Source: a virus
Lineage: Duplodnaviria > Caudoviricetes
Length of the DNA: 34,632 nt
IMG/VR virus record: IMGVR_UViG_3300033067_000886
Location: 1-34,632 of that record
Reading direction: 5' to 3' (one strand)
Shown: piece after piece, positions 1 to 34,632 of the stretch
Layout of the letters: each line of letters begins with the position of its first letter
Position numbering within the stretch: position 1 is the first letter of the stretch
Notes under the pieces: model-generated
The model's input: the letters and a program-made list of their open reading frames with translations, nothing else
Database searches by the model: none
What the model was told of the DNA's origin: nothing
Translations under genes and position numbers: made by a program

Positions 1-1
1 T

Positions 2-1069
2 CGCCACCATCGCCGAGGAATAGACGTAGGTGGCGCCGGTGTACTGGAAGCGGTAGAGCGCAGCGTCGGACCACACCAGCGAGACGAATTCCGAGAGCAC
101 CGCGCCGCCGACGAGCTTGGTGCCTTCCGCCAGCGTGCGGATATTGGCGGTGTTGGTGGAGGTCGGCGTCCAGTCGTCATAGGTACCCTGCGAAGGCCAC
201 TTGACTTGCATGCCGTCGCAGAGCGCAAAGACGAAGCGCTCGGGCGTTACAAACATGGCGCGGATGTTGGTGGGCAGGCCGGGGTCGGCCGAAGCGATCA
301 GCGCCCGCGGCCACGGCTGGGCCTGCGTCGGGTCGAAATAATACAGCGAGCCGCCATTGTAGGCCGCAAGCAGATAGATGCCGAAGTGATCCAGCGACCA
401 GATGCGCGGCTCGATTGACACCGTCGAGGACGATCGCGCGGTACCCCAGGTACCGAGGCCCCAACCGCCGACACCCCAACCATAGCCGAACGCACCAAGC
501 TCGACGCCTACCGGAACCTCATATTTATAGGTGACGGCCGCGCCGCCTCCGGTAGCGTTCGAGGTAGCGTTCGAGGTGAACGTATAGGTGTAGTGGTCAT
601 TGTCGATCACGGTGTCGATCAGGAAAACGCCGTTTGGCGTGATGCCTCCGACGGCGGTGGCACCAGCGATCTCGACAGTGTCACCGACCGAGCCGCCGTG
701 GCCGACATGCGTAACCCTGACCGTCGGCGTTCCGATGAACACCTGCAACGGGTTATTGGCGAAGGTGCCGGTCGCACGATAAGGCGTGATGTCGTTCTGC
801 GCCTGCGCGGTGTCATAGACATAGAGCTTGCGGTATGTGCCGACAGCCATGTAGGCGTTGAAGGAGCGATCTCGCCACGCATGCAGCGCCCGCGGCACGC
901 CGGAGGTTGGCGTTGCAAAGGCCTTGATCCAGCCGCCGATCTTCTGCGGCAGACGCTTGACGAAGCGCGCATTGAGAGTGTCGGACCACCGGCCCTCGAT
1001 CACCCGCAGTGAATCGTTCTTGACGACGCCGGGCGGCGGCGCAATCGGGATTTCTTGTAGCTCTCCCAC
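2..1069 (-). CDS. Podovirus tail/nozzle (tail tubular-like) structural protein, runs off the window's left edge
   Basis: Translated by hand from a GTG at 1069: MGELQEIPIAPPPGVVKNDSLRVIEGRWSDTLNARFVKRLPQKIGGW...GWGVGGWGLGTWG...PRIWSLDHFG. These motifs are typical of a widespread phage tail protein family. It is missing from the ORF track because its stop lies outside the window. Confidence 0.75.
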   Translation of the reverse strand, partial: MGELQEIPIAPPPGVVKNDSLRVIEGRWSDTLNARFVKRLPQKIGGWIKAFATPTSGVPRALHAWRDRSFNAYMAVGTYRKLYVYDTAQAQNDITPYRATGTFANNPLQVFIGTPTVRVTHVGHGGSVGDTVEIAGATAVGGITPNGVFLIDTVIDNDHYTYTFTSNATSNATGGGAAVTYKYEVPVGVELGAFGYGWGVGGWGLGTWGTARSSSTVSIEPRIWSLDHFGIYLLAAYNGGSLYYFDPTQAQPWPRALIASADPGLPTNIRAMFVTPERFVFALCDGMQVKWPSQGTYDDWTPTSTNTANIRTLAEGTKLVGGAVLSEFVSLVWSDAALYRFQYTGATYVYSSAMVA

Positions 1070-1073
1070 GAGA

Positions 1074-2084
1074 TCAGTACCGGATGCAGATCAGAACGGC
1101 GGCGTTTTCCGGCCGCGCCTCGGTGCCGCCCTGCGAAACGGTTGCCAGCGTGCCGGCCGTCAGCGTGCCGGTGATGTTGTGGGTGTGGCCGCCGGCCGCG
1201 GCATTGGTGAGAGTGATGCCCGTCGTGTTCGACGAAACGCTTTGATAGACCGTGAAGGCGCCGAACGAACCGCCACCACCACCGTTGTTGTTATTGAGGC
1301 CACCGCCGGCAGCAAACGAGCCCGCGTGGGTGTGACCGGGGTCGGTCAGGGTGTTGACGTGGGTGTGGTTGCCGGGGTTGTCGGACGTCAGGGTGCCGAC
1401 GGCAGGAGCGCCCGAGATAGTATGCGTGTGCGCCGCGTTCTGGTTGGATTGCGTCGTCGCCACCGCGAGCGAGCCGCCGGCCGCGCGCAGGAAGCGGTTA
1501 TTGGTGGTGAAGTCCGGCAGCGTGAAATGCGTGCCGTCTACCGCTCCCCAGGTGGTGCCGATCTTGGCGAACAGGTCCGGGTAGGCGCTGCGAAGAAGCG
1601 AAGCGCCGTTACACTGGAGCGTGCCGGACTGCACCGTCGCACATGCGCTGTGCACGAGATCACCGATCTGCTCCTTGTCGTAGCGCTGGACGTTGGTGCC
1701 GTCGCAATAGAGCAGCTTCGAGGTGCCTTGCGGAATCTGGACGGCCGTGCCGCCAGACGTCTTGACGTAAAGGAAGAAGCTGTTGGTGGTATTGTTGCGC
1801 ACCAGCCAGAGCTTGGAGACGGCGGGAACCTGCATGGTCACGTCGCCGACCAGCGCGCCTGTGAAATTATGGATCATGTCGATGTCGAGCCGCATCCCCG
1901 AAGGCGGGGTGACGGTGGACAAATCAACGGTGCCGCTGGTTTCGGTATGAGTGGCGGTGCCGGCGATGGCGCGCGCGGCGATCTTGAACACCGAATTGTT
2001 GGCGTTGTCGCCCCAGGAGTTATTATCGTTGCCGGTCCCCATCAGCAGGAGACCGAGCACGGAATCGTAGGTATCGGCCGACAT
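1074..2084 (-). CDS. Tail fibre protein with phage tail collar domain
   Basis: Collar motif LQCNGASLLRSAYPDLFAKIGTTWG...FTLPD, several HTH/HxH repeats, and C-terminal EARPENAAVLICIRY. Confidence 0.85.
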   Translation of the reverse strand: MSADTYDSVLGLLLMGTGNDNNSWGDNANNSVFKIAARAIAGTATHTETSGTVDLSTVTPPSGMRLDIDMIHNFTGALVGDVTMQVPAVSKLWLVRNNTTNSFFLYVKTSGGTAVQIPQGTSKLLYCDGTNVQRYDKEQIGDLVHSACATVQSGTLQCNGASLLRSAYPDLFAKIGTTWGAVDGTHFTLPDFTTNNRFLRAAGGSLAVATTQSNQNAAHTHTISGAPAVGTLTSDNPGNHTHVNTLTDPGHTHAGSFAAGGGLNNNNGGGGGSFGAFTVYQSVSSNTTGITLTNAAAGGHTHNITGTLTAGTLATVSQGGTEARPENAAVLICIRY

Positions 2085-2968
2085 CAGGGGGTCTCCGTTC
2101 CGAACGTGGCGCCGCGGTAGCCGAAGTCGTCAACGACGGCGGTGGATTGGATCATGGCCTGCAACTCTGCGAGGAGCTTCTGATACTCGCCGTCGTCTTT
2201 CATGAATTTGGCGGCGGCAGCCATCGTCCCGACGAGGATCAGGTTGGGGTACTTGGTCGTGAGGAAGTTGCTGGTGTTGGTCGGCCCGAGCGGCAATGGC
2301 ATCTTGAAGTAGGGCAGCTTCATCACGGCGGCGGTGTCGAAAGCGAAGTCGAACTTCACTGCCTCATCCCAGACCGCCCAGGCCATCGGCGATCCCGCGA
2401 CAAGGTTCGCGGCCGTGTAAGCCGCGCTCGACCCGCCGCCGGAGCTTGAAGCGCTGGCGGTTCCGCCGGTGTCGATGACGAAATTGTCTGCATCCGTCAC
2501 GCTATCGACCGGGAAGGTGCCGTTCATCGTGATGCCGTTGACGGCGGCGGCGCCGGAGATCGTGACGGCGGAATCCTGATTGATGCCGTGCGCGGTATCG
2601 TTGACCGTCACCAAGCCACTATCCGCCACGGTGGTAAACGGGTTGTTGCCCAGCGCGACCGAGGCAACCTGCTCGTACATGCGCCGGCCCTCGATCACAG
2701 GCTGGATCAGCTGATCGTAGGAGACGTTGTTGGTGACGTCTCTAATCTTGCCGATCGGATCGAGAAAGCCGCTCGGCAGATCGACCGAGGCCTGACCAAT
2801 AGCTGCGCCGAACACCCACTCGCTGCGCATTTCGCGCGTGCGGAGCATCTGGAAGATGAGCCCTTCGGCCCATAGCAAAAGGGTCGGCGCATCCATCTTG
2901 GAATAGCCGACCCAATTGAGGATGGAACCAGCCGTACCTTTTGCGGCGGTGAGACTGATATAATCCAT
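2084..2968 (-). CDS. Head-tail adaptor protein with an inserted beta-rich (FCCH-like) module
   Basis: Adaptor-like motifs LRTREM...VDLPSGFL and TSNFLTTKYPNLILVG, located downstream of the capsid genes. Confidence 0.7.
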   Translation of the reverse strand: MDYISLTAAKGTAGSILNWVGYSKMDAPTLLLWAEGLIFQMLRTREMRSEWVFGAAIGQASVDLPSGFLDPIGKIRDVTNNVSYDQLIQPVIEGRRMYEQVASVALGNNPFTTVADSGLVTVNDTAHGINQDSAVTISGAAAVNGITMNGTFPVDSVTDADNFVIDTGGTASASSSGGGSSAAYTAANLVAGSPMAWAVWDEAVKFDFAFDTAAVMKLPYFKMPLPLGPTNTSNFLTTKYPNLILVGTMAAAAKFMKDDGEYQKLLAELQAMIQSTAVVDDFGYRGATFGTETP

Positions 2969-2981
2969 CGGAGCGCGTCCG

Positions 2982-3557
2982 TTACAGCGAGTTCAGAGCG
3001 CGCTTGTGCTCGCCCGACAGCTGGCCGGGCTGAACCTGGCCTTCGGAGATCAGGGTCTCCAGCGCGTCGCGCTTGTTCATCGGGCGCTTGGAGTACTTGA
3101 GAACGATGGTGTCGGAGACCAGCTGCCAGAGGTACTTTTTGGTACCCATGGCCCAGGCCTTGAGGTTGATCGGCTCATCGCCGTCGTCAGCGGAGTCGAG
3201 TTCGCTGTCCTCCTCCGGCTCCTCCTCCGCGGCCTTGGCGGCGGCGCGATCGGCGAGCTTGCGGGCGCGGGCCTCCATCCTGGTGATGGCCGCAGCGGCC
3301 TTCGGGTTGTCCGTCACCATGCGGTGATCGCGGATCAGCTTCTTCTCGGCATCGAACGGCAGGCCGTTCTGCACGAAGCATAGCTTGTGATCGGGGTCGC
3401 CCGGCGCGCGCTCGCCGTGCACCGTCGAATAGTCGATGGTCTCGATCAGGAATACATCGACCGGCTTGGTCGCACGTTTGATGCTCTCGCGCGCGACCGG
3501 CGCCGGGGGCGTACCCCCGGCTCCAGCGTTCGCTTGGGCGTTTGCGGTGTCGCTCAT
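2982..3557 (-). CDS. Hypothetical protein in the virion module
   Basis: 191-aa ORF with a GGAG SD, in operon context. Confidence 0.7.
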   Translation of the reverse strand: MSDTANAQANAGAGGTPPAPVARESIKRATKPVDVFLIETIDYSTVHGERAPGDPDHKLCFVQNGLPFDAEKKLIRDHRMVTDNPKAAAAITRMEARARKLADRAAAKAAEEEPEEDSELDSADDGDEPINLKAWAMGTKKYLWQLVSDTIVLKYSKRPMNKRDALETLISEGQVQPGQLSGEHKRALNSL

Positions 3558-3588
3558 GTGAACTCCTTATTGTGCAGCGGTGCTGCGG

Positions 3589-3867
3589 TTAGATGTCGGA
3601 ACCGGTGCGCTTGCCGGAACGGGGAGCCTTCTTCTCGTGCTCCACCGCGCTCGCGCCATCCAGCGAGTGACCGAGGTTGGTCACGCCGCCGCCGAACGAG
3701 CCGCCGCGGGTGTTCGGCAGATTGACGCCGTGCACGTTGTCCTGCGGAAACGCGGAGAGGTGCGTGCCGCTCGGATACTTGGTGCGCTTGAGGCCGTCCG
3801 ATTCGCCGGGCGAGCCGCCCATCGGATTGCCGGTGAACACAGAGCTTTCGCCCTTGTAGGAAGCCAT
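3589..3867 (-). CDS. Hypothetical protein (92 aa, MASYKGESSV...)
   Basis: ATG at 3867 with a GGAGG SD lies directly after the upstream stop; start trimmed from the 170-aa ORF. Confidence 0.65.
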   Translation of the reverse strand: MASYKGESSVFTGNPMGGSPGESDGLKRTKYPSGTHLSAFPQDNVHGVNLPNTRGGSFGGGVTNLGHSLDGASAVEHEKKAPRSGKRTGSDI

Positions 3868-3868
3868 G

Positions 3869-4105
3869 TCAGTAGTCCTCCAGTTTCGGACCCTCGAATT
3901 CGGGGGTCGCATTGCTGAGCTTGCGCTCACCGGTGACCCGGTTAGCGCGCGAATGAACGGTGTAGCCATCGAGGCCAGCATTGCCGCAGTCCGCCTTTTT
4001 GGCGTTCTCCGGCAGCGGATTGACCGCGGGGGCATCCACCAGTTCGTTGCGGCGGGCGTGTCCGATGGGGTCGTACAGCCCGCCGTAGCGATAGAGACCA
4101 ACCAT
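3869..4105 (-). CDS. Hypothetical protein (78 aa)
   Basis: ORF with a GGGAG SD that tiles tightly with its neighbours. Confidence 0.65.
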   Translation of the reverse strand: MVGLYRYGGLYDPIGHARRNELVDAPAVNPLPENAKKADCGNAGLDGYTVHSRANRVTGERKLSNATPEFEGPKLEDY

Positions 4106-4135
4106 CGTTGGCTCCCATCTTCGGGGTTTCAGGGA

Positions 4136-4155
4136 GCCGGGGCCGTAGCCCCGGC
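4136..4155 (-). other. 8-bp GC hairpin with a cUACGg tetraloop (stability or pause element)
   Basis: GCCGGGGC-UACG-GCCCCGGC just after the stop at 4163; no U-tract follows. Confidence 0.55.
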
Positions 4156-4162
4156 GGTGGTG

Positions 4163-4624
4163 TCAGTCCCAATCAATGTGGATGTAGGCTTCGAAGGTGC
4201 CGGCGGGGGTACCACCGACGCCCTGCACACCGGTCATGAACACGGCAGTATCCGCGGGAATCTTCGCGGTCTCCAGCTGGACGTGACCGGCGAAGTCGGT
4301 CCAGGTGATCTGGGTGCCGTTATAGCCGGCCTGCGATTCGATCAGCGCGCGAGCGCGGAACGGAGTATTGGCCGCGGCATAGCCCGCGATTGCGCTGGTG
4401 CCGAGACGAAAGCGCGCGTATTCGGACGCACCGGACGAGGCGCCGACGTTCATTTCCGGGACGGTGGTGGTGCCGACAGCGTCAGCCGTAAGCATCACGA
4501 CAATGTCGCGGACAAGGCCCTGCTTGTTCTTCGGGGACTTGATCTTCTTGGAGGCGGTGGTCGCACCATACGCCGAGGACGGCATGTAATAGACTTCGCG
4601 CTTCCACGGGTTTTCGTAGCTCAT
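4163..4624 (-). CDS. Putative capsid decoration/minor capsid protein
   Basis: 153-aa beta-rich ORF immediately downstream of the major capsid gene. Confidence 0.55.
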   Translation of the reverse strand: MSYENPWKREVYYMPSSAYGATTASKKIKSPKNKQGLVRDIVVMLTADAVGTTTVPEMNVGASSGASEYARFRLGTSAIAGYAAANTPFRARALIESQAGYNGTQITWTDFAGHVQLETAKIPADTAVFMTGVQGVGGTPAGTFEAYIHIDWD

Positions 4625-4653
4625 AGTCTTGCCTTTCTAACTGTGGTGATCGA

Positions 4654-4676
4654 GGCGGCGGCACCATGCCGCCGCC
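4654..4676 (-). terminator. 10-bp GC hairpin after the capsid gene (partial terminator or stabiliser)
   Basis: GGCGGCGGCA/TGCCGCCGCC perfect stem; lacks a U-tract. Confidence 0.45.
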
Positions 4677-4703
4677 CCCCACGGGTAGTTCACTTCGCGG
4701 CGC

Positions 4704-5696
4704 TTACGCCGCGGAGTCCCACATCATGACGCGGCTGTTGGTCGCGTCGGTGTGCACGAGGCCGAAGCCGCCGAGGTAGTACCAAGCGATACCCTTCGAG
4801 CGACCGAAGTCGCCGGGGATTTTCGCCCGGATTTCCTCGGGGATGCAGATGGCTTCGGTGACGGTGTCGGCGCCGAGCATGAAGCTCCAGGACGACAGCG
4901 CGTTGTTCCACGGGTCGGCGGTACCGGCCCAGGGATCGTAGGTGGTTGAGTCCGCCGCGCCGCCCTTCGGGATGAAGGTCTGCTCGATGAAGCGGAACGA
5001 CTCGTAGCGGCCGATTTCGCCGTTGAAGATGTGCGCCAGACCGGTCTCGGTGTACTGGTGCAGGGTCTCCAGCGAGTTCTTCAAGCCGCGATAGGTCGAC
5101 GGATGCGAGATCGACACGTAGTCGTCGAGGATGTAGGGCGGAATATTGCGCTCCTTCATCGTGTCGCCGGCCGCCTTGACGTGGCCGGTACCGAGGGCGA
5201 GGTTGTTCGTGGTCGAACACACGCCGTTGGTATCCAGGGTGATCGCCGTCGCCGAGTTGCCGCCGGTCGGGGCGAAACGCAGCTGGGTATTCTTCATCTG
5301 GAGGTAAGCCTCGATGTCGAAATACTTGCGCGCGTCGTCCTTGAGCGTCTTGTCGATGATGGTGACCACGTCCTGCTTGGCAAGCGCCGTCAGCTTGCCG
5401 GTATAGGGCACGCTGTTGCCGGCTTCGGTGACGGTCATCGAGCGCTGTGCCACGGTGAAGCCGGTCTCCGGCATCTGCGCATTTTCGTTCAAACGGCGGC
5501 CCTGAGTGCCGACGTTGGAATAGACGTTCCAGTTGAAGCGCTCACCGCGGTTCAGGCCCTTTTGGGTGCCATCCTGCGCATCGCACAGCTGCCGGAATTT
5601 GGTGAGAGGCTGGACCTGCTGGCGAAGCACGGTGCTCAACTCGTCGGAGTAGAGGTAGCCGCCTTCCGCGGGCACGGTCCAAGTCTGACCAGCCAT
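4704..5696 (-). CDS. Major capsid protein (N4-gp56-like family)
   Basis: 330 aa, follows the scaffold gene; motifs EAGNSVPYTGKL, NGEIGRYESFRFIE and DFGRSKGIAWY. Confidence 0.88.
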   Translation of the reverse strand: MAGQTWTVPAEGGYLYSDELSTVLRQQVQPLTKFRQLCDAQDGTQKGLNRGERFNWNVYSNVGTQGRRLNENAQMPETGFTVAQRSMTVTEAGNSVPYTGKLTALAKQDVVTIIDKTLKDDARKYFDIEAYLQMKNTQLRFAPTGGNSATAITLDTNGVCSTTNNLALGTGHVKAAGDTMKERNIPPYILDDYVSISHPSTYRGLKNSLETLHQYTETGLAHIFNGEIGRYESFRFIEQTFIPKGGAADSTTYDPWAGTADPWNNALSSWSFMLGADTVTEAICIPEEIRAKIPGDFGRSKGIAWYYLGGFGLVHTDATNSRVMMWDSAA

Positions 5697-5709
5697 GATA
5701 GTCTCCTTT

Positions 5710-7044
5710 TTACACTACGGGTTGACCGCGTGCGCGCCGCATGTTCGCGACGACGTCGCTCCCGGTCTGGGGACGATTCTGCGGCTGCACGTCACGACGC
5801 GGAGCCACCGAACGGGTCGGTTGAGACGGAATTGCCATGCGGCGCTGATCGCGATCCACGTTGATCTGGACGCGAGGTTGCTGCCGTGATGGCGCGGGAT
5901 TCTGACGACGGTTGCCGCCGAATTGGCCGATGCTCGTGAGAAATTCCTTCTTCGAGCCTTCGAGCAAATCCTTGGTCGAGCGAACGTCGTAACCATTGAC
6001 CCGGTAGAAGCGGTGCCAGTGAGCAAGCTCATTGGCGTTCGTCGGAATCTGATCTTCCGTCAGACCGAGCGCGACCATGTCCTCGCGATAGCCGCGATAC
6101 ATGCCGTCCTCGATCGCAAGCGCAGCAACGCGATTGTTGCCCAGCTGCGGGTTGGCGTCGGAAAATTCCTTGAGTTGCTTCTGCGATCGCGCCAAATCTT
6201 GCTTGATGACGCGATCGAGTTGCCCCTCGGTGGCCTTCTTTCCCGCCCTGTGGTCAACAAGGCGATCAAGCTCGGCCGCGGCTTCGTCGGGGTCTCCGAA
6301 CTGGATTTTCTCGATCACGCTGCGGGTGGAAGGTTCGGGGTTTTGAACCTCCAACTCGACCGGATCAGTGCCCAGATCGTCAGTCTCCGCTCTATTTTCC
6401 CCGTCATGGCGAACGGTTCGGCCGGAGCGGACGGCCTTGGCTTCTTTGAGGAGACTGCGGGTCTCCTCCAAATAGGAGTCGGCGGCTTCCACCTTGGAAG
6501 CGCGCTCGATCAGCTGCTCAGTCGTCAATTCGACAATGCGGCCGTTGATCTTGAGGCGGTGCTTTTGCGCCGGCTGATCCTGCTGCTGGCGGCGCGGCGC
6601 CGGCTCGACGTCATCTTCATCGAGTTCGCCAGCCGCGGCGCGGTTGCCGCGTGCGCGCGCGATGTCATCTTCCGACAGGCCGAGTTCGCGCAAATCCTCG
6701 TCGCTATCCTCGTCGTCCTCGGCCATGCGGCCGACGACGTTCTCCGGGTTGGAGAAGTCACCGTCGAAGGGGCGCTCGCCGCCTTCCTCGGTGCGGCGGA
6801 AACGCGCGGCGATCTGAGAGCGCTTATCATCCTGCGGCGAGCGCTGGATCGGTTCACGGCGATCGACACCACCATCGAGGGGATCGCGGTCGGGATTTTG
6901 GTTCAAGTCCTCGGTCTGACCGCGCTCGATCAGGCCATCATCGTCGGCGCCGAAGCGCGCCTCGTTATTCTCCGCCTGGATTTGCTCCGGGGTGAGCTTG
7001 GGCGTTCCGTCGGGGTTCGTCTGCGGTTTGGCTTGCGGTGCCAT
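5710..7044 (-). CDS. Capsid scaffolding protein
   Basis: Acidic, low-complexity 444-aa ORF with a HRLKINGRIVELT motif, directly upstream of the capsid gene. Confidence 0.7.
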   Translation of the reverse strand: MAPQAKPQTNPDGTPKLTPEQIQAENNEARFGADDDGLIERGQTEDLNQNPDRDPLDGGVDRREPIQRSPQDDKRSQIAARFRRTEEGGERPFDGDFSNPENVVGRMAEDDEDSDEDLRELGLSEDDIARARGNRAAAGELDEDDVEPAPRRQQQDQPAQKHRLKINGRIVELTTEQLIERASKVEAADSYLEETRSLLKEAKAVRSGRTVRHDGENRAETDDLGTDPVELEVQNPEPSTRSVIEKIQFGDPDEAAAELDRLVDHRAGKKATEGQLDRVIKQDLARSQKQLKEFSDANPQLGNNRVAALAIEDGMYRGYREDMVALGLTEDQIPTNANELAHWHRFYRVNGYDVRSTKDLLEGSKKEFLTSIGQFGGNRRQNPAPSRQQPRVQINVDRDQRRMAIPSQPTRSVAPRRDVQPQNRPQTGSDVVANMRRARGQPVV

Positions 7045-7415
7045 TAGTCAACTCCTCTTGGTTCGAAACCGTGCAATCTGCGTTGATCGTCGTCCATGTC
7101 GGCGATCACTTCTTCCATTTCAGCGCGATCGACCTCGGTGATGCGCTGGTTGGCTTCTCGTCCCATCGCCATAAGCTCCTGGGCCGAAGTCATCAGGTCG
7201 TTGTAGACCGTGAGTTCTCGTTGCAGCCGGCGGATCAGGTTGGTGTCCTCCGGGTCGGCATCGAGAAACAGAACGATGGCCTTTGCGGCCTTCTCGCGGG
7301 CTTTGGCGAGCATGAAGGCGACAGGGCGCGTGCCGGTGCCACGCTCCAACTGCACCTGTAGATCGGCGGCGAGCAACCGTAGCTGCTCATCCCCGAGTCG
7401 TAGGATCGGGTCCAT
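7044..7415 (-). CDS. Hypothetical helical protein (head module)
   Basis: 123 aa, stop overlaps the scaffold start. Confidence 0.7.
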   Translation of the reverse strand: MDPILRLGDEQLRLLAADLQVQLERGTGTRPVAFMLAKAREKAAKAIVLFLDADPEDTNLIRRLQRELTVYNDLMTSAQELMAMGREANQRITEVDRAEMEEVIADMDDDQRRLHGFEPRGVD

Positions 7416-7434
7416 GTCTCTCGCTTGTTTGCGG

Positions 7435-8244
7435 TCAATCGAGATCGTCTTGTTCGAGCATCGCCATCACTTCGGCGATGTCGGCGGCGTCCTGCTCGTC
7501 CTGATCGAGCTTAGCCAAAAAGGCGGTGACGTCGGCCTGGTCGATCGCTTCCAGCGCGCGCCGCTCGATCGACATCGGCGGCAACGGCGTCGTGACAACC
7601 TCGACAGGCAGCTGCCGGATGATCGGCCGCGGCGGCTGCGGTGACGGGCTCTGCGTCGGTACCGGCAGCGGGTTGAGCTTGATCTCCGGCTTCTTCGGCT
7701 GCTTGGCAGTCTTGAAGGGACTGACAAGCCGTCCGTTGACCAGCCTGCGCGAGGTACCGCCGGCCTGCGGGTCCGCGGTCGGCAATAGCTTGAAGTCGAT
7801 CTCGCCGGAATTATTCGACGAGTGCCGGTAGCTGCGATGCCGAGCGAAGTCGAAGAAGCCCGAGAACGGCACGCGCGTTGGCGTGAACTCGAAGTGCCAT
7901 GCGTCCGACTGTTTCGGCGGCTTCTCCGGGCGCTGCTCGAACGAGGAGAACAGCCCCCCGGTCGGCTGTTTTGCAGGCGTCGCCTCGAAGGACCACGGCT
8001 CCTGCCGCCGCTCGCGGCCGTAGACATAAGGCGTCGGCTGGCTAAACGTGACAAAGACCGGCTTCGCCTGGGCGGGCGGTGGTGCCACGAAGCTGGTGAA
8101 ACCAGCCAGCAGCGCGACCGACAGCTTGGCTCTGCGCGACACGCCCTCGAAGCTGGAGAACTGCGGCGTTGGTGCCGCCGCGCTCGACGTTACTGAAATC
8201 TGGCCGAGTGTAAGACGGCCAAGGGCGTCATACCCGAGCAGCAT
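7435..8244 (-). CDS. Hypothetical Pro-rich protein with FxxF/WxFE repeats
   Basis: 269-aa ORF directly after the fibre-like gene. Confidence 0.6.
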   Translation of the reverse strand: MLLGYDALGRLTLGQISVTSSAAAPTPQFSSFEGVSRRAKLSVALLAGFTSFVAPPPAQAKPVFVTFSQPTPYVYGRERRQEPWSFEATPAKQPTGGLFSSFEQRPEKPPKQSDAWHFEFTPTRVPFSGFFDFARHRSYRHSSNNSGEIDFKLLPTADPQAGGTSRRLVNGRLVSPFKTAKQPKKPEIKLNPLPVPTQSPSPQPPRPIIRQLPVEVVTTPLPPMSIERRALEAIDQADVTAFLAKLDQDEQDAADIAEVMAMLEQDDLD

Positions 8245-8248
8245 CTAA

Positions 8249-10075
8249 TTAGGTTTTCCAACCGGGCGATGTTGCAGTGCCGACAGTGCTGCCAAGCAGC
8301 GCGCCGCTCACGCTATTCGAGTAAACGCCTCCACCGGTGCTGGTGTTGTATTGAGCACCGGTACAGCTTCCGCTTTGAGCGGATTGAATTTGAAACAATC
8401 CGTCACTGTCCGCATAGACGAACCACGTAAACGACGGCACGTCCAAGAACTGATTGTTCACGTTGCAAATGATCTGTCCTGCAAACGAGCAGAGGCCGAA
8501 GGCCAAGGCGCTTGTCGATGTGAAAAGGCACGCCACACCGATATTGACCGTCGCGGGAGCGCCAGAAGGTATGATGGGGTGACCGGAACAGCCAAAATCA
8601 CACATACCGAAAATATACACCGATCCAGCAAAAACCGTGATGGCGCCATTGGAGCCAGCAAATCGAACGCCGCCGAAAGAAATAGAGATTGCAGGATGGT
8701 CGACCCGCAGCGGAGGATTTCCCCCTGATAGAACGTAGTTGCTGCACAGTGGCGAATTCAGGTTATTGCCCTGAACGATTAGCTTGCCGGTTCCAGTTAC
8801 GAATGGGGCACCCAAAGCCATCTGATCGCTATGCACGCCCGCGCAAATCTGGATGGTGCAGTTGACGTTGCCGATGTCATAGGTCTGTGCAACCGCGACC
8901 GCGGCGTTCATCGTGAAAACGGCACCACTTCTTGTCGCCGCCAGTCCATTGTTCGAGTCGTTTCCGGTCCAGACATTGTAGACCGGGGCACCGGTCACAG
9001 TGCCGGAGGTATTGACCGCGGCGCCGCCAGCCGTTGTCGAGAACTGGAAATTGTTGGCGGTGAGACCGGCAGCGATGACGAAGTATGTCGTCCCTTCCGT
9101 GACGCCGGTGGGAAGTGCTCCGACCGTCGAGCAGTAATGGCTGCCGACTGAAACCAGCGTGCCGTTCGCCGTGACGGCGCCAGCCGTGATGGCCGCACCG
9201 GTCGGGGTGGCGGAGACCGTGATCGTGGTAGCGCCCGGCGTCGACACCACCCAATAGTCGGTGGCGTTCGAGAAGTTGACGACGTTGGTGCCCGAGAACT
9301 GGATGATCTGGCCGACCACGAGGTTGTGGTTGGCGCCGATCGTGATGGTCGACGACCCGTTGGTAAACGTAGCCGTTTGGGCTGGCGTGTTGATCGCCGC
9401 GCCGCCAGCTGTCGCCGACACCTGGAACGTATTCGCCGTGATCGAGGCACCAACCACATAGTAGGTAGTGCCCTTGGTAAGGCCGGTCGGCAGGTACTTG
9501 GTCGAGTGGAACTGTACCGGCTGGTTGGCGACCAGACCGTGACCGTTGATCGTGATGACGCCGGGGCTCGCCGACGTGATCGTGCACGAGCGCGTGTTGC
9601 GCGGCACGTTGAACACGACGCGGTCGCCCGCCGACAGGCCGTGGCCGGTCAGGCTGGCAAGGGCAGGGGTCGCAATCGAGATCGTCGGCGCACCAAGCGA
9701 AGCACCGACATAGATGGTCCGCGCGGAATCCAGCCGCTCGCGCAGATCATCCGAGATAAGGACGATGCCGACATTCGGCTGCGCCGAGAAGTTGATCTTG
9801 GTGCCGGCGCCGCTCTGCCCGTTGCCGAGACCGGTGCCGGACGAATTGTAGAGCACGAAGGTCCGGGCGAACACGGTGCCGCTGGAGGAGGCAACGCCGT
9901 AGCCGATCTCCCATTGCGTCAGGTCGGCGCTTTCGGCGCGGTACCGATAGGTCAGGCCATCGACGCAGCCGGCCAGCGCCGGGGTCTGAAACCCCGTGAC
10001 CGCCGCGCTGACGGTGAAGTTGCCGGTACCGGACGCGGCGGCCGTGAACTTGGCGACGTTCAGGCTCTTTGCCAC
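8249..10075 (-). CDS. Tail fibre/spike-like protein with nested repeats and a beta-helix-like C-terminus
   Basis: 608 aa, G/T/A-rich; N-terminal WEIGYG...RT.VL.NSS...INF anchor motif, repeated GHGL...V.F...LPTG...TYYV modules and a GNDSNNGL motif. Confidence 0.75.
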   Translation of the reverse strand: MAKSLNVAKFTAAASGTGNFTVSAAVTGFQTPALAGCVDGLTYRYRAESADLTQWEIGYGVASSSGTVFARTFVLYNSSGTGLGNGQSGAGTKINFSAQPNVGIVLISDDLRERLDSARTIYVGASLGAPTISIATPALASLTGHGLSAGDRVVFNVPRNTRSCTITSASPGVITINGHGLVANQPVQFHSTKYLPTGLTKGTTYYVVGASITANTFQVSATAGGAAINTPAQTATFTNGSSTITIGANHNLVVGQIIQFSGTNVVNFSNATDYWVVSTPGATTITVSATPTGAAITAGAVTANGTLVSVGSHYCSTVGALPTGVTEGTTYFVIAAGLTANNFQFSTTAGGAAVNTSGTVTGAPVYNVWTGNDSNNGLAATRSGAVFTMNAAVAVAQTYDIGNVNCTIQICAGVHSDQMALGAPFVTGTGKLIVQGNNLNSPLCSNYVLSGGNPPLRVDHPAISISFGGVRFAGSNGAITVFAGSVYIFGMCDFGCSGHPIIPSGAPATVNIGVACLFTSTSALAFGLCSFAGQIICNVNNQFLDVPSFTWFVYADSDGLFQIQSAQSGSCTGAQYNTSTGGGVYSNSVSGALLGSTVGTATSPGWKT

Positions 10076-10076
10076 G

Positions 10077-10349
10077 TCAGACCAACTCCGCCCGGAAGCG
10101 CGCCTTGTTCTCGATACGCTTCAACTTCTCCTCGAACGGATCGCATCCGGCGTTGCACTCGGGCCGTTCGCAAATGAAGCTCGGCCGGTGTTTGTCGCCG
10201 CACATATGGCACACGTTCGGCATTTCGTCGGCGCGCGCCATCGGCTTGACCCTGCGCAGCGAGTTGCAATGAGCGCAGGTATAGGTGTCCCACTCCCCCG
10301 TCCCCGGCGCCGGGCCGGAGACGATGGAGTAACCTTGCGGCTGGCGCAA
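10077..10349 (-). CDS. Small Cys-rich (zinc-binding) protein
   Basis: CAHC, CHMC, C..P.C and C.P motifs; TTG start. Confidence 0.6.
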   Translation of the reverse strand: MRQPQGYSIVSGPAPGTGEWDTYTCAHCNSLRRVKPMARADEMPNVCHMCGDKHRPSFICERPECNAGCDPFEEKLKRIENKARFRAELV

Positions 10350-10354
10350 AGGCC

Positions 10355-10828
10355 TTACTCGTCGAACTTCACCGAAGCGAGCACGATATTGGCGTAGGTG
10401 CTCGACTTCGCGCGCAGCGAAATGCCGTTGAGGTTGGTGGCCGGGACCACGAGGCGGCTCTTGTCATCGCGCGCCAGCCAACGCTGCGAGTTGCGCTGGT
10501 TGATGGCGATCACATCGAGGCTGACGCCGATGGTGGGCTCGGCGGTGTTGTTCACGGTGCCGACCGAACCGGCCGCGGCATCGGCGGCATCCAGCGGGCT
10601 CGGCGTCACCGAGGTGCCGGTACCGACCGAGGTGTTGGTGCGGACGAAGTCCCAGACGATTTCGCAATCGACCGCGTTGGGCACCTGGGCCGCGCCAAAA
10701 ATCGCCTCATAGATGAAGGCGCGGCGCAGCGTGGCGGTAGCAGCGCTGATGTTGACGATGGTCTTGGCGGTCGACGTAAGCAGCTGCGGCGAACCGGCCT
10801 GCAAATTGTGGGCGTTGTACTGTGCCAT
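10355..10828 (-). CDS. Putative virion structural protein (beta-sandwich)
   Basis: 157 aa with an AGGAG SD, directly after the portal gene. Confidence 0.65.
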   Translation of the reverse strand: MAQYNAHNLQAGSPQLLTSTAKTIVNISAATATLRRAFIYEAIFGAAQVPNAVDCEIVWDFVRTNTSVGTGTSVTPSPLDAADAAAGSVGTVNNTAEPTIGVSLDVIAINQRNSQRWLARDDKSRLVVPATNLNGISLRAKSSTYANIVLASVKFDE

Positions 10829-10837
10829 GGCGGCTCC

Positions 10838-13252
10838 TTAATCCTCGTCGCTGACGGAAAACTCGGCGGCCCGACCATCGGGACCGCGCTTGGTGATGGC
10901 AACCTTGCGCTTCTTCGGCTTCGGCGCAGGCTCCGATTGGTCGGGCGGAGCACTGCTGCCGCCGGCCGCAAATCCAGCGGTGGCGGGCGCTCCGCCCTCA
11001 CCGCCGCCAGCGACAGGAGACGCGGGCGGCAGCAACGGCGTTCCGTCGGGGCTGAGTCCGCGGGCGGCCATTTGGCGTTCGTGGAGGGCCATGCCGTGCT
11101 GGTGGCCCATGTCTTGCGCCTTGCCGATCTGCTCGGCGTGGCGGTAGTGGAGGTCGAACAAGTCGATCGCCTTCTGGCGCTCCTCCTCGCTGATCTTGAT
11201 GCCGATCTCCGCGGCGTTCGACAGCGCATCGAGAATGGCCTTCTTTGCCATGGCGTAGTTCTTGGCCGCCTCGCTTTTCAGCTTCTCGATCTGCGGCTCC
11301 ATGGTCGGGTTCGGCTTCGGACCCGGACCCTGCTTGACGAAGCGCTTGCCGCCATCGCGATAGCCGGCCGCGCCGAACACCTCCTCCATGACTGCTTCGT
11401 CATCAACCTGCTTCTCGCCGCTCTGGAAGGCGGGCGACTGCTGGAGCAGGGGTCCGGCCACGCTCATGGCGCTCGCGAATTTTGCCAAGCGCTGCTGCGG
11501 GTCACCGGCTCCGAGGCCGACGTTGACCCGAACCGTGATGTTGTTCTCCAGCAGCTGGTCGCTGATCTCGTTGATTCCGAACTTCTGCATCAGCTTGGCC
11601 CGGTCACCGGCGATGCCGAGCACGATCTCGTCGGACTCGTAGAACTGCTCCAGCCGCGCCAGCTGGTTGAGCACCGGCTCGCACCATGTCTCGATCCAGA
11701 TGCGGATGTCATATTCCTGCACCGCGTTGGCGGCGCCGGCCGCCAGTTTCAGGCCACCCAGCGTCTTGCCGAGCGCATTGTTCTGCTCGACCGTGCCGTA
11801 GTTCTGCTGGCCGGAGAGGTCGTCGAATTCGACGTCGAGCGCCTGCTTCATGGCCATCGTGCCGTTGGACAGGTCCGGGGTTTTCTCCCAGGAGACGTCA
11901 TCGGGCTCGGTGACCATGATGGCGGTGCCGGTACCGCGGCGGCGCAGCTGGTCGAGGTCGACGTTGCGACCGCGGCGCACCTTGGTCACCGGCATGATGT
12001 TCTGCTTGAGCGCGTCCAGCGACAGGTTGCGGACGTCGTTGGCCTCCTGCTGGAGCATCTGCCAGCTTTCCACGTTCGACATCGGGAAGATGCGGAACGC
12101 TTCGAGCGAACCATAGCCGAGCGCCAGAGGTCGCTCGCCGAACTGCTCGGGGTAAACCTCGGAGACCGGCGCGGGGTCTGTCAGGAGGTCTTTGTCGCCG
12201 AGCGAAAAGAACGTCCAATCCTCTCCCGCGGTGCGGATGTAGGTTTCCCACACCCAGATCACGTCGAAGTGCTGGGTGGTCTGCGAGCGGTCGTAGCGAT
12301 CGAGGCCCTGCTCGCGCGCGCGACGCACCGCCTCCATCTGCATCTGGGCGCCTTCGCCGGAGGCCAGCAGGCGCTCGACCGGCAGATCACGCCATGGGTT
12401 GCGCGGGTCGCGCTGCCGGCGGCGGATTTCATCGACGCGCATCGGCCATTTGATGATGATGTAGGCCGCGTCCTGCGCTGGATTTGTCCAGTCGGCCGCC
12501 GGGTCCATCACGAAGTTTTCCGGCGCGATCAGTTCGCAGTCCGGCCGGTCGATCCACGGCGCCCAGACGTCACGTAGCCGCTTCTCGCCACTCTCCTCGT
12601 CCTCGAACTCCTCCTGCTCCTTTTTGCGCTTGAGTTCGAGCTTCCAGCACTGTTTCGAGAGACATACGCCGGTAATCAGCGAGGTCTGGCGCGAGCCCAT
12701 CGCAACATGGAACCACGGGATGGAAGCCTTCTGGTTGGAGCGGTCGGTGCGATAGTTCAGCAACTCCTTAATGACCGCGGCCGACGCGCGCTGCATCGGA
12801 TCACCCTCATTGCCCGGCATCGCGTTGACGGCATCGAGCGAGCCGAACAGGGACGCGGCGGTGGCCGCCATGTCCTTGCGCACCGAGGTCCGGGTCTTGG
12901 GAATGAACAGACGCGAGCGGTTGCTGTAATCGCTCGATCGGTACTTCGAGCCGTCGGCGTGCTCCTGATGGTAGGCGCGGTAGCCGCGCTGCCAGGAGTC
13001 GCGATTGACCTGATTGACGTACTGGAGCGCCTGCTGATCGGCCTCGTACACCATTTGCAGGAATTCGTCGTCGGTCGGCTTCTCCTCGAATTCATCCCCG
13101 TTATCGTCGTCGGCAAAGTCGTCCTCGCCCTCGAACTGGAAGCCTTCCTCGGCGCGCGCCAGCCGGCGCTCATCGCCTTCGATGTCGACAGGCGCACGGC
13201 CTGCGCGCGGGCGGCGAACGCCGTCCTCGCCGGGTGGGGTTGCGCGCAACAT
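10838..13252 (-). CDS. Portal protein (podovirus-type)
   Basis: 804 aa downstream of terL; motifs RSRLFIPKTRTSV, PENFVMDPAA and LQQEANDVRNLSLD, plus a long C-terminal helical tail. Confidence 0.88.
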   Translation of the reverse strand: MLRATPPGEDGVRRPRAGRAPVDIEGDERRLARAEEGFQFEGEDDFADDDNGDEFEEKPTDDEFLQMVYEADQQALQYVNQVNRDSWQRGYRAYHQEHADGSKYRSSDYSNRSRLFIPKTRTSVRKDMAATAASLFGSLDAVNAMPGNEGDPMQRASAAVIKELLNYRTDRSNQKASIPWFHVAMGSRQTSLITGVCLSKQCWKLELKRKKEQEEFEDEESGEKRLRDVWAPWIDRPDCELIAPENFVMDPAADWTNPAQDAAYIIIKWPMRVDEIRRRQRDPRNPWRDLPVERLLASGEGAQMQMEAVRRAREQGLDRYDRSQTTQHFDVIWVWETYIRTAGEDWTFFSLGDKDLLTDPAPVSEVYPEQFGERPLALGYGSLEAFRIFPMSNVESWQMLQQEANDVRNLSLDALKQNIMPVTKVRRGRNVDLDQLRRRGTGTAIMVTEPDDVSWEKTPDLSNGTMAMKQALDVEFDDLSGQQNYGTVEQNNALGKTLGGLKLAAGAANAVQEYDIRIWIETWCEPVLNQLARLEQFYESDEIVLGIAGDRAKLMQKFGINEISDQLLENNITVRVNVGLGAGDPQQRLAKFASAMSVAGPLLQQSPAFQSGEKQVDDEAVMEEVFGAAGYRDGGKRFVKQGPGPKPNPTMEPQIEKLKSEAAKNYAMAKKAILDALSNAAEIGIKISEEERQKAIDLFDLHYRHAEQIGKAQDMGHQHGMALHERQMAARGLSPDGTPLLPPASPVAGGGEGGAPATAGFAAGGSSAPPDQSEPAPKPKKRKVAITKRGPDGRAAEFSVSDED

Positions 13253-13711
13253 TTACTGGAGCTTCCTGCCGCCTGGGCCGTCGAACTGGAACGTGTGGCG
13301 CCGCTGCTTGGCTTCGAGGATCAGCGTCATGTCGGCCTTGCCGCGCGGCAGGTTCATGCGCTCCAGAAGCTCGCCCGCCTTGTCGACCACCAGCTGATCG
13401 AGCATCAGCGGGTCAAACTTGGCGAGGTTGATGACATAATACAGAGTCGGTCCCATCAGTTCGGGGATCGCAAAGCCGACGATGCCCTGCTTGGTGTCGG
13501 CGTAGGTTTTCCACTCGTAGCCGAAATAGACTTTGTTGAGCAGGATGCCCATGCCCTCGGCCACGCGCATGTCGAATCCCTCGTAATCGTCCGAGCGGCC
13601 ATCGAGCGGCGGGATGTACTGGCTGCGGATGTGAACCGTGTCACGTCCGTTTGTGGCGTCCGTGAAGGACCGGGCCTCGACCCGATCCTCCACATCGACA
13701 ATTTCGCTCAC
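13253..13711 (-). CDS. Hypothetical protein
   Basis: 152 aa, tiles between neighbours with a GTGA overlap. Confidence 0.7.
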   Translation of the reverse strand: MSEIVDVEDRVEARSFTDATNGRDTVHIRSQYIPPLDGRSDDYEGFDMRVAEGMGILLNKVYFGYEWKTYADTKQGIVGFAIPELMGPTLYYVINLAKFDPLMLDQLVVDKAGELLERMNLPRGKADMTLILEAKQRRHTFQFDGPGGRKLQ

Positions 13712-14199
13712 GACTGCGGCACCGGATCGGTGCCGGTGGCGGGCTTGCCGTCAGGATCGAGAGCCGCGCCGTCCTCGGGCGGCGGCATCTTCGGGTCCGG
13801 CTCGATCTCCTGCGGCAGGTTCGGCGGCGGCGCCTCGGCATTGAAGAAGCCCTGCAAGGCGTCGACGCGCGAGGTCAGGCCGTCGACCGCGGTGGCGATC
13901 TGGTTGGAAATCTCCAGCTTCGCGTTGAACACCTCGACTCCGCGGCGCACCTCGTTCAGCTGATCCTGCAACGGCTGGAGCGCGCGCTGGACGATATTGC
14001 CGACCTCCTGCGCGGTCAGCGGTGCCTCGGTCGCCTTGGCGGTAGCATCAGGATCGAAGCTCTCGATCCATGCGACGATGTTTGCGAAGCCATCGTTGAT
14101 CTTGCGGATCGCCGTGGGCCACGTATCGCCGTGCTCGGTGCCTTCACCCTGCGCCGGCCCCCGGTAGGGGTCGATGTGGGTCTTGATCTGGTCAAACAT
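13708..14199 (-). CDS. Hypothetical coiled-coil protein
   Basis: 163 aa; N-terminal GDTWPTAIRKINDGF resembles the GD.LR.AF.KIN.NF motif of virion proteins. Confidence 0.65.
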   Translation of the reverse strand: MFDQIKTHIDPYRGPAQGEGTEHGDTWPTAIRKINDGFANIVAWIESFDPDATAKATEAPLTAQEVGNIVQRALQPLQDQLNEVRRGVEVFNAKLEISNQIATAVDGLTSRVDALQGFFNAEAPPPNLPQEIEPDPKMPPPEDGAALDPDGKPATGTDPVPQS

Positions 14200-14211
14200 G
14201 CTTCGCTCCTG

Positions 14212-14403
14212 TCAGTCGAAAGTCGGATTGTCCGGCGTCTCGTTCGAGTAGGCGCCGTGGGTTGCGGGATTGCCGCGAAAAGTCCTGCCGTTCGAGAACT
14301 GGTAGAACACTTCGTTGCGCTTCGCGGCCTCGAAGTCGGGATCGGCGCGCACCACCATCACCTTCCAGGGGATGTTGAGCGTCCGGGGTTTGGAGTAAGC
14401 CAT
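14212..14403 (-). CDS. Hypothetical protein (63 aa)
   Basis: Start overlaps the terL stop (TGATG). Confidence 0.6.
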   Translation of the reverse strand: MAYSKPRTLNIPWKVMVVRADPDFEAAKRNEVFYQFSNGRTFRGNPATHGAYSNETPDNPTFD

Positions 14404-16193
14404 CAGGAATCCGCATAGGTTCGGGGTTGGGTCGCGCCGGCCTCGATCATCACGGGCTTGATCGGCTCCATGTCGAAGATGCGCGACACTGCGTCGATAA
14501 GGTCGTCATGCGGCGCGAACGGCACGAGGCGGAATTCCTCCACAAACATGCGCGTCAGGTCGTAGATGTCGCCGTCCTCATTGCGCCGCCGGATCGCGTG
14601 CACAATGCGGTGGCTCTCGAAGCGAGCCTCCATCGCGCGCTGCAAGCGCGTCGGGCCGTCCATCCGCCGATATATGACGGTGCCAACGGCGGGATTCTTG
14701 GTCGGGTCGACGTTTCCGGCCTCGTCCATCAGCTTCTTGTCGTCCTCGGTCCACACGTCCCAGAGGGCGGAGTTGTTGTGCTTGCCGCCGAATTCCGGGT
14801 GGTAGACCACGGCCGGGATGTAGAACAGGTTCCGGTTGAAGTCCGGCTGCAACCGCTCGATGCGGTCGGTCTTGGAGTGCTTGCCCTCGCGCGGAGTCGC
14901 AAGCTCGACGATCTCGAAGTAGTTCTCGTCGCGCTCCTGATATTCCTTGATGACCTCGATGTCGTTCACGAGGCCATATTGCTCGTAGCCGACGCGGACC
15001 ATCTGCACGCCGGGATGCTCCAGCCACTTCTCGCGCAGCTGGGTAATCAGTTCGTAGCGCCGCGACAGCTTCATCCGGTGGCAGTAGCCGTCGAGCAGGT
15101 ACTTGTTCCCGGCCAGATCGTAGCCGACGACGGCAATGGCGGTGCGATCGCTTCGCTTCGTCTTGCCCTTCGACGGATCGCACATGATGTAGACGTTCAT
15201 CACCGACGGGATCACGTCGTAGTGCCGCAGCGCCAGCGTCGTGAAGGTGTTCTCGTTGCCAGCCAGCGGGTTGAGCAGCATCTGCGCGGCGACCGTCGAG
15301 CGCTGCGTCGTCTTGATCTCCGCCCAGCGCTTTTCGGTGAGCAGCACCGGCTTTCCGTTCAGCTGGCCGTTTTCGGTCGCCGGGTGGATGCGGGTCTTGA
15401 GAATCGCCCGGTCGATGATGATGCCGTAGGTGTCGGCATACGAATAGCGCGTGCCCTGGTGCCACTTTCGCGTCACGCCGAGGGTGCCGAGGTTGTCCGA
15501 CAGTTCCCAGCGCGTCGTCACCTTTTTGACGATGTCGGGATTGTCGACCATCGACTCGTCGATCAGGTCGTCATAGTCGAGCAGCTGGTAGTGCTTGCCC
15601 GTTCTCATGCCGTCGATCAGGCCGAACGCCTCGATCGTGGCTTCCTTCGGGTTGCCGCGGCGCCGGACGATGATGCCGCCAGCGATCGACCACTGCGGGG
15701 CCTGCTTGCGCGGCTCCTCCCAGAGCACATCCGAATAGATGCGCTTCAAGTCCTCGTTGGACTCGAACTCCTCCATGATCTGTTTCAGGAAGGGCTGGGC
15801 GACCTTGTTGGTGCCGCTCATGATCGCGCACGTAATTTCCGGGTCGATCACCACCTCCTGGATGAGACCGGCGAACGTGCAGATCGTGCTCTTGTAGTGG
15901 TACCGCGCCCAGAGATCGAGGTGACCGTCGGGGTTCGACTCCACCTCGCGGCAGCGGTTGAAAATCCATTCCGCGAACGCATCCTTGCGGTGGCACAGGA
16001 TGGTCAGCAGGTAGTAGCGATCGTTGCAGCCGAGCAGCGCGCGGTCCCGGTCGGAGGTCGCGCGCACTTCCTCGAAATACTCGTAGAATTCCAGCGTCTC
16101 CTCGAAGTCCAGATAGGGCAGTTCGTTGCTGATGAACTGCCCAAGGTCTGGATCGTTGCCGAGGTAGCGGGTGCCTCTAAGCTCGCGCGCCAT
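14403..16193 (-). CDS. terL: Terminase large subunit
   Basis: Walker A-like ARYHYKST, Walker B TGKHYQLLDYDD, GTRY coupling motif, RNase H-fold CDPS...SDRTA and HDDLIDA. Confidence 0.93.
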   Translation of the reverse strand: MARELRGTRYLGNDPDLGQFISNELPYLDFEETLEFYEYFEEVRATSDRDRALLGCNDRYYLLTILCHRKDAFAEWIFNRCREVESNPDGHLDLWARYHYKSTICTFAGLIQEVVIDPEITCAIMSGTNKVAQPFLKQIMEEFESNEDLKRIYSDVLWEEPRKQAPQWSIAGGIIVRRRGNPKEATIEAFGLIDGMRTGKHYQLLDYDDLIDESMVDNPDIVKKVTTRWELSDNLGTLGVTRKWHQGTRYSYADTYGIIIDRAILKTRIHPATENGQLNGKPVLLTEKRWAEIKTTQRSTVAAQMLLNPLAGNENTFTTLALRHYDVIPSVMNVYIMCDPSKGKTKRSDRTAIAVVGYDLAGNKYLLDGYCHRMKLSRRYELITQLREKWLEHPGVQMVRVGYEQYGLVNDIEVIKEYQERDENYFEIVELATPREGKHSKTDRIERLQPDFNRNLFYIPAVVYHPEFGGKHNNSALWDVWTEDDKKLMDEAGNVDPTKNPAVGTVIYRRMDGPTRLQRAMEARFESHRIVHAIRRRNEDGDIYDLTRMFVEEFRLVPFAPHDDLIDAVSRIFDMEPIKPVMIEAGATQPRTYADS

Positions 16194-16971
16194 TCCCGGC
16201 CGCCCTCTCGCGGCGGAACTGCGCCAGATCAGAGGCCAAGCCGCCGTTCGACGGCCGCGGGTTGATCTCTTTCATCGCGTGCCCGTTGGGGCTGAGATCG
16301 CCCGGCTTGTCGGGATCGGCCGCGTTCGGCCGGGAAATATCAATCGCCGCGCCGCCCGAGACCTTGACCGCGCATGTCAGCGCGTCGACCAGGGCGGCGG
16401 TCCCGCGCATGTCGAGGAGCAGATACTCCGCCTTGTCGATCATGCGCCGGCCGAGCGCGATGTTGACCGCCATGCGGATGCGGTTCTCCTCGATCGCCAG
16501 TGTGGTGGAGGAGTGCTTCGGCTGGGTGCCATCCTTCGAGAGCAAATCCTTGATGTCGCTGGCCAGCGTGTCGTCGGCCAGCTTCTCGATCAGAAGCGCG
16601 GCCACCTCGCCGATGCCCTTGGGGCCTCCACCTTCGGCCTGCGGGGCCGCCGCGGCCTTGTGCTCGTGCCGATTGTTGAGCCGCTTGCGCTGGGTGCGCT
16701 TCTCCGGCGTATCGAGCGAATTGTTCTCCTGCTTGCTCTTGGCCACAGGCCCGCGCGCCTTCGGCGGATCGGCGCGTCCAGGGGCTCCTTTAAGATGGCG
16801 CCCGACGGTACCGCGCGACGTGACAAAGCCGAGCGCCTTCACTTCGTCGAGCACCTTGCCGGTCCCGGTGTCGCGGTTGCGAGCACGCATATAGTTGTAA
16901 ACGGCGAGCACCTGATCCTTGGTCGGTGCTTCGCCGCTGCCCGAGGGCAGATCGTCGAAGGTTTCGCTCAT
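16177..16971 (-). CDS. Candidate terminase small subunit / DNA-binding protein
   Basis: Immediately upstream of terL with an N-terminal HTH-like segment (GFVTSRGTVGRHLK); assignment is positional. Confidence 0.5.
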   Translation of the reverse strand: MSETFDDLPSGSGEAPTKDQVLAVYNYMRARNRDTGTGKVLDEVKALGFVTSRGTVGRHLKGAPGRADPPKARGPVAKSKQENNSLDTPEKRTQRKRLNNRHEHKAAAAPQAEGGGPKGIGEVAALLIEKLADDTLASDIKDLLSKDGTQPKHSSTTLAIEENRIRMAVNIALGRRMIDKAEYLLLDMRGTAALVDALTCAVKVSGGAAIDISRPNAADPDKPGDLSPNGHAMKEINPRPSNGGLASDLAQFRRERAAGNGARA

Positions 16972-17546
16972 ACCTCGCCAAACTGGCTGAAATCGAGCGC
17001 CGCGGTCTGCGGTGTTGCACTCTGGAGGCCGGGCACCTCCTCGAACGAGGAGAAGTCCAGCGATGGAGCCGCGCCACCATGGGTCGCGCGGCGGGTGTCT
17101 ATGTCGCCTGTGACATTGGAAAGCAGCGTGCCGACCGTGCCGGCTTTTCCAATGTGGGGATTCTCGCGCAACTCGCGCGCGGTGAACACCTGATCGACCG
17201 GCGTGTCCGGCGCCATGCCGAACATGCGGGCGCCGCGCCCCTCGCCGAAGTGATGGCCGGCGTAGGCCTCGGTGTCCGTGACGTCACGGCCGAGACGGCG
17301 TGACATACCCTTCTTCATGTTGGCGAAGTAGCGGTTGAACACCTTGGTCTGGCCATAAGGGTCATCGGCGTCGCCGTACTTGCCGCGCAGATCGCCCGAC
17401 ATCTGATAGAGGCCGCGCATCGAGCTTGATGCCTTGGCGCCGGGGTTGAACTTCGACTCGCGATCGGCATAGGCCAGCGCGGTCGCAGGGTCGATGCCGT
17501 CCTCCTCCGCGGCGCGGCGGATCGCCTCGCGGACGGCGTCGTTCAT
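16968..17546 (-). CDS. Lytic transglycosylase (SLT-like)
   Basis: GIDP...A..ES.FNP.A catalytic Glu motif, GLYQ and YAGHHFGEG. Confidence 0.8.
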   Translation of the reverse strand: MNDAVREAIRRAAEEDGIDPATALAYADRESKFNPGAKASSSMRGLYQMSGDLRGKYGDADDPYGQTKVFNRYFANMKKGMSRRLGRDVTDTEAYAGHHFGEGRGARMFGMAPDTPVDQVFTARELRENPHIGKAGTVGTLLSNVTGDIDTRRATHGGAAPSLDFSSFEEVPGLQSATPQTAALDFSQFGEV

Positions 17547-17866
17547 TCGTGGCGCTTGCCGAGCAGCTGCTCGGCGGCCTCGGTCTTGGCGGCCTGACCC
17601 TTCTGGTAGGGCATCCAGGCGGCGAAGCGGCCAAGCTCGGGCTTGGCGTCGTCGTCCTGCAAAAGCTCGACGCTGGTTCGGGCGTGCGACGTGCCGTTGC
17701 TGTCGAACACGACGAGGTTGACCATGCGGTCGCCCCAGACGTGAACCACCATGGCCGCCAGCGGCACGGTCTTGTCGTGCTGCTTGATCGCCGCATCGCT
17801 GTCAAATTCGCCGGATTTGAGGGCTGGCGTGTACCAGACGATGCGGCCATTGCTGGGCTGGATCAT
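17543..17866 (-). CDS. Conserved phage hypothetical protein (107 aa)
   Basis: MIQPSNGRIVWY...AAMVVHVW...VNLVVFD...WMPYQ; AGGAG SD; start trimmed from the longer ORF. Confidence 0.75.
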   Translation of the reverse strand: MIQPSNGRIVWYTPALKSGEFDSDAAIKQHDKTVPLAAMVVHVWGDRMVNLVVFDSNGTSHARTSVELLQDDDAKPELGRFAAWMPYQKGQAAKTEAAEQLLGKRHE

Positions 17867-17879
17867 TTTGCGGCTCCTG

Positions 17880-18233
17880 TTATTGTAAAGAAATACACCA
17901 ACGCTGTTGATGCGTTTTGAGGCGGTGACAGTTCGCACACAGGGTTTGGAGATTTTCTGGCGCTGAATTGTTGTGATCGCCGTCGATATGATCGACATCG
18001 AGTTGGCATGGGTGAGCGGCGACGAAGCCGCAGCGCTCGCAGAGCCCCTTCTTTTTCTTGGTGTACGCGGGACCGCGTTTTGTCGTTCGATAGCGCCGCT
18101 CATCGCATGGAGAGCACAGCGGCCGAAATTTACCGCCTGGACGCTTCTTTTGGGGATTTTTACCACACTTTAGACAAAGGCCGCGGATCGCGGCTCCATC
18201 CCCTTTGACGTAGACCTGCTTTGACACCACCAC
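17880..18233 (-). CDS. HNH endonuclease
   Basis: CERCG...LDVDHIDGDHNNSAPENLQTLCANCHRLKT plus N-terminal CxxC pairs. Confidence 0.88.
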   Translation of the reverse strand: MVVSKQVYVKGDGAAIRGLCLKCGKNPQKKRPGGKFRPLCSPCDERRYRTTKRGPAYTKKKKGLCERCGFVAAHPCQLDVDHIDGDHNNSAPENLQTLCANCHRLKTHQQRWCISLQ

Positions 18234-18238
18234 CCCCC

Positions 18239-18275
18239 AAACGCAAAGCGCCAGCCGTACATCCGGGCTGGCGCT
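18239..18275 (-). terminator. Putative intrinsic terminator closing the structured RNA locus
   Basis: 10-bp stem AGCGCCAGCC/GGCUGGCGCU followed by UUGCGUUU. Confidence 0.55.
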
Positions 18276-18560
18276 CCACTGACGCGGGACGGATCAGGTT
18301 CACCCCGGGGCTCTCACCGGCCGGTCCTGATCTGTGTCCCCGCAACCATGCCGTTCTCGGCAAGCGAACCCCTCGCAGGGTAAAAATCCACGGCACCAGC
18401 CAGCGGCTCCAGTGCCGGTCGGGCTTCCGCCCTTTCATGACGCGCCTGTCCGCTGGCGCGCTCCGGGTATTGGTCCCGGCCCTGAAACAACGCTGGGGGC
18501 ATTGCCTCGGGCCGGGGGCGCTCCCGGTCGGGAGGGAATCTCGACCGAGAACTCGAAACT

Positions 18561-18637
18561 TGGTTGCGGGGGTCAGATTCGAACTGACGACCTCGTGGTT
18601 ATGAGCCGCGCGAGCTACCGGGCTGCTCCACCCCGCA
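18561..18637 (-). tRNA. tRNA-Met(CAT), initiator-like
   Basis: Cloverleaf TGCGGGG-TG-GAGC..GCTC-G-CGCGG-CT CAT AA-CCACG-AGGTC-GTCAG TTCGAAT CTGAC-CCCCGCA-ACCA, closely resembling bacterial tRNA-fMet. Confidence 0.93.
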
Positions 18638-18894
18638 ACATCCCCGGCTTGCGCCGGGGGTCCACCGACTTCACCCCACGGGTGGGAGGCCTCGGCAGGG
18701 GCCTTCGCACGCTGGGGCCGTGTACCCAGCAGCTACGGAGCCGGGCGGTGCAGGGCGCGTCACCCCAGGGAGAACGCGCCAGATGCCTGTTCGTATGCAG
18801 GCACCTTGAACAGCTGCACCGCCCGAAACTGGTTCCCGCCTGCCGGAGCAAGCGGGATGCTTCAAGGACGAATCACCACCAATGAACAATCCCG

Positions 18895-18923
18895 ACTGTC
18901 TCACACCTTCCAAATCGAGGCAA
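18895..18923 (-). promoter_or_regulatory. Putative sigma70-type promoter for the structured RNA
   Basis: TTGCCT-N17-GACAGT with a TG extension; predicted start near 18888. Confidence 0.4.
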
Positions 18924-18959
18924 TACCCTTGCAGCAAAAGGGTTTCGTGCCTGTGGATT

Positions 18960-19553
18960 TCAATCTCGTTTGGGCGTCTCAGTCATTGTCTCGGTGTTGC
19001 GCACGGTGTTGTCCCAGACCCAGACGCGGCGCTCGACATTCCAGTCATAGGCCTTCCAGATCAGCTGCTCGTGGCCGGGGCTCGGGCCAACCTGACCGGG
19101 TAGCGCGCGGCCGGACAGCGCGTCGATCGCCACCTTCATCGGGGTCTCGTGGTGGACATTGTTGCGGCCGTCATAGGGTCCGCCCTCGCAGGGTCCATAC
19201 ATCGGATCGTCTTTCGGGTCGTGATCGGGCGCGTAAATGCCCCAATCAATGTCCAGTTCCTTGTCCGCGGCCAGCTGCTTGGCCATAGCGACCGTCGCTG
19301 GATCGCGCACACCCTTGTAATTGTAGAGGTGCCGGCTCTTGGCCGACTCGGCATAGATCGTGCGACGCCCGGCCTCGGTCGGGCTCTCCTCGACGACGAT
19401 ACCCTCGTTGGTCTGCCAGGAGCCATCGGGGTTCCGCCGCGCGCCGGACTTGCGCATCTTCTCGCCTACGGTCTCGCTGGTGGGCTCCTCGGCTCGATTG
19501 GCGAGCCGGCGCAGCTGGGATTGACCCTGCTTCATCCAGTCAGACAGGCTCAC
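18960..19553 (-). CDS. Hypothetical protein
   Basis: 197-aa ORF; GTG start overlaps the upstream gene. Confidence 0.7.
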   Translation of the reverse strand: MSLSDWMKQGQSQLRRLANRAEEPTSETVGEKMRKSGARRNPDGSWQTNEGIVVEESPTEAGRRTIYAESAKSRHLYNYKGVRDPATVAMAKQLAADKELDIDWGIYAPDHDPKDDPMYGPCEGGPYDGRNNVHHETPMKVAIDALSGRALPGQVGPSPGHEQLIWKAYDWNVERRVWVWDNTVRNTETMTETPKRD

Positions 19554-19971
19554 AGAACAGGTCTCCTATGGCTCGGGCGGCGTGAGCGCGGGCCTTGATG
19601 CCGGCGCGGCGGGTGGGCATATCGTACCGGTTATGACAACCTTGGCACATATGTAGGAGGTTTTCGTCCCGGCAGTCTTGAGGTTTGTGGTTTAAGTGGG
19701 CCACGGTTAGAACGATGGTTATCACCTTTTCGCCATTCGGCGAGTCGATGACACCGGCATTGTCGTAAAAGGTGCCGTTAGCCTGCCACCATCCCCGTAA
19801 TCCGTTGTATAGCTTGCAGCGATCCCATCCATCTTCCATACCGCCGCCGTGCGATTGTCCGCACTGCCCGGTGCACTCGCACCTGTTGCCGGAGCGCGCG
19901 CGGATGCGTGGCACGATCTCCGACTTCCAGTTCGGCGGGTAGAGCGCCTTGTTTTCAGGCCGGATAGGCAT
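19540..19971 (-). CDS. HNH-like protein
   Basis: MPIRPENKALYPPNW...RSGNRCEC...IVLTVAHLNH...NLLHMCQGCHNRYD; start trimmed to the ATG at 19971. Confidence 0.8.
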   Translation of the reverse strand: MPIRPENKALYPPNWKSEIVPRIRARSGNRCECTGQCGQSHGGGMEDGWDRCKLYNGLRGWWQANGTFYDNAGVIDSPNGEKVITIVLTVAHLNHKPQDCRDENLLHMCQGCHNRYDMPTRRAGIKARAHAARAIGDLFCEPV

Positions 19972-20194
19972 GGCCGCGCACCTTTTTCCACCAAAACCGC
20001 AGGGAGAACTTGTACAGGCCGCACCAGCCGGCGCGTCGCAGCACCATGGGCACCTGTGAGGAGAATGGCGAGGTCGCCGTCGGCGGGGCGCCGTAGCAAT
20101 AGCCGATCCTGGCGACACCATCGCTTGGGTTGGTCTCGTCGGGAATATCTCGCCGTCCGATGCAGAAGCGGCAGGTTTCACACCTTCTTGCCAA
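19955..20194 (-). CDS. Small Cys-rich protein
   Basis: CETCRFC...GYCYGAPP...WCG; TTG start after a GGAGGAGG SD. Confidence 0.6.
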   Translation of the reverse strand: MARRCETCRFCIGRRDIPDETNPSDGVARIGYCYGAPPTATSPFSSQVPMVLRRAGWCGLYKFSLRFWWKKVRGHAYPA

Positions 20195-20549
20195 GACGAG
20201 CCTCCTCCAGGATGCCGTGAGCACGGGTGCGCTCGGCGTCGTTCATGTTGCGGATGCGCTTGCTGGCGCCGAAGTGCTTGCGGCGGTACCAGTCATGCAC
20301 CGACAGCCGCACCGGGCCGGGGGATGGCGTGCGGTTGCGCATCAGGCGCCCGGCGTCAGACGGGCCGAGGTGCAGGCGCAGGTTCGAGCCGCGCTCATTC
20401 GGCATCTTGGCTCCGGCCTTGCTGTTGCGCGGCACAGCCGGGAACGGTTGCTCGAAGGGGAATGATTGGTCGCGTGGCCGGAAGTCGAGGATACGGCCTC
20501 CCAGCACAGCTGCCGCGGCGGCAAAAAAGCCCCTGAACCCGAACCTCAT
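20178..20549 (-). CDS. Hypothetical basic protein
   Basis: ATGA overlap with the upstream gene and a GAGG SD. Confidence 0.55.
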   Translation of the reverse strand: MRFGFRGFFAAAAAVLGGRILDFRPRDQSFPFEQPFPAVPRNSKAGAKMPNERGSNLRLHLGPSDAGRLMRNRTPSPGPVRLSVHDWYRRKHFGASKRIRNMNDAERTRAHGILEEARLGKKV

Positions 20550-21217
20550 TTCTTCCTCCAGCTGGTGATCTTGCGCTTCTTCTCGCCGACGCCGAACTCG
20601 CGGGCGATCTGCGACAGCACGGCGGCACACTCGCCGCGAACCTCGGTCGGCGGCTCGGTGTCGGACAGGCACAGCTGATCGAGATAGTCCTTGGCGAGGT
20701 TGCGGCCGGTGATCGGGTCGGCATATTTCGCCAGCACTTTCATCAAGCGCTTGTACTGGCGCTTGGCGTAGGCAGCCTTCTCCTCGTAATCGGCGAGGGT
20801 ACCGTTCTGGATGTGGCGCTCGATCGTGGTGTCGCTGGCGCGGTTGGTGGTCGGCTCCAGGTTGGCCGACTTCGAGGTGCGCTTTGGCGCGTTAGCATGG
20901 TAGACGTCGAAGTTCTCGACGATGGCCTTGTAGCGGCGGCCCGCCATGCCCTGCGTCTTGGTGAGGTGGCCGAACAGCACCCAGCGGGTGACCGGCGCGA
21001 CCATCGCCGGGTTGGCGCCGAAGCGCTTCAATTCGTCGTCAAAGGCGGCGGTGATGCGGCGCCACATGACATTTTGACCGCCGCGACGGCGCTTTTCACG
21101 TGTTGAAGGACCATCTTTCCAGTGAGCCTTCTTTGCCGCGGCCGAGATATTTTTGATGTCGCTCACTGCTGCCCCTGTCTGTAGCATGGGATTTTCCGGT
21201 AGGAGGCCCGGCGGCAC
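20546..21217 (-). CDS. Hypothetical protein (possible late regulator)
   Basis: 223 aa; start uncertain (21217, 21187 or 21166); L...Q..AG.RY motif seen in prophage proteins upstream of late genes. Confidence 0.65.
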   Translation of the reverse strand: MPPGLLPENPMLQTGAAVSDIKNISAAAKKAHWKDGPSTREKRRRGGQNVMWRRITAAFDDELKRFGANPAMVAPVTRWVLFGHLTKTQGMAGRRYKAIVENFDVYHANAPKRTSKSANLEPTTNRASDTTIERHIQNGTLADYEEKAAYAKRQYKRLMKVLAKYADPITGRNLAKDYLDQLCLSDTEPPTEVRGECAAVLSQIAREFGVGEKKRKITSWRKK

Positions 21218-21248
21218 ACTGCGCGCCGCCGGGTAGCTGGTGGATCAA

Positions 21249-21878
21249 TCAGTAGTTCTTGCCGTCGTCGCCGGTGACCGCACGCCACTCCTTGCGGCTC
21301 TCGGACACGCGCTGGCCTATCGCCTCGCGGGTGGTGCCACCGCCGTTGATGCCGTCGCGGGTGTAGCCAGCCTTGCGCAGGGCATCGACCAGCTTGCTCA
21401 CCATGTAGCCGGACACAGCCATGGTCGGCGGCAGGTTGCCGTTCAGGTGCTCGGAGTGCTCGCAGATCGCGATGAAGCCGCAGACGGTGGAAATGTCGTG
21501 AGCTTCCTTGAGCGCGGCATACCTCGCCGCGGCGTTGTTCTCGCCGGCCTTGCGAGCCTCAACCAGTTCGCGGCGGGCAACAATGCGCTGATCGGGCGTC
21601 GACTTCGGGCCAAGCAGGCGATCGACGGCGAGTTCGAGCGGGGATTTGTCCGCAACGGGGTCCGGCAAGGTCATCGCGTGCGTAAGGGCCTGCTCCAGAC
21701 CGGTGATGATCTTGCTGGGCTTCTTCGCCTTCTTACGCTTCGGCGCGGGCTTGGCCTTCTTCTTGCGCGCGGCGCGGCGCAGCTTGGCGGCCTCCTCGCG
21801 CAGGCGCTTGCCCGCGGATTTGTGGCCTCTCGATTCGGCAAGGCGAGCCTTGCGGATCAGGGTGGACGGGGACGTCAT
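21249..21878 (-). CDS. Hypothetical protein with a Lys/Arg/Ala-rich N-terminus
   Basis: 209 aa with a GAGGAG SD. Confidence 0.7.
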   Translation of the reverse strand: MTSPSTLIRKARLAESRGHKSAGKRLREEAAKLRRAARKKKAKPAPKRKKAKKPSKIITGLEQALTHAMTLPDPVADKSPLELAVDRLLGPKSTPDQRIVARRELVEARKAGENNAAARYAALKEAHDISTVCGFIAICEHSEHLNGNLPPTMAVSGYMVSKLVDALRKAGYTRDGINGGGTTREAIGQRVSESRKEWRAVTGDDGKNY

Positions 21879-21896
21879 GGTGTCTCCTCTTTGCGG

Positions 21897-22703
21897 TTAT
21901 GACGGAGGGGGTGCGCGTCGACGGGACACCTCGACGCGCGGCTTTGCGGGCTTCTCCGCCGGGTGCAGCGGCGGTTTCTTGCGATTCCACCAGCGGTCCC
22001 ACAATTCGGGCCAGTTGATGGAGGTGGTGCCGGCGGCGAGGTGATAGCGCTTGAAGCCATCAAGCTCGGCGCCGATCTGCTTGGCGTCATAGCCCTCGGC
22101 CTGGACGTTGACGATCCAGGCGCCCGTCGGCCTGAATTCCGGGTCGATGCCGCTCTCGAAGGCGATGCCGGGAGGCTGCGAGACCGGCGGCTCGGGGATG
22201 ATCTCGTCCTCCTCGTCGATCTCGTCGTCGATGATCTGGCTCTCGATCTCGGCCTCGCGCTCCTGCTCGGCAGTAATCGCACGGCGATGTGATTCGGGGT
22301 CGGCGCCAACCATGGCGATTCCGGGCTCCTGCGCACGTTGCGCGGCGCGCTCGGTGTGGTTGGCCCCGGCCGCAACAGCGGCCTTCTTCGACTTGTCCTT
22401 GCGCGCGAGCGCGGCCGCGATCTCGATCTCGGCGCCAGCATGTGTCCAGACGCGAATGTTGCCGATCAGCGTCCTGATCTCGAACAGTCCGGCGCGCTCG
22501 ATCTTCACGCGGATGTCTGCCCATGTTTCCGGGTCGCAACCGGCGATACGCGCCAGCACAAAATCATCATCGGGCGGCGCTTCGCCCTGCTCGTAATAGT
22601 CCAGCAAAATGCGGATGTAGGCGCCGACCACGGCCGGGCCGAGGCGGCTGGTCTCGCGCTGGAACGTGTTGACCGGCAGCTTATACGTCAATTCCTTCGA
22701 CAA
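21897..22703 (-). CDS. Replication initiation protein, DUF1376/YdaU-like, with a DnaT-like C-terminal domain
   Basis: GAYIRILLDYY...PPDDDFVLARIAG motif and C-terminal ELDGFKRYH...NWPELWDRW; TTG start after GGAGG preferred, although the ORF extends to 22817. Confidence 0.75.
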   Translation of the reverse strand: MSKELTYKLPVNTFQRETSRLGPAVVGAYIRILLDYYEQGEAPPDDDFVLARIAGCDPETWADIRVKIERAGLFEIRTLIGNIRVWTHAGAEIEIAAALARKDKSKKAAVAAGANHTERAAQRAQEPGIAMVGADPESHRRAITAEQEREAEIESQIIDDEIDEEDEIIPEPPVSQPPGIAFESGIDPEFRPTGAWIVNVQAEGYDAKQIGAELDGFKRYHLAAGTTSINWPELWDRWWNRKKPPLHPAEKPAKPRVEVSRRRAPPPS

Positions 22704-22788
22704 TCTTCCCTCCTGTTTCACGATGCAGGGACCGGGCGCTGACGCCCGGTCTGGCGCCAGCCAGTAGATACCGGCTGGCGCCTTATCG

Positions 22789-23202
22789 TCAGGCGGTCGC
22801 GGCAACTTCGGTGCCACGGCCGATCTGGTTGAGGCTGGTGACGCCTTGCGCTCTCAACGCATCCTCGCGCGTCTGGCGTTCCTGCTCCGCCTCGGCCAGC
22901 AATTCCAGCTGGCGCGGGTCGGTCTTGGAGAAGGTCTGGCTGGCCGGATCGTGGTAGATCAGGGCCTTCTTGCGCTCCGCCACCGGGATCGAGGCCTTCA
23001 CGTCGGCGCTCATCGTCAGTGCCAGTTCGTCGTTCTTGTCCGGCGCCACCTCGATCTTGAGGGTGAGGGTGGCTTTCTTGCCGGTCAGGCGCGACGCCTT
23101 CATGATGGCGTCGAGCGTGGTGGTCAACTCCGCGATGGTACCAAGGCGACGCTCGTTCGCCTCCAGCACGTCAACGAAGGTCTTGAGGACCGCTTCGGTC
23201 AA
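22789..23202 (-). CDS. Conserved phage hypothetical protein
   Basis: 137 aa with TGKKATLTLKIEV...DPRQLEL motifs; AGGAGG SD and TTG start. Confidence 0.75.
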   Translation of the reverse strand: MTEAVLKTFVDVLEANERRLGTIAELTTTLDAIMKASRLTGKKATLTLKIEVAPDKNDELALTMSADVKASIPVAERKKALIYHDPASQTFSKTDPRQLELLAEAEQERQTREDALRAQGVTSLNQIGRGTEVAATA

Positions 23203-23323
23203 TGGTTGCCTCCTGGGCTTCTGGGGTTTTGGTGAACGCTCGAATCATACCCTGATCTGGTTCCAGATGCACGCGATTTCCGGTTATCCACCGGGCGATT
23301 TTGGTACCTCCATGGTACCGCCG

Positions 23324-23400
23324 TGGTGCCCTCGGCAGGACTCGAACCTGCAACCGTGGAAGTAGAATTTCCCTGCTCTATCCAGTTGAGCTACGAGGGC
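23324..23400 (-). tRNA. tRNA-Arg(TCT)
   Basis: GCCCTCG/CGAGGGC acceptor stem, A20 in the D-loop, anticodon loop AT-TCT-AC, TTCGAGT T-loop and encoded CCA. Confidence 0.9.
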
Positions 23401-23607
23401 GGCCTACCACTCAATGCGGCCTTTAATCATTTCGGGCTTGGTGCCACGAGATAGAACCCCCGTTAACCTTTCATCCCCAGAGTTACCACTGTCCACAGCT
23501 ACTTACTTAACAACCAGCTTAGAATCTTACTTCTGTGTTTGTTAGACCGTGATTAGCGGGGGCAGTGTGGACAACCTCGGCAATTCCGTTTCCATTTCAA
23601 AGACCTG

Positions 23608-23802
23608 TTACGGAAGTGAGCTTGTGAAGAAAGGATCGTTGGCCGGCCTCGGATAGCCGCGCTCGTCGCGGATGGTGCCAGCCAGCGCGACCATGTGCTG
23701 TCCTTTCGTGGCGCAGAAGATCAGGCCGGGCTCGATCTCCCATACCTCGCGCATGGTGTGACGCCAACCGTCATGGTCACGGTTGCGGCGCTCATTGCCC
23801 AT
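23608..23802 (-). CDS. Hypothetical protein (64 aa)
   Basis: ATG at 23802 with a GGAG SD, overlapping the upstream stop. Confidence 0.5.
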   Translation of the reverse strand: MGNERRNRDHDGWRHTMREVWEIEPGLIFCATKGQHMVALAGTIRDERGYPRPANDPFFTSSLP

Positions 23803-24019
23803 CGGACATTCTCCCGGTGTCAACCGTGAAGGTACCCTCATCGCTTACCTTGGTGACATAATATGTGGTGCGGACAACGCGAGGCGGCCAACTCCATCCC
23901 GATTTGCCCAGGAAATAAAACACTCTCGCCCAGAACGACAGCGGCAGCGGAACGTCGATGGCATCGCCGGCCTTGAGACCGTGGCTGGCTGCCGTGACGG
24001 TGGCAGGTTCAGGCGGCAC
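23792..24019 (-). CDS. Hypothetical protein (75 aa) resembling the HGL..GD beta module
   Basis: TVTAASHGLKAGD...YYVTKVSDEGTFTV. Confidence 0.55.
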   Translation of the reverse strand: MPPEPATVTAASHGLKAGDAIDVPLPLSFWARVFYFLGKSGWSWPPRVVRTTYYVTKVSDEGTFTVDTGRMSDGQ

Positions 24020-24287
24020 GGCGAATAGCCCTTGCGATGCGGCGACCGAACCAGAAGCGCTCGGCGACCTTGGCAGCGGCCTCGACGTGACGGCTTTGGC
24101 GCCAGAATGATTCCATCATGTACCTTTCCTTGACCAGACGAAGGGTCTGGTAGGACTTTTCGAGACGGCGCAGGGTTTTGCGCTGGTTGCGGATGCGGCG
24201 CAGGAGTATTTCGCGCTCTTTGAGCCATGCTTCGCGTTCGGCAGCATGTATCTCCATGATAGCTCGACCGGTCTGTTCAGGCGGCAC
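24009..24287 (-). CDS. Hypothetical basic coiled-coil protein
   Basis: GTG start after a GAGGAGG SD; trimmed from the 277-aa ORF. Confidence 0.55.
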   Translation of the reverse strand: MPPEQTGRAIMEIHAAEREAWLKEREILLRRIRNQRKTLRRLEKSYQTLRLVKERYMMESFWRQSRHVEAAAKVAERFWFGRRIARAIRRAA

Positions 24288-24474
24288 GTTGCGGTTCCTC
24301 CTCGCCAGCATTGATCCACCAGCACCACGTACTGGAGCACTCGTTGAAGTCGGAAAGGCTGGTGGTGCCACAGGACGAGCAGTAGCCCGGCTCGCGCTTG
24401 GCAGGCGCAGCCGGAATCGAACCGGCTCCCTCGGTTTTGGAGACCGATGTGCTACCGGAACACCTTGCACCCAT
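24277..24474 (-). CDS. Possible small Cys-rich protein whose ORF runs through tRNA-Trp
   Basis: GGAGG-N5-ATG start, open through the tRNA, ends in CSSC...CSSTWC; its stop overlaps the next gene. Confidence 0.4.
   Translation of the reverse strand: MGARCSGSTSVSKTEGAGSIPAAPAKREPGYCSSCGTTSLSDFNECSSTWCWWINAGEEEPQRAA
24399..24472 (-). tRNA. tRNA-Trp(CCA)
   Basis: GGGTGCA/TGCGCCT acceptor stem, TCGGT-CT CCA AA-ACCGA anticodon arm, GCCGG TTCGATT CCGGC T-arm, G73 and CCA. Confidence 0.88.
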
Positions 24475-24484
24475 TTTGGCCTCC

Positions 24485-25048
24485 CTACGGCAGGTAGTTG
24501 ATCGTCATCCGGGCCATGTAGATCGCGCCGCTGCCGATCACCTCGTAATAGAAGGCGTGCTGCTGGGCCATCATCAAGGGATCGGTCCAGAGCGCATTCC
24601 ACTTCGCGGTGATGTCGCAGGCCACGAGGCTGGGGCCGCCGATGGCCGGCGGTGCCAGATCGCAGTTCCAGTCGCTCTTGACCACTCTCGTCGCCGGGTT
24701 GGTCGAGTAGTCGTTGTAGAACGACATGAGCCGGACGCGGGCGTTCGACGTGCTGCCGAGGATGGCGAAGGTCACCCAGGCGTTCTTCGCCGGCTTCATG
24801 ATGTCGTTCGAGGACAGGATTTGGAAGAAGCAGGTGAAGCACGCCGCGCTCGGCGTTGGCACCACGGGATAGCCCTGATCGAGGCGAGAGACCCAGATCG
24901 GCGTCCAGACCGGGATGTTGTTGAAGGTGAATGGGCCGTCGGTCGAGCGCGGCGCGACCGGCGTAATGTCCAGAATCAGGTTTTGCGCCGCCTGGGCGGG
25001 CGCAAGCAGGATCATCGCCAGCGCGACGGCCAGCTTCAATATCTTCAT
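24485..25048 (-). CDS. Secreted/periplasmic hypothetical protein
   Basis: Signal peptide MKILKLAVALAMILLAPAQA; AGGAG SD. Confidence 0.75.
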   Translation of the reverse strand: MKILKLAVALAMILLAPAQAAQNLILDITPVAPRSTDGPFTFNNIPVWTPIWVSRLDQGYPVVPTPSAACFTCFFQILSSNDIMKPAKNAWVTFAILGSTSNARVRLMSFYNDYSTNPATRVVKSDWNCDLAPPAIGGPSLVACDITAKWNALWTDPLMMAQQHAFYYEVIGSGAIYMARMTINYLP

Positions 25049-25515
25049 TGTCTTTCTCCTTTGGTGGTGGTTGCGATCAGATGATGATGTTGAGGCGGGC
25101 CATGTAGAGGTAGCAGTCTGGTCGGCTTTGGAAAAAAGGCATCGAGGCGCGCCTCCACCGCCTTGATGCGTTCGATGGCGCCGGCCAGGGTGTATGGCTC
25201 GCTGGGATCGGCCGCGTTGCGCAGCGGCGGCAGATATTCGGGGTCGTTGACCTCGGCGGGGCCGGGCGGAGCCGGGTTGGTGTTGCGCGACGGATCGGTC
25301 ATGTTCAGACTCTTGCGGATCGCAAGGGCGTCGTGCAGCTGGTGGGCCGCGCGGCGCAGATCATCCCAGCGCTCGGTGAACATGACGGTGAGCGCGCGAG
25401 CCACGCCGGCTCGGGTCATGTGGTAGGGTCCGACGTAGCGCTCGATCAGATCGGCGATCTCGTTGGAGGCAACCTCGGCGGATACCTTCTGATTTGGTCC
25501 GAGGTACGGGCTCAT
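25045..25515 (-). CDS. Hypothetical protein
   Basis: ATGA overlaps at both ends; start trimmed to MSPYLG. Confidence 0.6.
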   Translation of the reverse strand: MSPYLGPNQKVSAEVASNEIADLIERYVGPYHMTRAGVARALTVMFTERWDDLRRAAHQLHDALAIRKSLNMTDPSRNTNPAPPGPAEVNDPEYLPPLRNAADPSEPYTLAGAIERIKAVEARLDAFFPKPTRLLPLHGPPQHHHLIATTTKGERQ

Positions 25516-26315
25516 GACAGTTTCTCCGGCTTGCTCTCGACGGCACGCTTGGCGAAGATCGGGATGGTGTCGCCGTCGCCATTCGGGTCGTGCGCGTGGC
25601 GGCGCTCCTCCATGTGAAGGCCATTGAAGCCCCAGGTCTGGCGCAGTTGCATGAGGCGCGTGGCCCAGGCGTGGCGGGCCGCTTCGTCCGGGCTGGCTGG
25701 CGGCATCGAACTCCAATCGAGCATCAGCGCGGCCTCCGATGCCTCGCGCGCGGCCATCACGTCGGCGAACAGGCCGAAGTCCAGACCGGTTGGCAGATGG
25801 GTCAGGCTCGGCAGAACCTTGCGCGGCTCGTCGGTCTCGTCGGCGTCGTAGTCGCAGATGTTGAACGGCATACGCCAGATGCCGAAATCGCCCTTCACGG
25901 CGCCGAAGATGCCGCAAGCCTCGTTGATGCCGACGCGGTGATAGAAGCGGCACGGGCTCCAGCCGGGCAGATCGGCCACGAGCACCTTGCGCTCTTTGTC
26001 CCAGATCGACCAGTCGAGCACATTGCCTGCGGTGTCGGAGCCGAGATTGGCGACGGCCTCCTGCACGGGATCGGCGGCAGGGCTACCCCCGCCGAAGCGC
26101 TCCATCAGTGCGCGGCCCTCGGGACTGTCCTTGGGGAAGATCATCGGCCCGCTGCCTCCGGCTGCCATGCGTTGGAGGATCATCTGTGCGATCGGGTCGC
26201 TCTCAGGCAGCGAGAGGCTGCCGATGCCCTTGATCGGCTTGCCGTCGGCGTACTCGACCTTCGGTGCCGGCGGCGTCCCGCCCAGCATGGTGATGATGCG
26301 ATCCTTCAAGCCCAT
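25512..26315 (-). CDS. Hypothetical protein
   Basis: 267 aa from MGLKDR with a GGAGG SD; contains an LTHLPTG motif. Confidence 0.75.
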   Translation of the reverse strand: MGLKDRIITMLGGTPPAPKVEYADGKPIKGIGSLSLPESDPIAQMILQRMAAGGSGPMIFPKDSPEGRALMERFGGGSPAADPVQEAVANLGSDTAGNVLDWSIWDKERKVLVADLPGWSPCRFYHRVGINEACGIFGAVKGDFGIWRMPFNICDYDADETDEPRKVLPSLTHLPTGLDFGLFADVMAAREASEAALMLDWSSMPPASPDEAARHAWATRLMQLRQTWGFNGLHMEERRHAHDPNGDGDTIPIFAKRAVESKPEKLS

Positions 26316-26378
26316 GGTTTCCCTCCTGTTCAGCAGCGATCGAGCGCTTCGATGGCTTCGAGCCACGCGCGGATGAAT

Positions 26379-26669
26379 TCAGCGAAGCGACGCATTGCGG
26401 TGTTCCTCCTCCCAGCTGTGAATAAGGGCGTTGAGGCCGTAGCCGAACTGCACGGCCCAGCGGTTGGCGACGATCAGCAGGCCCAGCAGCACCCACCAGT
26501 CGCCCCAGATCACGAAGCAGGTAGTGAGCGCGGCGAGCGCGACAAGGCCCAGCCAGTCCATGGTGTCAGGCTCGACCCATGAATAGACGCCAGCCTTGGC
26601 GGCGTCGGACAACAGGAAGCCCAGCGCGTAGCCGAACATCATCCAGATGACGGATAAAATGGTAATCAT
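26379..26669 (-). CDS. Membrane protein (about 3 TM segments)
   Basis: Hydrophobic stretches; ATGA-coupled start. Confidence 0.6.
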   Translation of the reverse strand: MITILSVIWMMFGYALGFLLSDAAKAGVYSWVEPDTMDWLGLVALAALTTCFVIWGDWWVLLGLLIVANRWAVQFGYGLNALIHSWEEEHRNASLR

Positions 26670-26806
26670 TTGCACCATCCCAGCATGTCGCAGAACAGCC
26701 AAACGTGTTGCGGTGAGCCGTTCTTGGTTGCCCAGACGGTGAACCAGATGAAGCCGCCGATCAGCAGCAGGCCCCATGCGAGCTTCGCGATTGCTGTTGC
26801 GTCCAT
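26666..26806 (-). CDS. Small membrane protein (46 aa)
   Basis: Translated by hand: MDATAIAKLAWGLLLIGGFIWFTVWATK...; overlaps neighbours at both ends. Confidence 0.55.
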   Translation of the reverse strand: MDATAIAKLAWGLLLIGGFIWFTVWATKNGSPQHVWLFCDMLGWCK

Positions 26807-27084
26807 CACTTGCGCTCCGGTGGGTTCATGATGTGGTGCACGATCGGATGCGCCGCGCGCTCGTGGTACATCTGGGACATGCCGAAGCCGGTCTCGATGC
26901 CGTGGTCGAGCATGTTGCCCTGGTGGCGCATCAGGTCGACGACGATGTGCATCAGCGCCATCTGGAACTGTTCGCGCTCATGCGGATCGGTCGGCGCGTA
27001 GCGCCGCATGAAATAGGTCAGGCGATCCATGGTCAGGCCGCTGGTGACCTCGGCGCGCATCTTGGCGTGGTCGGCGGCTCTCAT
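26806..27084 (-). CDS. Hypothetical protein (92 aa)
   Basis: ATGA-coupled start MRAADH with a GGAG SD. Confidence 0.6.
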   Translation of the reverse strand: MRAADHAKMRAEVTSGLTMDRLTYFMRRYAPTDPHEREQFQMALMHIVVDLMRHQGNMLDHGIETGFGMSQMYHERAAHPIVHHIMNPPERK

Positions 27085-27392
27085 GTGTCGATCTCCGGCG
27101 GCGGCATGGGCATCCACTTCGTCGGCTCGAACACCTTGGCCCCGAAACCGCCGACGTGGCGGGATTGGCCGGCGTACCATTTCAGGCGCCAGCGGTCGGC
27201 CTTGCCCTGGATGCGGGCATAGGCGCCGAAGCCGCCGACGACACGGCCTTTGGCGTCCTGCAACAGGCAGGGCCAGATGTCGTAGCGCAGCACCTCGCGC
27301 GGCGGGACCGGCGCGGTCTCGATCGGTCGCCACCACTGATGAATGAACGCCTCGACATCGGGCGGGATGATGGTTGGCGCGAGGAAGCTCAC
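27081..27392 (-). CDS. DUF551-like protein
   Basis: WRPIETAP...PTKWMPMPPP motif; GTG start after GGAGG. Confidence 0.65.
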   Translation of the reverse strand: MSFLAPTIIPPDVEAFIHQWWRPIETAPVPPREVLRYDIWPCLLQDAKGRVVGGFGAYARIQGKADRWRLKWYAGQSRHVGGFGAKVFEPTKWMPMPPPEIDT

Positions 27393-27393
27393 T

Positions 27394-27579
27394 TTATCCC
27401 TCCTCGGCGACCTGATTGAGCAGCGAGGCGGCAAGCTCGACGACGATGTCGTGCCGGCGCTCGGCGGTGATCGGGTTGTCCAGGCGCATGACAATCGCCG
27501 AAACGCCAGCACGCTTCATGTCCTCGGTGCGGAACATGACCTTGTCCTTGGGGTCGTAGACGACGTGGATCGCGGGCAT
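27394..27579 (-). CDS. Hypothetical protein (61 aa)
   Basis: MPAIHVVYDP start with SD; tiles with neighbours. Confidence 0.55.
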   Translation of the reverse strand: MPAIHVVYDPKDKVMFRTEDMKRAGVSAIVMRLDNPITAERRHDIVVELAASLLNQVAEEG

Positions 27580-27581
27580 AG

Positions 27582-27938
27582 TCAGTCCTTCCTCGGCTCG
27601 GGCATGGGCATGAAGTATTTGGCGTCGCGACGCCAATGGCCAGAGTGATCGCTGTACCAGCGGACCTCCACGTTGATCGGGGCATCGGGGGCAAGAGAGC
27701 CGCGGCCGCCTTTGTTGGCCCAGCGCGCGTAACCGCCCATCACCTCGCCGTTGTTGGTCTGGATCAGGCAACGATAGCGGTAATAGCTCGTGGTGTCGGC
27801 ATAGGCCAGGATCGGGGCCTCGGCGATCGGACGCCAGACGGCGAGGCGAAGCGAACGCACCAGTTCGAGCAGATCGGCTTCGGCGTCGGTGCTACCCTCG
27901 CGGATACGACGCATAAGCTCTACCACCTCATCAGCCAT
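27582..27938 (-). CDS. DUF551-like protein (paralog of 27081-27392)
   Basis: WRPIAEAP...KYFMPMPEP. Confidence 0.65.
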   Translation of the reverse strand: MADEVVELMRRIREGSTDAEADLLELVRSLRLAVWRPIAEAPILAYADTTSYYRYRCLIQTNNGEVMGGYARWANKGGRGSLAPDAPINVEVRWYSDHSGHWRRDAKYFMPMPEPRKD

Positions 27939-28485
27939 TTGCAGCAACCTCGCTGGTTTGTTTCGAGGTAGGCTCCAGCAGCATGGCGACGCGCTCCAGA
28001 AACGCTACCGCGTCCTCGGCCGTGGTGTCCGGGTGCTCGTTCAGGGCCATGACGGGGTGCAGGTGGTTGTTGCCGCCTGGGACCGACTTGGCACAGCGCA
28101 GGGCCTCGTCGCGCACGGCCACCCAGATCGGCGTCGGGTTGGTGCTGTTCGACTGGATCGCCACGGCGATAGCGCCATAGATCGAGTAGGCGGTCGCCTT
28201 GCCAACCTTGGCGCGGCTGGTATCCACCTCGGTCATGCCGCGGGTGTTGGTGAACAGCGGCACCTCGAAGCCATGCTCATCGCGGGCATGGCAGCGCTGG
28301 GAGTGACCGCCCTCGCGGATCAGGCGGGCGGCCTCGCGGACTACATCATGGGGCAGCACGGCGGCGTTTCTCCTTGTCAAGGCGGGCCTGCTCGGCGCGG
28401 GCATAGGCCTGTTGTTTGGGGGTGAGGGGCGGCCGGGCGGCAACCCGGTCGGCCTGGGTGTCTGTACCGGCGCCGGCACACTCAC
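27931..28485 (-). CDS. DUF6197-like protein with a Pro-rich N-terminus
   Basis: REAARLIREGGHSQ...SIYGAI...NEHPDTTAEDAVAFLERVA. Confidence 0.6.
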   Translation of the reverse strand: MSVPAPVQTPRPTGLPPGRPSPPNNRPMPAPSRPALTRRNAAVLPHDVVREAARLIREGGHSQRCHARDEHGFEVPLFTNTRGMTEVDTSRAKVGKATAYSIYGAIAVAIQSNSTNPTPIWVAVRDEALRCAKSVPGGNNHLHPVMALNEHPDTTAEDAVAFLERVAMLLEPTSKQTSEVAANG

Positions 28486-28527
28486 TCCCGCCCCTCTTGG
28501 CCGTTGGGTATTCGGCGGCCCAGCACA

Positions 28528-28761
28528 TCAGGCCTCCTCCCGCGCAGTCTGGTTCCGTGACCATGCCGTGGCCATGCCGATCGACCAGCTATCGCCCGGT
28601 ACCAGCGGTGGCAGCTGATGACAGGACAGCACGCGCACGCCATCGGGCGCGATCGCGGGCTTGCCCGCGGCCGTCACCATAGGGTCGTGCCAGACCTGGG
28701 GCTCGGGACCGCGCAGGCCGGCCACATAGACGAGGCAGGGGCGGACGGGGCGCTCAGTCAC
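28528..28761 (-). CDS. Hypothetical protein
   Basis: 77 aa with an overlapping GTG start. Confidence 0.5.
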   Translation of the reverse strand: MTERPVRPCLVYVAGLRGPEPQVWHDPMVTAAGKPAIAPDGVRVLSCHQLPPLVPGDSWSIGMATAWSRNQTAREEA

Positions 28762-28954
28762 GGTCGCGCTCCATCAGCATGGCGTCGGCAAGCCGGTAGG
28801 ACCGGGCCGCCAGATCGTCAGACGTGTTCTGGCCATAGTATTTATTGGCCAGCAGCCCGGTCAGCGCCGCCGCGGCGAAATAGTCGCGCTTGCTCAGGCC
28901 GTCCGAATGATCGGCGGTTTCGGGAAATGCGGCACCGCCATCAGGTAGGGCCAT
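28754..28954 (-). CDS. Conserved small phage protein (G.S.RDYFAA family)
   Basis: AFP...GLSKRDYFAAAALTGLLA...SYRLADAMLMER. Confidence 0.8.
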   Translation of the reverse strand: MALPDGGAAFPETADHSDGLSKRDYFAAAALTGLLANKYYGQNTSDDLAARSYRLADAMLMERDRD

Positions 28955-29069
28955 AGCGTCTCTCCTGTCTCGCCCGTCCTGCGGGCGTCTCGCTGGGGGT
29001 ATCTCAGCGTCCCAGCCCAGCGAATCAAAGGGCGAGGGGCGCGTACTGTCTCACGGAACCGGCGGAGAA

Positions 29070-29309
29070 TCAGCCGCCGGGTGGTGTCTCAATCGAGGCG
29101 TCCACAGGCTTTCCGACCACGTCGGCGAGTTGGGCGGCCTGCTCCAGCACATCGACGATGGAGGCGGCATATCCCTCGAAGGTGGCACGGGGGACATGGA
29201 CCTTGGTGTCTGGGAAGGGGATGCCGGCATTGGCCGCTATCACGTCCTTGAAGCGGGTCTCCATGATGTCGGCGATCTGGGCGATGGCGGCGGCGCGGTC
29301 GGTGGTCAT
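29070..29309 (-). CDS. Hypothetical protein
   Basis: 79-aa ORF with an ATGA overlap. Confidence 0.6.
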   Translation of the reverse strand: MTTDRAAAIAQIADIMETRFKDVIAANAGIPFPDTKVHVPRATFEGYAASIVDVLEQAAQLADVVGKPVDASIETPPGG

Positions 29310-29492
29310 CGGCGCACCAGCCGGGTGTTGCGAAGGGTCTCGTCATGGGGATAGCAGGTGGCGCAGGGCATGACGGCGATGGCCGGGCCGCGCTTGAGGT
29401 ATCCGAAGCCGCTCGGGATGATCCGGGTGGAAGGCCACGATGCAGGCCTCGCCTTCGACGATGCCGGCGTCGTTACAGGTTGGGCAGGGCAT
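29306..29492 (-). pseudogene. Frameshifted small CxxC...CxxC protein
   Basis: SD-led MPCPTCNDAG... and a downstream MPCATC...RR-stop lie in frames offset by one base. Confidence 0.5.
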
Positions 29493-29826
29493 TGGCGGTC
29501 TCCTCTCTTTGGGCTTTGCGCAGGGCCTCGGCCTCCTCGGGCTTGGCCAGCGGCTTGTTGGGGTCGCGGCCGCGTAGCATCGACATGGCGGAGCACTGCG
29601 CCAGCGTGATCTCGACGGCGCCCAGGCTGACGGCCAGCTTCCGGGCTTGCAGGGCGACGTCGTAGTGGTCGCCTTGATACCAGCGGCGGGCCACGCCGAT
29701 CTTGACGGCCATGGCGTGAAGCTCGGCCTCGGTGTCCGCGATCAGGTGGCTCATCTTCATGAGACGCTTGCCGCGGCGGAATTCGCCCATGGGATAGCGG
29801 TACATATCGTCGACATAGACGGTCAT
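29473..29826 (-). CDS. DUF4031 family protein
   Basis: MTVYVDD...MSHLIADTEAELHAMA..IG..RRWYQGDHYD...A...GA. Confidence 0.85.
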   Translation of the reverse strand: MTVYVDDMYRYPMGEFRRGKRLMKMSHLIADTEAELHAMAVKIGVARRWYQGDHYDVALQARKLAVSLGAVEITLAQCSAMSMLRGRDPNKPLAKPEEAEALRKAQREETANALPNL

Positions 29827-30074
29827 TCCGGCAGGCCCTCCGGGTTGTCGATGTGATCTTCGAGGGTGACGGGGAAGGTTTCGATCTCGATCTCGCCGTC
29901 GTCGCAGGCGTAGCAGCGCTCCCAGCGCTCGATCAGGCCGCCATGGAAGCGGTTGATGTCCACAGGGACGGCGAAGCCACCATCGCCGCCGCACACTCGG
30001 CAATGGGTGATGATCGGTCGCGAATATGCAACCTCGGACAGGGCGTGGAGGTATTGGCCGCGGTTGCTGCTCAT
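29823..30074 (-). CDS. Small zinc-finger protein
   Basis: CRVCGGDG...CYACDDG. Confidence 0.65.
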   Translation of the reverse strand: MSSNRGQYLHALSEVAYSRPIITHCRVCGGDGGFAVPVDINRFHGGLIERWERCYACDDGEIEIETFPVTLEDHIDNPEGLPE

Positions 30075-30322
30075 TTGATCCTCCGGTATTCGCTGGGATC
30101 GAGGGTGATGACGTCGTTTTTGGTGCTGAACGTCGACTCGGCGCTGATTACGGTCCAGACGGTCTGCTCGGCGTCGGCCTTGGCCGGGTCGATGCCGAAG
30201 AACGTCTCGAAGGGGATGTGCACGGGGTCGCCCGCGGTCAGGCCGTGGGTGACGGCGTCGCCGAATATGCCCAGATCACGCATCAGGCGCTCGCGCTCGG
30301 CTGGGTCGGTGGGCCAGGGCAT
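30071..30322 (-). CDS. Hypothetical protein (83 aa)
   Basis: TGATG-coupled start MPWPTD. Confidence 0.6.
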   Translation of the reverse strand: MPWPTDPAERERLMRDLGIFGDAVTHGLTAGDPVHIPFETFFGIDPAKADAEQTVWTVISAESTFSTKNDVITLDPSEYRRIK

Positions 30323-30534
30323 CAGCGCTTGCCCTGCGCTTTGAGGTCGTTGACCAGTTCGCGCACGCGATCCTGAGACACTTCCGGGTGGAAGATGTCC
30401 ATGAAGGCGCGCAGCGCCATGGTCTCGCTGCCCATCGTACTGTGCAGCATCGCGCGGGCGGCATGGACGCGGTCCATCTGCGAGGGGCCTTTCAGCCGCT
30501 TCGCAAGCTCGAACTCCGGTTTCAGCTTGGTCAT
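30322..30534 (-). CDS. Hypothetical protein (70 aa)
   Basis: GAGGAGG SD and ATGA overlap. Confidence 0.65.
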   Translation of the reverse strand: MTKLKPEFELAKRLKGPSQMDRVHAARAMLHSTMGSETMALRAFMDIFHPEVSQDRVRELVNDLKAQGKR

Positions 30535-30866
30535 GTTCCCTCCTCTTTGGTTGCGCCGTTGAGCGGGTGGTGCTCGGCGCGGTCGATGCAGTCATTGAAC
30601 CACTCGGCGATGCCTTCCTTGGTCTGGCCGTCGCGCGCGTGGATTTCATGGATCGGGTGCAGGCCGCTGTATTCGCGACGCTGGCGCACCGCCTCCTTTA
30701 TTGCGATGTCCAGCATCAGGCTGATCTGGGGATCGCCCGGCTTCATCTTTTTCTCGATCGCATGGAGCGCCTTCCAGGGCGAATAGGTCGGCCAGCCGAA
30801 GGCATCGACCAGCTTCTTCGCCTCGCGGAGGGCGTCCGCGGCGCTCCATGCGACGGGCTGGGTCAT
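30531..30866 (-). CDS. DUF6197-like protein
   Basis: DALREAKKLVDAFGW...DGQTKEGIAEWFNDCI. Confidence 0.6.
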   Translation of the reverse strand: MTQPVAWSAADALREAKKLVDAFGWPTYSPWKALHAIEKKMKPGDPQISLMLDIAIKEAVRQRREYSGLHPIHEIHARDGQTKEGIAEWFNDCIDRAEHHPLNGATKEEGT

Positions 30867-30970
30867 GAAGGCTTGCGCCTCGATTCACAGGCGCGGCACT
30901 CGATGCGCCACAGTTGTTCGCTCGGGCACTGGAAGCGCCAGGGGCAGGATTTGCACTTCTTACTGTGCAT
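30863..30970 (-). CDS. Cys-rich microprotein (35 aa)
   Basis: Translated by hand: MHSKKCKSCPWRFQCPSEQLWRIECRACESRRKPS; GGAGGAG SD; ATGA-coupled stop. Confidence 0.45.
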   Translation of the reverse strand: MHSKKCKSCPWRFQCPSEQLWRIECRACESRRKPS

Positions 30971-31304
30971 AGAGCTTGCTCCTCCAGATGGTGCGCGGAC
31001 TGGCATGCAGGCTCTTGCGCGTCGACTCGCGCGGAGCAACGTTGGCCTTTTCGCAATATCCGGCCTTTGCTGCTCGCGTCATGACGGGGCCAAAGGCGCG
31101 ACCTTCGTGCGTCTTTGGCGGGTTGGACAGACAATCGTAGCGGTCGAAAATGTCGTCGGACGTGAAATACAGCTGCTCGCAACAGGTCAGGCGGACCAGT
31201 TCGAGCATGACGTCGGCCCATGATTTGTTGGCGTTGGCGTCGGCTTGCGCCATGCTGGCCAGCTTGGCATCGCGTGCTGCGGCGGCCTCGAACAGGTCGG
31301 TCAT
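30960..31304 (-). CDS. Conserved phage hypothetical protein
   Basis: FTSDDI...RAFGPVMTRAAKAG...HASPRTIWRS. Confidence 0.75.
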   Translation of the reverse strand: MTDLFEAAAARDAKLASMAQADANANKSWADVMLELVRLTCCEQLYFTSDDIFDRYDCLSNPPKTHEGRAFGPVMTRAAKAGYCEKANVAPRESTRKSLHASPRTIWRSKLYAQ

Positions 31305-31453
31305 GGTGCCTCGCTGTGGTCAGAGGGCGTGTGGATCACGATGCGCTTGATGTCCCAGACGATGGCCGCACCGGCCAAGCCACCGATTGCAGCACCCAGC
31401 GTCAGGCAGGCGATGCAGAGCGAAGCCACGTCCCAAGGGTCGCAGAGGTCCAT
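31301..31453 (-). CDS. Small membrane protein (50 aa)
   Basis: Translated by hand from MDLCDPWD...; GGAGG SD; one hydrophobic segment. Confidence 0.5.
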   Translation of the reverse strand: MDLCDPWDVASLCIACLTLGAAIGGLAGAAIVWDIKRIVIHTPSDHSEAP

Positions 31454-31464
31454 GGTTCCCTCCG

Positions 31465-31791
31465 TCAGGCTTTGAGGCTGCGTTCGACGCGGTCGCAGAT
31501 GATGCCGAGGCCATCGAGCTTCTTGCCGATCTCGGTGGCGTCCTTGGCGAGCTTGTTGACGCGCTCGACGAGTGCGGCGCCATCGGCGTTCTCTTTTGCT
31601 CGATAGGGCGCAGGATCGATTGCGCGACGGACACGGCGTCGCGCATTAACGCAGTGGTGACACTCGCGGTTAACCACCCAGCGTCGCGCGATATGGCCGT
31701 GTAAACAAGGTTCACCAGTAAAATACCATTTCTGGCCGACCGTGATTGCCTCGGCGCGCTGCATGACGGCGGAGGAGCGGTTCTGGCTCAT
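31465..31791 (-). CDS. Zinc-binding protein (YFTG.PC.HGH motif)
   Basis: WYFTGEPCLHGHIARR...CHHC, a motif often found N-terminal to phage HNH domains, here without an HNH. Confidence 0.7.
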   Translation of the reverse strand: MSQNRSSAVMQRAEAITVGQKWYFTGEPCLHGHIARRWVVNRECHHCVNARRRVRRAIDPAPYRAKENADGAALVERVNKLAKDATEIGKKLDGLGIICDRVERSLKA

Positions 31792-32033
31792 CGCAGCGCC
31801 CTCAAGACTTCACCGTCATAGTAGGCGATCTGTCGGCGCATCAGCTGGACCGCGGTGGCGTTGCGCACCACGAGACTATCGCTCTCCCAACAGCTGCACT
31901 TGCCGCGCTGCACCGGGAGGAAGGTGTCACCGGCCTTTAGCGCCCTCTCCAGCTGGGCCGGAGCCGAATAGTCGTAGACGCGCTCCTGCCCGCTGGCAGT
32001 CTTATAGCGCACCTTTGTCCAACGGGGATTCAT
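31788..32033 (-). CDS. Hypothetical protein
   Basis: 81 aa with ATGA overlaps. Confidence 0.6.
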   Translation of the reverse strand: MNPRWTKVRYKTASGQERVYDYSAPAQLERALKAGDTFLPVQRGKCSCWESDSLVVRNATAVQLMRRQIAYYDGEVLRALR

Positions 32034-32251
32034 GCGGCATCCAATTGGTCAGAGGTCAGACCCGTCAAGGCCTTGATAGCCTGACGGTTTTTGGCATTTG
32101 GAACGCGCTCGCCCGTGCGCCACTTCTCGACCGTGCGGGACGAAAAGCTATTTATCTCCAAATGCTTGGCAAGCATTTCCGAGAACTTTTGCGTGGAAAT
32201 GCGCCGCGTCAGGAGATAGGCGTTAAACGGTGTTACAGCACCTTGTTTCAC
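32030..32251 (-). CDS. Cro/XRE-like helix-turn-helix regulator
   Basis: ISTQKFSEML...SSRTVEKWRTGERVP; first gene of the leftward arm. Confidence 0.75.
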   Translation of the reverse strand: MKQGAVTPFNAYLLTRRISTQKFSEMLAKHLEINSFSSRTVEKWRTGERVPNAKNRQAIKALTGLTSDQLDAA

Positions 32252-32292
32252 GTGTGACCGACCCTATGTAGGCGGACGCCGCCATATAGTAG

Positions 32293-32333
32293 TTGACTTC
32301 CCCCATAGTGGGGTATACATTCTGATTCGTCAA
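32293..32333. promoter_or_regulatory. Overlapping divergent sigma70-type promoters with a central palindromic operator
   Basis: Plus strand TTGACT-N17-TACATT (32293-32321); minus strand TTGACG-N17-CACTAT (32333-32305); palindrome CCCCA-TAG-TGGGG at 32301-32313. Confidence 0.65.
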
Positions 32334-32375
32334 GCCCCGGTTTAACCTCATCTGACAACCCAATGGAGCCGTCCC

Positions 32376-32873
32376 ATGGCAATAGGACCGCAAGAGAACG
32401 CCCTCCCCTTCGTCGTTGAAGCCAAAAGGTCGTACACGGCCTTTTTCGAGACCATCGCCGCCTTCGACTGCCGCCTGGCGGCCGAGGGTTATGCCGATGA
32501 GTGCCGCGAGGCCAACCCAAACAACCAGTACCGCGTCACGGTGCCTTGCCCATACATCGAGCACGCCTCGATCGTCGAGCGCCGCATCGTCGGGCGGCTG
32601 GTCGAAGCCCTGCTGGCAGCCGGCTACTCGCTCGGCGTCAACGATGGCGAGGAGCGCACCATCACCAACTCCAAGGACGCCGACGCCATCTACAAGGCGC
32701 TAGCCTCCACCGACAGCGACACGCTGATCGCTCATTTCCCCGACAGCGACCGCGAGGCTGGCGTGCTCCTGATCTGGGGCAACGATGTCGATGTCATCAG
32801 CGACTACCACACGTCTCTCGAACCGGTGCTCGCCCCGATCAACGATTGGATCGGCAACGTGGTGGAGGGCTGA
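32376..32873 (+). CDS. Hypothetical early protein
   Basis: 165 aa with a GGAG SD; LIWGNDVDVISDY motif. Confidence 0.75.
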   Translation: MAIGPQENALPFVVEAKRSYTAFFETIAAFDCRLAAEGYADECREANPNNQYRVTVPCPYIEHASIVERRIVGRLVEALLAAGYSLGVNDGEERTITNSKDADAIYKALASTDSDTLIAHFPDSDREAGVLLIWGNDVDVISDYHTSLEPVLAPINDWIGNVVEG

Positions 32874-32874
32874 C

Positions 32875-33261
32875 ATGCAGACCAACAACACCATCATGGT
32901 GACCGTCTACGGTCGCGCCATCGAGCACCAGTGGGCCTTCCCGGCCCGCTGGATCATCTGTCAGGCCTGCGACGGTCACGCCACCACCACAGCGCACATC
33001 GAGCCCGACGGCGGCGGCTTCACCGCTTCCGAATGGCGCGATGCCTGCGACGAGAACGAGGACTTCGAACACGACTACTTCTCCGGCGCCTACGATCGCC
33101 CGTGCCCCAGCTGCGCCGGCAAGGGCCGCGTTCAGGTGATCGACACCGAGCGCGTCACCAGCTGGCGCGACAAGATCGTGCTCAAGGAGTTCAAGCGTCA
33201 GGAGCGCGACAGCGCCGAGATCGACGCCATGCACGAAGCCGAGCGGAGGATGGGAGCATGA
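32875..33261 (+). CDS. Zinc-finger early protein
   Basis: CQACDGH...YFSGAYDRPCPSCAGKG; ATG at 32875 after GGAGG. Confidence 0.75.
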   Translation: MQTNNTIMVTVYGRAIEHQWAFPARWIICQACDGHATTTAHIEPDGGGFTASEWRDACDENEDFEHDYFSGAYDRPCPSCAGKGRVQVIDTERVTSWRDKIVLKEFKRQERDSAEIDAMHEAERRMGA

Positions 33262-33554
33262 CCTTCACTCGCATGCAGCAGTTCATGATCGAGGACGGCT
33301 TCCCGCCCGAGTTGATCCTCTCCGACGAGCAGCGCAAGGCCGACTGGAAAGGCCATCACTACACCCGGCAGGGCTCGCGCTTCTCGACCATCGGCCGCCT
33401 CGATCCCGGCGAGGCTCGCCAGCGCCGCAAGGTGCAGCGCGAGTACGATCTCCACCGCGAGCGCGTCCGCGAGGCCCGCAAGGAGCGCGAGGAGGAAGAT
33501 CGCGAGGAGCGCTTGGAGAAACACTTCGAGAAGGAGCGCCGTCGCCATGGCTAA
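33258..33554 (+). CDS. Hypothetical charged protein
   Basis: ATGA-coupled start MTFTRM with a GGAG SD. Confidence 0.6.
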   Translation: MTFTRMQQFMIEDGFPPELILSDEQRKADWKGHHYTRQGSRFSTIGRLDPGEARQRRKVQREYDLHRERVREARKEREEEDREERLEKHFEKERRRHG

Positions 33555-33852
33555 TGGACACGTCATCTTCCATCGCCGCGGCGATGGCTGGCAGGGTTGG
33601 CTCGACGGCGAGACCCTGCGCTTCCGACAGGATCAGCCGATCGAGGGTCTGCCGTCGTCACTGCTCGCCTTCGTGATCCACAACGAACACGCGGCCGGAC
33701 GCTTCCGCGACATCGTACAGGCCAAGCTCGACGCCGGCATCAACGTCGGCCGCAGGCCGATCAGCAGCGTGCTCTCGGAGGGTCGCTATCACGCCGAGGT
33801 GCATCGCGGCTACCCGCCGGCCTACTATCCGGAAACATGCTTATCCGGTTGA
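33547..33852 (+). CDS. Hypothetical protein, possibly truncated by the downstream repeat-bounded cassette
   Basis: AGGAG SD; its stop codon falls inside the inverted repeat. Confidence 0.6.
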   Translation: MANGHVIFHRRGDGWQGWLDGETLRFRQDQPIEGLPSSLLAFVIHNEHAAGRFRDIVQAKLDAGINVGRRPISSVLSEGRYHAEVHRGYPPAYYPETCLSG

Positions 33853-33884
33853 GACACACAGCCGCAAAAACCTACTAGATGTAG
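33836..33884 (+). repeat. Left arm of an inverted repeat
   Basis: 33836-33863 matches the reverse complement of 34605-34632 at 26/28; 33875-33884 matches 34595-34604 at 10/10. Confidence 0.85.
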
Positions 33885-33893
33885 AGGTGATGT

Positions 33894-34154
33894 ATGAAAC
33901 CCGATTGGGATAACCAGTTTGCCGAAACCGAAGATGAACGCAACGCGCGGCTACGCGAAAAGCGGCTTTCCCAACCGAAAGCCAAAGAGCGTTTCTGCTG
34001 GAATTGCGGCGCAAGCATGGGCGTGATTGAGAACCGCTATTACGATAGCCGCGATACCTGCGGCGCCACCGAATGCGACCGCGAGGCGCGATATCAAGCC
34101 GAAGCAGAGCGCGCTGAGGCTCACGAGCAACTCGACCGGGATATGGGGTGGTGA
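33894..34154 (+). CDS. Small Cys-rich protein
   Basis: CWNCG...TCGATEC; GAGGTG SD. Confidence 0.65.
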   Translation: MKPDWDNQFAETEDERNARLREKRLSQPKAKERFCWNCGASMGVIENRYYDSRDTCGATECDREARYQAEAERAEAHEQLDRDMGW

Positions 34155-34156
34155 CC

Positions 34157-34411
34157 ATGAAAACCGATCTTGAGCACGGCGACCGGCTCATCTCGTTGAC
34201 GCATGAATACTCCAATCCGGCCTCGCCAACTGGATTGGATGAGACAACCTACCTCGCTGGCAAGTTTGGCTGTCGGCAAATCACCGTTGGCCGCATTCCA
34301 GGCCCGCACGATTGGGTGCTGACGGGTCAAGTCACGTTCGAGGATCAGCGCCCGGACCTGATTGTCCCGCTCTACAAGGCCGCACGATTCGAGGTGCAGT
34401 ATGGCGACTGA
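34157..34411 (+). CDS. Hypothetical protein
   Basis: 84 aa from MKTDLE; tiles with neighbours. Confidence 0.6.
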   Translation: MKTDLEHGDRLISLTHEYSNPASPTGLDETTYLAGKFGCRQITVGRIPGPHDWVLTGQVTFEDQRPDLIVPLYKAARFEVQYGD

Positions 34412-34604
34412 GACGCTACCCGGATACGACGACTGGAAAACCCACAACCCCGACGATGACCGCTGCGAGTTCTGTGGCGTGCATCCTCGCGAATGTCGCG
34501 GGGGCTGGCAACCTGATCTCTGCACCGGGGAATGCGGACGAAGCTGGCGCGATCCCGATTACGAATACGACAAGATGAGAGATGAACGTGACCACTACAT
34601 CTAG
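34401..34604 (+). CDS. Small Cys-rich protein
   Basis: MATETLPGYDDWKTHNP...CEFCG...CTGEC...DPD; GAGG SD. Confidence 0.65.
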   Translation: MATETLPGYDDWKTHNPDDDRCEFCGVHPRECRGGWQPDLCTGECGRSWRDPDYEYDKMRDERDHYI

Positions 34605-34632
34605 GGCTGTGTGTGTTAACCGGATAAGCATG
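34595..34632 (-). repeat. Right arm of the inverted repeat (may continue beyond the window)
   Basis: Reverse complement of the left arm at 33836-33884. Confidence 0.85.

Follow-up and report, generated by a model that had tools for sequence, protein, structure and literature searches.

A short RNA element, apparently undescribed and predicted to be antisense to both ends of the bacterial initiator tRNA, recurs in phage genomes. It lies at positions 18283 to 18367 (minus strand) of the window, by which we mean the whole 34,632-nt stretch of phage DNA analyzed here. Pattern searches of viral and metagenome contigs located it in 15 distinct phage loci, a count from which repeats of one phage (for example, L163, L165, and L166) were dropped. 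The locus is likely a late phage transcript that carries an initiator-like tRNA-Met, optional modules, and the antisense element at its 3' end. As far as sequence comparison reaches, the clear features of the element are its two arms with their complementarity to tRNAfMet, its tie to tRNA-Met genes, its cap hairpin, and a sequence that fits bacterial tRNAfMet better than the phage's own tRNA.

The phage and its relatives

The window comes from a 54%-complete IMG/VR phage record in which the recognizable genes lie on the minus strand; those following the locus on that strand encode tail, major head, portal, large terminase, and transglycosylase proteins. DNA nearly identical to the window was present in river, freshwater, and wastewater sequencing runs, and contigs from four DNA runs of four studies contained the locus without any difference, so the locus is not an assembly artifact. 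No strain variants that could inform covariation were present in these four runs. From two RNA-labelled wastewater runs, both belonging to one study, came contigs over coding and noncoding parts, one of them bridging the terminator. Since these contigs carry no strand, end, or level information and DNA may have been present, they are uninformative on expression.

Searches by blastn against cultured phages and plasmids returned matches to the tRNA alone or chance matches, and the cultured relatives of the window terminase are distant (about 23 to 30% identical). Related loci were gathered by terminase (24 loci) and transglycosylase (30 loci) searches. In the closest relative, L004, the terminase is 97% identical to that of the window, and the whole locus aligns with 84% identity over aligned bases. 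No tRNA-handling enzyme, integrase, or reverse transcriptase came up when 100 ORFs chosen from two near-complete relatives were scanned against Pfam.

Several mobile or tRNA-like sequences occur in these records. A free-standing 117-aa HNH endonuclease is encoded in the window between the terminal hairpin of the locus and the next gene (17880 to 18233, minus strand) and is missing from L004 and L005. HEARO/IscB-type systems couple an RNA to a protein in which RuvC parts accompany the HNH; this reading was rejected because the adjacent ORF has HNH matches only and is absent from both relatives. An overlapping record of the same phage encodes an IS1595-family transposase (L351:8466-9590, plus strand). 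The window also contains genes for tRNA-Arg(UCU) (23324 to 23400) and tRNA-Trp(CCA) (24399 to 24472), both on the minus strand, and by eye the antisense element was seen behind neither. A tRNA-Met 5' fragment in L010 (4555 to 4650) is apparently fused to another tRNA-like sequence, one left unassigned by ARAGORN, and L143 carries a group II intron 3' end (RF00029, 41.3 bits; 1718 to 1794, minus strand) about 110 nt upstream of its tRNA-Met.

A noncoding locus with a modular layout

The preliminary description of this DNA took the stretch to be noncoding and strongly folded, and both points were borne out. Overlapping ORFs reach 183 aa, but none of the five tested matched a PHROG family, and in L004 the frames are broken by indels (1, 2, and 47 nt). 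Folding was more stable than that of dinucleotide shuffles on both strands (z = -5.94 on the minus and -4.93 on the plus strand; 20 shuffles per strand). With the tRNA and terminator removed, the 5' part scored z = -4.3 and the 3' part z = -2.8, against a background of 26 windows with a mean z of -1.1 and a minimum of -3.8.

The helices proposed earlier are present on the minus strand, including the 12-bp helix 18742-18753/18814-18825, the two helices inside it (18754-18760/18774-18780 and 18784-18789/18798-18803), and a long hairpin (18284 to 18343) that is in fact part of the small anti-initiator-tRNA element at the 3' end. The 11-bp helix 18520-18530/18542-18552 also exists, and because its full pairing requires G-U pairs, it favors the minus strand. 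A 7-bp pseudoknot (18804-18810/18861-18867) and three GNRA-capped hairpins (GCAA, GGAA, and GCGA, minus strand) were found in the window as described, but not all of them are kept in L004: two of the seven pseudoknot pairs break there, the GGAA hairpin is lost, and UUCG stands in place of the GCAA loop. Covariation among homologs was likewise found in part. The stem of the cap hairpin described below covaries, but the multiloop helices show no change in L004, and so give no covariation, and went unseen in every other relative. Against L004, two-sided changes occur at 17 of 209 predicted pairs.

The promoter and terminator-like hairpin previously suggested to bracket the unit are backed in position by the related loci; an E. 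coli-type scan of the window called neither. The promoter, likely of the sigma-70 type (18895 to 18923, minus strand), has a -35 TTGCCT (18918 to 18923), a 17-nt spacer, and a weak -10 GACAGT (18895 to 18900); it falls below the E. coli consensus threshold, and the same layout stands ahead of a GcrA/CcrM box in 11 of 31 related loci. In the window, this box is TGATTCG (18869 to 18875, minus strand), a match to YGAKTCG some 14 to 20 nt past the inferred start. According to the available portion of a study of the GcrA box consensus YGAKTCG, such boxes may lie at +5 to +30 (PMC9976885). A promoter followed by a GcrA-type box suggests that the phage host is alphaproteobacterial.

At the other end of the unit is a terminal hairpin (18239 to 18275, minus strand) with a 9-nt loop, CGGAUGUAC (18257 to 18265), and a U-rich tail. 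It is likely a terminator and has counterparts in 10 of 31 related loci. The loop or a close variant of it is near-invariant on freely varying stems, also in some units without tRNA-Met, and hairpins with the CGGAUGUAC loop were found in the window (18247 to 18275, minus strand), L112, L116, L121, L128, and L129. It could be a site for protein binding or antitermination ahead of the late genes. The distance from promoter-box to terminal hairpin is 175 to 610 nt in the eight loci with both, three of which have no tRNA-Met inside.

Within this frame, the filling is optional (all coordinates are on the minus strand). Upstream of the tRNA, the window has a hairpin (18832 to 18860) and a three-helix multiloop (18742 to 18825; z = -6.2), which together occupy 18742 to 18860, followed by small hairpins at 18642 to 18735 that include the GCAA-capped one and whose stems, by comparison with L004, are partly kept there with one- and two-sided changes. 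Downstream, the helix check in the window placed a hairpin with the loop UUCCCUCC at 18520 to 18552. This loop (18531 to 18539), directly after the tRNA, is anti-Shine-Dalgarno-like, and read by eye it recurs on a different stem in L004 and L005; alphaproteobacterial small RNAs carry anti-Shine-Dalgarno loops. A further module at 18391 to 18513 (z = -4.0) consists of a hairpin (18478 to 18513) and then two hairpins (18440 to 18461 and 18391 to 18417) with complementary loops (AGCGG/CCGCU) that are candidates for kissing. A pattern for this pair gave 33 matches, of which three were true, and it is found in just three phages (the window, L004, and L116), where its stems are fully paired with two-sided changes, its five loop-loop pairs are invariant, and its hairpins are separated by inserts of very different length. 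This two-hairpin kissing module could be a separate small structured RNA.

The idea of a single ornate RNA wrapped around the tRNA did not survive comparison with relatives, in which unit length and content vary severalfold. Helices of at least 8 bp that span the tRNA and are shared by the window and L004 numbered 7 versus a null mean of 5.3, and none had a two-sided change. Because the frame is kept, the filling is variable, and cross-tRNA helices occur at chance, we conclude from these comparisons that the predicted RNA is a modular transcript and not a single wrapped fold.

Membership in the GOLLD or ROOL classes, also raised in the preliminary description, was not supported by Rfam searches, which matched the tRNA alone in the window, also at an E value of 10, and thus assigned the locus to no Rfam family; for neither class was a positive control obtained. 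The GOLLD 3' domain P14-P27 (RF02032, 416 positions) had no match in the window at the gathering threshold or at an E value of 10, and RF02032 had none at gathering in 17 related loci, with no true GOLLD control found in 126 genomes. ROOL (RF03087) had no match in the window, a null limited by the fact that its control gave no match either. A GOLLD architecture, which is shared across members and has covarying long-range pseudoknots, was rejected on the unit length of 175 to 610 nt, the broken pseudoknot in L004, and the chance level of cross-tRNA helices. In the accessible part of the supplement of Kretsch et al. (PMC12286853), a single UGGUUGCG match was found, in an alignment linker, although alignment gaps break strings in that source.

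The initiator-like tRNA-Met of the phage

The tRNA-Met(CAT) lies within the locus, as first described, at 18561 to 18637 (minus strand), with its CCA encoded. It is 80 to 86% identical to bacterial tRNAfMet genes, which, together with phage tRNAs annotated as fMet, are its nearest matches. Initiator tRNAs are marked by A11-U24, G-C pairs at the base of the anticodon stem, and a C1.A72 mismatch. The phage tRNA has A11 and two of the three G-C pairs, a U1-A72 first pair in place of C1.A72, and a C29.A41 mismatch in the anticodon stem. C1.A72 is absent from all 14 phage tRNA-Met of element-bearing loci. U1 was also present in four of six phage initiator-like tRNAs with no element seen, and because it is common in such tRNAs, the differences from the bacterial tRNA need not be escape. 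The complete relative G002 has a single tRNA gene, the initiator-like one.

The antisense element and its tie to tRNA-Met

From 5' to 3', the element consists of a cap hairpin, UGGUUGCG(GGG), a spacer, and (C)CCCGCG. In the window (minus strand), the cap is "hairpin A" (18349 to 18367), made up of UCGCU and a 5-bp hairpin with an AGAA loop, directly 5' of arm 1. Arm 1 (18335 to 18348) begins UGGUUGCGGGG and is complementary to the initiator tRNA 3' end including CCA. Arm 2 (18283 to 18297) ends UCCCGCG (18283 to 18289) and is complementary to the tRNA 5' end, its last G pairing with the bacterial C1. The insert between the arms (18290 to 18337) is the long hairpin and reads as a decayed inverted copy of the tRNAfMet body, to which 5 of 500 interior shuffles aligned equally well. 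In short forms the insert has shrunk to 1 to 3 nt, and the spacer ranges from 1 to about 95 nt across loci; the shortest elements have 17 nt between arm ends, and short forms total about 40 nt. Computed folds of the free element pair the arms like an acceptor stem and leave UGGU open.

Over 11 distinct rows, hairpin A is paired in 55 of 55 cells, and two of its pairs show two-sided change. An unrelated hairpin replaces it directly before UGG in L116 and L177, so that a hairpin adjoins UGG in 15/15 elements by means of three unrelated sequences. A same-strand tRNA-Met lies upstream in 14 of the 15 loci; the remaining contig, L142, begins 146 nt upstream of the element. Arm 1 is 22 to 344 nt from the tRNA CCA in 13 loci, and in L177 the tRNA-Met is about 1.2 kb away, past an ORF and a terminator-like hairpin. 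With a pattern that stopped at the cap hairpin, 96 distinct matches were obtained: TGGTTGC came next in all 7 with a tRNA-Met at most 600 nt upstream and in 1 of the 89 others, which was the L004 phage with its flank cut short. The tie between arm 1 and tRNA-Met is therefore not an artifact of the pattern. Arm 2, which lies outside the cap-hairpin patterns, is exact (CCCCGCG) in five of seven short forms, where chance would give 0.0035 each, and poor in L142 (3/7); arm 2 registers were chosen by eye. The late genes that come next differ among the loci (an SLT cluster, an HNH gene, a likely small terminase, and a likely holin), so the element has spread across lineages. In six of seven long forms, folding is better on the tRNA strand than on the opposite one, the window being the exception.

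The metagenome pattern gave 30 matches, of which 7 were true elements and 3 of those repeats of known phages, and the two-arm pattern gave 26 matches, 4 of them true. Five further phage records that carry an initiator-like tRNA had no match to the short two-arm pattern anywhere in the genome. Searching 60 sources with a covariance model of the element added no new case, and the long-form pattern gave 61 matches in GTDB genomes, none near a tRNA, and no match in 401 Rhizobium-order genomes. Rfam searches of 17 related and 20 hairpin-A loci returned tRNAs, the group II intron end of L143, and a sub-threshold tmRNA (L201) only.

Hairpin A, with UCGCU and an AGAA or AGUA loop, also recurs in viral contigs without any tRNA (L167 to L285). 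Among these distinct matches, the unconstrained stem positions pair in 23 of 29 outside ORFs versus 31 of 67 within ORFs. Copies lie 4 to 14 nt from contig ends in L192, L209, L212, L221, L250, L282, and L284 and just past promoter-like sites in L187 and L204. L177 has two HNH-like ORFs: one (683 to 1222, plus strand) is inserted in reverse and separates the cap hairpin from the arms, and the other (1947 to 2297, minus strand) lies just ahead of tRNA-Met; the tRNA/element cassette appears to attract HNH-like genes.

Preference for bacterial tRNAfMet

Arm 1 of the window forms 11 Watson-Crick pairs with the tail of its own tRNA and with four bacterial tRNAfMet types, 14 with a Mesorhizobium-type tRNAfMet, and 3 with one Caulobacteraceae type. 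In L012 and L149, there are 16 straight pairs to a Rhizobium/Hoeflea-type tRNAfMet versus 4 and 7, respectively, to the phage's own tRNA. At 41 arm sites where own and bacterial tRNAs differ, the element agrees with the bacterial tRNA at 38, with its own at 2, and with neither at 1. Many of these differences are C-to-U, so the G of the element still wobbles with the own tRNA. By co-folding energy, bacterial tRNAfMet ranked first among 29 Hoeflea tRNAs for 15/15 elements; the Hoeflea genome is a stand-in that may not be the host's, 30 of its 46 tRNA loci were taken, and there is some circularity in the ranking, since most of the element set was defined by arm 1. Bacterial tRNAfMet was also predicted to bind more strongly than the own phage tRNA in 14/14 cases, with a gap of only 0.7 kcal/mol in the window, where the own tail pairs 11/11.

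A weak likeness to inverted tRNAfMet runs the length of the long forms, with 5 to 43 of 500 interior shuffles scoring as high. It points to a probable origin of the element as an inverted copy of tRNAfMet that lost its middle to decay but kept its ends.

Possible mode of action

The reading that we prefer, to which we give not quite an even chance, is that the host initiator tRNA is captured in trans by an antisense RNA that descends from an inverted copy of tRNAfMet. The unit would be transcribed on the tRNA strand, and host RNases would release the tRNA and its trailer. In the free element, the arms would pair as a copy of the acceptor stem and UGGU would stay single-stranded beside the cap hairpin. 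UGGU would then pair with the ACCA of a tRNA, most easily if that tRNA is uncharged or damaged, and the cap hairpin would stack on the resulting helix. Branch migration would swap the strands and turn the bacterial C1.A72 mismatch into two Watson-Crick pairs, a gain that would favor the host initiator tRNA over other tRNAs and the phage tRNA. A captured host tRNAfMet could be neither charged nor formylated, and initiation would shift toward the phage's own tRNA. Against capture, a late-stage infection would pay dearly for losing initiator tRNA if the phage tRNA did not substitute for it. Capture is also weakened by the window itself, where the own tail pairs fully with arm 1, that pairing is predicted in cis with P = 1.0, and the opposite strand folds better, and by the frequency of U1 in phage tRNAs with no element seen. 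A fuller version, which we regard as doubtful, would have the anti-tRNA read C1.A72 by toehold strand exchange, capture the host tRNAfMet, and thereby free a locked phage tRNA in one-for-one replacement.

Alternatively, the element may act in cis, its arms pairing with both ends of its own tRNA in the precursor and blocking RNase P and 3' trimming until a trigger arrives; the trigger could be host tRNAfMet, again in one-for-one exchange. Among 13 precursors, the predicted probability that the own tail pairs with arm 1 is 1.0 in four (the window, L004, L005, and L116), 0.8 in L012, and 0.36 to 0.6 in L099, L140, and L149; in the consensus fold of the window and L004, the element is paired to the tRNA at both of its ends, and it lies at most 350 nt from the tRNA in 13 of 14 cases. 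The same pairing is at most 0.14 in 5 of 13 precursors, however, the arms do not covary with the own tRNA (2 of 41 sites), and the L177 tRNA is about 1.2 kb off. In the window, the acceptor stem can be forced at a cost of only 4.6 kcal/mol in a model that omits tRNA tertiary structure. Together these points make a lock in cis unlikely. The element could also be a neutral relic of an inverted tRNAfMet duplication riding with the tRNA cassette. Such an origin would make complementarity to the host tRNA automatic, and it fits the weak likeness of the long forms to tRNAfMet and the HNH insertions, which show a region tolerating change. Nearly exact ends around a middle of 1 to about 95 nt, a hairpin abutting UGG in every element by three unrelated sequences, and a covarying cap stem leave a relic improbable.

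Two explanations look past the RNA of the tRNA strand, and a third returns to the locus as a whole. If the opposite strand were the working one, its RNA would be a tRNAfMet mimic, with C1.A72, acceptor pairs, and an ACCA end, that serves as a decoy for tRNA-attacking defense enzymes. The reverse complement of the element does join both ends of bacterial tRNAfMet, and in the window this strand folds better (-34.3 versus -29.3 kcal/mol). Yet the tRNA strand is the better folded in six of seven long forms and has more G-U pairs (19 versus 8), no plus-strand promoter was called within 16500 to 20500, and the short forms would keep just three base pairs, with the conserved C-run in the loop, so that we consider the mimic very improbable. 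We place equally little weight on one large ornate, GOLLD/ROOL-like RNA that assembles into a cage and stores tRNA. Strong folding, the 17 of 209 pairs with two-sided change versus L004, and the candidate kissing module in three phages would suit a cage, as would, in the accessible part of the published GOLLD material, the position of GOLLD env-38 downstream of a Met-tRNA and the embedding of a tRNA in some GOLLDs. Against it stand the lack of a match to either model even at an E value of 10, modules gained and lost among relatives, the pseudoknot broken in L004, and cross-tRNA helices that are not in excess. A site acting in the DNA, whether an attP core for integration into the host tRNAfMet 3' end or a primer-binding site at which a tRNA would start DNA synthesis, is in our view the most remote of these readings. 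The cores of attP sites at tRNA genes are about 14 to 16 nt long, as is arm 1 in four long forms (14 to 16 nt), and 2 of 10 records have an integrase-like match (PF00589). No tyrosine integrase was found in the three records at least 90% complete, however, and no RVT_1 (PF00078) in five records, two of them complete, although divergent enzymes could escape that search. No integrated copy was seen among the 61 GTDB pattern matches or the 401 Rhizobium-order genomes, and a DNA site leaves arm 2 unexplained.

Relation to known RNA systems

The nearest parallels in action are the T-box antiterminator and the primer-binding site, and the element is a member of none of the systems compared. In the T-box antiterminator, as the available text of a recent account describes it, UGGN pairs with the tRNA 3'-NCCA beside a stacking helix (PMC12990946). 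The UGGU of the element is similarly complementary to the ACCA of bacterial tRNAfMet in 15/15 cases, but here pairing continues for 7 to 16 nt along the acceptor stem, and the 5' strand of the tRNA falls to a second arm. The element also lacks Stem I with its Specifier codon, has no T-box match in Rfam searches of the window and 17 related loci, and lies behind a tRNA gene and ahead of phage late genes, whereas T-boxes are leaders of amino-acid genes. No terminator/antiterminator switch was evident at the element. The primer-binding sites of retroviruses and LTR elements, for which initiator tRNA is a common primer, begin with UGG, complement the tRNA 3' end, and unzip the acceptor stem. The element shares the initial UGG and the complementarity to the tRNA 3' end but has a second arm and belongs to a phage DNA genome, with reverse transcriptase in 0/5 records.

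Theta ribozymes are HDV-like self-cleavers of gut phages, 77% of which lie at most 1 nt from a tRNA end, according to the part of the source available (PMC10879173). They resemble the element as small conserved RNAs in the 3' trailer of a phage tRNA gene ahead of late genes, but the element is 22 to 344 nt or more from the tRNA and antisense to it, and by inspection and the lack of an Rfam match, it has no HDV-like core with a catalytic C in J4/2. In the accessible text of Kretsch et al. (bioRxiv 10.1101/2024.12.08.627333), GOLLD is located in phages near or around a tRNA gene. GOLLD and ROOL RNAs are abundant at full length and assemble into nanocages. GOLLD (RF02032) and ROOL (RF03087) share with the present locus a phage structured RNA near a tRNA gene and a similar overall size, whereas the element is without the conserved 3' domain of about 400 nt in GOLLD and has a core of about 40 nt, the remainder being optional.

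Implications

The literature that we found does not describe the element; an unnamed entry is possible in the Fremin 2023 or Weinberg 2017 catalogues (PMC10690425, PMC5737381), which were available in part. If the proposed capture is true, an RNA that unzips the host initiator tRNA would be a new control of translation initiation and would let a virus act directly on how protein synthesis begins. tRNAs are a recognized battleground between phages and bacteria, and to our knowledge the known weapons over them are proteins and replacement tRNAs. With the shortest forms at about 40 nt, binding, charging sensitivity, and processing are accessible with synthetic RNA. The proposal also makes it testable why small phages with a single tRNA gene retain an initiator tRNA.

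Follow-up and report, generated by a model that had tools for sequence, protein, structure and literature searches.

A Conserved, Apparently Undescribed Phage RNA Element Complementary to Host-Type Initiator tRNA

Retroelement primer-binding sites for initiator tRNA are complements of the tRNA 3′ end that open its acceptor stem. As far as is known, the natural bacterial RNAs that bind tRNA, namely the T-box, RNase P, and the ribosome, touch the CCA tail only and leave the tRNA folded (see PMC7583486 and PMC10424219). In the T-box, a UGGN sequence beside a helix pairs with the NCCA end of the tRNA; 4 nt are paired with the acceptor stem closed, a specifier stem reads the anticodon, and a terminator or ribosome-binding site is switched (PMC7583486). 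Other papers describe theta (HDV-like) ribozymes, which are small conserved RNAs behind phage tRNAs, often tRNA-Met (PMC10879173); GOLLD and ROOL, which are large structured phage RNAs with tRNA (10.1101/2024.12.08.627333, PMC6582537, PMC5737381); CreT of the CreTA system, an RNA that inhibits translation by sequestering tRNA, working via rare codons on ribosomes and kept in check by CRISPR-guided repression (PMC12737573); and diverged phage tRNAs that stand in for host tRNAs destroyed by defence nucleases (PMC10264068).

The DNA considered here, which we call the window, is the whole stretch of 34,632 nucleotides (positions 1 to 34,632) of IMG/VR virus record IMGVR_UViG_3300033067_000886 (Caudoviricetes), for which completeness figures of 54% and 87% are available. 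Tail, major head, portal, and terminase genes all lie on its minus strand, as do two further tRNA genes, Arg(TCT) at 23324–23400 and Trp(CCA) at 24399–24472. No host was found for this phage; its terminase matches are <31% identical. Positions 18236 to ~18890 are intergenic, fold strongly (z −6.1, 20 shuffles), and contain a tRNA-Met(CAT); Rfam returned only tRNAs over the window, with no other match down to E=1. The locus sequence recurs unchanged in one contig (X5) of a public run, which is possibly the source of the window. An HNH endonuclease gene (17880–18233, minus strand) directly follows the terminator-like hairpin and is absent from that place in the close relative L002. Running from the 5′ end, the features are as follows.

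18895–18923, minus strand: possible promoter (TTGCCT, 17 nt, GACAGT), proposed by eye from relatives and not called by the consensus scan
18638–18890, minus strand: structured, clade-specific 5′ leader, its 5′ end estimated, with conserved GUGAUUCGUCC at 18876–18866
18561–18637, minus strand: phage tRNA-Met(CAU) of the initiator type, by ARAGORN and Rfam
18368–18560, minus strand: variable structured linker from tRNA to element, 193 nt here and 3–245 nt in relatives
18363–18367, minus strand: invariant UCGCU, in 15 of 15 loci
18349–18362, minus strand: 5-bp hairpin nnCCG-AG(A/U)A-CGGnn, abutting block A on its 5′ side
18342–18348, minus strand: block A, UGGUUGC, complement of tRNA-fMet 70–76 (GCAACCA), identical in 15 of 15 loci
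18338–18341, minus strand: GGGG extension, complement of tRNA 66–69, in 6 of 6 long forms and 0 of 9 short forms
18292–18337, minus strand: variable, dispensable stem between the blocks (spacing 52–100 nt in 6 loci, 3–4 nt in 9)
18283–18291, minus strand: block B, (CG)UCCCGCG, complement of tRNA-fMet 1–7 (to 9), its last G facing C1
18239–18275, minus strand: terminator-like hairpin with a conserved CGGAUGUAC loop and a stem that covaries in 5 long forms, not called by the consensus scan

The tRNA shows the initiator features A11-U24, G30-C40, and G31-C39, with U1-A72 replacing C1xA72. Upstream, GTGAG/CRCA-like boxes are repeated around the likely promoter (18895–18994, minus strand, in the window, and also in L002, L003, L008, L010, L029, and L095); they are possibly sites for a late activator. 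The GAUUCGYC motif at 18866–18876 (minus strand), near the transcript 5′ end, is kept in all long forms and in L008, and in L029 it sits immediately 5′ of the tRNA; no pairing partner was found for it.

A first-pass annotation of this DNA had reported that TGGTTGCGGGG, at minus-strand 18348–18338, perfectly complements the final 11 nt of the tRNA-Met(CAT) at 18561–18637 (minus strand), and it does. Counted over the window with one mismatch allowed, such complements number 3 versus 1.14 expected, which is not above chance, and the exact 11-mer appeared in 59 of 100000 Markov-1 resamples of 18236–18560. What settles the 11-nt complement as real is its conservation: relatives were checked, and the site is kept in 14 further loci. 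The same annotation extended the pairing by a CAGAU into the T-arm, and this part has to be dropped, as it fits the window's tRNA alone and none of the five related long forms (L002, L003, L010, L029, and L095).

Read on the tRNA strand, the element runs UCGCU, 5-bp hairpin (AGAA loop), UGGUUGC, an optional stem, CCCGCG, and the terminator-like hairpin, with a core of ~37 nt and a conserved part of <40 nt. Two of these points go beyond the earlier annotation: the CCCGCG helix strand is a second tRNA-complementary block, and the UCGCU-hairpin abuts UGGU. The nine short forms read UGGUUGC, 3–4 nt, and CCCCGCG (CGCCGCG in L063), and the window's 66-nt hairpin is block A plus block B with a stem inserted. 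In five of the nine short forms, block B and the two bases before it are a perfect complement of tRNA 1–9; the short forms conserve the bases facing G5–G7, and often U8–G9, for which the element itself offers no partner. In short forms the end of block B is a possible partner of UCGC, whereas long forms keep UCGC without that need. Across 10 aligned loci the 5-bp hairpin is paired in 50 of 50 cells, with two pairs changed on both sides and three invariant, a covariation to be read with the reminder that related sequences can pass such shuffles. The element starts 3–5 nt past the tRNA in 4 loci and 17–245 nt past it in 11.

The terminator-like hairpin keeps a 9-nt loop, CGGAWGNAY, in the window, L002, L003, L010, L029, and L095, with a compensatory flanking pair in L029. 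The loop resembles the host initiator D-loop CAGCCCGG and also a CsrA-type GGA loop.

The element was found behind initiator-type tRNA-Met(CAT) genes in at least 15 loci and about 10 unrelated contexts. The 15 loci (L001, L002, L003, L010, L029, L063, L071, L095, L108, L131, L134, L194, L380, L383, and L386) derive from terminase relatives and from pattern scans of viral contigs, metagenomes, and genomes, with 120 of ~160 metagenome matches and 120 of ~210 genome matches used. The terminase search, which took no account of the site, gave 24 loci; both tRNA and site are present in L001 (the same phage), L002, L003, and L010, most of the others are without a tRNA, and many are short. UCGCU and the 5-bp hairpin were first seen as invariant in these terminase-derived loci. 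Please note that UCGCU was fixed by several search patterns and free for the terminase-derived loci and in three further scans, that block A was partly fixed and free in 7 loci, and that block B was absent from the patterns that originally found the 15 loci. The metagenome/genome pattern ended at TGGT, and among its 240 listed matches all seven with an upstream tRNA-Met(CAT) continue with TGC and paired hairpin arms, compared with 1 of the 233 others (L064). In a viral scan that fixed no site base, all 3 complete-hairpin matches behind tRNA-Met carried the site.

Six loci share flanking DNA and represent one phage clade; the nine others share no flanks with each other or with the clade (E<=1e-5), three of them having short flanks. 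The contexts include a late-gene leader, positions before HNH or small terminase genes, and positions after cII-like genes (the cII label was assigned by eye), and since they differ among loci there is no downstream gene common to all.

Candidates set aside during the scans deserve mention. Two viral pattern scans yielded 19 of 27 and 40 of 43 matches that were discarded as chance; a third yielded 26 of 30, several with synonymous-looking changes in reading frames (by eye), and the metagenome/genome pattern 232 of 240. L030 and L035 were dropped on inspection as chance matches, as were L593 and L595. A relaxed viral pattern (91 matches) added only L334, where a tRNA-Met is followed by TGGTTGCGGGG after a different upstream sequence and without the hairpin (1297–1540); it is possibly a distant variant of the element. 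In L064, block A is present without block B, and the 144 nt of available sequence contain no tRNA. Both L334 and L064 are excluded from the 15.

Several neighbors of the element are of interest in their own right. L008 (4556–4648) holds a chimeric tRNA, an initiator 5′ part fused to another tRNA at a shared GCCCGG, without the element. The tRNAs of L010 and L095 have the anticodon loop UUCAUAC, not CUCAUAA, and that of L095 has a rebuilt acceptor stem, AGCAGAA/UUCUGCA. A second tRNA lies after the terminator in L029. L473, L491, and L497 share a structured-looking trailer behind a U1-type initiator tRNA that is unrelated to the element.

Beyond these loci, the tRNA was the only part of the 691-nt locus that BLAST could match among 50,697 phage records, a 38-nt short form had no real match in phages and plasmids, and searching 401 family and 401 order genomes with mismatches tolerated gave no further member. 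Rfam, at the gathering score on 10 relatives, reported nothing but tRNA and, in L071, the end of a group II intron (2714–2790, minus strand, ~100 nt upstream of the tRNA). No variant with an altered block A (e.g., UGGUAGC for U72 hosts) was found, so no co-variation across different hosts was seen. Within ~260 nt of sampled viral U1-type initiator tRNA genes the element occurred in 0 of 106, and it is rare among such genes. We found no published description of such an element; supplementary motif catalogues or subscription papers could hold one. Taken at the level of sequence, this is a real, conserved, and apparently undescribed phage RNA element complementary to a host-type initiator tRNA.

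The first-pass annotation had suggested that the RNA binds its own or the host initiator tRNA. Conservation in 15 loci argues for an initiator tRNA as the likely partner, and the choice between the two can be approached through L194. This locus belongs to an integrase-bearing element, also carrying HNH and methylase genes, of a Pseudolabrys metagenome-assembled genome (MAG). The initiator ends in that MAG are CGCGGGG...CCCCGCAACCA; L194 matches this tRNA-fMet at 14 of 14 positions and has 4 mismatches to the tRNA of its own element. Initiator ends of this type are present in 170 of 301 genomes of the class, many of them incomplete; the 170 include the unpublished G033, on which the claim does not depend. 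The host is known for 1 of the 15 loci (L194), and the host type is assumed for the other 14 in what follows. Block A has 0 mismatches in 105 positions against the host type, versus 11 mismatches and one G.U against the phages' own tRNAs. Similarly, block B has 6 mismatches and 3 G.U in 105 positions against the host type, versus 15 and 14 against own tRNAs. Own and host tRNA differ at 32 unfixed positions, a count that leaves aside one non-encoded A76 and whatever the finding pattern had fixed; some of these differences are not independent of one another. Of the 32, 29 form Watson-Crick pairs with the host, 2 pair better with the own tRNA, and 1 pairs with neither. Against the own tRNA, those 29 comprise 17 mismatches and 12 wobbles. 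With position 1 excluded, the host is matched at 16 of 18 positions in 10 loci. Co-variation of the site with the phage tRNA was checked and not seen, which favors the host type over the own tRNA, and the element complements the host-type initiator better than the phage tRNA.

Structure predictions can be set beside these counts, bearing in mind that folding energies ignore tRNA tertiary structure and modifications. An open UGGU beside a closed helix had been noted earlier; GCGGGG is indeed predicted to be paired, whereas UGGUU is only half to mostly open (probability unpaired 0.79, 0.51, 0.59, 0.79, and 0.50). Co-folding with the host tRNA, its tRNA arms fixed, gave −8.1 to −16.2 kcal/mol. 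Predicted binding is stronger for the host than for the own tRNA in 13 of 15 loci, with L063 and L134 predicted to bind both equally, and both blocks are engaged in the five structures inspected. L029 was shortened for co-folding, the complete L029 being self-locked. Against 39 other tRNAs, for 4 of the 15 elements, the host fMet was the top-ranked partner of 3 and took second place for 1, where the one outranking tRNA is initiator-like and had been left in the control set by the filter.

In 10 of 15 loci, including the window (−9.2 kcal/mol), the element is predicted to pair in cis with the phage's tRNA; no such lock is predicted in L010, L029, L095, L131, or L194. The element could, on this basis, be a purely cis device that pairs with the phage pre-tRNA to time or guide its processing. 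It always lies downstream of the tRNA, at a minimum of 3 nt, and cis pairing is favored by 3.5–14 kcal/mol in 9 of 15 loci. We nevertheless regard this as improbable, for at 29 of the 32 informative positions there is no compensatory change following the own tRNA, and five loci cannot lock.

The same locked precursors bear on a sensor of the uncharged host initiator, in which the free 3′ end would dock and unlock the cis-paired pre-tRNA or open the start of the next gene. Speaking for it, UGGU after a conserved helix recalls the T-box discriminator that rejects aminoacylated ends (PMC7583486), the host tRNA is the better partner for precursors locked in 10 of 15 loci, and the start codons at L380 543 (HNH) and L063 177 (small terminase), in oriented coordinates, lie 7–8 nt after block B, with no evident Shine-Dalgarno. 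The five loci without a predicted lock weigh against it, and so does the terminator-like hairpin with a U-run that follows, without overlap and on the tRNA strand, in seven other loci (by eye). The terminator switch proposed in the first pass is not supported: in the window the helix ends with block B at 18283, clear of the hairpin at 18275–18239, and no antiterminator overlap was seen in relatives. The downstream genes are unrelated and there is no specifier stem, so that we judge a sensor unlikely.

The comparison with the T-box can be completed here. UGGU is present in 15 of 15 loci, but the element offers >=14 nt to both acceptor strands and is without the specifier stem or the switched terminator or ribosome-binding site reported in PMC7583486. 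The Rfam model of T-box Stem I/specifier had no match in the window (E<=1) or in 10 relatives (gathering score), and linkers of 3–5 nt leave no room for Stem I.

The reading we prefer is that the element acts on the host tRNA. That its RNA binds the host initiator tRNA in trans is probable in our view; that the host tRNA-fMet is captured by strand exchange and kept out of use while the phage tRNA replaces it is a tentative proposal, to which we give slightly less than an even chance. UGGUU would dock on A72–A76 as a five-base toehold, five bases being available because C1xA72 is unpaired, as it is in bacterial initiator tRNAs (PMC9976931). Branch migration via C71 and G70 would release the tRNA 5′ strand, and block B would next pair with C1–G7(G9). 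A tRNA with an opened acceptor stem and a paired CCA should then be unavailable for charging, formylation, or initiation. The UCGCU-hairpin would stack on the A76 end, stabilizing or inspecting it. The phage tRNA is likely co-transcribed with the element, in which case each transcript would supply a single phage tRNA and take away a single host tRNA.

Some points sit less easily with host capture. L010, whose block B ends in A, and L064, without block B, depart from the pattern, as does L029, where CGCAACCAG, a complement within the element, masks block A completely (L029 2513–2632), which suggests a self-locked or dead variant. The cis pairing in 10 of 15 loci means that escape of the phage tRNA would be incomplete. 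Phage initiator tRNAs show U1 and acceptor drift in general, and, as none of the 106 U1-type genes carries the element, such drift need not reflect escape. A sponge acting one-to-one would require very high expression. RNA-library contigs X1–X4 (four runs, one study) span the element together with the flanking genes and carry neither strand nor end information, so they are not taken as evidence of expression.

Other relations to known systems were weighed. Phages could use host tRNA-fMet as a primer to reverse-transcribe the tRNA cassette, and its spread to unrelated phages and contexts could be explained in this way. Plant and fungal retroelements carry a UGG-starting complement of the initiator tRNA end. 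Here the 3′-end complement is 7–11 nt, contiguous pairing is only 7–8 nt in short forms, and, unlike a primer-binding site, a second block would bind the tRNA 5′ strand and the element lies behind a tRNA gene in a DNA phage. The reverse transcriptase domain PF00078 (RVT_1) was found in 0 of 9 virus records (2 complete, most incomplete) and not in the 1 host MAG, the Pseudolabrys one, with 5 metagenome loci outside the search. Priming therefore seems extremely improbable.

A catalytic RNA or protein guide would offer the host tRNA 3′ end to a UCGCU/AGAA pocket for deacylation, cleavage, or ligation. Lying next to A76, UCGCU and the loop hardly vary, which tRNA pairing does not explain, and the polarity matches flexizyme-type GGU docking. 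The HDV/theta fold was not recovered, however: with UCGCU taken, by its likeness, as the end of HDV loop L3 and one register tried, all 15 loci form 1–2 of the 3 P3 pairs and no more than 5 of the 7 P1 pairs. A theta cleavage site would lie within 5 nt of the tRNA end, and the element starts 17–245 nt away in 11 loci. There is no Rfam ribozyme match, no common neighboring protein was seen, and the core is only ~37 nt; we consider catalysis or guiding very improbable. Unlike theta ribozymes, the conserved blocks point at a tRNA in trans.

The window form, at ~650 nt, is large and structured like GOLLD and ROOL, from which it differs in having no Rfam match to E=1, a conserved core of <40 nt, and large domains that are clade-specific. 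An attP core was rejected: neither the 87% complete record of the window nor two complete relatives gave a match to a tyrosine or serine integrase, and the match consists of two short blocks. The element, in short, belongs to none of T-box, theta/HDV, GOLLD/ROOL, primer-binding site, and attP. In its predicted docking on CCA it resembles a T-box discriminator or a primer-binding site. It would share with CreT the inhibition of translation by a tRNA-sequestering RNA, but it is proposed to pair directly with the acceptor stem, and the putative antidote is a tRNA. We hold out only a slim chance that this small phage RNA opens the host initiator acceptor stem and, as a natural ribozyme acting in trans on tRNA, chemically disables the 3′ end, with the adjoining tRNA as antidote.

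It is also worthwhile to consider the opposite strand. The first-pass annotation had pointed to a plus-strand hairpin with the C1xA72, G2-C71, C3-G70, A73, and CCA pattern of an initiator acceptor stem. Such a mimic could act as a decoy for formyltransferase, synthetase, or tRNA-end toxins. The hairpin does form on paper, and its invariant bases can be read as the set that formyltransferase recognizes for identity (PMC9976931). In the window the hairpin folds better on the plus strand (−34.3 kcal/mol, z −3.5) than on the minus strand (−29.3, z −1.2), the favored strand varying by locus in whole-region energies, and a 3–4 bp microhelix in the right register is possible in five of nine short forms. 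However, the seventh pair of the window's hairpin is A x C, which leaves it short of a complete acceptor stem; in L001, L002, and L095 the plus strand has A x C at position 7 where the tRNA strand has G.U. The acceptor stem is stable in long forms and marginal in short ones, whose antisense forms of 17–18 nt reach only −1.8 to −4.3 kcal/mol; three of nine short forms fold out of register, and L194 has 2 pairs. The conserved G5–G7 and U8–G9 would sit in the loop without reason, an antisense promoter would be required in many unrelated contexts, and U-runs and GNRA/UUCG loops lie on the tRNA strand, where GCAA and UUCG loops occupy the same place in L001 and L002, respectively. The window's plus strand resembles an acceptor stem because it contains the two blocks with an inserted stem. 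A functional mimic sits poorly with the short forms and is, overall, improbable.

Returning to capture of the host initiator, its benefit for the phage is not evident. One possibility is that the phage tRNA would substitute for a tRNA attacked by host defences (PMC10264068; see also Cas12a3, PMC12851939, and FaRel2, PMC11559606). In the defence case host enzymes remove the tRNA, whereas here the phage cassette would do so. If true, an RNA of <40 nt that recognizes the initiator via C1xA72 and invades both acceptor strands would represent a new mode of tRNA recognition and a new phage route to control translation initiation. It would also speak to the old question of what phages need tRNA genes for, as in this case the need would arise from the cassette itself.

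Follow-up and report, generated by a model that had tools for sequence, protein, structure and literature searches.

A complete tRNA-Trp gene is contained in frame within a 65-codon open reading frame (ORF) of the virus record analyzed here, and comparison with related sequences supports dual coding of this locus, that is, selection acting on both the protein frame and the cloverleaf. The most probable reading, to which we give a probability of about 70%, is that one operon transcript would serve as mRNA first and then as a tRNA precursor by the action of RNase P and 3' nucleases, in a passive dual use. The new elements are selection on both layers at once and the extension of such an arrangement to numerous unrelated genes that carry an ordinary phage tRNA: one tRNA lineage occurs in a fixed register across unrelated genes, and both dN/dS and covariation were measured, with one orthologous pair.

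The window, i.e., the whole stretch of DNA that was analyzed, is a whole virus record of 34.6 kb (63% G+C) with PHROGs matches to major head protein, portal and terminase. DNA of the window is contained in sequencing runs from river, wastewater and sludge. The sole named relatives of the tRNA subtype are one Bradyrhizobium phage and one Bradyrhizobium genome.

Layout of the nested locus

The whole locus is encoded on the minus strand, which was missing from the earlier description of this DNA, and is part of a long minus-strand series of small, closely packed genes. The gene upstream of the ORF (24485..25048, minus strand; 187 aa, without family) has an orthologue that precedes the same ORF at a second locus, L248, with a dN/dS of 0.42 between the two; a pattern scan for relatives of this upstream gene returned none, although L248 holds one. 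Directly after its TAG there is a Shine-Dalgarno (SD) sequence, GGAGG (24480..24484, minus strand), located 5 nt before the ATG of the ORF, with a gap of 10 nt between the upstream stop and the ORF start. The ORF (24277..24474, minus strand) encodes Met, 24 tRNA-encoded residues and a Cys-rich segment. The tRNA-Trp(CCA) covers 24399..24472 (minus strand; 74 nt) and has an encoded CCA end, G1.U72, G73 and an A8/U14/C15 core, and its nucleotide 1 is codon position 3.

The first-pass annotation had described a tRNA-Trp in frame inside an SD-led ORF, and the main elements of that description were confirmed. ARAGORN calls the tRNA at 24472-24399 and Rfam RF00005 assigns it to the tRNA genes with 51.2 bits (cut-off 29), in agreement with the CCA anticodon and the 3' CCA. 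The SD at 24484-24480 precedes, as GGAGG-N5, the ATG at 24474 whose G is tRNA nucleotide 1; the frame is open through all 74 nt of the tRNA and continues as AKREPGYCSSC...CSSTWC, for a product of 65 aa; tRNA positions 8-10 fall on one codon, AGG, and the atypical A8, U14 and C15 are present as claimed.

The Cys-rich segment (24280..24398, minus strand; CxxC-x10-C-x4-C) is under purifying selection and is putatively zinc-binding. No ATG, GTG or TTG occurs between the end of the tRNA and the first Cys, and therefore a standard start for this half of the protein requires reading through the tRNA. The SD of the next gene (GAGGAGG, 24297..24303, minus strand) is found within Glu codons of the ORF, and that downstream gene (24009..24287, minus strand; 92 aa from the GTG at 24287-24285) overlaps the ORF by 11 nt. 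The earlier claim that the ORF stop overlaps this GTG, in the manner of other genes of the region, holds for the genes as such, and the next two gene junctions are overlapping as well, but the stop itself shares no bases with the GTG. A 14-nt gene-junction sequence (24275..24288, minus strand) is repeated exactly at the next junction, 24007-24020 (2 matches against 0.04 expected by chance), and could mark cassette gain or loss, because a different gene is found between the equivalent neighbours in L248.

Two additional tRNAs, tRNA-Met(CAT) at 18561-18637 (initiator-like by eye) and tRNA-Arg(TCT) at 23324-23400, both on the minus strand, provide within-genome negatives, as no in-frame start occurs before either of them; the same was observed for 3/4 examined tRNAs of phage G003. 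ARAGORN and Rfam give three tRNAs only in the window, and no tmRNA was detected among them, i.e., no tRNA-like domain with a tag ORF and resume codon. In L248, an extra tRNA-Thr abuts the tRNA-Arg.

Selection on the protein frame and on the cloverleaf

L248 is the orthologous locus in another phage and was found by a profile of the Cys-rich part, while the homologous protein P0006 was found by a profile of the tRNA-encoded peptides. L248 has the same upstream gene and the same GGAGG-N5-ATG start, with the ATG two codons before the tRNA; the leader of this tRNA is C-A, and therefore RNase P preference cannot explain its ATG. With respect to the window, L248 shows indels of +6, -3 and -3 nt, all three of them multiples of 3, an unchanged position of the stop, and an 11-nt overlap as in the window, but with a different next gene. 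Comparison of the two loci over the 37 post-tRNA codons gave a dN/dS of 0.26 (Fisher p 0.009), a value derived from one sequence pair in which the SD and GTG of the next gene explain part of the conserved C-terminus. Values were higher in the other forward frames (1.24 and 2.26), and the 0.36 of the mirror antisense frame is as expected. Constraint on the tRNA-encoded residues is weak (0.60). In addition, the codon log-odds of the post-tRNA part was 0.13 in frame versus -0.66 and -0.32. A 277-aa ORF in frame -1 was rejected as a true gene (dN/dS 1.24, log-odds -0.66), as was a +1 frameshift into the next gene, for which neither selection in that frame nor a conserved slippery site was found.

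Other sequences also bear on the frame. A contig of run X18 can be aligned over 24337-24427 with no gap and differs at 14 positions; among the 10 that are listed (4 of the 14 are not, and codons were mapped by hand) 7 are at codon position 3, one Arg is kept by a double change, and the loose end keeps the last Cys and a Trp in frame. P0006, available as protein only, conserves the peptide encoded by the tRNA as well as the four Cys and the C-terminus, but begins three codons farther upstream, and P0159, also protein only, carries the Cys-rich part behind a different N-terminus. The four Cys, in CxxC...C...C spacing, are invariant in 4/4 aligned homologues, and only one Trp column is invariant among them. 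Conservation of the frame across homologues, which the first-pass annotation had proposed as a check, is thus borne out by the frame-preserving indels and common stop of L248, with which P0006 and X18 agree.

The origin of the ORF by insertion of a tRNA into a small zinc-binding gene, also suggested earlier, is plausible in view of the invariant Cys (4/4) and of a tRNA-free counterpart for a related Lar-type gene (see below), but no tRNA-free orthologue of the ORF was found, as a dedicated scan for such orthologues returned L248 only. Among homologues of the Cys-rich part, P0159 has another N-terminus at the protein level, and none that lacks the tRNA was found at the DNA level. A protein search with the Cys-rich 40 aa matched its own protein only, tblastn against cultured phages gave a best E of 6, and Pfam and PHROG returned no significant family for the ORF (best PHROG E 0.011). 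The best ESM Atlas score was 0.76, and the AlphaFold model is of low confidence (mean pLDDT 57), with values of ~70 at residues 31-50 and <50 in the tRNA-encoded part.

In close strains (runs X15 and X20) the SD GGAGG is lost and the ATG is kept 9 nt after the upstream stop; the changes are clustered in the spacer at 24475-24482, with almost no other change over 341 nt. Contigs from RNA libraries span the SD, the tRNA, the Cys-rich part and the next gene (X19 record 19, 24193-24502; two runs, one study), although they show neither ends nor strand, may derive from DNA and are not proof of transcription.

The canonical tRNA core has the identities U8-A14 and G15-C48, which are lacking in the window tRNA. 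Selection on the cloverleaf in nested copies is supported by the behavior of the stems. In nine nested copies (8 distinct), 99.4% of the stem cells are paired and 8 of the 21 pairs are changed on both sides, a covariation that comes from related sequences and does not represent a probability, against 30-48% pairing only in slid-register controls. Compensatory changes are present in three of the four stems, and the CCA end is intact in 9/9 aligned nested copies. In L248 (1428-1501, plus strand) the same scaffold keeps G1.U72 and G73, has a re-paired anticodon stem with a UUG anticodon and is called tRNA-Gln by ARAGORN, an apparent identity switch from Trp to Gln at the orthologous nested locus.

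The tRNA family and its register at other loci

The A8/U14 tRNA-Trp family was set by pattern scans and is widespread and mostly viral among the matches listed, which include 107 distinct sequences. A8 and U14 occur in 107/107 of these members, both bases being fixed by the defining pattern, and C15-A48 in 25/107. The frame used by the ORF is open in 90 of the 107 listed members, and in only 80 of 651 other tRNAs, 404 of which have a stop at positions 8-10. With A8 instead of U8, positions 8-10 no longer read the usual UAG, and therefore the family is pre-adapted to being read in this frame. A8 was not made for the 65-codon ORF, because most members of the family are not nested, and its interpretation as an adaptation to this ORF was rejected.

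The start codon has a similar background in tRNA genes. The optimum reported for bacterial RNase P is A(-2)U(-1), with U(-1)/G(+1) (PMC10731613), and among the 107 listed family members 64 have an AT leader and 33 an ATG at -2..+1, the latter being present in 191/651 other tRNAs. The ATG at tRNA nucleotide 1 was rejected as evidence for nesting, as it matches this optimum and is common in tRNAs. The two clues from which the first-pass annotation had started, this ATG and the open frame, tell by themselves no more than chance, and the ATG position is absent in the orthologues L248 and P0006. The excess over chance comes from comparison, in the post-tRNA dN/dS and in the boundary test given below.

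The family pattern was detected in 2/401 Bradyrhizobium genomes and 1/401 genomes of the order, and an exact D-arm scan of viral contigs gave 0 matches. In an Elusimicrobia MAG (L167, 2113-1208, minus strand) an A8/U14 tRNA-Trp is located between rpmG and secE-nusG, in frame with secE (Pfam), and this chromosomal copy argues that the A8/U14 core would work as tRNA. L165 and L170 resemble this rpmG-secE arrangement by eye.

Close relatives of the window tRNA were found in GC-rich viral, prophage and metagenome contigs (L002, L003/L164/L211, L029, L042, the L171 group and L180), and in all of them tRNA nucleotide 1 is at codon position 3. The ORFs at the related loci start 0-149 codons upstream, mostly with an ATGA or GTGA overlap with the preceding gene. 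The linkage with neighbouring genes was assessed by a boundary test, in which the start had to fall at -12..+4 relative to the stop of an ORF with 30 or more codons, and the stop no more than 12 nt from the start of an ORF with 50 or more codons; loci were de-duplicated and 300 nt on each side were required. A coupled start in frame -2 was observed at 8/8 related loci, against 10/107 other listed family members, 3/20 Bradyrhizobium tRNAs, 8/59 other GC-rich tRNAs and 29/479 AT-richer tRNAs. For coupling at both ends the proportions were 7/8 at the related loci and, in the same order of controls, 5/107, 1/20, 3/59 and 1/479; the contrast between 7/8 and 5/107 (Fisher p 1.4e-7) refers to eight loci that represent seven flank types and are incompletely independent (L171 and L172 share one ORF, and L174 is identical to the window), and to a group that was partly defined once the first loci had been seen, with the L171 group and L180 coming from a pattern fixed beforehand. 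Of the three doubly coupled GC-rich controls, two are nested tRNA-Asn copies of phage G004. At 5/8 related loci frame -1 is open, but it has a coupled start at 0/8, and the both-ends test is passed by 3/96 alternative open frames of the window operon and by 8/20 coding-like frames.

The loci vary in their details. L248 fails the coupled-start test, with a gap of 15 nt, the ORF stop of L172/L173 is far inside the next gene, and the L171 group shows a 36-nt in-frame indel upstream of the tRNA. The flanking proteins differ between loci and none is tRNA-related. In phage G004, a 65-codon ORF (L002, 2995-3192) reads through tRNA-Trp and tRNA-Asn in tandem and a second copy of tRNA-Asn (L186) has its own SD-led, doubly coupled ORF of 59 codons; nesting is not limited to tRNA-Trp.

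Additional proteins were obtained with the tRNA-peptide profile, from the 150 best of 240 matches, most of which look like spurious ORF calls over tRNA arrays; 47 were examined, 44 were scanned with Pfam, and only P0004, P0006-P0009 and P0011 were used, as proteins alone. A dense array of >20 tRNA genes was observed in the Bradyrhizobium jicamae assembly (G001:C49, 113,963-119,599), and one viral contig (L221) shows two different CCA-anticodon tRNA calls ~200 nt apart, at 1787 and 1991 (+).

Several ORFs combine the tRNA with recognizable protein modules. In the Bradyrhizobium phage ppBeUSDA76-2 (L003; OP596614) the tRNA is placed between a Lar-like zinc module (Pfam E 0.0019, a match below the cut-off) and a second module, which in Sphingopyxis phage VSN-002 is fused to a Lar protein without the tRNA (50% identity over 58 aa). 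P0011 has PHROG matches on both sides of the tRNA peptide and P0007 a clear Lar domain upstream of it, so that the Lar-type chimeras (L003, P0011 and P0007) carry the tRNA internally or at the C-terminus. L029 and P0004 agree completely across the tRNA, the 2 residues before it and the 5 after it, and show no similarity upstream; L002 and P0009 have the start and the tRNA only in common; and L171, L172 and L178 have one start in common, each with a different gene directly upstream of it. A tentative reading of these joints, possible rather than likely, is that the tRNA lineage is a mobile in-frame linker module of phage accessory genes, which would combine the roles of tRNA source, protein linker and hub for chimeric genes. 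Recombination inside or beside the tRNA would join any upstream and downstream module with the frame unbroken, because different phages conserve the tRNA and the register in which it is read never varies, and meanwhile the tRNA could change its anticodon, as from Trp to Gln.

Probable use of one transcript as mRNA and tRNA precursor

Maturation of tRNAs by RNase P and 3' nucleases is established biology and is applied here to the nested copy. In the preferred reading, ribosomes would start at the ATG, led by the SD or by re-initiation after the upstream stop, would read the tRNA as an unstructured, sequence-tolerant N-terminal tail or neutral linker, and would then make a small Cys4 domain and stop over the start of the next gene; the operon would thereby stay ribosome-covered and coupled. 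Transcripts that are momentarily ribosome-free or entering decay would fold the cloverleaf and then be processed. A given molecule would have to cease being mRNA in order to yield tRNA, and the division between both uses is likely passive, not regulated. Only in-frame placements would be kept by selection, because any other would cost the domain or the coupling of the operon.

A regulated version of this split had been proposed by the first-pass annotation, with tRNA excision as a switch by which conditions would shift translation against excision and tune the ORF and the coupled downstream genes. In this phage, the start codon itself would be broken by a cut at nucleotide 1 and the downstream genes would be detached by 3' processing, therefore competition is unavoidable by anatomy, and in a predicted fold the SD is paired to the anticodon arm. 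However, this hairpin was rejected, as it is no better than in shuffled sequences (z -0.35) and L248 does not have it; a search for terminators in 23300-26500 was negative, and no promoter was found either; the anticodon differs between orthologues (Trp versus Gln), the Trp codons are not conserved in place, the flanking proteins vary by locus with none being tRNA-related, and the close strains lack the SD. The switch is thus unlikely and was not upheld. Another form of feedback would be a Trp-sensing leader peptide, in which stalling at the W-C-W-W codons would sense charged tRNA-Trp and act on tRNA release or on the downstream genes. Leaders of the trpL/rtpLP type have a conserved run of Trp codons and a terminator or sequestering hairpin. 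The ORF does have three Trp codons within four, just before the SD of the next gene, but this run is not conserved (one Trp column only is invariant), L248 keeps WW and yet its tRNA reads Gln, and neither a terminator in 23300-26500 nor a conserved hairpin was found at the ORF, which makes such a leader barely credible.

It could also be argued that the tRNA is not read through at all, the overlap being due to chance or the Cys-rich peptide being made from a non-standard start, a candidate for which is an ATT of the T-loop, preceded by GAGGGAG in the variable region. The open frame in 90/107 listed family members whatever their context, the frequency of ATG, the loss of the SD in close strains and a tRNA-encoded peptide that is not conserved for its own sake (dN/dS 0.60) would agree with this. 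Its probability is nevertheless low, as L248 keeps SD-N5-ATG independently of the tRNA start, has ACT in place of the ATT and shows 3/3 indels in multiples of 3, and only 3/96 alternative frames of the operon pass the two-sided boundary test. Highly improbable as well is a dead tRNA kept only as coding linker DNA: while the core without canonical U8-A14 and G15-C48 and a free-energy minimum of the window 74-mer that is not the cloverleaf are in its favor, compensatory changes in three of four stems, the intact CCA in 9/9 copies, the anticodon change of L248 with its re-paired stem and the A8/U14 core of the chromosomal rpmG-secE copy speak for a tRNA that would still be functional.

One bacterial precedent was found for a tRNA wholly within a protein gene, namely selC (tRNA-Sec) nested in the selB ORF of Alphaproteobacteria, a bioinformatic prediction that concerns one special gene pair (Mukai 2021, PMC8124441). 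As described in that article, the whole tRNA is on the same strand as the ORF, the frame is kept in relatives and the ORF end overlaps the next start; processing and translation are alternatives, and the evidence is bioinformatic only, as it is here. Its model takes a shift between processing and translation as a regulated balance (PMC8124441). The selB protein, in contrast, binds its nested tRNA, which forms a C-terminal extension of one conserved gene (PMC8124441), whereas the phage loci involve an ordinary elongator tRNA (tRNA-Trp or -Gln) at N-terminal, internal or C-terminal positions of many unrelated small genes, in one register, with the conserved domain downstream of the tRNA. The phage locus is analogous to selC in selB in how it would work, without belonging to that system, as tRNA, position and host genes differ. 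A tRNA-Lys inside cox1 of Armadillidium mitochondria (cited in PMC8124441) is also wholly within the coding region, in direct orientation, and released by processing, but belongs to an organelle under compaction and to one fixed gene pair. For phage tRNAs, a role in compensating for the depletion of host tRNAs has been proposed (van den Berg 2023, PMC10264068); the tRNAs described there are similar in having a sequence unlike the typical host copy and in their small-gene operon, and differ in that 'overlap' is not a term of the main text of that article. Searches of the open-access literature yielded no article that describes in-frame nesting of a tRNA within a phage gene.

The locus offers a short (200-nt) testable model for the sharing of a transcript between RNase P and the ribosome, and the same arrangement is available in an isolated phage, Bradyrhizobium phage ppBeUSDA76-2. 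It is also of relevance for genome annotation, as the masking of tRNAs truncates or hides such genes: the annotated CDS of ppBeUSDA76-2 does not begin until 117 nt past the tRNA, and the record has no annotation for the Lar-like N-terminal module.
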